This document shows, piece by piece, positions 1-64,000 of a DNA stretch of 64,000 nt (positions within the stretch are counted from its first letter, which is position 1; the number at the start of each line of letters is the position of its first letter). This DNA comes from Epiperipatus broadwayi (Eukaryota > Animalia > Onychophora): contig JAQFVV010000001.1 of the NCBI GenBank assembly GCA_028023455.1, forward strand, positions 14,632,001-14,696,000, given 5' to 3'. The translations under genes were made by a program, and so were the position numbers. The notes beneath the pieces were generated by a model. It was not told the DNA's origin, ran no database searches, and worked only from the letters and a program-made list of their open reading frames with translations.

Positions 1-149
1 AATATATAGAATAATAGATTGAGAATCTCCTAAATTAAAAAAAAAATATTAATAACAAATACAAAATATTTCAGCAAAACTGTAAGACAGATTAAAAATT
101 TTTTTAAAAAGTTAAATATAGAATATATATATATCATATCATTAATATT

Positions 150-2090
150 CATTCACAAACAATTATGGTCATCCTTCTGAAAACAAAAACAGAAATCAAT
201 AAAAATAAAAAGTTAAACATAATTTTTATAATAACTATGCAAACTAATCTATGAATCACAATTACATTTATATGCATCATATTGCTCATTGATCTGTTTA
301 TTTGAAATATTGTAATGTTGTATTTAACCTCTTCCGAAGCAAATCTTTCTTTACAAAACACTTCATACCTTGACTAACTGTAGTTCTTCATTATATTCTA
401 TTTTATGCCTTAGTCTAGTAATGAAAGTTATTAATACTATATTTCTTTAAAGTGTCCTTGAAAAAATTTTTATAACATAAACAGGATCTGCTTCTCCCAT
501 GAAACCAATGACAAGTTCTCTATAGTTTTTTTTTTTCATAAAGTTTATTATTCTTCATCTGCTTCACATGCCCACTCCAATAAAGATGTGTCCTTATAAT
601 TGTAAGTTCCATATCATCATATCCAGCAAGCTAAAATCTGATTGGTGATCCTATCATTATATTTTCAAAATATTACAAAGCATCCTTAAATGGAACTTTT
701 CCAATGCCTTATATTGATAAAGCATTCATGTCTCATGAGTTGTTATACCTTTGGCAAAGTCACAAACATTTTGAACAATTAAATAATTATATCATTATAA
801 TGAAATACTTTTATTTTGTTAAATGCATCCATAGCACATTGAAATCTGTCCTGTAACTCAATACTAAGCTATTAAAATATCTAAACTTATTCACATTCTC
901 AAGCTGAAAATTATCCTAGTTAAAAGTTGTTGAAATGGTTTCGTCCGTCTACAAGTGATAAAATACTTGAGATTTTTGAGTCTTAATTTTATAACTAATT
1001 CTTTATATGTTGCATATAAAGCATTAAGAACATTCCATAATTTGATTATCTTTTGAATGGGCAAAAATAGTATAATCATTAGCATATTGTAAACATAAAA
1101 GTCAGAAATAGAAGTTTTTATTTTAACTGATTTAAAATAAAAAAAAACCCATCATTATAAAAATTGCATATTGATGCTTAGAAAGTACTCCAAAGATCTA
1201 ACCTAGATATAAACTTTAAACCTCAGTTAAAGATTAATATATATATATATTTTAATTAAACATACACGCATGGAGTAATTCAACTTCATTTTCTTTCATT
1301 TGTATACAATATCTTTTATAGATGTACTTAATAACCTCCACTACACAGTCTTGAAATATATGAATAAAGACACTAAAAAACAAATGATTCTCAAGTCGCA
1401 TTTCACGCTAAACCAGCACTCATTAGTTTTGGCCCAGGTCACAATCTCTCACATATATCTTTATGAAAACGAAATTGGAACTAATACATATTTCCTCTTA
1501 ACTCAAATTTTCCTCAATTAATAATAATGCAAATTATTGTGTATTGGTTGTATTTTAAAACTTAACTTCCATGGGTAACTAATTACTGTCAGATGATATC
1601 AAAAACTTTTTATTTAAATTAGTCAACTGTCTTGACCAAATTAATAAAAACACACAAATCACATATGACATTACCTTCTCTTGCATTGCTTGGCAACAAA
1701 AACCATGTTTAAACTATGTTTTGATTCTTTAAAACTATACAGAGTGTCTGCTAATCATTTATCTATGACTGGAAACAATGAATTCAATAAAATCTTTGAA
1801 AGAATTTTCTCTGGAAATGTTGAAGGATATTATATAATAATAATTGCAGTCTTTCTTTTCTATTCCCTTTATTTTATAAAGTGGAATGATAAAAACATCC
1901 TAAAGTTATATTTTCCTAAATAAGTTTCAATAATTTTAATGCTAACATACCTCCATGATAGTTTAAATTTCTTTAAGAACCTATTAGAACACACAAAATC
2001 GGTTAATAAGATGGATATACCATTAAATACAGTAATATGAATTCTTGTATCATTATTCAAAAAATGGGCAAAAGATTTGTTTATTCAAAA
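150..2090 (-). mobile_element. Decayed RTE-like non-LTR retrotransposon (RT and C-terminal region)
   Basis: Frameshifted fragments EKILSKILLNSLFPVID..LADTLYSFK.SKHSLNMVFVAKQ (RT domain 1-2 like) and LYWSGHVKQMKNNKL (RTE C-terminal W.GHV.RM like). Many stops. Ends approximate. Confidence 0.6.
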
Positions 2091-5000
2091 TATTATTATT
2101 ATCATTTTAAAAACAACAACAACAACGTAATCCAATGATTTAATAAGATTATAAACCTGAAACTGAAAAATGTTATCTTAATGAATGGTATTTTTTTCTA
2201 TAATAATAAATAAATAATTTAATGATTTATTGCTTGAATAAGAAATTCAAATACCAGAAATCGCAGAAATGAGCTGTAATCCATGGACTTGAGCTCCAGA
2301 ATCTACTCTTACTGCACCACCTCTGCTTTCCACTACTACTAATACTGATGTTACAACTAATTCTGTTATATAACAATCAATTCACTCAGCAAAGAGATTT
2401 ACATTAGAATTTTTGAAATGAGTAATTTTACCCAGATTTTTTATATTTTTCCACATTTAGAAAAAATGGGAATCCCTAAATACAGCTATCTGAGTACATA
2501 ATTTTATGCCAAAGAAAATTCCTGTTTCAAATTCAAGTTCCAAATGACATTATTATATAAGAACAACTCATTACCAATCTATAATTATAGTTCTTATAGC
2601 GTTTATTTATGTTCATTTGTCTTTTATTGTATCTTTATTTATATGAATTTAAAAAGAATGGGGAAGTATGGAGGTTGTTTAATATATCTATATGTTTATT
2701 GATGATATATTTCATTAATTTGTGTTCATAATTATAGTATAAAATTCATCTAACTTATTCATTTAATTGTTTGTAACCAATATATTATTTTTATTGATAA
2801 TAAAACATTTTCAAAATATTTAGTGATAAAAAATTTGACATTTATGACACACTTGAAATGAAAGCTTATAATTTGAAATTAAAGCTCCATATTTGAATCT
2901 TAGATATAAATTGTGTTAAAGTTGTTGTTTTTTTTTAAATGTTAAATGAAAACAAAAAAATTTAAAATTGTTAAAAATTGAAGATAATCTCTAAAATAGT
3001 GTCTAATATGAAGACCTTTATCAAATGTGCTATTTTCCTATGGCAACTATTATTACAAAAAATCACTGCTCAGAGATTTAAAAAAGAAACACAAGGGAAG
3101 TAGAGTACATAGGAAAAATTATTTGCTATATCACTCTGCATTTCTATAAAAAGTAATAGAAAAAAGATTCCTATGAAAATAATCAAAATGTCATCCAGTT
3201 TCCAATATAAATAGTTCATTTAAAAATAAATATGGTATTAAAAGTTTTTTAAAAGATGGAAAATATGACAAAAAAAACAACAACAACAACAAAAAATTAT
3301 AACAATTGCTAAAAACTTTTTAAAGTAAATTAACATGAAAATGTAAAGAGTAACAATGGGGGGGGGGAGGATTGTGACATTGTGACTTTATATAAATTTT
3401 AATATATTTATTGACATATGATGTACATATCTATGTAAATGCACATACATGTGTGCAAAAGAATAAAAATAATAATTATGATATATAATATTTACAATAT
3501 TTTTTTTCAAAAAAAACATAAATAAAAGAAATTAATGAAAAAGGGTAGTAAGTAATGTACCGGTCAAAATTGTGTGTTCATTCAACAAGACCTAAAATCC
3601 AACAAACGTATATCCAACTATTATGTGCAAGATGCATAAATCAGAAACAATACCAAATATCAATCTATTTACTAGTGCTCCAGGGTCTACGACTACATGA
3701 ACAACACTTTTGATGATACTAGCAAGTTTCATTCTTACTCCGTCCCAACTAGAGCTCAGGGTTCACACGCGACTTAATACAACAGATTTACATTTCATTA
3801 ATTAATACCTATCTAAATTTATTACAATTACAAAATGGTGTGGAGTATACTTGACATTGATTGATAATTTAAATAAGTTGAAGATTTGATTGATTTGAAC
3901 TGCAATAATAATAACTTCATGACAAAAGGAATGAGTTTAAACCCATAAAATCTTACAATTAATAAAAGGGATTTATGTTAGAGATTCAGAATAATGACAA
4001 ATTGAGACTTCAAAGTACTAATGTAATATATATATTTATTATACATATAAGTGCCATCATACAATATACATCAATGCTTGTCAATAAAACTAGCTTATAT
4101 ATATTGGACTCGCAATTACATAATTTAAAATTCCTTAAGTAAATCAGATAACATTATAATTAATCAATATTACCACATTTCAATTTAGCAAGCAATTGTG
4201 ATCCATCTAAGACATAGATTAGGTTTTGTTACAGCCAAACATAAAATACATTTGTTTACTAAATATAAACAGTTGGTTAAGCGGTCTGCCAAGTATAAAT
4301 CAGCAATAATCCATCATTTTAGCCATCAATAAATTTATAAATTGAAGAAAATAAATCTATTTTCTTCCTCCATACACATATATAAACAACTGAAGATGAA
4401 TGAGTTGCGTTAGACCATTATTACATTTAAACAGTTTGTGAGTTATGAATATGGGAAAACAAATGTTTATCTTACGTAAATTCAATTCTATATTATATGT
4501 GATTAGTTAATTAACTGGATTGGCTAAGGAGAGATGTGCCATCACGGTAGAGAGCATTTCAGGTTCATAAATAGAGAAATAAAGAATGCTAAAGGTGGTG
4601 TACGACATTATGGCTACAATAAAAGAACACATAAGATCATTTACGATCCTCACAGAGACTTTGCTAGGAGAAATCAATGAATGAGGGGACATGCTGGCCT
4701 CCGACCAAAACATATCTCTACATAACAATAAAAGTTGATGTGTTGGGATGGCTTATCCATGTGTGCCCATACACATTTTAATGGAAGTATTTGGACAAGG
4801 GAAATCCCTAGTAGAAAATACATCTACTTTTACAGGAGACTAACATTATTGGATTAGTCATATTTAAATTTCAGCGGGTCCTGAGAGTTAAGTAGCAAAT
4901 CACGAACAATAATAATAACAAGTGAATAATTGTAATCATAAAGTACACAATACTGGAAACACACACACACACACATATATATATGGTGTAAACAAATGTG

Positions 5001-5374
5001 AATTCAATCCTAATTTAAATAGTTAGCTCTCTAGCGTAATGGAATGTTCACAAAACCCAGGGCAATAAATGAATTTTAAGAAAGTATAATATAAAAGAAA
5101 CAGTGAGAATTAAAACCAAATTTAAAGAAGTAGATTGTTTTCCCACATATACAAACTTTAAAAATCTCTCATGGCTTAGACTTTATAGACAAATGATATT
5201 TATATAACAAAATATTAAAATAAACCCTATATATAAAAAACACAATTTCACTTCTGATGAGATTTTACAAAATTCTGCATGATAATTAATACGTAGGCGC
5301 TAAAGATCAAACACAAATGAGATATACAATGTAAATACTGTTAAAAATAATTTTAAAATCGCTATAATATATTT

Positions 5375-5610
5375 TAATATAGGGTATATGAGCACTGACT
5401 TTCACACCACCCACCTCTCTCCATTCTATCTAATAACACTGTGTAAAGATGATAGTCTGGACCAACTGATGATTGCTGGTTTAGCATGAAATACGTATAT
5501 TGGTGATTATTTGTCTTTTCAGCATATATGTGTTTAGGTGTATCAGTGTTATTAGATAGAGTGGAGAGAGGTGGGTGGTGTGAAAGTCTGTGCTCATATA
5601 CCTTATATTA
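5375..5610. mobile_element. MITE-like element with 67-bp terminal inverted repeats enclosing a hammerhead ribozyme
   Basis: 5375-5441 and 5544-5610 are inverted copies with 3 mismatches in 67 bp and TA-rich termini. The spacer is 102 bp. Confidence 0.9.
5461..5504 (+). ncRNA. Type I hammerhead ribozyme with short palindromic stem III
   Basis: ACCAA-CTGATGA-TTGCTGGTTTAGCAT-GAAA-TACGTA-TA-TTGGT: full CUGAUGA/GAAA/UH core. Stem I ACCAA/TTGGT extends via AAAGATGATAG/TTATTTGTCTTT, stem II is TGCT/AGCA, and stem III is the palindrome ATACGTAT. Predicted cut after 5499. Confidence 0.88.
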
Positions 5611-7559
5611 CATATATATATAGCCACAGGTATATAACAAGCCTGTGTTTCAGTTATTATAATATATTTTACGTAAAGAGCTAAATTGGTCTAGGAAAAA
5701 GTGATGGATTTTGCTTAAATAATTTAATAAATGACATTTTCATTTGAGGATTAATTGATGAATAATAGGAAACTTAAACTTTTAAGACTATTCCTATCAT
5801 TTTAAACTGTTTACAAAATAACAAAGTATAATACTAAAGAAGCTTCTCTATTAATTATTTAGTGGTAAAATTTACATCTCCTGCTATAATTTGATCAGAG
5901 AAAATAATAAATTCGAGTTTTAATATGCTCTTTGAATTTTGTACTTAACTTGGCAGCTTAGAATATATCAACATTTAAATAAATAAATTGTTGTATCAAA
6001 ATAATATGAAGTTCTAATAAGATTAAAACGGTTAAATTTTATAAAAATAAAACTAATGATGTATTTAAAGAAAGTTGTATAAACAATACATCCAGATATT
6101 TTAGAGTGAATAAATGGATATAAACTAATTATAGATTAATATTAATTTAAAACCAATGTTGTTAAAAGATCAGGGACTTGCGGCAAATGGGGTTACCTCA
6201 AAACATAGCTGGAGACAGACTTATAAAGGCAGGCTTTCTTGATTTATTCAGCATCACGGGCTAGATGTTGACAGCACTGGAGTAGCATCAAGCAGGTGGA
6301 GACAGAGTACAGAAGGTGAATAGTCTTCTTTTACCCCCATATTATTTAGATGAAACTTAAACTGGCTTGAAGTATATTCACACTGAGAATGACTCTAACT
6401 GATCATGATAGCCAAAATTTAGCTATTTATATGATTCAGCCTTATCTATCAGGATCCAATGTGCATGACGTTTTCTGATGAATTTCTCTGTGGTCAGCAT
6501 CTGCCTGTGTGGGAAATCTACAATGCTGCATTAAAACATGCCCCAAGGGTTCATTTTCTAATTAAAAAACCAATAACATAAATCTGATTTTCAACTTAAT
6601 TAAATTTCACAAGCTATCGTATTAAACAAAGCCTATTGAATTTGAGATTTGTAATGAAAATTTTAAAAAAAGAACTTTACTCACAAAAATGTGAGGAATT
6701 TGTTATATTCTATAAATAAGAAATTTTATAATACAATGGCTCTTAACACTTACATTTAATAAAATAATAAATGTATAAAATATGACAAAATTACAAAGTC
6801 TGCCTTATAAATACTGAATTGACTATTTTTACATATTATTTGTGTATATTTTTTAAATAAAATATTATAACCTGACTAAGTAGAAAATGAACTTTAATGA
6901 AAAAAAATCTTAAAACATTTGTCACACTTTATACACAACTGAGATTATGTTTACACTTATTGCCCATTTATTTTATACATAATTAATAATAATAACACAA
7001 ATAGTTTATAGCTTACACGTACTGATTATAAATATTGATGATAAATTATATATATACTACCACCTCAAGCAAGACAGGTGTCAATTAAGATATAAAACTG
7101 GGTTTAAACCCATACTAGTGCTGATGACATTGGCACTATAGGTGAAGCAGAAATATGTGTTATAATATTTCCAGTTTCAGTAAGAAACATTTAAATTGTT
7201 GATATTTTCATGGCATCACACAGATTAAGTTTAAATTATCCAATGCATGAATAATAAATAGCAGTCATGGTTAATCAGAGATATTGATCATTAATCAAAA
7301 TACTAAAATGAAATCAAAAATGTAAAAAGCTATAGTAAAAAATTTCATCTAATTTATTATAATTGGCCCAAAGAAATGAACACATTGATCTAATAATATA
7401 GATCATAGTAATATAATTGGATCCCATATTACATAAGTACAACCATGCTGCATAATTGCAGTTCTGGAAAATTTGAAAGCATATGGCATATCAGATGAAT
7501 ATTATTAATAAAATAAATGCAAGCTGATTAATTTTTTGCTTGACAATATAAAAAATGAG

Positions 7560-8230
7560 GGGAAAAAAATATAAGAAAGTCTTTGCTTTGATGAAATGAA
7601 TACAATATATTGGTTATAGATAAAGAATAACCTATGAACTATGTGACAATTTCGCTCTGTAATCTGCATTGCAGTTTAAAAACCATGGCCAAAAAAGATT
7701 TGAAGATTGTTCTACACCTTACAAACAGTATTAAATAATTAATGACATTTAAATTATTAACAGAGAAATCAACTGTATCAGTATGAGCAAGATGCCATTT
7801 TAGTAGATGTAAGAATATGTAGGATTGCTATGTGAATGCAAAAAGTGAAGTCTTATCTAATTTTCTTGAAGACTTTTGCTTCTATAAATTGTGCAAATGG
7901 CTTAAAATCAGGTAGGCCATGATCAATAAATCTTAGTAATTTCAGGATTCTGAAAGATGGATGTATGGTGCCATTCTCTTAAAAACTTTTTGTTAACAAC
8001 TTGCATCTCTCTACAACAGGCAAATTTGTAAATTAGTCCTATAATGCATAAAAATGGAACAATTATAAAAATTGGATTTAAGACTGTTGGATTATAACTC
8101 TGATTTTACAGACAATATCAATTGAAGAATTCAAAAAAAAAACTAATTTTATCCATGAAGATATAGTTAATTGATGTGTTTATCTTTGTAAAATAAGATA
8201 TGCAAATGGCAGTATCTAATTGATTTCCTA
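7560..8230 (-). mobile_element. Highly decayed CR1/Jockey-like LINE 3' remnant
   Basis: Broken peptides (QKVFKRM...NY.DLL..., LD..SLF) resemble the post-RT region of LINE ORF2. Weak. Confidence 0.35.
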
Positions 8231-8409
8231 AAAGATAGCTGCTATATTGAGGTTTTGAGAATGAAAACAGTAAGTCAGTTACGACAAATAGTTAAGAGTA
8301 GGTATGAAATGCAGCTGCAGCACTTTTTTTTTCTAAATTAAACTCAGCAGAAAATAGAAAAAATATATATACACAAATCAAATGCACATTTTATATTTTG
8401 TTAACTTAC

Positions 8410-8505
8410 TTCAGTACCACTTGTAGCAGCAGATAACTCTGCTACTAAACTAGATAATAAAGCACATGTATTGGAAACCAACTTGGAAGAATAACTCATT
8501 TTTTC
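8410..8505 (-). CDS. MYCBP2: MYCBP2 exon: EKMSYSSKLVSNTCALLSSLVAELSAATSGTE
   Basis: TAG acceptor and GTAAG donor; 96 nt, phase 0 to 0. Matches the recalled SSHLVSNTCGLLASIVSELTASA motif. The next exon (PHR2) was not found, so it presumably lies left of the window. Confidence 0.92.
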
Positions 8506-8959
8506 CTATTAAAAAAATAAAATAAAACAATCAAGACTACAACAAAACAAAATTAATTACATGTATATTATAATTTCCATTAAATATAAATACATTATTA
8601 TTTAGGAAATAATATCCATGTAATTTCATTTAAACTTTTTAAATAATCAGCTAATTTTTATTAATTTATTATGTGATCACATTTTCTACTTTGTCAAACT
8701 TATCAGCAATTCTTTATTATATAAAATTCACAAAAAGCCCATAGTGATATTTCTTCAGATCATACATATGTGTTTATTGTAAAATAATGATAATAAAGTT
8801 TCATTAAATCGGTAATCTAACTTCAATTCTTGCCTTATGATTGTTTTATATGTAAATCAATCTAATTAAAATGAAATTCATCTTTAAAAAAATATTGTTT
8901 AGGTGACATTTTTTCTCTACATTCTATATATATGGAAAAGTTTTCTTATTAGTCATATA

Positions 8960-10960
8960 TCTAAATATGCTAAAACTCAGATGGTGAAGCTAATTACAGA
9001 TAATAAAATTAACTGCTGAGCACTTTCGAGAAGTTTTATCTTCTCATAATCATAGCCAGCAAGTTGAATGAGCTGAGCATGTGTGTGATGAATATTTAAA
9101 TTTATTCAAAGTGGATTAGAGAAAACACGTTTTGGAGAGAGAGAAGCATGGTTCCTTCCACTTTATAGCATGGGTGTTATTAGCTATAAGCCGTGCTTCT
9201 TTAATTTATGTTTATACAGTCATGGTGCTCTATACAAGGGATGGTGGCAGAAGACAATTCAAATATATGGCCAGTGGACCTTTGGTGTTCCAAGAAGACG
9301 GAATTATATTCAGGGCTTTTTCTGAGCTCTTTTGCACAAATAACAGTGCTCAGAGATGTGAGTGGAAAGCAAGGTGCCAGATTCCTATAATATATATCAT
9401 TGCAGGCGATTTGAGGACATGTGATTTTATACACTGTGTGGAGAATTTGATCAGAGGGTAAGCGGACTTTTGAATTATTGATTATCTATTAGTTGAATGG
9501 GCGTGCAAAAACTAAACTTGAAAAAATGAGAGAAGAAGCCATGGTTCATCGTCCTTGGTAGAGTTGGTTTGCAACAGCTGCTAAAATTATTTTATCTTTC
9601 TTGTAAGATAACTGGGTTTGAATATAGTGTTGATGAAATCTTTTAGATATTGTTCTATGTTACTCTTGCATGAGGTTTTGAATTTACATAGGTGATAATT
9701 ATGGAAAAGGAAAGATGAGAGATCTGCAAATTTGACGTGAGTGGGGAAATTTGATTGAGAATGTGTGTAGCCTCTGACCTCCAAAGGTTTAATATGCATA
9801 AGTGTAGTTTTGATGACTTGTGAATCATTGTATGCAGAAGTCCAGATATTTAATCTAATGGTTTGTGTATTCTCAGGCAATAGTGAATGGTAGAGAGGAG
9901 TGCATCTGGAGTTTTAATTGCAGATTGTTGATTCTGGTCTGGCGACTAACACATCAACGATGTAATGGGTATAGATAAAATTGGAAATGGTGCTGAAGTA
10001 TTTAAAAAGGAGTTTATCTTCAAAATGGGTAAGGTATATACTGGATAGAATTCTGATGAGTAGTAGTCTCATAGCTCAACCATCTGTCATATGAAAATAT
10101 TATCCATTGAATGTGGAAATGATCCTGGTCATCAAGTCAAGTAAAAAAATCATGAAAAAAAGTGGTATGGGTCTGTAAGTAATTGCTTTTTACAAGTTCA
10201 GCTTGGACAATATTAAAGGCGTGTTTTTGATTAATGGAGCCATATAATTTGGTAATGTCCAAAAAAGCAATTTTGTATTCAGATTTTATCTTAGATTGTT
10301 TGATGCAAGCAACGAAGTCGAAAGTCGACTTAATTGTGTAAAATTCATATCCAATTTGATCCATTAACCACTGATTGACCATTTTTATGGTGTGGAAACA
10401 AGGCACATGACTGAAATTCAACATGAGCCTGAGCGAAGAATTAGGTTTGTGTAACTTAATGTTAGCAAACATTCTAGGTGGGAAAGAAGCAGAGAAATAT
10501 AGTCTATAGTATTCAGATTTAAGAAAAAGTCTTGTTGCAGTATTTTTGGAGCAAAACAGAAATGAATTCGTCTTTATTGAGTTTGTTATTAAATCTGGGA
10601 GGATGCTGAATTTTAATTTGTTTATTTGTAGCTTCATTTTATCATTATATTCGCTTTTATTCATCAGTACAAGTCTTTGTCTTTTGACTTCTTTAAAGCA
10701 AATTATAGAGTTATCCATAAGGAATAATTTGGTGTTATTAATTTTTAATCTCTAATCATAATTAGTGGCATTGTTTGGTTACCCAAACCTAAGTCTCTGT
10801 TCAGGCTCATTTGGATTCCGGTAGGGTGCTTTATTTCCACACTGCAAAAATGCTCAGTCAATGGTTTACAGATTACATTGGATATAGGTCTTATACAATT
10901 AAGTTGTCTTTTGACTTTATTGCTCACTCAAACAATTTAAGCTAAAATCTGAATATAAAA
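8960..10960 (-). mobile_element. Penelope-like element, 5'-truncated and decayed (RT plus GIY-YIG endonuclease)
   Basis: ORF 10137-10718 has VLMNKSEYNDKM, PPRMFANIKLHKP..LR and FLDITKLY, typical of the PLE RT N-terminal half. ORF 9587-9880 is the RT thumb (YTHSQSNFP). ORF 9201-9434 is GIY-YIG-like (MYKITCPQIACNDIYY). Confidence 0.9.
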
Positions 10961-11019
10961 TAGTTTCTTTGGACATTATTGAGTTACACGGTACCATTAA
11001 TCAGAAACACATCATTATT

Positions 11020-12330
11020 ATTGTCTAAGCAGAACTTGTCAAAAGTAATTACTCATAGGCATGTATCATCTTTATTCATGATTTTCTTACTTGGTTTGAT
11101 GAAAACATCATCGCCACATTCAATGGAAAATAATTTCATATGACAGATAGTTGACCTATGGAATTATAGTTCAGCAGAACCCTATCCAGTATATACCTTA
11201 CTCACTTTGAAGATAAACTCCTAAATATTTCAGCACCATTTCCAATTTTTATCTATATCCATTACATCATCAATGTGCTTGTCACCAAACCAGAATCGAC
11301 CACCATCAATCTGCAATTAGAATTCCAAATGCATTCCTCTCTATCATTCACTATTGCTTGGGAAGACACGCACCATAAGATTAAATATCTGGACATCTGT
11401 ATACAATGATTCACAGAGTACCTAAACTACACTATGTGCATTAAACCTTTGAGATCAGAGGCTATATGCATTCTCAATCAAATTCCCCACTCATGCACAA
11501 ATTTACAGTATCATCTTTTCTTTTCCATAAGCATCATCTATGTAAATTTGAAGCCTTATGAAAAGTAACTTAAAACAATATATAAAAGATCTCATCAATG
11601 CTGGATTCAAATCCAGTCATCTTACAAGAAAAGTAAAACATTTTTTCCAGAAGTTATATAACAATCCTCCCAAAAATGACAAACCATAGCTTCTTCTTCC
11701 ACATATTTATTCCCTCACTAAAAGCTTAATCAAAGCTGTCTTTCATTCTTTCAAGCTAAGTTTTTGCACACTCCCTTCAACTAATAGACTAATCAATAAT
11801 TCAAAAAAACGCTTATCCTCTGATCAAATTCCCCATACAATGTGTAAAATCACATGCTCTCAAACTGGCTGCAGTGCTATATATTATAGTGAACCTTGCG
11901 CCTTTCAGCTCTGTTCCTTGTACAAAAGAGCTCTGAAAAAATCCAAATATAATTCCAGCTTCTTGGAACACCAAAGATCCAACAGCCATATATTTGAACC
12001 ATCTTCTGCCATCATCATTTGTATAGAGTGCCATGACTCTAAACATAAAGTTAAAGAAGCATGGCTTATAGCTAACAACGCTCATGCTATAAACTGGAAG
12101 GAAGCATCCTTCTCTCTCTCTTCAAAAAGTGGATTCACTAATCCACTTAGAATAAATTTAAATATTTATTGCACACCTTTTCCACTGTGCTCGTTCAATT
12201 CACTGGCTAAGATTACGAGAAGAGAAAACTTCTTGAAAGCCCTCAGCCATTAATTTTATTACTTGTAATTAGCTTCCCAGTACCTGCATTTTAAAGCATT
12301 TAGAAATATTATTTATTTAATTGGGAAGTT
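11020..12330 (+). mobile_element. Penelope-like element, 5'-truncated; inverted partner of 8960-10960
   Basis: ORF 11840-12253 (CKITCSQTGCSAIYY...FLEHQ...HIFEPS...HKVKEAW) is GIY-YIG-like. Nucleotide sequence aligns by eye to the reverse complement of ~9000-10230 at roughly 80% identity. Confidence 0.9.
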
Positions 12331-13095
12331 TACATTTTTCTTATTACATTATTACAGTCACGTATATTCCAAAAATTAAATGATGTAAACCAAAAACCAG
12401 TCTCTTATAGTGAAACAATTTTTCTCGTCATTCTTTTTTCCCTCAATATATTAAACAATAACACTTGACCAATGTTTTTAAGAATCGACTCCAATAGATA
12501 GCAATAGTCATAACAAAGTATCAATTAGAATTTTTTTAAAGATGTCATAAATTAGAATGACTGCAAACAGCATTATACTAATAAATTGTTCTATTAGTAA
12601 GATTATACCATTATATTTATAAGATTTTAGTGATATATTGTTTTATATTGAATATATTTTTTATATTCACATTATAAAGTAATAATATTGTAATTATCAT
12701 AATTAACATATGCACACACATTTTCATACAAAGAAATTCAAAATACATATTTCTATAACTTGTTGAAATAACCTGAATACTGTATATTAAACATTGTAAA
12801 TTTACAGGAATACACCATGCATTTTTATAAATAATTTTTCAGCTATTATGTAATGAAGTCAAATCCCAAATAACAAACATTATAGGCTGAAATTACATCA
12901 TCTAGTAATTGTATTTCTATCTAAAATACTTAAGCTACTGTGAATTGCTTTTAGATAATATCCAAGATTTTATAAGAATCATAACTTAGACAATAATATA
13001 TGTTAACATTGAAAATATAACAATTTTCTAAATACATTCACAATTTAAACACTGCTATAAAGAACTATAACATTAAACAGATTTTTACAGGTTTC

Positions 13096-13325
13096 TATAG
13101 ATTTAAAGGTTGGAAGTTTAGTGAAATGCCCTGTATATTTTTATAAATAATTTTTCAATAATAATGTGATAAAACAAAATGTCATTTAAAAACAAGCTAA
13201 AATTACATCACCTAATACGTGTATCTTTGAAATATTTAAACTAGGAAATATATCTATCATAACTGAAAAATTATTATAAAAATACACAGAGTACTCCCAC
13301 TAAATTTCTAATGTTTAAATCTATA
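13096..13325. mobile_element. Old MITE-like inverted repeat
   Basis: ~65-bp imperfect arms starting TATAGATTTAAA at both ends. A related partial direct copy lies at ~12790-12940. Confidence 0.55.
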
Positions 13326-14745
13326 AACTTATGAAAAGCTTTTATTTAAAATGTGTAACTTTAATAGCAGAGCTTACAAAATTATTGTATTTTCAATCTT
13401 CACATGTATAAATACTATTGTCAGATTTGTGATGCTTACAAAATCTCAGATACTAGTTAAAAACAATTTATTTTTAGCTCAAATATTTCAGACAAAAATA
13501 CAATTACTAAATGATGTAACTTTATCTTGTAATGCCTGTTTTTAATTGATACTTTGCTTCAATAATATTGAAAAATTAGTTACAAACATACGCACAGAAT
13601 ATTCACATTAAATTTCCAACATTTAAATCTACAATCGTGTAAATATTTTCTGCTTAAAATCTGAATACATATATTACAAATATTTTCATGGATTACAAAG
13701 GTAGATTGAGATTTTTTTTATTAATTAAATACTTCATTGTATTTCATAGATTACTTAATAAAGAATAGAAATTTCAAGATGTAGTGAAATTGAAAATGGC
13801 ATATATTTTTTATTGCCATTTTTTTTAAGAGAATCACTGAAAAGAATGCCTAAAATGAAGAATAACAGCTGCCTTGCATTTGAACATCTCTAATTTTCAT
13901 TTGCATGAAATTAAAGTAATATGATTTTCAAATTTAAAACACTAACCTGTTATTGGGCTGAAATGCTTAAGTGTTTATTATAAATTAATAACAATTTAAA
14001 TAATTTTAATATTTGATGTAAATTATTATTAATTTTTTTATATAATATATGCTATTTTTGGTCATTTAAAAATATAGGCAAGTGTGAAAACAAATAATAA
14101 AAAGTTATTATATGCATTTGTGACATGAATTACTACTATTATTCAAATATTGAAAATTAAAAGTCATTTCTGTAAAAATTGAATAAAATCTTGTGCTGAT
14201 AAGAATAAAACTGTAATAATAATAATAGAAAGCATAAAGTCCAATGCCCACAGATCATATGATGTTCAGAACATTAGTTAAAACTGATAAAATTTAAATG
14301 TGCTATATCAATATTACAATTAACAAAAAATATAAGATCTTATTAAAAAAAAAAACAGCAAAATTTAGCATTAAATTTTTTTAATGAAAAATATTTGGAA
14401 AGAATATGAGAAATGACAACAGCACATAAAAAAATAAATTTCAAATACATTGAACTGATCTGTATAATTATAATAATAATAAAAATAGAGATATATTGTA
14501 TAGGAGGTCTTTAAATAAAAGATGTATAAGCTAATGATACTATAAATTATAAATAAATGAGTAAAATAAAAATAAAAGAAAACAACAGCAGCTATTATAT
14601 AATGAAAATACACTTTTTATTATTCATATAGCATTATTATTAATGAAATATTTTATTCGCTTACAGATTTCAAAATATTAGATCTGCAAATTAGTTATAA
14701 TACAAAATTAAATTATAGTACTGTATTTCAAATCAATCAACTCAC

Positions 14746-14841
14746 CAAATTGAGTGCCTGCCTAACAGGAAGAACAACAATACTCAAGAGTTGATCCAAC
14801 ACTTCCACAAAACTTAAAACAGCCCCCTTGCTATTTTCCTG
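14746..14841 (-). CDS. MYCBP2: MYCBP2 exon: (Q)ENSKGAVLSFVEVLDQLLSIVVLPVRQALNL
   Basis: TAGCAG tandem acceptor (exon start 14841 or 14838) and GTGAG donor. Matches the recalled SF.EVL...L.IVVLPVR motif. Follows a 120-bp intron. Confidence 0.92.
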
Positions 14842-14961
14842 CTATTTTAAATAACGATATTAAAAAAAAAAAATCAAATAAATAAACATAAAAACGAAGT
14901 CATAAATTTTATACTTTAATAAAGTGATCAAAATAATTTTTTTTATTAATAATGTAATTAC

Positions 14962-15180
14962 CTGAAAGCGATGCTTCATGTGAGCCATAAGTAATGGAAA
15001 TCTAACATTTTCTCCATTTCCGAAATAACTAGAATCCATTTCACCAAACTGAATTTTTGCTTGTTCTGAATCATTCTCCCATGAAATAGGCAAAATAGAA
15101 GTCAGACGATAAGCTGGGCTACAAAGTGCAGCTAAGACAGCTGCTAATAAGCGATCAACACCTTCCAAATCAGGACCATG
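14962..15180 (-). CDS. MYCBP2: MYCBP2 exon: HGPDLEGVDRLLAAVLAALCSPAYRLTSILPI...RFPLLMAHMKHRFQ
   Basis: AAG acceptor and GTAAT donor; 219 nt, phase 0 to 0. Contains RLLAAV..ALC...LTSI.PI and RFPLL.AHM motifs. Confidence 0.95.
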
Positions 15181-16029
15181 CTTAAATAAATAAATGAAAA
15201 AAAATCAAATATAAATATGTCTTATTTATTACAATGCTAAATATAATGCAATCTATTTGTTTTTAATAGAAAAATAAATAAAAGAAATAAAACCAAAAAT
15301 ATTAAAATCTATGTAATTTAAAAAGTTTAAATAAATTTATGTCAAATATTGCCAAGAAAGCACTTTCAATGAAAAATTTATTAAACAATAGTGACTTTTA
15401 ATGTAAAATCAGAAAAAGATGAGAAATTAGGTGAAAAAGATATTGCAGAGCAAAATTAGAAGACCCAAGTATGATCAGAAAAAAAAAAAAAAAAATTATC
15501 ATAAAGCAAAAATAATCTTGATTTTGTATTTGACAATGTAATCTGGTAAAACAGAAAATAAATATCCTAAAATTTCAGAAAATAACGTGAATATTTCAGT
15601 TAAACTTTCACAAAATTTGAAGTGAATTTTAGATAATCAAAAAAAACAAAAACAAAACAAAGTTTATATCAAACAAACTATTAGCAAAAAAAATGAAATA
15701 TTCATAAAACATAATATAAATAAACTGTTATCAATTATATTGCTAAAAATAAAAATAGTTACAAATTTAACAGACCAAAAACTTTAAATAAATAATTAAA
15801 AAAAGAATAATTCCTATTATTAGACAAAAATTTATTTATTTTTTAACCAAGGATAAAATAACATAATGTTATATGATGCTCAAAATTTGAATGTCTGATA
15901 CATTTGTAAATGATGAATTTATTAAGTCAATTATAATTGTGAACTGCAAATAACAAGCATACTAAGAATACAGTTTTAAAATGCAATAGATTAGTAAATT
16001 CAAAAAACCAAAACTTATCAAATAATTAG

Positions 16030-16640
16030 AGTTGAATAAATATAGTTCCCACTGTTATAAAAAATATTGTGGACAATCACTTCCAACCATTATCAATTTA
16101 GTGCAAAATGAAAGTCTCTCTGAGTTTAATTCAGTTTCTGTGATTTCTAGGATCTCTCCTCGACAACACATCAGCAAACTTCTTTATTTCCCCTATTTAC
16201 TTCACATGTTCGCTTTCTTACAATCTCTTGGAGATTCAATTCAAAAGTGAAACTGATGTTTTATTATCATCTCTTCTAAAATATATATCAAATCTAGCTC
16301 CATTGTAGACTTAATTCTTTCAATGACGCCAGTGATACTTGTTTATTCTCTTATGCATGTATTTCATCTTTGATCTTTCCTAACATATATCTTTCCACAC
16401 TTCATTAAATGGTCTGAAGACTTTATTAGTCCTTTGTTAAGTATTCAAATCTCAGATCCATAAGTAAAAACTGGTATAATATATCTAGTAAAAACTTTCT
16501 TTTCAAACAAATTAGCAAATTTCCTTTTAATATTAAGCTATTTTTACCCAAGGTACTTCATCCGAGTTTAATACTATGATTAATTTAATCCACTGTGTTT
16601 CCATTTATATTAATAATCTTACCAAGATATTTATAGTCAT
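16030..16640 (-). mobile_element. RTE-like LINE 3' remnant
   Basis: KKVFTRYIIPVFTYGSEI matches the RTE P..TYG.E.W motif. Downstream decayed W..GH and R..GR..RW-like segments. Confidence 0.6.
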
Positions 16641-19600
16641 TAACTTTACAATTATCAATCTTTATTTTCTCATTCTCGTGAGAAAATATATTGAACACTG
16701 TTTCAGTCTTTTAGAATTTATCTTTAATTCTATTTTATTTTAATTGTATCTGATAACTTTTGCAACATTTATAAAATGATTCATTAGTATATAAATTTTA
16801 CTTTGAATTTAAAAATGAATAAAATCAATAAGCAATTATTTTATTAATTTGTTGTTGTTTTTTTAGAATTTTTTGATATATGTATTAGATGATTTTTTCA
16901 TAAATTTTTGATATTAATGCTCTCTTGTTTGAATCTTTCAGAAAATTATTTAAAAAGATTACACGAATTACACATATTCAATACTATTCAGTGCACAGAA
17001 ACATTTTTGTGAAGGATTTTGTGGCAATAGAATATCATTCAAAAATACAGCATGATGACTGAATCAGGTTTATTAAATAATAAATATATACAGTATATAT
17101 CTGAAGAGATGAAACCGTTAGTTTATGAATCATATGTACAATCATATCTGTCTCTTTCAACAGAAAATTTTTCACATACTATTAAATGCTTCAACTGAAC
17201 TTATTACTACCATACAATGATAATTAACTCCTTGGTTATCTTATGAAATCCTATGTGGGGATACAACATTAAAACAATAAAAAGTTAAATCATTAAAAGT
17301 TACAATAGAAAATAATTTATAATTCTTTTACTATCATAGAAATCATGATGATTCTAAATATCCAACAGAAAGCAATTTGATAAGATTTGCCACCACTCTA
17401 TTACTTTATATAATTAGATGTTGGACAGAAATAAACAGTGACTATGATCAAGAGTAAAATAAATTCAAAAATAGAAATATATACATAATGAGGACAAAAT
17501 CATAACTTTCCCAAAAAATAAAGCATGTTTCCCTCTTTTTGATAATATTTCACTTAGAATGATATCTCTTACAAAAATTATGGTTTTGCATAAAACATAA
17601 AATAATCAAACATTCGCATGGTCAAATTGGTCCATAAGTTTTCTCAAATCCTGATCTCTTCACCCCCTCCCTCATAAAATAATAAAAGTTTTTTTTTTCA
17701 AATTAAAAGAAATACCTACTCCCCCCCCCTCCCAACTTTCTTCAAAATCTTATCTTTAAAACAACTTTATTATTTAATAATCTTTATACAATAAATATCT
17801 TGTATATGTTATACATCTCTAATGCTAGTTATTAAAGCTTTTTACTTAAAAATAAAAAGTTTAATTAAACAAAACATATATAACTATATCAAATAAAGCC
17901 ATTCAACATACAAAATTTATTCTATAAAAAGCTATTAATGAATTGAAAAAATCTACATGAATATAAAAGCAATTCTCTATGATTTTTATATATAACTATT
18001 TTTTTTTAAAAAAATACAGTTTATATTCTACCAAGATTATTTTTAACTCCTTAGGACAAAAATCCAAACACACAGTACTAATATAACAGTGTGAGAAGAT
18101 TAAAAAAAACAACTCATTGATATCATAAATACATTTTAAAAATATAATGAGAAGCTTACTTCACATTTAAAATATTTTCTAGTAACAAAGTTTATACTAA
18201 GAAGCAAAGAGGGAAGCCATTTTTAATCAAATCAAAATTCATTTGTAAAATATTTGAAATATCATATAAGAAATACTGCATTCAAAAACAACAAGAATTT
18301 ATCATATTGTTTTTTAGAGAAAATTAAAAAATAGATGGCGAGTTTAACAAAAATGTAAAATTTTGATATTTATAAATTTTTATTACATACTAATTTCATT
18401 TTGTAACTTTTTTGTGTGTATACTATACATATCAATCTTTTTATTTTTAAATGTGACAATCAACAAACATTATCATTATAAAAGTTAGTTTTATACAGTA
18501 GGGTTTCTATCTTTAGTACAAATATTAAATTTGGGATAAATCACTAAACTGTAAAAAATAGTAGATGATCTAGAAAAATATAATTAATTAATTAACTGGG
18601 AGTTAATGAATATAATAAAAAAAATTAAAATAGACAAATACTATTTTGTTTGTGTAAAAATCATTAAAATGCATGGTAAAAAATACAAGTCTACCTATCC
18701 TAAAGAAATAAAATTAGTTAAACAAACATGTAAAACTACTTTCGAGACTCCAATAATAAAGACTCCATCAAATGCAGCCTCTAATATTGATAAAGAAGAA
18801 ATTAAAGATAAAAACATAATTTATGAATTTGCTAAATTCAAGTAAAATAAATTACTTACAAAATGCAGCAAATACCACACATTCACACTTAGGTATAAAA
18901 GTACAAGCAAAAAGACAAAATTATTTTTAGAAACCAAATATTTCTTATGAAAACAAAAATTGCAAAATATAAACATCTAAAACAAAAAAAAAAAGAAGTC
19001 ATAATCTAACATTCTTTTTTTATCCCACACAATCAAAGGTAGTTTTTAGCATAGATAATTTAATTTTTAGTGAAATTAAAAGCTAATCAATGTAAAAATA
19101 CTCATTAAAGAGCAGAAATATTTCATAATGTATAGAACATAAAATATACATTAAATCTAATATAAAAAAAAACCTTACCCATGCATTTAAAAACAATTTC
19201 AAAGCTGTATAAAAAAAATCTGAGATGTTCAGTGTGTTAAATGGGAAGATTTCATTAACTTAAAAACATAGTTAAGATTAGATTAGGTTCAGAGATAAGA
19301 GGGTCCCTCTTATCCTTATCAAGTTGAATCTTGAGTTATGATTTGTAGAGGTCTCTCTTGTTAAAATTAAGCACTCAAGGTGCATGTACTAAGGTTTTAA
19401 CCTTATATAAGTATATTAGATAACAATGTAACTGATTATTAGACCACTTTATCTAAGTATTTAAATTTAATCCAATCATATTAAAATCTTATGATTATTT
19501 CTAATGAAGAAGCTTTAATAAAGTTAAAATAAATGCTCTGTACAATGATACCATTTATTTAAACATTGGACTTATCTTTAAAAAAAAATTCCAAGTTTCA

Positions 19601-20049
19601 TAATTACTACTAATTAATTATAAGTTAGTCCATATTACAGTCTTATCCTGATCTTATTAAACTTCAATATTTAATTTCATCTTGGTCTCATGTTTTGCTG
19701 CACTTGAATAACCATGGTAAAAATAAAATCTGGAAAATGCTGTTGTTGATAAAGACCTTCATTAATAAACATAAATTCCATTTACTGACATGTTATTAAA
19801 AATATGACAATACTAAATTCCACTCAATACAATTCTATGTACTGTTGCCAATTTCAGAGTATGGGTTGACAGACTTTGGAATATTGTTTCTAGTTTGTTT
19901 TTGTTTTTTTAATAAGTTTTTTCAATGATTCAACCACATTTATTCTGATATTTTCCTATTTATTCGTTACATCTACTAAAAAGTATATTATGTAATTGAT
20001 TTTCAGATATTCTGACTACACGACAATTCATGTATTCAAACAAGTAATT

Positions 20050-20440
20050 TTAATCTACCAAAGATCCCATGATCACTATCTCCTATGCTTACACAAGCTG
20101 TTAAAACAGAGGCAAAACTCTCCATACAGTAGTGCCACCCAGTTTAAGGCACAGTAATCAATGGATGCTAAAAGGTTTGTGGATAAAGTCCCTATCAAAA
20201 TAAGCATTCATCGAATATCCCCAGAGTAGTTTCTAGCTTATGGCTTCCATCAATGAGGAGCCTTGGATCTGAGACTACTGTGCCTAGATCTTAAGATCCA
20301 ATGCAACCCTCCAGCATCCACCTTTTACTTATTTTAGTTAACTATAAAGCTATGAGCCCAAAATAAAAACACAATAATGTTTTCAATCCAAGCTCATTCA
20401 ATTGTATAGTATGTAGATCTGAAACCAGTTCAGTATCTAT
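20050..20440 (-). repeat. Dispersed copy of the ~445-bp HHR repeat (family A), core mutated
   Basis: Aligns to the 23.5-25.5 kb array. Its HHR at ~20210-20272 reads TTGATGG/GAAACTACTC. Confidence 0.85.
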
Positions 20441-23400
20441 ACTGAAGCAGTCAATAGCTTAAGATTGAGCTTCATGGTTCCATCTACTAACCTGTATTCA
20501 AACCCTATATCCCACCCCGCTCCTTTTGTCGTGTATATATCTTTTATGTATATATTTGAGATGCGTGCCTAAGTTATAAAATTTTAACGTTTCAATAACA
20601 TTTTTTTTAAAATTATTATTAATTCTTTTTATTAATTATTAGTTCTTTTTTATTAAAGTACATAGGTGCGGCTCAAATATATATTTAAGAGCAAAAAACT
20701 TACTAACAAAATATTGATGTTTTAACTATTTTATTATACGTCATTTTTTTACACTTTTTCTTTTTAAATTGCTTGTTTTTCCTTTTAAACTGTATATTTT
20801 GTAAAATCCAAGATGGAAGATGCAACCGTTATTGTCCAAAAATAATTAAAGGGTTGGAAATACTATTGTTTTAATCTGGGGAAGGTATTTTTAATTAAAG
20901 TTTTTACTTAAAATGGGATTAAGATTAAAGATTTTCTTTTGTTATAAACATTTTTGTCAAATCTATTTCTAATCTGGAAATAGATTTGAATTTATTTTTG
21001 GATGTTATCTAACGTTGCATCTTTCAAAAACAATGGACAAAGAAATGTAAAATTTCTGTTAGATCAGAGATTAGATTTTAAGGCTAAAACTAAGTAATTA
21101 AAAGCATTCCAGAAATACCTGGGCAGAGTATAAAATGGCCGGATTTTAAATCACCAAGAGATTAGCTATCATTGAAAGAACTGCAGTGAACATAACCCAT
21201 GCTGGTTTGAAAGTTTAAAAAAAAATAATGATCGAGTAGTAAGCCCATTCCATGAAGATCATCTTCCGCTGCCGTAATATTCTGCTGCCCTGAAATGAAG
21301 AAAGGCCTCAAAAAGGAACTTTGGAATGCTGATCATAAGCTGGTTTGTCACCAAGAAGATTTCAATTGGATCCATTAAATGTCATACTTTGAAAAATGGA
21401 CTCTTAAAATGATGCAAGGTAAATTATTTCAAACTGCCACCATTGAAACTATATCTAGCTTGACTAACTAGTCTCAAACTCTACTATCAATTTGTCCTAA
21501 TGTATAATTTAATTTTGTAACTTTTCTAATATGTAAATTGCTCTCAAATGATTTCTATAAATTTAATTCTCTCTCATATGTTCTAACTTTCTTTAACTCT
21601 GGTGTGGTCATTTATTTATATGTATGTTTTTATTATTAATATGCCAGTCTCAAGCAATCTGATGAGTTGAATTTCTAAAATCTTCTCTTCTTTTAAGTAA
21701 ACCTTCATGAATTGAGATTATTAACGTTCCCTTAAAACATAATGCATTATTAATAAATACGCTCGCCAGATTGTTTTACGAGTCAACATTTTATTTATGT
21801 TTTAGTATAAAAATATATTTGTTTAACTCTGGATTTTCTACCCGGGGTGAATCCAGAACTCAAGCTAATTAACGCTTTGAAACCTTATTTATTTTATAAA
21901 TGTTATTCAATTCTGAAAAGGTGACCGATTATTTGTTTTCTATATAACTGCTAGTCTTTTTTATTTACTCTTAAAATATCAAATACAGTACTTAAATATT
22001 CCAGTTATTATAAAATCAATGAAGGTGGGATTGATTTATTTTAAATAGCAGAAAAGGAGGGGGTCAAATCTTAATGTATATTTTATTAAATGAAATCTAA
22101 ATCTCTCTATATATATTCTAGTGGCATAGCATCTTATTTATATAAATTATGGCATTCAAACTAGGGTCATTTATTTTTAAAGCAGTAAATCTTATTCAAT
22201 GTCGTTAGTGACATTTACCCATACTGCGTTACTGACATTTGGCCTTATCTTCATGATTATATATATGTGCTTCTTAATCTGGGGGTTACGACAAGTTCAA
22301 ACCCATAGATTTCTTCTCAAGCCTTGTCCTGAGGATAGTTAATCTTCCCAGGACCATTTATTTCATATAAAAAGGCCTCTGGCGGTGATTCCCATAAGTC
22401 TGGCACATGCTATGCCTATCCACTTTCTTCATATAAAAGGCCTGCACGTCGGTGATGTCCACGGCATGCCTTATCCACTTTTCTCTAAGCACTACCCAAG
22501 AAGGGGGTCTTAGACTTCATCTTTCATCCAGAAGCATGACTTTTCCTGTTATTTCTTGGCTATTATGTCAGCACTGCAAACTTCTTCGTATTATTATTTC
22601 TTTTGCTTCATGACCCAGTTTTAATGCTCTAATATTAAAATTGTGCTCTGCTCAAAATATATATAAATGCCAACTACTTCTAGTTTTATTAATTAAATTT
22701 ATTTCAGTCTTATACAATCCCACCATCGTAACTTATTTCTGTATTTAAGAGTATCTATATGCCTTGGGGAAAATAAAGCGTTCTTCTTACCAGCACTAAT
22801 TAAAAGAAGTTTCATTAAGTATTTTGTCATATAATCAAATATGTTTTCAAATGTATTTTATTTATTTTCATGACCGTAATGGCGTGAAAATAGTTTGTAT
22901 TATATCTGTAATGAATCTCGGAACACTCCCCGAAATAATGTTAGTCACCATGTTTCAGAACCGTATATAAAAGCGTTAATAGCAATTTTATGTAAATTCT
23001 TTCTAATAATTGATTGGCATCTTAATATTGGACCCACCAAAGATGTGTGTTTATTTATAATATATTATTTAGCTAATAAAAGAGCATATGAGAAATAATA
23101 GCGTGAATGACAATATATAATTATCTATCGTTTGGTAGACCGCTTGCTCATTCACGCACATACTAATGTATGAAATTAATTTATAAATGTATGTAAATAA
23201 TTTGTCATTATATTAAACTAATTTTTATTGTCTAACTTGTTTGAGTAGTTCGAATTCCTTTTTCTCCACTTCCAAACATACAGCCATGCGTGTATATATT
23301 TTAGTTAAGTCATAGTTAATAGATGTCTCATTGTCTTCTCCACTTTGCTAGTGGGCCGGATTTAAAATTAATTCTCGTGTACTATCACTATTATGTTATT

Positions 23401-23546
23401 CATTAGGTGTTAGATCTAGGGCTTAGAGAGTGGGTTCGAATCCAGACTGGTCCCTGACCTAAATCTCGAGCTTGACTGGGTTTGAAGTATATATTGTGAG
23501 TTCCAGCTCATGTTAGATGGATAAACATGTTTTTACCGGTACAATA

Positions 23547-25040
23547 CTTTTGGGTATCTTTGATTCTTTAGTAACGATAGCCACTATCATATTATGGGCA
23601 GGATTGATATTAAATCCCTAAACATCACATAATCACTATTTCCTATGCTTACATTAGCTGTTAAAACAGAAGAAAAACTCTCCATAAAGTAGTACCACCC
23701 AATGCAAGTCAGAGTAATCAATGAATGTTAGAAAGTTTGTGCATAAAATCCCTATTTAGTGCCTACTTGTGCAATATCCCAGACTAGTTTCTAGCTTGCA
23801 GTTTTCACCAGTTAGAAGCCTTGGACCAGAGAACACTGCACATAGACCTTAGGATACAATACAATCCTCCAGCAGCCACCTTTTACTTTTTTAGTTAATT
23901 ATAAAGCTATGAGCCCAAAATAAAAACACAATAGTGGGGACTGATTTTTTAGCCGATACGAGCCACTTGATGGTGCCGTTTGTAGACCAAACAACATAAA
24001 TATACCGTTTACAGGCCAGTGATGCCCACAAGTATGTTATGCAAATTTCTCGCAATTCACACTGAACGTTTTAAAGTTATTATTAAAACCCCCCCACAAA
24101 AAGGCTCATTTAGTTAAGTTCGTTTACTTATTAATGTGTATTTTGTAAATTGAACTGCTTAAAATAAAAGGGTATGTGCATTTTTGAATTTTAAAAATTT
24201 CTTAAAATAAAAGCGTGATCTTATTGTCAAAAATAAAAATTAGTTTACTTATTAATGTGTACAATAAATTGTTCGTTTTAAAGTTATTATTAAAAAATAC
24301 CCACAAAAAAGTTTGTTTATTTAAATTCATTTACTTATTAATGTCTATTTTGGAATTTAAAATTCTTAAAAGAAAAGCAATGTGCATTTTTGAATGTTAA
24401 AAATTGCTTAAAATAAAAGTGTGAGCTTAGTGTCAAAAAAACAAAACAAAGCCATAAGTTGTTAGTTTTAAAGTTGTTATTACCCCCCCCCCCCCACAAA
24501 AAAGTTTGTTTACTTATTAATGTCTATTTTGTAATTTAAAATGCTTAAAATAAAAGCGATGTGCTTTTTTGAATTTTAAAAATTGCTTAAAATAAAGGTG
24601 TGAGCTTATTGTCAAAAAAACAAAACAATACTATCAAGCGCAAAAAAGAAACTAATTAGGCCCGGTACAGTTATATTTATGTGTTTTGTTCTAGCAACAA
24701 TGCCATCAAGCGGCTTGTATCTGCTAAAAAATCAGTACCTAATAGTGTTTTCATGCCAAGCTCATTCACTTGTATAGTCATATAGATTTGAAATCTGATC
24801 AATATCTATCTATTTTGGTGTGTCTGATTCTTTAATAATCAGTCACCATCATCCTACAGGCAAAATTCGTATTAAGGCATCAAACATCACATGATCACTA
24901 TTTCATATGCTACACTAGCTATTAAAAGAGCCAAAACTCTCTGTACAATAGTGCCACCCAATGCAAGTCAGAGTAATCAAAGGATGCTAGAAGGTTTATG
25001 TATAAAATTCCTATCTAGTGTCTACTTGTCCAATATCCCT
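23547..25040 (-). repeat. Family A tandem HHR repeat, minus arm (~1.5 monomers, interrupted by a TIR element)
   Basis: Same segments recur about 449 bp apart after removing 23936-24740 and its TSD. HHR at ~23772-23830 has core CTGGTGA and GAAACTAGTC. Confidence 0.85.
23936..24740. mobile_element. Non-autonomous DNA transposon with ~82-bp TIRs, 6-bp TSD AATAGT and three internal ~190-207-bp tandem units
   Basis: TIRs at 23936-24017 and 24659-24740. AATAGT at 23930-35 and 24741-46. Removing the element restores the family A sequence. Internal units start at 24068, 24275 and 24465. Confidence 0.85.
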
Positions 25041-25545
25041 GGGTAGGCACTAGATTAGATATTTTATGCATATACCTACTAGCATCAATTGATTACTCTG
25101 GTTTGCACTGAGTGGCATTAATGTACGGAGGGTTTTGTGTCTGTTTTAACAGCTTGTGTAAGCATAGGAAATAGTGATCATGTATGTTTGGTGGTTTAAT
25201 ACCAATCCTGCTCAAAGGTTGATGGAGGCTATGGTTATTAAAAAACCAAAGACACCAAAATGTATAGCTACTGAACTGGTTTCAGATCTATATGACTATA
25301 CAAATGAATGAGCTTGGATTGTTTTTCTTTTGGGCTCATAGTTTTATAGTCAACTAAAAAAGTAAAAGGTGGCTGCTGGAGGGTTGCATTGGTTCCTAAG
25401 ATCTAAGTGCAGTGCTCTCAAATCTAAGCCTCCTCACTGATGAAAGCCACAAACTAGAAACTATAGGGATTTTATGCACAAACCTTCTAGCAACTATTGA
25501 TTACTCTGGCTTGTATTGGTTGTCACTACTGTATGGAGAGTTTTG
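25041..25545 (+). repeat. Family A tandem HHR repeat, plus arm (~1.2 monomers)
   Basis: ATTTTATGCA recurs at 25061 and 25469. CTGATGA is at 25437-43 and GAAA at 25457-60, followed by a ~30-nt deletion that removes the cleavage site. Confidence 0.85.
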
Positions 25546-26494
25546 ATTCTCTACTACTTTGAAATACCAATTATTCTATTCTTCTGTGACTATCTTGATT
25601 GCTAAGCATTATTTCTTATATCATTAATGAATAATTATGCAATACATATATGTGTATATAAGTCTTTCACAATATTTTGTATACATCTAGTTAACTATAT
25701 ATAGACAGCTAAGCATTTTATATAACATTTCATAATATGCAAGAGAAGTGTGTGTGTGAATCACATACACTAGTCAATAAAAATAAACAAATTACACCAA
25801 ATTCAGAATTAAAAAACTAGCCAAAATTTAAAAACTAAAATTTCACAACCAATTAGTTTTACTGCCAAGATTTATTATCTGTCTATGTAGTCATGTCAAT
25901 GCATATACTACTATCTTTTCAATTATTGTATATTGTAAATATATATATATAAATTTAAAAATTATCTGTTAAAAATATATTATAAGCAATAGTTTAAAAT
26001 TATAAATAATGGTAAAACATCAACAGTAATAATATATAATTTATACAGAATTGTAAAACATTGACAATTATAAATTTATGAGGAAAAAAACCCAGATATC
26101 ATGACATTTTCTCAGGAACTATTTATATCAGTACTAGCGGGGTGTCTATTTATTATAAAATCTTAAAATTGATTTATAACAACTGCCTCCTTAAATTTTC
26201 TCTTTCTATGATGTCTCTCTTCATGTAAATATTTTTGTGTGACCTGAATTGAAATCAAATTTGAAGTTACAATATTTTTATAATTAGAAAAAAAAAAACT
26301 GAAGCAGTATTAGACTGATTATTTGTAGCATTTTTTGTATGGTTATAGAGTAATGAAAAATTTAATATTTTTTCTAAAGATCAACTTGATCCACCTATGG
26401 ATGAATTGTTTGTATTCACATATAATTTGATAAATAATATTATTTTTTTGCTTTTTTTTTACGGTTTGCAAATTTATTATTTTATTTTATATTA

Positions 26495-26803
26495 TAGTAA
26501 TATTAGCGATTAAATCAATGCATATGCACTTTAAAGATAAATTATAAATGAATACTCTTAATTTTTCCAGATACGAGATATAGTATTTGAAAAAGAATGG
26601 AATGAATCCACCCATTCTTTCGACCCAAACGTTTATGTATGGGCAAATCTTAAGTGTGTGGAAGTAAGAGCGTGAAGGTGTTACACGATCACTTTAAATT
26701 ACATTTGTTAGGTTTGAACGAATGACACTTGCGAAATCTTTACAATTCATTTATAATTTATCTTTAAAGTGCATGCGCATTGGCTTAATTGCTAATATTA
26801 CTA
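26495..26803. mobile_element. MITE with ~60-bp TIRs beginning TAG and 3-bp TSD TTA (Academ- or PIF/Harbinger-like)
   Basis: TAGTAATATTAGC...ATAAATGAAT is mirrored at the right end. TTA at 26492-94 and 26804-06. Confidence 0.8.
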
Positions 26804-28157
26804 TTACATAAAAAACATAGCGCTATATAAAAATAATATCTCATTATATTTTATTTTATGTTTCTTCAAATGTAAACAAATTAATTAATAATTCTAAAAA
26901 CCTAACATCTAAAAAACAAAAAAAAATGATCCATATGTGAATCAAAATGATCTTTAGAAAAAATATTAAAATTTTAATCAAGTACTCTATAACCATATAA
27001 AAAATGCTATAAATAATCAGACTAATATTGCTTCAATTTTCTTTGATTATGAAAAATCTTGTAACTTCAAATTTAATTCAGATCACACAGGAATATGATA
27101 TGAAAAAGAGATCATAGAAAAAATAAATTAAAAAGGCAATTCTTATAAATCAATTTTAAGAATTCTATGACATATAGACAAAGTGCTAATACTGATATAT
27201 ATATATAGTTCTTGAAAAATCACAGAACAGATGTTTCTTTTTTTGCCCTAAGTTCGGTTAATAACGATTACAATATAAGTAATCAAAAGTTCTTTTATAT
27301 AAATTATATATTATTACAGTTGATTTTTTAACCTCATTACAATTTACAACTATTACATATAATTCAAAAACAAAGTCTAGATGTCAGTATATATAATACT
27401 CTGTCATATGTATATATATATATATGTAAATATAAATATTCATATACATTTACAATAAAGTTTGTTATATTTGTTGTCAAATAACTTATTTAGGTATTAT
27501 AGCAGATATACAATACTGATAGTGATAATCAAAAAACAATCTGCAATTTTAAGTCTTAATGTTACATTGCAAATTCAAATTTTATGCTGACATAGAAATT
27601 TGCATTTTCAAAAACGATGTGAAACATTAAATATTGTCAATTCAAGTTTTTAAAAAATTACATTTTCTTTCAGGTCTATTACAGTTAGAATTATTTCATA
27701 TAAAGACAGATTAATGTTTGGTTACTATTATCATTGTGAGTTTTTGAATTTTCTTCAGTAGGATTACCACTTACATAATTTTTCTCTCCATTTACTGAGA
27801 GTCATTTAAAAATGCAATGATAAACTTTAAGTAAAAAACATTTATTTAAAAAAAAAAATTAAAAACCTCAATTTTTTTGAATAATAACTACCAGAATACA
27901 ATAACATATATAAATATATATGAAAGAAAGCCGGTAATGTATGTTATCAAAAGTATAAATTTTTATTGAAATATATTAAATAATTGTATAAACTTTTAAC
28001 AAGTACAGTAAATATTTGAATTCGGTATTAACTGAATTTTCAATTCATTTTTTTTTTTTTTTTTTTCAATATAAAAAATCTAAAATAATGTAAAAAAAAT
28101 TATGAAATACAGTTTAAATATAATAGATGATGAGTTTAAAAATATTTATTTACTTAC

Positions 28158-28438
28158 AGGTTCTAAATGCGATAAGAGATTACAAAGACAGTTCCACTTA
28201 AGTAAACTAGTTGGATAAAATGCATGAAAGCAACTAACATAAGTACGGTGGCATTCAGTCAAAATGGCATCCATCATTTGTTCATATCTTTTAGCTTCTT
28301 TTTTACTCACTGACAAACTATCACGTCGAAGCGTGATAGTAGGAAGATGGTCTGATAATATTTTGCATAGTAATAAACGTGTTTCTACAACACATTCAGC
28401 TAAACGAGTTGTCTCCGGAGGATTTTTACGAGTCAATG
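28158..28438 (-). CDS. MYCBP2: MYCBP2 exon: ALTRKNPPETTRLAECVVETRLLLCKILSD...ECHRTYVSCFHAFYPTSLLKWNCLCNLLSHLEP
   Basis: TAG acceptor and GTAAG donor; 281 nt, phase 1 to 0. Matches the recalled LAEC..KTR.LLRKILS and ECH.TF..CFHSFYPT..LQW.CLC.LL motifs. Confidence 0.95.
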
Positions 28439-29929
28439 CTATGAAAGTAAATAAATAAAAAAATTAAACATTTGAATAGTGTTAACAGAAATAAATAAAA
28501 ATAATAAAAAAACTAAAATATATAAAAATGTTTTCTAATAAAAAAGCATTTTATTTCTTCAGTTGTTATGTTCTAGATAGCACTAACTTATATTCTCAAT
28601 ATATATTCTGATTCACAATGAATACATTATCTTCAGATAAATCCAGGGTGAAATTCTCACAACACGTACACCGCCTGTGGTTTCTTCATTTCTTTCTACA
28701 TTTTTCTAAAATATAAAATTAACAATATAATATAATTTTCTTTTTGATTTAATAAATTCAGGACCTTTATTCATTTCCCTCTAAAGTTTGTATAATAAAT
28801 AGATACTATATAAAAGTGCGATATTCATATCCCAGGACTAGTTCTGGTTAATGGTCTTATTCAATGAGCTTTGTATTTTGAAAAATGTTCAATCATTAAT
28901 CTTCAAATGTTACTTAATTAACATTCAAAGATTATAATGAAAAATTAAAAATATAATAATTAATCAAAACCAATTTCATCTTAAGAGACAATTCATTTCA
29001 CCTTATTTTACTCAAATTTAGTTTTATATCAAATTCCATTTTTTAAAGCTAAGTTCTCAAATATCTTTTTATATTAACCATCATAACTTTCACAAAAATA
29101 TAAATGATTTAATTATCAAAATTTATTATTGAGAATAGTGTTGTTGGATTTCTGCATTCAAGATTTTAATGAACTCTTAAAATTGTTATTTGTGATCATG
29201 CATGCTGGAGACATAATTAAAAATTATATGGTGGGTTTAAACATCACTATTTTTTTACATTGATGTATGTGTTACAAAGACAATCAAGATGGCTTTGCGA
29301 TAATGAAAATATAACAAATAAAATAATGAAATATTAAGATAGTTATAAAGGAATTTTTTGATTGAAAAATAAATAAAATGCATTAGAAGATAATTTCAAT
29401 GGTTAAGAGAATGACTTGATAAGGATTTGTTGTTAAACATAATAGGGCTGTTCCATTATTAATTTAAAAAATCACCAATACTTTTTATTATTAATTCTGA
29501 CTGACATAAATTATAGTGTCAAAGGCAATAGTATCATATTAAAAACCATACCTATTGCAAAAACAGAAATGCAAAATCATTAAGATTTACAAAGAATGAT
29601 GAATTTTATGATAAATGAAATAAAATTATTACAAATAATATATATTTATAATATATAGCAAAAATTATAAATAATCAGAATGATATTTTTTATAATTAAA
29701 ATATTTATATCATTGTAATAAGATATGATTAAATCTTAAAAGATATACAAATTGAATTTTGTTTCCTTGAAACAATGTTTATCTTAGTCATATCATTTAT
29801 ATATTAAAACAACATATAATAATTTTAATATAAAATATTAAAAAATGATAGTTCAGAAAATAAAACAGTACATCAAAAGTTTGTATCTCAAAAGTTATTA
29901 CCTTAACAATGAACAATGACAATCAGTTT

Positions 29930-30125
29930 TACAACAGGCAAAACTCTCCATACAGTAGTGCCACTCGGTGCAAGTCAGAGTAATCAATGAATGCCAAAAG
30001 GCTTATGCATGAAATCCCTATCTAGTGCCTATTCATCCAATATCCCCAGACTAGTTTTTAGTTTTGCCTGTTTTAATAACAATTATGAGCAAGCATAAGA
30101 AATAGTGATCATGTGATGTTTAGTG
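29930..30125. repeat. Family A fragment with internal inversion
   Basis: 29930-30060 is the minus-strand piece including the 3' half of the HHR. 30061-30125 is the plus-strand continuation ending GTGATCATGTGATGTTTAGTG. Confidence 0.8.
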
Positions 30126-30569
30126 ATAATCAGTTTTCTTTTAATTCTTTTCCATAGTTCATTTTTAATTCTATTCACAGAAATATATAATTCAATTTTC
30201 TGTTATCTTTTATTATATTATATTTTCTCTTTATATTTAAATAATTTACTTTAATTTGTGGAATCCTGATTGATGGTGGCACCACCTCATTCATTATTAT
30301 TATTATTTTATTAAAATCAGTTTCCAGAAAAACTGATATTTGCTTTTATATAATATTTTTTTTACTTTAATAATTTCAATGTAATGCAAGCTACAATTAA
30401 ATGAGAATAATTACCTATAACAATTTATTTAAAAAATATTTTGATTAAGACATATTTATGTAAAAAAAGTTTTAAAATGGGAAGATCTAAGTATTTTAAT
30501 TATTTTTATCTACTTGTGTATTGTTTGTTATGCTTATTATAAAATATATATATAAATGTTTTAAAAAAG

Positions 30570-31020
30570 ACTGGCAAGAATTCTTGTGGAAAGTGCAAAT
30601 GTATGATGAAGGGTATGAAAATAAATTAGAAGAATGAAATGGAGTTTTAAAAGTATTTTGTAGTAAAAATTATGTAAAAAAAATTGAACAAAAAGAATTA
30701 GGTCCAGATGAACTTCAGAACCTCGAATGTTCAATGATTCATATCAATATGAAATTGCTGGATTTTTTTATTGGGAAGAATAACTTCAAAAAATCAAAGC
30801 AACTACTGATTTAAGAATCTATTAACAACAAATTTATTGAATATGAAATCATTTATAATATAATTAAAATATGGAATAACTTTAGCAAATTGGAAAAAAA
30901 TATGACAAAATCTATGATAAAATTCATAAATAAACTTCTTATATATATATGAACTGAAACTTGAATCCCAAGTCTGGGAATACTTGGAAATATTTTCACA
31001 CACACTTAGGATTTCTCTTT
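30570..31020 (+). mobile_element. Possible piggyBac-like transposase remnant
   Basis: Decayed peptides KSMIKF (cf. DESMIKF) and FFIG. Multiple stops. Confidence 0.3.
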
Positions 31021-33599
31021 CAGATTCAATTAACTATAGGCTGATAAACAAAAATCTCATTATTCTTAGAAAGAGAGTTAAATAATAATAATAATAATAA
31101 AAATAAATTGTTTAAACTCTCATAATGTAGCAGTTGGATGATGATTAATCATAAAGTCTTCCCTTTGATTATTCTCTTTAGATAGCTTTTGAAGAAATCA
31201 AAAAGATCATCAAAAACAATTTTAATAATACCTTCTATCTCTCATTATACATATCAATATTCCAAATACATTTTATCTACTTTTTTTAAATTTAAACTAT
31301 TTTACTAATTACTTATGCATATGTATATCCATGTATAAATTGTAAATGTAAAGCTCCTATAAGTTTTTGCATTAATAACCATAATCTATAATTATAAAGA
31401 TAAATTACTGCATTCTTTTTTCTTTTGAATGAAAATTTTTTTATTGGCAATAACAATATTTCAGCCAAACTACATTGGCCATCCTCAGAATTAATTATAA
31501 AAAGAAATTACAAAGAAAAGTTGAAAAATTGTAAATGAAGATGATAAACAAAAATTGCATACATAAATTCAAATCATTATTACTTCTAATCATTAACATA
31601 TGTAAATCCATAATATTATTCTATGTATGTGTAATATATTTAAACAGTAATAAAATGTAAAATAAAGCTAACTTTGATGAAGATACTCTGCATTAAAAAT
31701 CTTGGCTTAGCAATTTTTTGAAGTTACTATATTATTTATCAATAGTCCACAGACTCTTGTGGAATACAATATATATATACATAAAAATATTCAAAATACA
31801 TAAATATAATGTGTATTCATATTTACTTAATTATATATATAAATATATAGATCCATAAATGCTGTTTATATGTATGCTTTGCCATACTATTCAACTTGAT
31901 TAAGCTGTATCCTATACAACATTGAGTAAAAAAAAAAATACTAGTCAATAAAAAAAAATTAAATGTTTGCATTATTTTACAATTTACTAATACAAGAGTA
32001 TATTAAATAAAATCAAGAAAGTCATATATAAAAATAATTTAAAATTAACAAAGCAGTATCAAAATTATATAACAAATATACATCCATGACAAATCAAATG
32101 TATACAAAATGCAAATCCAAAAGAAATATTATTGAATATATGACATCTGGAATTTACAAATACAAGTATATATTAATATATATGTATGTAAAATAATAAT
32201 AATATTTATTTAAAAAACAAAATGTAATTAATATATTTTCATAAAAGAGAATGATTGAAAAACAAACATTGTTTGAAAATGCAAAAAAAATGTAATTTAT
32301 TTACAAAGCAAACTTTTAGAAAAATATTAAATAAACAATAATAGCAAATATAATTTGTTGAAATAATGTACAAACAAATCCACAAATTAATTTTGGTATA
32401 ATTGTGTGCAGAAGTATCCATAATAAATTAAAATCCAAAATGGTATTAGTCTCTGTATAGTGATTGATAGTAATAAATATCTGTCCAAAAGGCTGATAAA
32501 ATTAATTACGTTTGACAAAAATGTTCATTTAAATAATCTGTAAATAACTAGACTGTCATTATCAATGAATTAGAAAACAAAGAAGCACTAAAACATTTTA
32601 AATTCGCACAACAGAAAAAATTATTTACATTAATTAAAAGAAATGCAAAAACAATCATTTAACAGAGAAATTGTACTTAAATCTTGACTCACTATTTTCG
32701 AACTGCAACACTGATGCTGTTTAAACTTTAGTTATTTTAAATCTGAAATACTTTTCATCCTTTATAAAATTTAACTTAAAATGATGTTAAAAAAATTCTA
32801 TTTCCAAATGATAAATAATAAAAAGACTGTCTCATTTAATTCCCCAATGACATTAGCAACAATTTTTATAACATTAGGTTCGTTTTCAAAACAAATTATT
32901 TTTACATTCACATTTGTAAATATAGATATATAATCATTTTGTATTATGAAATTATATTAATTACATGTTTGTTTTCTAAATGAATAATATTATTTTTATC
33001 ATTTTCAAATGTAATATATTTTCATTTCTCTCTTTTTTTTTTATCTTTAATTTTGCGCAGAAAAATGCGTTTCTTTTCCAATCACTCTCTATTATAAAAA
33101 TATATTAAATACATGTTTATTTTCTGATTAAATACTCATTTTATTTTTATCCCAAAAATTTTAGTTATTGATCTATTTATTTGTTTTGTTAAATATTTTT
33201 AATCACAAAATGTATGATTTTCTTGATGATATTTAATATACATTATTAATAAAATCAAGAATAATGCATACAATTTATTTTTCCCCAATTAGTTTTTCTT
33301 TCACTCAATGTTGAATAATATACAGCTCTATTACAAAATATATGCAAATGGCAACTATCCATATATAAACTGACTTTTAAAATAATATAACTTTTTAAAT
33401 AATAACAATTTCAATATAAAAATAATTTCAGACATAATATAATAAAAAATAATAACTACCAATAATTAAACGAAATCAAAGTGCAAAAGTTATGGGTTAA
33501 TAATTTATCAACTAAATAGAACCAATTTTATAGTAAACAAATTATATTAGTTAAATTAATTAATTTCAAAATCCATAGTTTCCATATAGTAAATGCTTT

Positions 33600-34900
33600 T
33601 GAAATATCATCACCATCATCATCGTGTGCTCTTCCGATCTATAATTTTCTTTAATATAGCTGTGTATAGGCATATATGTGCAATTTTATAGTATTTTTTC
33701 TAATATTGGCATTTCTTTATGCGATGTTAAAACACTGTCATGTTATCCATGTTTGTTGGACAGTTCGTGGAATTAATATTCCTTGTAACTCATTTTTTAA
33801 TCTGTTTTAAGACTGGATTTATATATAGAATAAACAGCAGTGTGTTGAGTGGGGATCCTTATGACATTGATTGTGTGGGAGTAAACAATGTTGTGTTTCT
33901 GCCACTTAAGTGTGAGGTATATCTCACAGTTAAGTAATAGATTTGCAATGATGTATAACAGGGTAAGTGGAATTGCTGATTAAGTTTTGGTGGTTTGAAC
34001 ATTGTGCAGTAACATACCCCCTTTGTTTTCATGAGTAACAATGTGGTTTCAGACCTCTGATATATAGATTGAGCACTGCTTCCTGATCCAGAATTTGTGT
34101 TAGTATATAATCTGGATCAGTATCTGGATGCAGTTTTATTCTGAACTTGTGTTACTCGTGATTAGTATTGATATGTCTTTCCGGTATTACTGTTTTGAAC
34201 ATAATGTCCTTGCTGAACAGTTCCATCATCCTCTGGAAATCTTGTTCTGTATATTCTAAGTAGGTGTTCTTAATTATTCCTGTAATGATATTATGATAGT
34301 TCTGGTCAATGGTAATCAGTGTGAAGTTACCTAATGATTTGACTTGTCTTTGAAATCTCTCCCTTTGTGTGATTTCATAAAATTCCAATATTAGGTACTG
34401 TTCATTAGGATGTTCTGCAATTTGTTGTATGATGACCCTGAATCCATTTACTGTTATTGCCTCGTACAGCAATTCTGTTGCTGACAACACAATGGACTGG
34501 GGGGAGGGAGATATCTTGGAATATTGTGAAGAAGGCTTTGGTATTGATTTGTTGAACAATTCAGTTGTGATCAATTTTTCTTCATTCCAGACAATTTCTG
34601 GTGGATTTTGACTTTCCTATTTTCAATTTCTAAGTTATCTAGGTCTCTATTGGTAGGTTTCCTATATCTAGGAACGATCTTTTAAGAAGTAGTTGCACTG
34701 CTTTTTTTTTTATCTCTTTACTGATATCTAAATTAAATTGACTATCAGTTTTTTTGTCAGAATAAATGAATTCATTTTTTTTTTCTTTCTTTTCCCTTGA
34801 CCATGGCTGCAAATGTTGGCATGTTTCTTTTCTTTTTTATAGTTTTCATTGGTGTTCTGTTGTTTGTAATGCTAAAATAAAAGATATCAAAATCGTAATC
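33600..34900 (-). mobile_element. Decayed ORF1/gag of a non-LTR retrotransposon with a CCHC zinc knuckle
   Basis: ORF 34152-34574 continues downstream. At ~33990-34045 the minus strand reads C-Y-S-(stop for C)-K-Q-R-G-(frameshifted H)-V-T-A-Q-C, i.e. CX2CX4HX4C. Confidence 0.65.
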
Positions 34901-34979
34901 GTAGTCGGACAAAAGAAAGAAATTCAAACTTTTTAAACAATAACAAACACATATAAATGTCTTATTTACTTATTAAACA

Positions 34980-35560
34980 TGTTTATAATATGTGCTTTCT
35001 ATGAAATTTACAAAAAATCGTGTATATTTTTATTGGACAGCAGAAATACTCGGCTTCTGTTGTTGGCAACTGCGGAAAAAGTTGATCGCCATCCATTTTA
35101 TAAACTACGTGGTATTTCACGTGAAAACGAGATTTCGCACGCGATATCGGCCGAATTCTTTTTTACTTACCCTCGGCAAGCTTTTACACCTTACAGATTC
35201 TCTAAACAAAGGTGTGGCCATTTAGAAAATTACTATAAATTCATGTTTATTAAATAAATTATAAATACAAATATTGTGTAACGTATATTGTAAAAATTTG
35301 ACTAATCCAACTAAACACACATATATATCAAATTGTAAATGAAAGATAAGTGTGTGGATTCACAATAACTGTCGCGAAGCAGAAATAGGCCGTATTATTT
35401 CTGCGTTACGCATCATAAACGGTCTTCTAATGGCTAAGACAAACATAGATGTTTTCTATAGCCATAAGTCAGGCCTTGTAAACGGCATTTGTTAGGTATT
35501 TTGGCGAGCCAGAACGCCATCAAGTGGCCAAGCCCGATTATGTTATAAGTACCAAAATTA
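34980..35560. mobile_element. CpG-rich truncated DNA-transposon-like fragment related to the 23936-24740 TIR
   Basis: 35480-35553 (AGGCCTTGTAAACGG...GCCATCAAGTGGC...AGTACC) resembles the right TIR of that element. No matching left end was seen. Confidence 0.4.
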
Positions 35561-35899
35561 CAATTCATAATCAAAATTTGAAACTATGTATTGTTATCTA
35601 CATGTATAAATACATGTTTTCTACAGTAAATTCAATTTCTTTTTAATATTAGTTATAAAGTAATCACAAAATATATCAATGTTATTGAATTTTTGATTAT
35701 ATTTCTTTTGCAATCTGTTAATGACAGATTTGTTTAAAAAATAATTATTTTTTTTTAATGTTAAAAGTGTACACTTCTCTTAACAAATGAGAAGGCACAC
35801 TTAATTCTATTTTAGATATATACTCATTAACATCATTTTTTCCACCAATTAACTTTTTAAGAATACCATATCTTTATTTAGTATTGTTTTAAGAATTTA

Positions 35900-37080
35900 A
35901 ATTTTCTCCCTTTATTAGCTTAATAAATCTTTTCTCTACATTAGAAATTTTAGATTCAATATAAATAATCCAAATTCCATATAAAAGAACCATACTCCAA
36001 CAAAGAATACAATAAGATAACAGAATAATATAAGGAGATAAATCTGCCAAATCTCAAAATACATCCCATCGGTCTATATACTTTATTTATAATATATTTT
36101 ATCTGCTCATTAAAAGTAAAATGATTACAAAATATAATTCCTAGATCAAAACAACTTCTCTGCATATAATAACATCTTCAATCTTATAATGATAAACAGA
36201 TCTATCTATTTCATTGGTGCAAGAGACAATACATGTTTTACTTAAATTTATTTTTATATTATTAAATTTACAACACTCTTTGAAATAAACAAGATCTTTT
36301 TGAAGATCAATATAATCATCATATGTGCTAATTCTTTCAAATAATTTACAATTATATGCATAGGTAAGTATTACATGAAAACATTAAAAAGTAAAGTTAC
36401 TAATATTCCATCATGAGGAATCTAAATCTTATTTTTGAATAACTTAGAGTTAATTTTATCTATACAAATGTAAGAGCATGAATTTTCCAAATAATTAATA
36501 AACCCATACAATTAAATTGTAACTAATTCCCATCAGTTTATCTTTATATATTAAGTGATTATGTGCCCCATTATGAAATGCCTATGATATATCAAAATAA
36601 ATAACATCAAGTTGCATCTGTACAGAAAGAGCATGAGCAATATGATCAGATATTACTATTAAGTTAGTATCAACAGACTTTCCAGGTACAAAACCATGTT
36701 GACAATTAAGCAAGACCATAATCATATACATCTTTCATAAATCCTAGCAAATGAAAACAGTACTGAGATAGGTCTGGGCACAATCTTAGAAATTTTAAAT
36801 AAGTCAAGAACAATGCATTTTTCAATAGACAAATTAATTATATAATATAATAAAGTTACCAAACAGTCTGCACAGCTCTTAACAATAAAATTAGGAATAT
36901 TATCATATCCCATAAATGATTTAGATTTAAGTTTGTACATTGCATTAAGCACATCAGTAATATTAATTTTATCTATATCAATATTCCCACTACTTTTATT
37001 ATTTGATGATGATAATGATAAGAATAATAATGAAAAACTGACAGTAGACATATTAATTTAAAAATTATCTATAAAATTTT
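35900..37080 (-). mobile_element. CR1/Jockey-like LINE RT remnant
   Basis: KSFMGYDNIPNFIVKSCADCLVTLLYYIINLS...RPISVLFSFARIYERCI, GFVPGKSVDTNL, VIYFDIS and DLGIIF...LEYGSFIW motifs. Confidence 0.85.
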
Positions 37081-39339
37081 ACATTTTTTACAAATTAGTT
37101 TATCTTTGGCCATTGGTACGTACTATGTTCCCCCTTTGATGGGGAGTACATAAGCTAAAACAATACCATTTACTTTTTAGAGATTTGACAAAATTAATTA
37201 AACAAGTTAATTTTTAAGTTTTGATTTTAATCTGTGTAATTATTGTTTTGTTTTTTCATTGTATATAAAAATTAGTTTATATAAATTAGCTTAAAGAGTC
37301 CGCTGTTTGAAATTCAAATTATATTTATTCACAGAGGACATTGTGAAATATTATAATGTTTGAGAAGGTGATTTGAATATTTTCTATTTAATTTTCAGCT
37401 AGCATAATACACTGGAATCTTTTTTAAAAAAATATTTTGTATATTGAAATTGTTATTATTTAAAAAAGTATTTTAAAAATCAATTTAAGGATATGTATAT
37501 ATAAGTATATATCCCAATTAAATAATTATTAATAATGTTAATTTTTAATTTATGCTCTCTATAAAAGTTTTCCATGATTTTTTTCATTAAAGCTGCCATT
37601 TAAAAACTTGTGGAAAAATTTTAAAGAGGACATAATATGTATACACATTTGTATATTTACATATTTTGAATATCTGCATACAGCAATATTTTGAAAGGAT
37701 TAAAATACATAAATGGTCAAAAGCAGTAATATTTTTAATTTATTTCTACAATAACAACATTTTCAATTTTTTAGGTTATATTTGTGATTTCTTTTTAAAG
37801 TTAATTCTGAAGATGACAATGCAGCTGGTTTAGGGGAAACATTAATTGCTAATATATTTTTTTTTCGATTCAAATATATATATACAATGATTTATTTTTA
37901 TAATTAAGTATAAATACAAAAAATTAAAAAGATAAAGATGGTACATAAGTAGTAAAAAAGAGAATTCATTAAAACATGAAATAAAAATAATAAGCTTTCA
38001 GGTAGATTGAAGCTATAAAAAAGTTGTAAAACTTTAATTAAATTTTAAAAAATGCAAAGCACAAGAATCTCAACCTTTAAAGAAAAAGAGTTTGAATAAA
38101 TTAATTAATTAATACGTGTAATATGATTCAAAAGAATGGACATAGATTTACTCTCACTAGTTTATGATTCTAGTAGTGAAAACACCATATCATAAAAATG
38201 TAAAAATTTTAGAATGATTATCTTAATTATCACTATGATACGCTTAAAAGTTTTTTTGAATAGTTTTCAATAAATTAAACATGTTAATGTCTGAAAAGCA
38301 GTTTACATTTTCAAAAGATAGAGATATAAGAGATACTACTCAAGAGTTCAGAACTATTTCCAGAAAAATATAATATTGCAATAATAATAATATAATAGGA
38401 GGGTGGGGAGGAATAGTTATTTGTTTTGTTGATCTTGAAGTTATTTGGTAGTGTATGTATTGGATTGCTTTATTGAATACATAGGAGAAAAAAAAAGAAG
38501 ATATGAATTGAAAAAAAAAACCATTCAAAAATCTATTTATAAATAAAATATTTGTATAATCCAGAGAGAGAAAGTAAGAAAAATAAGTTTTAATTAATGA
38601 TACAATTTTAGAAAGGAATGAAATGAATGTATTTCCAGATAATTACATTGATTGAGATAAAATTCTATGTAAAATAGATAGAACTTGCATAAGATTTAAG
38701 GTGAAATTAAATTTAATAAAAAAGTAAAGCAATATAAAGGAATCATGAGATTACAATTAAACATTAGACAGGAAATTAGAGTAGGTTAATGTGCTTTAAA
38801 GTATTCGGGAAACTAGATAACAGTTAATAAAATTAATGATAAAGACAAATGAATAAAAATTTCAAAGTCTTTAAACAAGTTTTTAATAAAATTAGATTTT
38901 TCCTTTGATTCTTTGAAATTAAATTTTAAAAAGAGTAATTTTAATGAAAAAGAAAAACATTAATAATTAAAATAAAAAGAGAAAGAAAAGATTGGAAGTT
39001 TTAGACATATTGATTTAAAAAAGAATGACAGAAATAACTTGTAAAATAATGTTAGCAAGTAAAAATGTAAAAAAAAATATAAAAAAATCATTCACTGAAA
39101 AAAATTATGAAAACAAAAATGAATTGGACTGAGCATACATTTCAGTTCCATGAAATTATGAAGACCTTCAAAAGTGTCCATGGAGAATAAAAAATAATAA
39201 TAATAGTAATAAATATTGATAAAAAATCTTAATAACAAGAATAGTTATGAAGCCAAGAAATAGAAAGACGTAGGAAAAGTAGATTTAGAGTGTAAGATTT
39301 TTCTTTTGATACATAACTGATGATGATAAATATACTTAC

Positions 39340-39532
39340 CACCACTTGGATAGACTTCACTTGTGTATGTTCTTATAAGTCTCAAACTAGCAGTGCATAC
39401 ATAAACAAGGCGTTCCAAATCCAAAATCGCTGCTGTAAGTGTAACGCCACTCATCTGCTGGGCTTCTCTAATAGTTGACTTAAACATATCCCAACTCCAG
39501 CTGAATAATTTTAGCAATGAATCAAAACAATC
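39340..39532 (-). CDS. MYCBP2: MYCBP2 exon: DCFDSLLKLFSWSWDMF...LDLERLVYVCTASLRLIRTYTSEVYPSG
   Basis: CAG acceptor and GTAAG donor; 193 nt, phase 0 to 1. Contains the recognisable LDLERL...LRL.R.YT.E.YP motif (ORF track 39245-39517). Confidence 0.95.
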
Positions 39533-40219
39533 CTGAAAATATTTAAAGGATTTAAAACAAAATATACTTAATTAAAAGTATAACTAATCTATTAACATTC
39601 TTTGCTTTGTAAAAACAAATTATAACATTAATTATATTGTAAGTAGATTGTGACATCTCTTTTGTTTTTATTTTTTTATGTAAATCTACTGACTACAAAA
39701 TAAAAGTAATTGATACTCAATTGACCAAATTCCCGGACTTGGTATAAAGAGTAACAAAGAAAGATGAGATCTAAAATTAAATTATTACATTAATTTTTTT
39801 TTTTAAAAATTATTAAAGAGACTAGAAATTAAAACTCTTAAACAATAGGAATGCATGCACAATACATAACGTGGATACAGATTGATACTTGAGAAAAGAA
39901 ATTGAATTGTTTTAATCAAGACAAAAAAAGATAATAATTTATTTCTAAGCTATTAACATATAATAAAAATAATGCTTAGAAATGAATTAATGTTCATTTT
40001 ATAATTTGATTGTGTTATAAGAAAACAAATTATCTCTAAAAGCTGTTGAAAATGATTATAAAAGGAAAAGCTTATAAAGGTCAAAGGAGTAATATTTTTC
40101 CATTACATTAATAATTCCAATAAAACACAAGGTTTAATAAGAATAATTATTAACTGGCTGAAGAAAGCAAAAAAGACCACATCTCTTCTAATCTAAAGCT
40201 GATAATATTAATTCTAACA

Positions 40220-40424
40220 AGAAAAACTCTCCATACAGTAGTGTCACTCAGTACCAACCAGAGTAATCAATGGATGTCAGAAGGTTTGTGCATAAAATCC
40301 CTATCTAGTGCCTACTCATCCAATATCCCCAGACTAGTTTCTGGCTTGTCAGTGAGGAGCTTTGGATCTGAGTAATATACTAGCATAAGAAATAGTGATC
40401 ATGTGATGTTTAGTGGTTTAATAT
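40220..40424. repeat. Family A fragment with internal inversion
   Basis: The minus piece 40220-40372 contains TCCTCACTGA[deletion]CAAGCCAGAAACTAGTCTGGGGATATTGG. The plus piece 40382-40424 ends TAGTGGTTTAATA. Confidence 0.85.
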
Positions 40425-41129
40425 TCTAATGAATATTAAGCAATACAGAAGGATGTGGGGGTAGAAAACTCATTAAACATTGCATATGGGTAACGGCCAG
40501 TCATATGCCTATTAATAATTCAACTTTATAAGCTAATAAACTCAGTAATGTCTTCACCATCACCAGAAGAAGACAGTATTCACAAGGATCATGGGGAAAG
40601 CAGCAATCAACAGAAGAATATTACCTGTCCACTGGCAAGCCATCAACCTATTACCTAGAGGCCAACCGACAACATCAAATGGACTACCAATTCTCAAGAT
40701 CCAGGAATTTTCCTAATCAAGAAGGAACCAGCCATCTTATCATATATGTATCCATGTGCTGAAAAATAGCTAATTACATGGATTAATTTCAATTTTTCAA
40801 ATTTTATATGTATCATGAAAAACCTATTTTTCTTTGTTGTTCAACACTTTGTTGTTATTTTTTTTTTATTGAAAGAATTGATGATCCAGCTCTGTAATCA
40901 TCAACCATAATTATGTAAGGGGAGGGGGTCTATAGTCAATCACTATAATTTTTCAGTGTAATAACATCTAGATGCTAGGACTGGATGACTGACTGGTGTT
41001 GAGGTGAGATTTTATCTATAAAATATTAAATGATCATATTAGTACTGGACAATTTTATGTTTATTGTTACTGTTAAATTAAATTGATTATTATTATTTGT
41101 TATTCTGTATATGACTGACTAAACCTCCT

Positions 41130-41490
41130 GTATGAATGGCTATTGCTATCACAAACACTGGTAATGTCAAAGAGGGACTTCATACCAAGACAACAGTCAC
41201 TAAATCATGATGCATTGCCATAGATTAAGGTAGACAAATTAAAGTCTGGAAATAAAAGGATTGGTCAACAGGATGATCATATCAAATTAATCATGAATTA
41301 TGTTTTTAAACTAAGTGAATGTTTAAAGCAGATAGTGAATGACCACTCTGCATGGGGTCAAAGGTTAGGGAATAATCATAATATTTTATGAATCAAATAA
41401 AGGATGACCTGACCTACTCCAACATCAAATTGATTTACTACAAAAGATTGTAAATACCCATAATGGAATAAAGCTGTTAATGATTTATTT
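41130..41490 (+). mobile_element. RTE-like LINE 3' remnant
   Basis: Decayed GSKVRE...YFMNQIKDDL resembles the G.R.RGR...Y.DQIK.DL tail. Confidence 0.4.
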
Positions 41491-41527
41491 TATTTAATTA
41501 GAATTTATGTTTCCTCATGTATCCAAC

Positions 41528-41758
41528 TTTCCATTGCCCATGCCATATCATTTACTTAACTTTCCATTAGCCATGCCATATCATTTATCTATCTTTCCAT
41601 TGCCCAAGCCATATCATTTATCTATCTTTCCATTAGTCATGCCATATCATTTATCCAACTTTCCATTAACCATGCCATATCATTTATCTATCTTTCCATT
41701 GTCCATGCCATATCAGTTATCTAACTTTCCATTATCCACACCATATTACACACATAAC
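41528..41758 (+). repeat. 33-bp minisatellite, 7 copies
   Basis: TTTCCATT starts at 41528, 41561, 41594, 41627, 41660, 41693 and 41726. It lies inside open ORF 41507-41833 (FPL.MPYHLS. repeats). Confidence 0.95.
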
Positions 41759-42304
41759 TCCGATGTAAATATTTTTAGTTTATATCAAACTTATGATAAT
41801 CCTTGCCCTAGCTTGTTAGAATTGTGCATATAACCATGGAGTTTGAATATCGAGGTGGAACTGAAATATCAAGAGAACCCACAATGTTGAGGACTTAAAG
41901 AGCAACCGTATCAGAATTGAATCCAGCATACTATCAAATGTGATACATTTATATCTGATAAACTTTAGGAACTCAAACTTATACCATCACCTCAATGTAC
42001 AAATAAAATGAGTGACATAAATAGCCATTTTGTTCTGTTCCATTCCAACTAATGCCCAATTATTGTGGCTACACACTGTCCAATTGTGTAGTTAGGAATT
42101 TGGTCTCATACCATTACAAATGGCGCAGCCAATTATTGAGTATGAATCACATATATTAAGATTCCAATTTTCACACGTTCTGTTACAAATGGTGAAGCCA
42201 ATTGTTGGGACATGAACTCAGATAGTTCTCACATCTGTTTAATTACAAATGGCACACAATGTGTTAGGCATAACTTCCGATGATTATCATATAGTACATT
42301 TGAA

Positions 42305-43070
42305 ATTCAAAACTGTATCCACCCTAACTCTAACTCACCTGCATCGCGTAAATTTGCTGGCCCTAATGCATTTTTGTTTAGAAACTTTTATTTATGTAAA
42401 TACGAGGCAGACAGAAAAAAAAACATAAACAACTATATTAAAGATCTATTAGCAGCAGGATTCAAATTTAAACCTATTAAAACTAAAATCACAAAATTTC
42501 TTAATAAACAATAATGCACCTCGCACCAATCTACTAAGAATAACAATCTTCTACATTTCTAAAATATCTAACAAACTAACGAAAGCATTAACTGATAAAT
42601 TTAACATAGCATTTAGAACACCTAATTCTAATAGATTGATTAACAACTCCAAAGACCACATTGATCGATCGTTCCCCCTGGTGTACTCCATTGCTTGGCC
42701 TCAGGCCAGATGCCACGCTATATATTGTGAAACGAAAGCTACAATCAACACTAGACTGGCTCAACATCTTTACACATATAACAGAGCTCACAAGAACAGC
42801 AACACAACCTCTGTATTTTTGAAGTATTCTAAACAATCTGGACACAACTTCACACCTGCCAATCCCATAATATTGTGCTCAGAATCAAACGATCACAAAT
42901 GAAAAATAAAGTAGGCATTTTACATTAATGGAAACACTTGCTTCGAAATCTCAAAGAAATGGGCTACGTAATACTAGCTTATTTGAATATTTGCATATAT
43001 TTTACTATATATTTTATGAAGGCTATGAATATGAGGCATGGATCCTCAAAAACGTTAATCTGATAAACTT
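42305..43070 (+). mobile_element. Penelope-like element 3' fragment
   Basis: IHPNSNSPASRKF...FLFRNFYLCKY (RT thumb) and ORF 42636-42902 (VYSIAWPQARCHAIYCET...TRL.QH), GIY-YIG-like. Stops and frameshifts present. Confidence 0.85.
43022..43060 (+). ncRNA. Variant hammerhead-like motif (A3-U8 core), probably inactivated (G12 to A)
   Basis: GCT-ATGAATA-T-GAGG-CATGGAT-CCTC-AAAA-ACGT-TA-ATC, located at the PLE 3' end. Confidence 0.55.
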
Positions 43071-43429
43071 TAATATTAATTTATATCTTCTTCTCTATTA
43101 ACAATTATAAATAAGTGGGTTTTTTTTTTGTTACATAATATTGAGAAGTAAAACTATATTTATTACATATGGTACATTGTAAAATCTATATAATGATCAG
43201 TTGTGTTTTCAAAATTATAAGTATCATACCACTGCAAATGACACCACTCTGTAATAACCTTGAACCCAAGGGTAATATTAATCTAAAGTTGAACCTAAAA
43301 GTAACACTTTTACATATTACACTATGACTCAAAAGAATTAGAATTAAGATTATTTAATGAATACGAAATTCAAAGAAATTAAAACATTACAATAATATGG
43401 TTGTTATAAATATGCGACTTTTTTTTCCG

Positions 43430-44230
43430 CATTGAAGCTATAAATTTTACACTAATTTATAATAGGTTTGCTTAGCGCTTTCAAGATTTCATGTTCGAAT
43501 CTCATACTCATAGCTTGTAAATAAAGATTGTTATGATTTATGCAAACACGTTTGAATTTTTAATTAGTCTATTGTTTAAAGAGAGCAAAACATGCCTCTC
43601 TTCTATTAATGGCATTGATGTCATTTGCTATATATAAAGCTTCCTTAACTTTTCTTTTGGCGTCATTTTTTTCTTTACAAATTATATGAGCAGAACTAGG
43701 TTCAAATACATGGCCCGTAGCTGCTTGGTGGTCCCAGAATACTGAAGATCCTTCATTTTCATTTTTAACCCTATTGTAGCCATACCTATGTTGGTAAATT
43801 CTTGTGTTCAGGTTAGCCCGAGTTTCACCATAGTATGATGCATGGCAGCCAAAATGAGGGCATGCCATTTTATAGACCACATGAGGGGCTTGACCTTTTT
43901 CTGTTTTATCTTTAGAATTATTTATCAGTCGGTTAGTATTGGGAGATGTTCTGAAACTAAATTTAAAATTTTTAGACAATGTTTTTGCAATATTTGGTGT
44001 TACATTAGGTATGAAAGGAATTGTTAGGTATTTCATATTGTCTTTAGGCAATTTAGTTCTTAGTTTTCTATAAAATATTTTTATTCTTTGATTGATTGTA
44101 TTAGGTTTAAAGCCTAGGTTAGTGATTTCCTTTACATATCTGTCTATATTGTTTTTCCTATCCGCTATGTATTTACATAACTGGTGATTTCTGAATAGGA
44201 AATGTGTGGCATATGGAAATCAGGTAAATG
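43430..44230 (-). mobile_element. Penelope-like element 3' fragment with intact GIY-YIG ORF portion
   Basis: ORF 43569-44051: YLTIPFIP...VVYKMACPHFGCHASYYGETRANLNTRIYQH...HVFE...RKVKEALYI. Upstream reads FPYATHFLFRNHQLCKY. Confidence 0.92.
43469..43514 (-). ncRNA. Variant hammerhead-like motif (A3-U8 core), apparently intact
   Basis: GCT-ATGAGTA-T-GAGATT-CGAACATGA-AATCTT-GAAA-GCGC-TA-AGC, starting ~55 nt after the PLE stop codon. Predicted cut after 43473. Confidence 0.65.
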
Positions 44231-47200
44231 AAGACCAAAAAAAAAAAGTAAAAATAAAATAGCTGATATTTAGCCAATTAATTGGGGGTCTAAAGAAAGT
44301 GTATAATAACAACCTAACCCTTTTGAGACCGCCAACCTCAAATTTCCTCAAAAAAAAAGTCCAGTTGCATAGATAGAAATTTTGTCTCATATATAATAGA
44401 CTGTTCCATTACAAATGGTGCAAACAATTGTTGGGCATGAATCACATATATTAAGATTCCAATTTTCACCCGTTCCATTACAAATGGCGCAGCCAATTGT
44501 TGGGGCATGAACACAGATGGTTGTCATATCCGTTCCATTACAGTATGCATAAAGATATAACAAAACAATTAATAATAAATCATTAAAAAAAATGAAAGAC
44601 TGAAAATAATAAAAATCAATCAACTTAATTCTTGATTCCTAAAATAGAATCATCTAACAAAAAAATATATTGATTATTAGGGACTGTGGATGTAATTGAG
44701 CTAAACTTAATATGGTATAAACCACACTTATTGGCATTGATTATATTATATATTAAGGAATTAACTTTCTTTTTTTAATCAGCTATACAAATCAATCCAC
44801 TATATATTTATAATTCAAAATTGCATATGTTTGTTTGTATACATAAAAAAGTGTTTTTTTTTCTTATTTATAACCTAATACTGAGTACATTTTTGGTGAA
44901 GCTTACCATAATCAGAGCCAATAAAAAAAAGAGCACTCAACTTTAAGTTATAAAGAAGAAAAGACACCACTTTGTTACATATAACATATATGAACAAATG
45001 TTCATAAATTTGAATTACAAATACAAACTAAGAGAAAATCAATATTATATCATTTATAAATATAAAAAAAAAAAGATATTATTAATTTTGTAAAAAGAAA
45101 AAAATGTATCTGTGAATCAACTCTTATACTCCAGAAGAGAAGAAGAAACAAAAAATTCAACTTAAGTAAACATCTATGCTTATCAAGTTATGTAAAAAAT
45201 GTTTTCCATTTTTCTTAACCAAATTGTTTTAAAATTTAATTTATAAGAATAAAAAAAAATAATTAAATGGTTTATTCCTCAAAAGTTCATAAAAAGTTCC
45301 ATAAACCCTAAATTCCAGAGTGTGCCATCCTATCATTACATCAAATCCAGCAGAGTATTAACAATAATAAATTATATGATGTAACAATATCAACTAATTT
45401 TCTCCTCAAACTTTTTTTCTAAAATTAATAATGTTAAGTAAATGTTTAATTCTTCCACTACAATAATTTTATAAGATTAGAATCACTTTTTAAATAATAA
45501 TAATATTATATTATTATACATATATATTTAGCAAAAAACACTGGAATAAATTCTACAACATTCACAATATCAATATCTAAAAACAAATAATAGTTATAGC
45601 CAGCTTACTAAAAAATGCTATTCAGGATAGCAGATATGCCATATACTGGCAGTTATGTATTGTATCGAAACAGTAAGATTTGCTTTACAAATCTTCGTTT
45701 CACTTTCTCTCACTTCTTTCCTACCCTCATACCCTATTTTGAACCCCAATTTATCATAGTGTGTCTGTATTGCCGCTTATATGCCGAAATCCCGCTGAAA
45801 TCAGATCACAAATGTATAAATGCTTGTGATATATATAATTTCAAAACCCTAACATTAATAATTTATAAATTGTGAGTATGTGCATGTATACATATTCATT
45901 TTAAAAAGTATGTCATATAAATAAATTTACACACATATTGCGATAATATATTTTAAAACTTAAATAAAAATAATAATTTCGCTATTTAAAATTATTTTGT
46001 TGAAATATTACAGTCGTAATATTTGTTTTCATTTAATAAAATAATATTTAACTTTAAATAGATTTAAACGTTCAGAATTTAAAAATAAAATAATTTTGTT
46101 GTTTTTAGATTTATAAAATCAAGCCACAAATTTTCTGTAAAAAAGTAAATGACGGTTGGGAAGAGAACAATATGCTTAATTAATTAAATTTTGTAAAATT
46201 CATTAATTAGTGGCTTAAATATTTTGTCATCAGATAAACAACAGATGTCCACTCAGGTATTTTAATTAAAATAAGTTAAAATCAAGTTCTAATCCAAATA
46301 TCTTAAAAGTAAAAATTATAAAATCCCTATTTTCAGATATTCAGCTAAGATAAGTTGGTAGCTTTTGTTTTGCATCTATTTCGGTTCTAGAGTGACCATC
46401 GCAGGGTAGTTCTATTGTGAGTTCCCTTGGTATATATAGGTCCGTTTTTCCTATGCTTATGCTTTTATAAATAGAGATACATCATATGCTTTTCTAAGCT
46501 TGTCTATTCTGATGCTGATTCTATTCTGACTTAGAGTTGTTCTTAGTTAAAGTTTTGAGATATTATTTTAAATTTTATTCAGTTGAATTAGCAGCTGAAT
46601 ATACTATTTTGAGAGTTTAATACAGCTGAATTTAGTGAAAACTATACCATTAGAGAAATTTGCAAAATACCAGCCTTTGCCTATTGAAAGCAGAATGTCT
46701 GAGTAGAAGCCAGTAGTAAGGCTTTCTTCCTTCTTGAAATGACCTTTCCCGCGGCATCATACCATCAGATGCCCATACCTATTATAAACTGCCACTGCTG
46801 CTGAAAGTATTTAATTTGATCATGGACCAAGAAGCTACTACATCAAGATCAACGCTGCTTAACTTCCATTAAAGCCTTCAATTAAAATTGACAGAGAAGA
46901 CAAAAATGTGCATGGACTGTCCAATTTATATGAAGTAACCTCAATTAACACAAGAGCTCTTGTGCTGTATATTTGCCTTTAATGCTAGCTAAATTTTAAA
47001 TGCATTTTTTATTATAAAATTGCAGAATTCTATAAAATATTTGTAATGTAACTTGTGTGCTCTTCTCTCTATCCTTGGGTTGATATTTGTTCTATTTGCT
47101 AATTTATTTTATGTCTTTTATTATGGTAGTATGCTTAGATATTCAGCAAACGAGCGAATTATTTCTTTCCCCTTTTATTAGTATGCCGCCATATTAGTGC

Positions 47201-47604
47201 GAATAAATTGTATAACTGACCCCTTATTAACTATCTTATAAAATTGCTTGTTCGAGGGCTACTTTATTTCGTATTTTATTAATCTTTTAAATAATTATGT
47301 CTTTCAAGAAAGGTATATTTCTCATTCTTTTATATAATGCGAGGATATGTGCGAAATTAGTAAGTGAACTATATAATATAAAGAAATGCATGATTACGTA
47401 TAATCGTATGAATCCATTTAATCATGCATTCCCCCTCCATTTTTCTTATTTTATAATAACTTATTTTATTGTATTTATAATGTAATTTATGAACTGAAAA
47501 AGTTAAGGTTGAGAATGTGCGGACAATCTTAAAATTATTTAGAAATTGGTTAAATGCCCTTGCTTATTAGTTACCTCTTCTATATATTCATTTATGCTTT
47601 ATAT

Positions 47605-48001
47605 CAGGGGTCCCCAACCCTATGCCCACGGGCACCATGGCGCCCGCAGACCATTTTACGTGTGCCCGCCGCTATCCGAACACGATAAAAAATTATTTAT
47701 CTGATACAAATAAATTTAATTTTTAAAATTTCTTATAGATTATTGTATTATATTGTAATCAAATTGTAGGGCATACTATACTTTTACAGCGTAAAATATA
47801 AATGTTAATTATATGTTAAAATTTTATTTTTGAAATAAATATTTTTTTGTACATTATGTGTATTATTAACAATATCCAACTATAAATTTACATTGAAAAA
47901 ATAAATGGTGCTCGCCACCTGGTTGAACAAATAAATGGTGCCCACCACCTGGCCAGTATTATAGAATGTGCTCTTAAGTGCAAAAAGGTTGGGGACTTCT
48001 G
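47605..48001. mobile_element. hAT-family MITE
   Basis: TIRs CAGGGGTCCCCAACC and GGTTGGGGACTTCTG. Perfect 8-bp TSD CTTTATAT at 47597-604 and 48002-09. Confidence 0.95.
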
Positions 48002-51000
48002 CTTTATATTGTGTGTTACCAGTGTAGGTGTATGGGTTGTTTTGAGGCCTGCTTTGTTTTTCTTCAGGGATTTACGGCTAAGGCCATTCTCTCTCCTTAC
48101 GGTTTCCAGATTGTGTAGGTGCTAGATAGCCATACCTAGGAATTTTATGTCTAAGTAACTCAACCATGGAGTTTCATGTTATGATGCCATACTTGGACTA
48201 ATTGTTATGAAACCTTTCATGGGATCTGTGGTGAGACGCCATCCCATCTGCTTTATTTTATTTATCATTTTATTTTACAGAGCAATGCAGTTTCAACATA
48301 TTACACTCTATCCTGTACATTAAACCTTCATTGGTGCCACCAATCTCTTTTAAATATTAAATGTTGATATTTCATTCAATTGCCCGTGTTTTAATCACTT
48401 CCATGCCTCTAGCTCAGCAAGCTTTCGCCCGCACCATTCTTGAATTCAATATAAGTTCTTTTATCAAATATTAAATATGAAATTGATTTAAGCAAACACT
48501 TATTATATTCGCCATAAGTCTCGTATATCTTGAAATCAGCCTTTCTTCACCTAACTGTACTTTTGCTTAAGCACATTATTATAATATAATGTGTTAACCC
48601 AAGGGGGAGAGAATATATAAATAAATTAACAAGCCATTAATGTAAATCTAAACGGCACTTCATTAAATTTATTTCAAATCTATATTTTAATGAGTTAACA
48701 GTAGTCTGGCTTATACAGACAATGCCATTTTTATATTGTTAAGTAAATAAACTAATGGAATTTTCTAACTTATTTTGAATATATTTATTTATTTTCTGTA
48801 ATCCACACCATTACTTCGGTCTTTTGTACCATCCATAGTCGTTAGTTAGCAAACCTAATGAATATAGTCTCTTGCTTTTCCCTGACCACAGGCACCACCA
48901 AGAAACTATGCTATTAGTAGCATCAGATGTGTTATCACATAGAGGCGCTGTGGAGTATAGACTTTGTATTCGAACTTGGTATTTCTGGGAGGCAACTCCT
49001 AGAGTGTTGAGTTTTGTATCCTGGGTTTGAATTCTGCAGTGTTAACGAGATACTGATTCTGACCATTACAATATTGAACCAGATGCTATATCCGATTCAA
49101 AGGTCCCTTCGCAAAATTAATACTAAGTTTTATTTTATAAAGTTATTTAAAAGTTTTATGGGATATAGCGCACATACGCAGCTATATTTTAAAATTCTCT
49201 TCAACAGATTTTATTTGTTAGTTTAAAATAAGTTCTTCTGACACTTATTTTTTTACCAAATCGTAAAAACATTCCAAGTTAAAAGTTTTAATCTTTGTTT
49301 GTTTGTTTGTTTTTTTTGAGAAAGCTTTTAATTTTGGAAAGTTAATTGCATTCCTGTTTCTGTTATTTTAATTACAATTCATTTTTAGTTTAATTTTAAA
49401 AGTGGAGATTTAATTTTGTATGGTTTTTTTATTATAAGATAATCCCTGGTTAGAATTCTTAATTAAGGTTGAGCGGGAGCTAGAGATTTGCCCTGGGATG
49501 TCTTATAATTGAAAAACAAGAAAGATTGTGTGGGAGATAAAGAGAGAATATAAATAACCTCAAAAATTTCAGACATTTTATTCTGGGCTTGACCGAGCTA
49601 ATTATGCTTCAAAGTGATTGATTCAGCTTCTTATAATTCTACTCTTCGTTATCATGTTTGTTTATTAGCCTGCAGAGATTCATATTGTGTTGGCAGTCCG
49701 GATGTATTTTTTTCTTAAAATTTGCTTTCACAAAGATGTTTGAATTCACTGCTATGTGTATTCAAATCTTTAACATGCCTTGCTAACTTCCCTAAGGACG
49801 GATTCCTGATTCCAAGCTGTTCTTCCAGTCATGCCATGAAAGTCTGAATTAGAAAGGATCCTGAAATATCCCTCTACACTTACTGCCGTGAAGAAATGAC
49901 GCCACCTAAAAATTTGAACTCAAAATAACTGTACGCGCTCCTTGAAAAACTCAGTGGACTCTGTTTATCATTAAGGTATAAATATTTCTTATTCTTTCCA
50001 GGGTATATGAATCTCTAGTAAATCTTCACTCAATCTAAAAATAAATCTGATGTATAAAGTTTTAATAGTTATTTTATCTCATATTTATTATATGTAATAT
50101 TGTGTCTTGGAATCTTAGTTTTAAAATTCCAAGTTTGTTTTCAATTTTATTTACTGGGGAGTATATTGTAACATTATATTTTATATGCTTATTATGCCTT
50201 CTTGTTTTATTACTAACTCTTGCTAAATGCTTTAGCAGATCTTCGTAATTTCAGTTTGCTCACCTGTCCCTATGTTATCATCCAAGGAATTAATTTTTAA
50301 GTTAAGAGGTTTGTGCTTCTTGCAAACAGCAAATCTTTTGGCTGGCGGTTTCGTGTTTGTTATTCTAGTTTTTCTGAAGTTGGAGATTTTGTGTCATTTC
50401 CAGATTATGTGAGATCATAATCATTCTTCAAGTTTTCTTGTCTTGTATGTGAAGTCAACAATGTATTGCCGTGAACATGGTAGATCATGAGCTGTCTGTC
50501 TTATCGGCAAAATGACGTTCTTGGTCTCGACGCATTATTCCAAGCCAAGAAATGTTCACCGGCACTGTTTCATTGATTTCCTACAAGACTGTGTTGTTGT
50601 TTTTTTTATATCTCTGAATGAGGAAACTAGAATTGTTGTTCTTTTATAAATTGCCAGCAGGAAGATACTATTAATTCCCTTTTAAATGGTAGGTGAGAGA
50701 ATGAATCTAACTACCAGTTTTTAATGTTTTAATATTTTCATAACTCATATACACTCTCTGATGAATACACTTACAAAAATCTAAGTCACACTTTCATATT
50801 CTGTTTGCTAGATTTACTTTAGTTTGTTTATTGAATTTAATAAAATTTTCAGATTAGTTTTAAATTATTTTGGCCGACGTTTGTCTATGTGTTTCATTTT
50901 CTCAATTGTCTGAACAATAGTTAAGATCTCTTGCTATCTCCCTGGGTCTAATCAGGGCAAACCATCAACACCATCCAGTTTTGATCACGGGAAACAAATT

Positions 51001-53178
51001 TTTCAGATACGCAGTGATCTGGTGGCACCCTCCGTGATCAAGGGTAGATTGAGTGACCATTACAATATATATGTAATGACATGAATATTTTTATAATTAA
51101 CCAATGTTGTTTTTAAGTGTTTCTTTGTGTAAGAATCATTTATACAAAAGGAGGTTCAATTGAATGATTCTGAAAATAATACTGATCATTATTATGGTTA
51201 TGAATGATGCCTAAGGTTATGCTTACTATGATTTCAATAACATACAGTCATTCATTCTTGGACATCATTCAAGGTCTAAATAGCGATTAGGATTTTTTTC
51301 AGGAACATCTACTTAGTGACCTTTCTCTGCATGAAACATCTTATGCCTACTCTTATACATGAGAAAATTTTAAAAATTATTTAACATATATATAAAGTAA
51401 AATAAAAACAAATTTTTTAAAGATTAGACATGCATAATAATGCATGGAGTAAAAGTATGACAAATGTAAATTCAACTTTAACTAATTAACTTGTCTTAAA
51501 CTTATACTTAATGACATAAAAATTTGTTTAACGCATAAATTACACATCATTCAAAAAATAATAGGGAGGAGAGAATTAACAACTAACATATTCTTAATAT
51601 TTTGAATTTAAAGATGAAATATATACTTTATTAGAAAAAAAAAAGATACAAGGATAATGGAAAAAGAAAAAAATATATAAAAAATAAGGAAAATACGAAT
51701 TTTATTTTGAAATATAATAATTTTTATTAAAAAAATTATAAAGAGATGCAATTTATTATAATTTTTTCATGAAATCAACAAGATGTATTTTTCATCAGAG
51801 AGACATTTAAGTATATATTCTATTTGAATGTATAAGATATTTTTTATTTAATGGTTTTTTTTTCTCTAAAAATAAAATCATTAAACAATAAAAATATAAA
51901 TATGTGTCAATGTGATATCACACAATTATATGACAATGATCAGATACAAATGATTGAAAAAATAGTTAATACCATGATTGTTAATAGTCCAGAACTTACA
52001 CTAATGGAATATTTCTGTTGAGATTTAAAATTTTTTTTTTTAATTATACATCCAAAATAAAAAAATAACCCATAACTATAATATCAGTTAATCCTGGTTG
52101 TTTCAATAAACATATAGAGAATTTAAGTTGAAATAAATTTGTTTAAAGATAACATTTCACCATGAGATAATGTAAATATATAAACTTTCTTGAGATATTA
52201 ATAATGCCATCACTTATGAAGACATATAAATTAAATGCATTGACTACAATGGTTTATGAGAATAAATAAAAAAGCTTTTTTTTTTAAAAAAAAAAAAAAG
52301 TAATTAAATCCACAACTGAGAAATAAAAAAAAGTTTTACAGTTAATATTTTTCCTTAATATATATATATGCTTGCAAAATAAAAAAAAAATTCAAGAAAA
52401 ATAGATTTTTAAAAATATAGAGAGATATTATGATAACAATAAATACTATAAAAGAAAAAAAAAATTATTTATTATTGTTTTACTTTATATGTTTATATAT
52501 ATATGTCTAAAAAAGAAAAACTTGAAATTAGATAAAATAATATAAAATCAGATTTTAAAAAAAAACATCTTAAAAAAATAAAATACTTATCTTTAACAAA
52601 ACTTAACGTATATTTCACCTAACTTACTATGTCTCTTCAAAAAAAAATATATTAATGATATTATGCTATGTAAAACTTTATAGATTAGAAAAATAATTTA
52701 TTTTAGAGAAAATTTTGTTTAAAGCTGATTTTATATTTGTAATTATTAGTTGGACTATTTCCACTATCTAGAATTAATTATTAAATGTTTTATAAAAATT
52801 TATTCAACTGTTAATAATATTAATAGCTGGACATATTTGGAAAATTTAAATAAGGCTTCAATTTTTCTAAAAACATTTACAATTAATTTAAAACAATGGA
52901 AATAGTCCAATATATTATTTTCAAAAAAGCCATCGTCATAAACTTTCAAAAAAATGTTGATTTATATATATATTCAAATAGAATATGCTTATACATTGGA
53001 AATAAATATAGAAATATTACAAAATTAAACATTTAAATTTTCCAGAAACAATATACTATAATGGGATGAGTAATTCAGGGTGATCATCCCTGGGGTGATG
53101 GAAAATCATTATCAACCCCAGTTAAAATAAGATATTTCAAATAAGTATGAGATATAGAAGATATATCAAAAATATATA

Positions 53179-54343
53179 CACCTGGGTCTTTTTTTACGCG
53201 GACTTATTTAACATGATTTTGAAGTTACGCGATTCGTGTTTCACCAGAAGTCGAACTCCGATAATGCGCTATTACTTTAAATAATAAATTTCACGCACTT
53301 ACGTTTATTGAAAGTAATGGCACATTATTGGAATTCGATTTTCATCTTAGTAATTTCAATATTTTCAGTGCTTTATAATAGTAAGATTTTATGCAATAAT
53401 GAAATTAAAATTATGATTTCCACATTTTATGTATACACATTAAATTTTACAAGATTATAATGTAAATTTGTTCAAACATTGTGTGTGTTAATTTTGCACT
53501 TTAAATCACATTCTGTTTTTGCTTTTTAAAAAAGAACGTAATCAATTATTAATCATTTAGTGTCCGCAAGTTTATTTTTAAAAGGTGAGTAATCGCAGTG
53601 AAATGAAATTTGATTTTTAAACGGAATTGAAAATTAAAAAATTAAAGACAAAAATAAAAATTTAGATACAGAAGAAAATGTAGAAAAAGATAAAAGTGGA
53701 ACCTGTTCCTTTCACTGCAGAAATGATTCGAGAAGATCTTCAACTTTCTAATCAGTTGGCAAATTATTTTCTTATAAATGACACTAATCACGAACGTGCT
53801 CTTAAATTCCAACGAGAGCTAAATGATTGTGTGTCTGGATATCGCGTTCATAAACAATTAATAAAATCAACATCTCAAAGATTAATTACTAATTACGTTG
53901 TCACCAGAAAACCACACAACATGAGAGTGAAGTTGGTGCTAGTTGTATTTCCTCTTGTGAAGAATCAAAAACCAGTTTGCAAACGAACTAAATAGCGATA
54001 ATATATTAAAACGTGTGTATAAAAAATGTATGCATAAAAATACATATTGTTTTGAATAAAATTAAATATTATAGTTAAAAAATAGTTTAAAAAGTTTGTC
54101 TTGTATCAATTTTTTTCAAATTTGAAATTTTTTATTAGTCATATTTTATTTCCTTATTTTTTTTTTTTTTTTTTGCGCGAATTTTAAAGTGATTTTACGC
54201 TGGTGGTTTGCTTTTACACGAATTTTGAAAAATCACAGACCGCATCCCCCCTTTTTCGATGTAAGTTACGTCTATTTTTGCGCGATTTCGTTTGCGCTTG
54301 TTTTCTAAGGAACCTATCTATCGCATAAAACGAGACCCAGGTG
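53179..54343 (+). mobile_element. pogo/Tigger-like non-autonomous DNA transposon with a transposase C-terminal remnant
   Basis: TIRs CACCTGGGTCT..TTTTA.GCG with TA at both flanks. ORF 53696-53995 (DTNHERALKFQREL...QRLITNY) resembles the Tigger C-terminus. Confidence 0.85.
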
Positions 54344-55139
54344 TATATAATAAATTTTATATATTAAATAGAGCATAAGAGATAATTGTGAGATCAGTCC
54401 AGTTAATTCATTAGAGCAACTAAAATTAACTAAATTCACCAGCATTATCAATAAGTAAAAGTAAGTATAAGTAATACTCATCATTATGAGTGATCAACAA
54501 TCAAATAAATCAACAGACCATCTTGTGGCTGGATTAAAAATGGGTCTACTATATAGACCAAGCTAACATTGAGCCCTATGCCAGCTTGGGGTAATTATTT
54601 AAACATTAATTTGGATGCACCAACTAAGTGCTCATCCATCTGAATATATAACCATAAAAACAATAATACTGGGACATTAAAACATGCTGATCATCATCAA
54701 TGTTCTGGCTACTCAGTACCATTAATGTACTGGCCATCTATAAACTTAAATTCTAATAAAGACTAAACTAAAATAAAATGTAATACATGGGCTTTAAAGA
54801 ATACATTCTTAGCACCAGCCAGTATGATGATGATGATTGATGAGAATATCATTGTCATCACTGGATGCCCATAAACACTAATATACATCCTCTTTAGTAA
54901 TCAGACCGTTATGTTCGAATCTAGCTCAAGAGAACATAAGCTCTATTACTGTTATTGTGATCAAGAGATGATGTAAAAACATAAGCTCTAAAAACCATTT
55001 AGAATTAAATCATTGGAATAATTTTAACAATTGAATATAAGTTTATTAATAACAATAACAAAAAATGAAGTTAAGATCTCTAGAATAAAGCTATACATAT
55101 AAAATTAAGCCTTCTCATTTTGATTTAATATACAAAATA

Positions 55140-55680
55140 AAAAATTATCACATTGTGATGTACATGATTAATATACAAAATTCAAACTATATAGTGGTTT
55201 ATATATATATATATTTCAATAGATTTACTTAAAACCATTCAGCACACAGACATGTAGCTAATAATTTATGAACATATTTAAATTGTCATAAAATAACACT
55301 AATAAAAAATGATTAAAATTTACATATATGTGTGGATTAACATAATACAAAATTCAATTTATTACATTATGATTTACAATATCTCTTAATAAGTTTACTT
55401 AAAACACATATATAACGTGCACAGATGCGCATTTTATAATATACAATGAATACATATTTGAAATGACATTTAACAATAAAAAAATGATTAAATTTTATAC
55501 ATGTTTACTTGATTAATATGCAAAATTCAAGTTACTATATGGTGGTTTACATATATGTTCCAATAGGTTTACTTAATACATATATATATATATCCACGCA
55601 GACGTGAATTCTAATTTAAAATGAACATATTTAAATTTGTCAAAATAATAAATGACAATTTTTATAACACGTAATTAAAA
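55140..55680 (+). repeat. Degenerate ~173-bp tandem repeat, 3 copies
   Basis: CAAAATTCAA at 55176, 55348 and 55521 with similar flanks. Confidence 0.75.
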
Positions 55681-56444
55681 AATATAAGTTTGTGCACGTA
55701 GAAATGTATATGCACACTGATATTTATATCAAATATTTTAACTTGTAAAAATAATAGTTATTAAAATGTACATTTTCACCATTAAATTCTTTGTTGAAAG
55801 TATATATCATTCACATACACATGGGTATATTGGAAATAAAAAAAATTTAAGTCAATTATTAAATATAAGTCTACTTCTTTCTCTTTCTTTATGAAAAAAA
55901 AATAGTCAATCTCGACAGGATTACTGTTGATTGAATAATTAAATGTCTTTAAATTTAAAAATGTAGATTTTAAACATTTTCACTTATTCTCTTGAAAAAA
56001 AATATAACAGCGTCCATGAATTAAAGTTTCATTTTTTGATGTTTAACTTAAATAAAATTATTTATTTGTTCTTTAAAATGTCATTTTAAGAAATTATTTA
56101 ACAACTTACCAGCTGCACTTTATATAAATACATGTAATACATTTATCAGTGGTTCTCTGCATATAGATACAGTAGCAATCGTATACCAATCCTTAAACAA
56201 CCCTGATGGGTGTCATCATCAGGACAGGTATAATCAGGTAATTATTCGCATGCCATGAACTCCCTTCTACGACACATATGTAGCTACAAACCACTTGAAG
56301 TTAACCCGTTTCTCCATGTGAATTCAAACTCCACCATAGTGAACTATATAGCAGTCCTTTGACTTGCCCTCCTTACACTTAAATCTTCATTGTAGTTTTC
56401 TGTCCTGACTTAGAGTACTCTGCTGGCTAGATACTTCTGGCTAA

Positions 56445-56640
56445 CTATAATTACTGCCAATGGCTTCTCAAAAAATCATTAGCCAACTCTTCAAACATCA
56501 ACTCTGCTAGCCAATTATTCTGTCCAGATAATTACTGCCAATTCTTTGCAAGCAAAATTACTAGCCAACACTCTTACAAAAAACTATTAGCCAAACTCTT
56601 ACAAAACTATTACTAGCCAAACTCTTACAAAAATATTTAC
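56445..56640 (+). repeat. Degenerate ~25-30-bp tandem repeat (TAGCCAAACTCTTACAAAA...)
   Basis: Repeated TACTAGCCAA/TTACTGCCAA and CTCTTACAAA motifs. Confidence 0.7.
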
Positions 56641-58033
56641 TTAGACCTTTTTAAACTGTTTAATTTATAATAAAATTTTATTTCAAATCCAAAATTATTT
56701 TAGGAATTTTTTTTTCCAGGAAATGTACAAAAATATTTACAAAATTTTTATCATTTTTTTATTTCTACTTTTCCTTTTAACTTTATATATATATATATAT
56801 TTGTGCACACATACTATATTATTGTGTGCTACGTAATAGAAGTGTTACAATATAAATTGCAATTACAAATTAAAAAGATTTGGAACTTTGTAAATCAGAT
56901 GGCATAGTTTGAAAATTTAAATATTAAATGTCATAATATTTTGTATACATATATGCAATAAAATTCATTAAATAATATTTTGGATTAATCAGACTCAAAT
57001 TAAGTAAAACTTCTTTAAATCAAATTCAAAAGAAACTGAAGCAAAAAAAAAGTAATAGTAAAAATTTTAATCTATCCTGTTTAACTTTTTTTTATTTACA
57101 AAGAATATTTCCATTTCAATTATTTTATTTCTTTTCTATATTTCCCATAAAAAATTTTCATCCAATAGCTAACTTATTTCACTAATTTAATAATAATTCA
57201 TTGAATTATAATATATATAAGAATAAATTTCTGCTTTTTAAGACTGTTTTAATATTCACAGAAATAACTTTTTTTGATTTATCAATTTACCTAAATGATT
57301 CTTTTTTTTTCTTCTCAATTATATATTGCATTTAAAATTAAAATATTAAAAATAATTAACCAAGGAGAAATTATTTCTTGCATTTTTCTCTCTATTACAT
57401 ATAATCAAAATAGTAAAACAGCCAAAAAATAATAAAGAAAATTAATTATATTAAAATAATTATCAATGCAATTTCAATGATTGAAAAAATTTAATAGGAT
57501 AAAATTAATATTTTTTAATTGAATAAAAAGATTTTTTTGACCAATTATACTAGAGTCCAAATAAAATAAGACTGAAGTATATATAATATGATCAAGGTTA
57601 GCCAAAGACAATTAAAGAAAATGAACTTAAAATCAAAACACAGAATTGTTATATATTTTCACAATAAAAAAAAAAATTAACAGCTTGAAAAATATATTTT
57701 TACACAAACAAAAAAAAAAACAAATTACAACAACCTGACATTTAACTTACTCAAAATGTGTAATTCACAATCTACATTATTGAAAATCTTGTAGATTTCA
57801 AATTAAATAAGTTGTATAGTATGTGTAGGTGTATGTATGTATGTATATATATATACAGGTAGAAGTAATCATTAAAAAATATAATAGAAAATGTCTGTAT
57901 ACAACATTTGTATAGAACTTTTTTTTTAATTTGAAATAATTTAAAAATTTTTTTAATGTTTAAATGTCTTTTTTAATGATATCTAATTCCATGTATTTAT
58001 CAATCATTTAATTAAAAGTAAAAAAAAACTTAC

Positions 58034-58130
58034 AGGTTTAATTGTTCTTGAAAAATCCTTATTGAGAACATAAACTAGTTCTGCCTGATCAGATCGTCTA
58101 GTGGACCCCAAATTCTCTTGAGTTATTACT
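58034..58130 (-). CDS. MYCBP2: MYCBP2 exon: VITQENLGSTRRSDQAELVYVLNKDFSRTIKP
   Basis: AG/GTAAG boundaries; 97 nt, phase 2 to 0. Resembles the recalled post-PHR1 segment (EPVHILKRSFARTV). Joins both neighbours in frame. Confidence 0.88.
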
Positions 58131-59340
58131 CTAAAATTAAAAATATAAAAATCTGTATGATGTTTATTTTAAATAATATATATGAATGTGTGTGTGTAGC
58201 TATGTACAATCTAAATTTGTTCACTATAATCTGGTTAACTTTAGTAAATATCAATTGATTTCTAAGTATAATATTAAGTATATAAAACAGCATAAATTTA
58301 AATTTTTCAAAAAGGTTATCAAAATTTAATTATTATTTTAAAATAAAATGTAAGATGATATGTTCAAAAGTACTTAAGTAAAAAATTTTATAATCAAACA
58401 CAAAAAAAAATTTTCAAGCTAGTTATTATCCCTAAACAACTTGTAGTTATTATCAAAATTAGTAAATAGTACATTTTTTATAGAATGATAAATGTAAATT
58501 CATTTACTTTTAAATACTTTTATTGAAGTTGAAAAATTGGTTTGTTTGTTTATCTGTTAATTCATGAGAGGGCAGTATAAAGATTTTTTTTATTTCAATT
58601 TAATAACATTTTAAAATTTATATTTAATATATTCAAGTTCAATATAACTTGTTGAAATTCTGTACATTTGTTTCAAATATCTATGAATGTAATAGGACAA
58701 ATTAATTTTTTTAATAAATGACTTAGTTTCTTACATAGGAAGAATGGGGGGAATGTTTTAAATAATACTTGCTATCAAGTTTATTACAATTTAAGTAATA
58801 AAAAGTTGTTTATAATATAGTTTTGTTTAGCTTTTTTTTTTAAAAAAAAAAATTTTTTTTTCAAATAGAGATAAAATGTCAACAATTTTAAACAGAAAAG
58901 TTACTGATTTCTTATACATATATAATTATATACCCATACTAAATATGATATATACATAAATACTATACATATCAATTTACTGCAGAAATATCTAATGATA
59001 TATATACTATATTTGTGAAATTTATTTAAAATAAATTATATATATGAAGTGAAGTTCATTTAGAATATAATTTTGATAAGCATTTTTTTAAAATAAAAAA
59101 TTTCCAACCAAAGTAAAATTGTAACTTCTTTTCATTTAAAAAAATATTTCATATTTTTAATCACTTACATATATATTTATTATGTACACATATTAAATAT
59201 GATCTATATAAGAGGGATACATTTTAATTTATAGCAGAAATATCTAGTGATGTATATATATATCAACTACAAATGTTCAGTCACTTTAAAGTATGGTATG
59301 TTATATTTTCATTTACAGTGCCAATACTAAAAACTTAAAA

Positions 59341-59663
59341 ATAATAAAGATAATTTTTTTTATATATTAAATGCTTTTATTAACCATGCACTAAAAAACA
59401 AAAAAATAATTTCTTCAATCACTATTGGGGTTTTTAAATTTAAATTAAAATAAAAGCATGAGGAGGGGGTCCAGATATTAATTAAATCAATCCTTATTTT
59501 TTATAACAAAGGAATTGACTTAATTAATTTCTACATATCCATGCTTATATTTCAAGATAAATCTAAAAATCCCAATAATGGTTGAAAAACCAATTATTTT
59601 TTTGCTTTTTAATGCATAGTCAATAAAAGCATTTAATATAAAATATTTTTTATTTCTATTATT
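59341..59663. mobile_element. AT-rich MITE-like inverted repeat, ~105-bp arms
   Basis: TATTAAATGCTTTTATT...AAAAAATAATT...ATTGGG is mirrored at ~59560-59663. Confidence 0.7.
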
Positions 59664-62600
59664 AATTACTTTTTTCCCCTAGTGCATTACTTTGATTGGT
59701 TTAAAAATAAGTAAAAAAAATATTAAATTTCTTCAGATGAAAAAGGAAGCACAAAAAAATTCAACAAATATAATCAGATCTTAAGAATTCAAACACACAA
59801 AAAAAATTGCAGACATAAGTTCAAATTACTATTATCAAAATAAATTTCTTAATAATGATTTCATCTTTTTAGAACCGCATGTAATAAATGTAACATAACC
59901 AATCCATATTAAAGACAAATAAATTTTTTCACTATTTGTATACAAATCATGATTAGTATGCAGCATAAATCTTCAATTTCTTTTTAAAGAAATATAATGA
60001 ATTATAAATAAGCCTATCCAGTCTGACAATATTTGTTTCAATAAATAAAACCTACTTATAATGCTCATGTTTAGTAATTCTTCTTAATAGTAAATTTAAC
60101 AAAAAGTATATATTATTGAAAATTTTCTGTTAAATTTCTATATGAAAGATATTTGTGATAAAATGTTCTGTTAAAAATATATAAAATAAATAGTATTCCC
60201 TTGTCTAATGATATCATAAGTCAATAAATATATAATATTTTAGATTACACAGTAAATAATTTAGATGAATAACTTAATAACTTCAACAAAACTCTATTAA
60301 TAATTTAGATGAAATATATTGATTTTGAGTTGCAAGATAATTAAGATTTTTAAAAAAATATTAATTCTTATTTTTAAATCAAAAAACAATCCAGTTAAAT
60401 AATTGCTTTGGTATTAGTATCTTATGGAATGACAGTAATAATAGGAAAACATAAAGGCTCAATTTCATGAATTAAATTTTGCTTATAAAGATTTAACTAT
60501 AACTAATTACTTTATTATCTGAGAACAACTGGCTACCAAAGTGAAAATTGCCAATAATTTTAAATCAGTATATAAAAATAGTGATTCAAGTTTGAAAGAG
60601 AGTATTGGAAAAGTTATATTTTTAATTGTATAATTTTAAATATTAATCAATCTTAAACAAAACTGATAATGAACAGAACCCGTCTCCATCCAGAAGACAT
60701 CATTCAAATTGTAATATATAAAAATCATTAAAAGTAAATATACATATATAAAGATTAATAAACAAATATAAGTTTATTACTATCTGATTTTTCAATGTAG
60801 AAATCAAATCTACAAAAAAATATTTTATCTACAGTTTAATTATATGTGAAGAAATAAGTTCAATACAAGCATTTCTTGATACACTGACATATACAATAAT
60901 TTATCATCACTAAAGTATTTAAAATGTAAATAAAAATAGGAACATTTTTAAAAGATCATAAGTCAACATTAATAGAACATTTAAATAGTTTGCTAGAGTT
61001 ACTATACATTTTCATTAATTAATGAACAAAATTTATCAATGCAATGAATCAATACCAAAGTATTTATTTGGAATAATAAAATAGAAAATTTATTAGAAAA
61101 TTTGATATCTGATAAATCTGGTTTAAAAAAATTAATTCATCTTTTCATTTCTCTCAAATGATTTAAGGTGTAATATTAATTCAAATACAAATTGTGGATA
61201 TAAAATCATTTGATGAAACTAAGAAAAATTTCTTAATTATTTACTATCTTTTAAAGGTAATTGGTTTGACTAACATGTGAATAAAAACAACTTTCTTATA
61301 ATGTGAAGCAAATATTTTGATTTCATTGTATTAAAAAAAATTGATATCTCAACACATATCAGCTTACAGTTATGGTTTAACATTAAAAAAAAAAAATCAA
61401 AATTTTGGTTACAAGAAGATCCAACAAGCAATAAGCAAACAATGCCAAAAAAAATATTTAAAATATATAAATATATGGTATCTATAACATGTTTTTCAAC
61501 AATGATTGAAACTAAAAGATATAGAAATCAATTTGCAAATATAGATACCACTATGAGAACAAATTAATCGATTAAAGCAGAAATTTATAAAGCGATTAAA
61601 GGGAAATAACAATAAGAAAGGTATTAATAAAATTAAAAATTTAATCAATTTCAAAGAATATTGATGATGAGGAACTTCATGATTAATGACTTTGTAAAAT
61701 TTCTTATTGGTTCCCAAATATCTGTTTATTCAAAAATAAATACTCTTTTAAACTGATCAACATGAAGGATTTTTCTTTTTTTTTCAATGATATTGATGAC
61801 ACTGCAATTATCAACTTCTAAAGAATAATTGGAAAATTATCATTAATAAAAATTAAATTCATATTCTTTGAATTCATATTATAATTTGAAAATCTTCTTT
61901 ACTTAAGAATTTTATGTGCTGATAATTTTTTCTACCATTGTTTAATAAGAATCTAAATTAATATATAAAAAAAAATTAATACAGTTTTAAATAAAACGTT
62001 ATTCTTTAAAAAGGAAAAAATGATTATCACTACTTTTATGAACCTAAAAGTGATTAAAGGAAGTGCGTGTATAGCTTGTAATATTTTTAAGTTGATTCAA
62101 ATAAATGGCAAAAACAAAAAATTCCAATTTTAGAAATTAAAAACAAAATATTTGCAGTGAAGGAAAAAGATATATTTAAAGTTATGTTATTTCTGGTAAT
62201 ACATTCAAAATAAGATCTTAAAAACAGATTTTAAAAAATGCAATGAAAAATAAAGGTATTTAAAATTAAGATATTAACTAGAAAATGCCAATACATCAAA
62301 TAATAAATGACAACCAACTTTTTGCACCAAATTCAGTAGTTTTGTTTGATTTTGTGTGCACATTTCCAATAAATATGTTTTTATTTATATGGAAATGAAT
62401 TCATTTCAATAATAAAAAAATTATTTATTTTTTCTTTTAATAAAGCAAAATGATATGCAAATTTTGGTTTTAAAAAAAAGAACTAAAACGAGATTCAAGA
62501 AAAAAACTAAGTTTTGATATAAAAAAAAGTTTTTCTTTTCTCTTGGACAGACTGGAATATTACTTCACTCAAATCCCACAGGTCATTGGCTTATGCATTG

Positions 62601-63111
62601 TGAATAAAAAGGAAAAACACTACTAATAGTTAGCTAGATCTGATCTAGAACACCTGAATGATATTTTGAATAATTCCAGTTGAAATGAAGTAATAGGTTT
62701 ATTTAAAAGATAATTAGAAATTACAAGATTATATTATCACCATAAAAAACTTTTAATATTTGTCAGAAAAGAAGTAAATGACAATTATTTTGTCTTGGTG
62801 AGTCTTATATTTAAGGTCTGACTTGTACTTTATTTTAACTAATCTGAATTTTTAAATAACACTTGTTATCCAAATATTATTTTAAAAAAACTACTAATTT
62901 AAGAAAAAAAAAAGAAATGAATTTGTAATAACTTCTCTTCACTTGTTAAAATTATTTTAAATTAGTAATAATAATAATAATTGTTATACATCACATATGT
63001 AAACTAAGCATGATTTATACATATACACATATTACTATATTCATTATTTCTAAAAATTATAATTATTTAGTTAATAATAAACAAAAAATTTAAAAAATTA
63101 AAACTTCTTAC

Positions 63112-63195
63112 TTATAAAATAATTGAGGAATTTGGCCCGCATTGACATCAGTACCATTATTAGACTTTTTAGAACTTTTAAAATGAAAAACAACT
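63112..63195 (-). CDS. MYCBP2: MYCBP2/Highwire exon, end of PHR domain 1: (G)VVFHFKSSKKSNNGTDVNAGQIPQLFY(K)
   Basis: TAG acceptor at 63198-63196 and GTAAG donor at 63111. The peptide is nearly identical to the recalled PHR1 C-terminal motif FQFKSSKKSNNGTDVNAGQIPQLLY. Phase 2 end matches the next exon. Confidence 0.95.
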
Positions 63196-64000
63196 CTATA
63201 ACAAAAATAAATAAATAACACAAAATTAAATTGATATATATGTATTTTAAATATATAAAAAAAAAAAACCAACATAAAAATGTTTTTTATCTAAATTAAA
63301 TAATGGACAAAAGTTCAAAATAAATGATTTATCTATCTACACTGCATGTTTTGATTAATGATTTGTGTTTGTTGTAATTTTTAAATATATATATATATTT
63401 CACTTTAAAATATTTATATTTAAAAATATTAATACATAATTAATGCAAACTTTACACCAACTTATTATAAAGCAATTATGAAAATAAGTTAAAAACATCA
63501 ATTAGAATATAACTTTATGTTTAATATCTATCTACTAGAAAAAATTTTATTTCCTAGGTATCTTGATAGGTCATTCTGTACTATTTAGTAATTTTGATCA
63601 CATATTAAATTTTAAAAAATTTCCAGTTATAATTATATGCAAATTTATCAAAATTATTCAGCATTTGATATAATATGCAATTTCAATTTCAATTGATCCT
63701 CTTTTTAACTACTAAAGCTGTAATTATTAATTAATTATATTAAATTTCTTTTATCCTAACTATGAATGAAAGATAAATTTAAAAAAAAAGTATGTTGACC
63801 TCTCCTTTGAAATGTTTGAAATATTATTTTGAATTTTATATCAGTATATAGAAAAATCAAAAAGCTCACAACCAAAATTATTAAAATCCTTATGAAATTT
63901 TATTTTGGAAACTGTATTCCAATTAGAAGAATTACAATTTATTATATATAATAAAAATATCACTAGTTTTTTTTTTTTTTAAAAAAAATGAAAATATTAA

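Follow-up and report, generated by a model that had tools for sequence, protein, structure and literature searches.

A hammerhead-bearing inverted repeat in the genome of Epiperipatus broadwayi is probably a Penelope-type insertion of a non-autonomous retrozyme

The insertions made by Penelope-like elements (PLEs) show 5′ truncation, partial tandems, an adjacent inverted and 5′-truncated copy, and a tail of 30-40 bp at one end (Craig et al. 2021, PMC8557442, where Evgen'ev and Arkhipova 2005 is cited on PLE insertion architecture), and the PLE hammerhead is located in the repeated terminal part of the element. [quoted passage not shown] In type I hammerheads of metazoans, helix III is typically short and palindromic and the ribozymes function as dimers within tandem repeats; where such a hammerhead stands alone, poor cleavage is expected (PMC4209133).

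The family represented at the locus described here is similar to PLE insertions in its 5′ truncation, partial tandems, inverted copy and one-ended tail, and likewise in the position of its hammerhead within a repeated terminal part (PMC8557442). It differs in the length of the tail, which is approximately 45 nt as compared to 30-40 bp, and in the absence of a reverse transcriptase or GIY-YIG ORF, which makes it non-autonomous. The traits listed above for non-LTR retrozymes are all shared, as the family forms arrays with a period of 474-475 bp, the window has a GC content of 20-32%, and the loci around the copies are free of ORFs of at least 150 aa except for a single unrelated zf-RVT fragment. 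At 475 bp, the unit lies slightly above the 150-450 bp given for non-LTR retrozymes (PMC7229834), and stem II, closed by G-C in the latter, is closed by U.U in this family and by G.U in its sister families. Head-to-head arms or a one-sided tail are not mentioned by Cervera and de la Pena, in whose paper the word 'inverted' does not occur, nor are such arms and tails discussed in the 2026 preprint, and the architecture of the present family consequently constitutes independent support of a different kind. Taken together, we consider that positions 5377-5657 represent a single young insertion of a non-autonomous, ORF-less hammerhead retroelement, i.e. a non-LTR retrozyme, made by the PLE integration machinery, and we put the probability of this reading at roughly 0.87. 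Read in this way, the element is of a known kind, a non-LTR retrozyme mobilised by Penelope-like elements, and not a new element class.

The locus was identified in a 64,000-nucleotide stretch of contig JAQFVV010000001.1 (positions 14,632,001 to 14,696,000, assembly GCA_028023455.1), hereafter the window. In an initial annotation positions 5375-5610 had been described as 67-bp terminal inverted repeats (TIRs) enclosing a 102-bp spacer that is largely a hammerhead ribozyme. The dimensions given there hold, the arms of the inverted repeat 5375-5441/5544-5610 being 67 nt in length, 96% complementary to each other and separated by 102 nt, and the hammerhead (5445-5519) accounts for 75 of the 102 spacer bases. 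The arms are not termini, however, as the borders of the element are marked by a 14-bp direct repeat, and once this target duplication is removed the insertion proper corresponds to 5377-5657, or 281 bp. When the 475-bp unit (reference copy L025:1501-1975, with unit position 1 set at window position 5440) was compared to the window by blastn, unit 1-225 aligned in forward orientation at 5440-5666 and unit 105-183 in inverted orientation at 5441-5361, and the unit homology extends 47 nt beyond the right arm of the inverted repeat. The parts of the insertion are as follows.

5363-5376, no strand: left target-site duplication TATAATATATTTTA, 14 bp, an exact direct repeat with 5658-5671
5377-5441, minus strand: inverted 5′-truncated arm, the reverse complement of unit 105 to about 171, placed by blastn and by its end after removal of the duplication
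5440-5657, plus strand: forward arm, unit 1 to about 216, with the long outer end, placed by blastn and end position
5611-5657, plus strand: one-sided tail, about 45 nt long and confined to the forward arm, from the unit match and the outer-end positions
5658-5671, no strand: right copy of the 14-bp target-site duplication, an exact direct repeat with 5363-5376

The locus is a single insertion event bounded by one duplication and made up of two head-to-head arms from the same kind of template, and the 67-nt 'TIR' is best read as the unit stretch common to both arms. An inverted repeat extending to 5361 (81 nt) was considered and rejected, as 5363-5376 is the target duplication; the likeness of the latter to TA-rich unit sequence is a matter of chance or microhomology. 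The inverted arm has the short, tail-less outer end, carries no hammerhead and shows 2 differences from the family consensus in 65 nt. The forward arm comprises the ribozyme-bearing part of the unit as a solo copy and shows 2 differences from the consensus in its first 171 nt, both at family-polymorphic sites. As both arms deviate from the family consensus by only 1-2%, the insertion is young. The arms differ from each other at 3 of 65 aligned positions, and at unit 164 (5603 versus 5384) they differ at a family-polymorphic site, where C is found in 43 and T in 15 of 63 aligned copies. The arms may have been copied from two template units or molecules, or a mutation may have occurred after insertion; a single template molecule fails to explain the difference at unit 164 unless such a mutation followed. 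A 6-bp hairpin with an 11-nt loop (CACAGG at 5625-5630 paired with CCTGTG at 5642-5647) was noted in the tail, and hence in the long-end arm only, and might function in recognition at the template's 3′ end. Elsewhere in the window, at 41515-41746, a 33-bp tandem repeat is present in 7 copies with 85% identity and an alternative period of 99 bp, which is unrelated to the hammerhead insertion.

Interrogation of the 5.6-Gb AT-rich genome with 5375-5610 yielded approximately 41 scored places, nearly all of which match only positions 66-236 of the query (171 bp, representing the ribozyme side and the right arm). The expectation that most copies would carry both TIRs together with the hammerhead was not borne out, since both arms were found at just one other of these places, L002. 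Alignment of the junctions revealed 6 extra bases at L002, a different duplication and other arm lengths. A common origin of L002 and the window locus as copies of a single hairpin element was therefore rejected. L002 is an independent insertion, and the hairpin form is not a propagating unit; one near-coincident hairpin is to be expected given tens of thousands of insertions. The family forms arrays with a period of 474-475 bp, and across 30 loci it is almost always organised as a minus arm or array followed by a plus arm or array, such that the 5′ ends meet, with the unit coordinates of the inner junction varying from locus to locus. Counted by hand, the first 100 exact matches to the core on contig C1 include 15 neighbouring pairs in minus/plus orientation within 1.1 kb and none in plus/minus orientation. 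At L028:859-1728 a short variant was observed in which the units comprise only positions 1-214 and the period is about 238 bp, indicating that arrays can form from the ribozyme-bearing part alone.

Target duplications and outer ends were analysed in 16 insertions for which both borders were available. Each of the 16 is flanked by its own exact duplication, which ranges from 8 to 16 bp (median 14) and differs in sequence between insertions, while mismatched-locus controls averaged 5.8 bp and never exceeded 10 bp; the target duplications are thus variable and not of one fixed length. With the duplications removed, the long outer end was located at unit 212-216 in all 16 insertions and the short outer end at unit 163-173 in 13 and at unit 136-151 in the other 3, while a tail of approximately 45 nt was present on one arm and missing from the other in every case. 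The outer ends are unequal and sequence-defined, and every unit contains a conserved, covarying hammerhead fold. The 8-mer TATTACAT occurs twice in the unit, at approximately 167-174 and 214-221, and both canonical outer ends are situated at, or up to about 8 nt before, the TATTA of this 8-mer, with one TATTACAT copy being used per outer end in each of the 16 insertions. The position of the outer ends at TATTACAT, together with the observation that most target duplications start with TA, suggests priming by microhomology. It is a tentative and rather doubtful extension of this idea that the unequal ends are not random and that PLE-type integration primes two cDNA arms at two defined, microhomologous sites on the template; if true, two-site priming would provide a testable rule for how inverted arms and tails come about.

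The inner ends of the arms were also informative. Nine of approximately 42 inner ends map to unit 1-7, and a TATA-like run is present 23-32 nt upstream, for which reasons unit 1 is taken as the putative 5′ end of the template RNA. None of the approximately 42 inner ends coincides with the predicted cleavage site (unit 60/61), and there is therefore no trace of a cleaved linear RNA having served as template. The 3-kb loci around the copies contain no ORF of at least 150 aa with the exception of the zf-RVT fragment at L003, where a 274-aa open frame (L003:2350-3171, minus strand) displays a borderline zf-RVT match of 27.1 bits against a cut-off of 27.5 and is probably a fragment of a non-LTR retrotransposon adjoining the family copy. 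Pfam searches of the four longest ORFs of the window and of one locus ORF returned nothing relevant.

The hammerhead of the window copy, which is situated in the forward arm, can be divided into the following elements.

5445-5519, plus strand: type I hammerhead motif, read from sequence, family conservation and covariation
5445-5519, plus strand: stem I, with 5445-5465 paired with 5500-5519 and a UGG bulge at 5458-5460
5466-5472, plus strand: CUGAUGA of the hammerhead core, read from sequence
5473-5487, plus strand: stem II of 5 positions and its GGUUU loop, with U10.1 at 5473 and U11.1 at 5487
5488-5490, plus strand: G12-A14 (GAA) of the hammerhead core
5491-5498, plus strand: palindromic stem III AUACGUAU, containing A15.1 (5491) and U16.1 (5498)
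5499, plus strand: A17, with a predicted cut after A5499, read from sequence

All conserved core positions are present (C3 U4 G5 A6 N7 G8 A9, G12 A13 A14, A15.1-U16.1 and H17, at 5466-5472, 5488-5491 and 5498-5499), and the assignment as a type I hammerhead with an extended stem I and a palindromic stem III, made in the initial annotation, is upheld by the core as read from the sequence and by family conservation. Stem II is closed by a U.U mismatch at positions 10.1 and 11.1, and the usual Watson-Crick pair (G-C) is absent. Natural hammerheads with U10.1-U11.1 do exist and U-U is the best tolerated mismatch (PMC3088659), from which it follows that a Watson-Crick 10.1-11.1 pair is usual and not obligatory. 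The dimeric metazoan type I hammerheads of newt satellite 2, Schistosoma Sm-alpha and the PLE min-HHRs (PMC4209133) share with the window motif the type I topology, a helix II of 4-5 bp, a helix I interrupted by an internal bulge, and a very short helix III whose palindromic sequence can extend into an intermolecular helix of two copies; the window motif is set apart from these by an unusually long helix I of approximately 18 paired positions and by the U.U at 10.1-11.1.

The Rfam hammerhead models (RF00163 and relatives) gave no match in the window at gathering score, and none at E ≤ 10 on the 401 bases from 5300 to 5700; RF00163 assigns no score to the window motif, whereas five other sites in the genome attain the gathering score of this model, at 34-40 bits. 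The bare motif CTGATGA..GAAA..TH was found 6 times as against 2.1 occurrences expected by chance in the AT-rich window, and is thus not rare by chance. Owing to the count of the bare motif and the lack of an Rfam match, the case for a real hammerhead is made by the family and not by the single copy. When the 102-nt spacer is folded to minimum free energy (MFE), the hammerhead fold is not obtained, and for the 84-nt ribozyme segment the MFE structure keeps stem I and re-pairs the core, at -15.7 kcal/mol as compared to -5.3 kcal/mol for the hammerhead fold. Such re-pairing is expected for a motif held by non-canonical contacts, and the failure of the MFE structure to include the hammerhead fold says little either way. 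As a single hammerhead without a partner nearby, the solo copy in the window is probably idle or inactive.

Evidence from the family is more extensive. The exact 26-nt core with U at position 10.1 occurs 41,607 times in the genome, and the same core with A, C or (mostly) G at this position a further 17,275 times, as compared to 0 matches genome-wide for reversed-pattern controls; the 10.1-11.1 combination is U.U in the family of the window and mostly G.U in sister families. With approximately 41,600 exact cores genome-wide the hammerhead is clearly present in the family copies, and is not a one-off insertion into the window element. In an alignment of 35 diverse genomic copies CUGAUGA, stem II and GAA are invariant, and when the hammerhead structure is imposed on the alignment 90.8% of cells pair, as opposed to 36-52% for slid-partner controls. 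Compensatory changes in distal stem I were observed at alignment columns 14/68, where A-U is replaced by G-C (20 versus 12 sequences), and at columns 16/66, where U-A is replaced by C-G, while stem III stays palindromic despite a changed sequence and length, being the 8-mer AUACGUAU in one group and the 6-mer AUGCAU in another. The stems covary, and this covariation lends moderate support to the three helices, the events being few and the structure being derived from the same 35 sequences. A column-by-column comparison of variability in 63 near-identical copies was underpowered, since these sequences are only 2-3% apart.

Contigs from four public runs that carry the labels of four other organisms were aligned to one unit at a likeness of at least 80%; these contigs are of unknown kind, probably DNA, and speak to conservation, not to expression or ends. 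Summed depth over unit 8-87, which corresponds to the ribozyme, exceeded the depth in the flanking bins roughly 5- to 100-fold (and more), the homology stopped at the ribozyme borders, and inside unit 17-82 no variant at a share of at least 10% was present other than at one reference-copy-specific position. Together with the invariance among the 35 copies, this depth profile bears out the prediction that the core is conserved above its flanks. The ribozyme is therefore the conserved module of a large superfamily and a real, selected motif; the hammerhead is a constant part of the unit and its best conserved module across diverged families and in the four-organism contigs. The combination U10.1.U11.1 characterises the most successful lineage (approximately 41,600 copies, and dominant in the four-organism contigs), and the fold may have been kept there for a role other than fast cleavage. 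A different hammerhead family, with the pattern CUGAAGAG..ACC..GGUCGAAACCGGUC, was encountered at L031-L042 (e.g. L032:1501-1544, L036 and L038). It combines G10.1-C11.1 with the palindrome ACCGGU and supplies most of the best RF00163 matches, some copies reaching the gathering score at 34-37 bits and some carrying a partial duplication of the 5′ half of the ribozyme, and at a first look approximately 396,000 rough candidates were counted genome-wide.

The appearance of the single copy is that of a MITE, with a 67-nt near-perfect inverted repeat, flanking direct repeats and a short, non-coding, AT-rich interior, and the initial annotation had accordingly proposed a MITE-like, TIR-bounded DNA transposon that is moved by a transposase and packages a captured hammerhead repeat, a combination regarded as undescribed. 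This explanation is scarcely tenable in view of the remainder of the family, as nearly all copies match one side only, so that the arms are not conserved termini, and the 'TIR' is internal sequence of the 475-bp tandem unit, i.e. the arms are pieces of a tandem retroelement unit. Moreover, the position of the junction differs in every insertion, the outer ends are unequal by approximately 45 nt in 16 of 16 cases, copy length varies, as does the length of the duplication (8-16 bp), and the sole similar hairpin (L002) is dissimilar in junction, duplication and arm lengths. The inverted repeats are consequently neither terminal nor conserved as those of MITEs are, and the related proposal of a PLE repeat captured and spread by a DNA transposase is contradicted by the same variable junctions and duplications and by the lack of conserved termini. 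Palindromes can also arise through fold-back repair, and a one-armed insertion that was later converted into a hairpin by local DNA rearrangement, be it inverted duplication or replication fold-back, could be reconciled with arms that differ at 3 of 65 aligned positions. We consider such an origin very improbable, given that the 14-bp duplication flanks both arms together, that the two-arm layout with a short and a long end recurs in 16 of 16 independent insertions, which a random event would not reproduce, and that 15 of 15 close pairs are in minus/plus orientation.

A third possibility concerns the role of the locus, namely that host or element has co-opted the hairpin as a small-RNA precursor, in which the loop of a stem of approximately 65 bp self-cleaves to give a nicked dsRNA. 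The predicted hairpin is indeed very stable (-141.7 kcal/mol for RNA of the 236-nt stretch, z = -20.9 as compared to shuffles), and, with both arms located outside 5445-5519, it is compatible with the hammerhead fold. The long-hairpin microRNA models in Rfam also match, albeit on structure alone and far below their gathering scores: the plant families MIR839, MIR7533 and MIR1023 were reported at window positions 5361-5625 with E-values down to 3e-16, and a plant microRNA precursor was rejected as an identification because matches of this structure-only kind are an artefact of any long perfect hairpin. Three points speak against a small-RNA role: the family does not preserve the hairpin as a unit, a divergence of 1-2% from the family consensus marks the insertion as very young, and poor cleavage is expected of a single hammerhead whose helix III is short and palindromic (PMC4209133). 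We therefore regard such a role as having little probability, and it would be compatible with a PLE-type retrozyme insertion only as a secondary side effect.

The suggestion in the initial annotation that came closest was that of a hairpin retroelement mobilised by PLEs; its link to PLEs holds on account of the architecture, while the inverted repeat around which it was conceived corresponds to a by-product of integration that is known for PLEs (PMC8557442). In the retrozyme insertion that we favour, the 475-bp unit normally resides in tandem arrays with one type I hammerhead per unit, and the hammerhead would most likely cut multimeric transcripts as a dimer formed through the palindromic stem III. 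PLE reverse transcriptase and endonuclease would then make the arms as cDNAs at a staggered target cut, and two cDNA arms of the element RNA would be fixed head-to-head inside that one cut. For the window insertion, the first arm would run from the probable 5′ end of the RNA (unit 1) to the long 3′ end at approximately unit 216-219, and the second, truncated at unit 105, would terminate at the short 3′ end at approximately unit 169-171. The inverted repeat, and with it the hairpin in a transcript, would thereby be a by-product of integration and not a designed hairpin.

Mobilisation of the family by PLE enzymes is suggested by analogy, and it is the architecture that connects the family to PLEs. 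A search of the genome for GIY-YIG gave approximately 10,242 candidate sites, at which open frames reach 901 aa in length. Frames of 800-901 aa are present at several of these sites, and several occur in minus/plus pairs separated by a few hundred bp to a few kb, examples being C12394:20942626-20950119 and C6351:2388234-2389184. Such sites fit the presence of many, possibly intact, Penelope-like elements inserted head-to-head.

For the annotation of the Epiperipatus broadwayi genome, inverted repeats around a hammerhead are to be interpreted as PLE-type retrozyme insertions and not as MITEs or microRNA-like hairpins, and the plant MIR models, which match by structure alone, present a trap for automated annotation. 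[quoted passage not shown]
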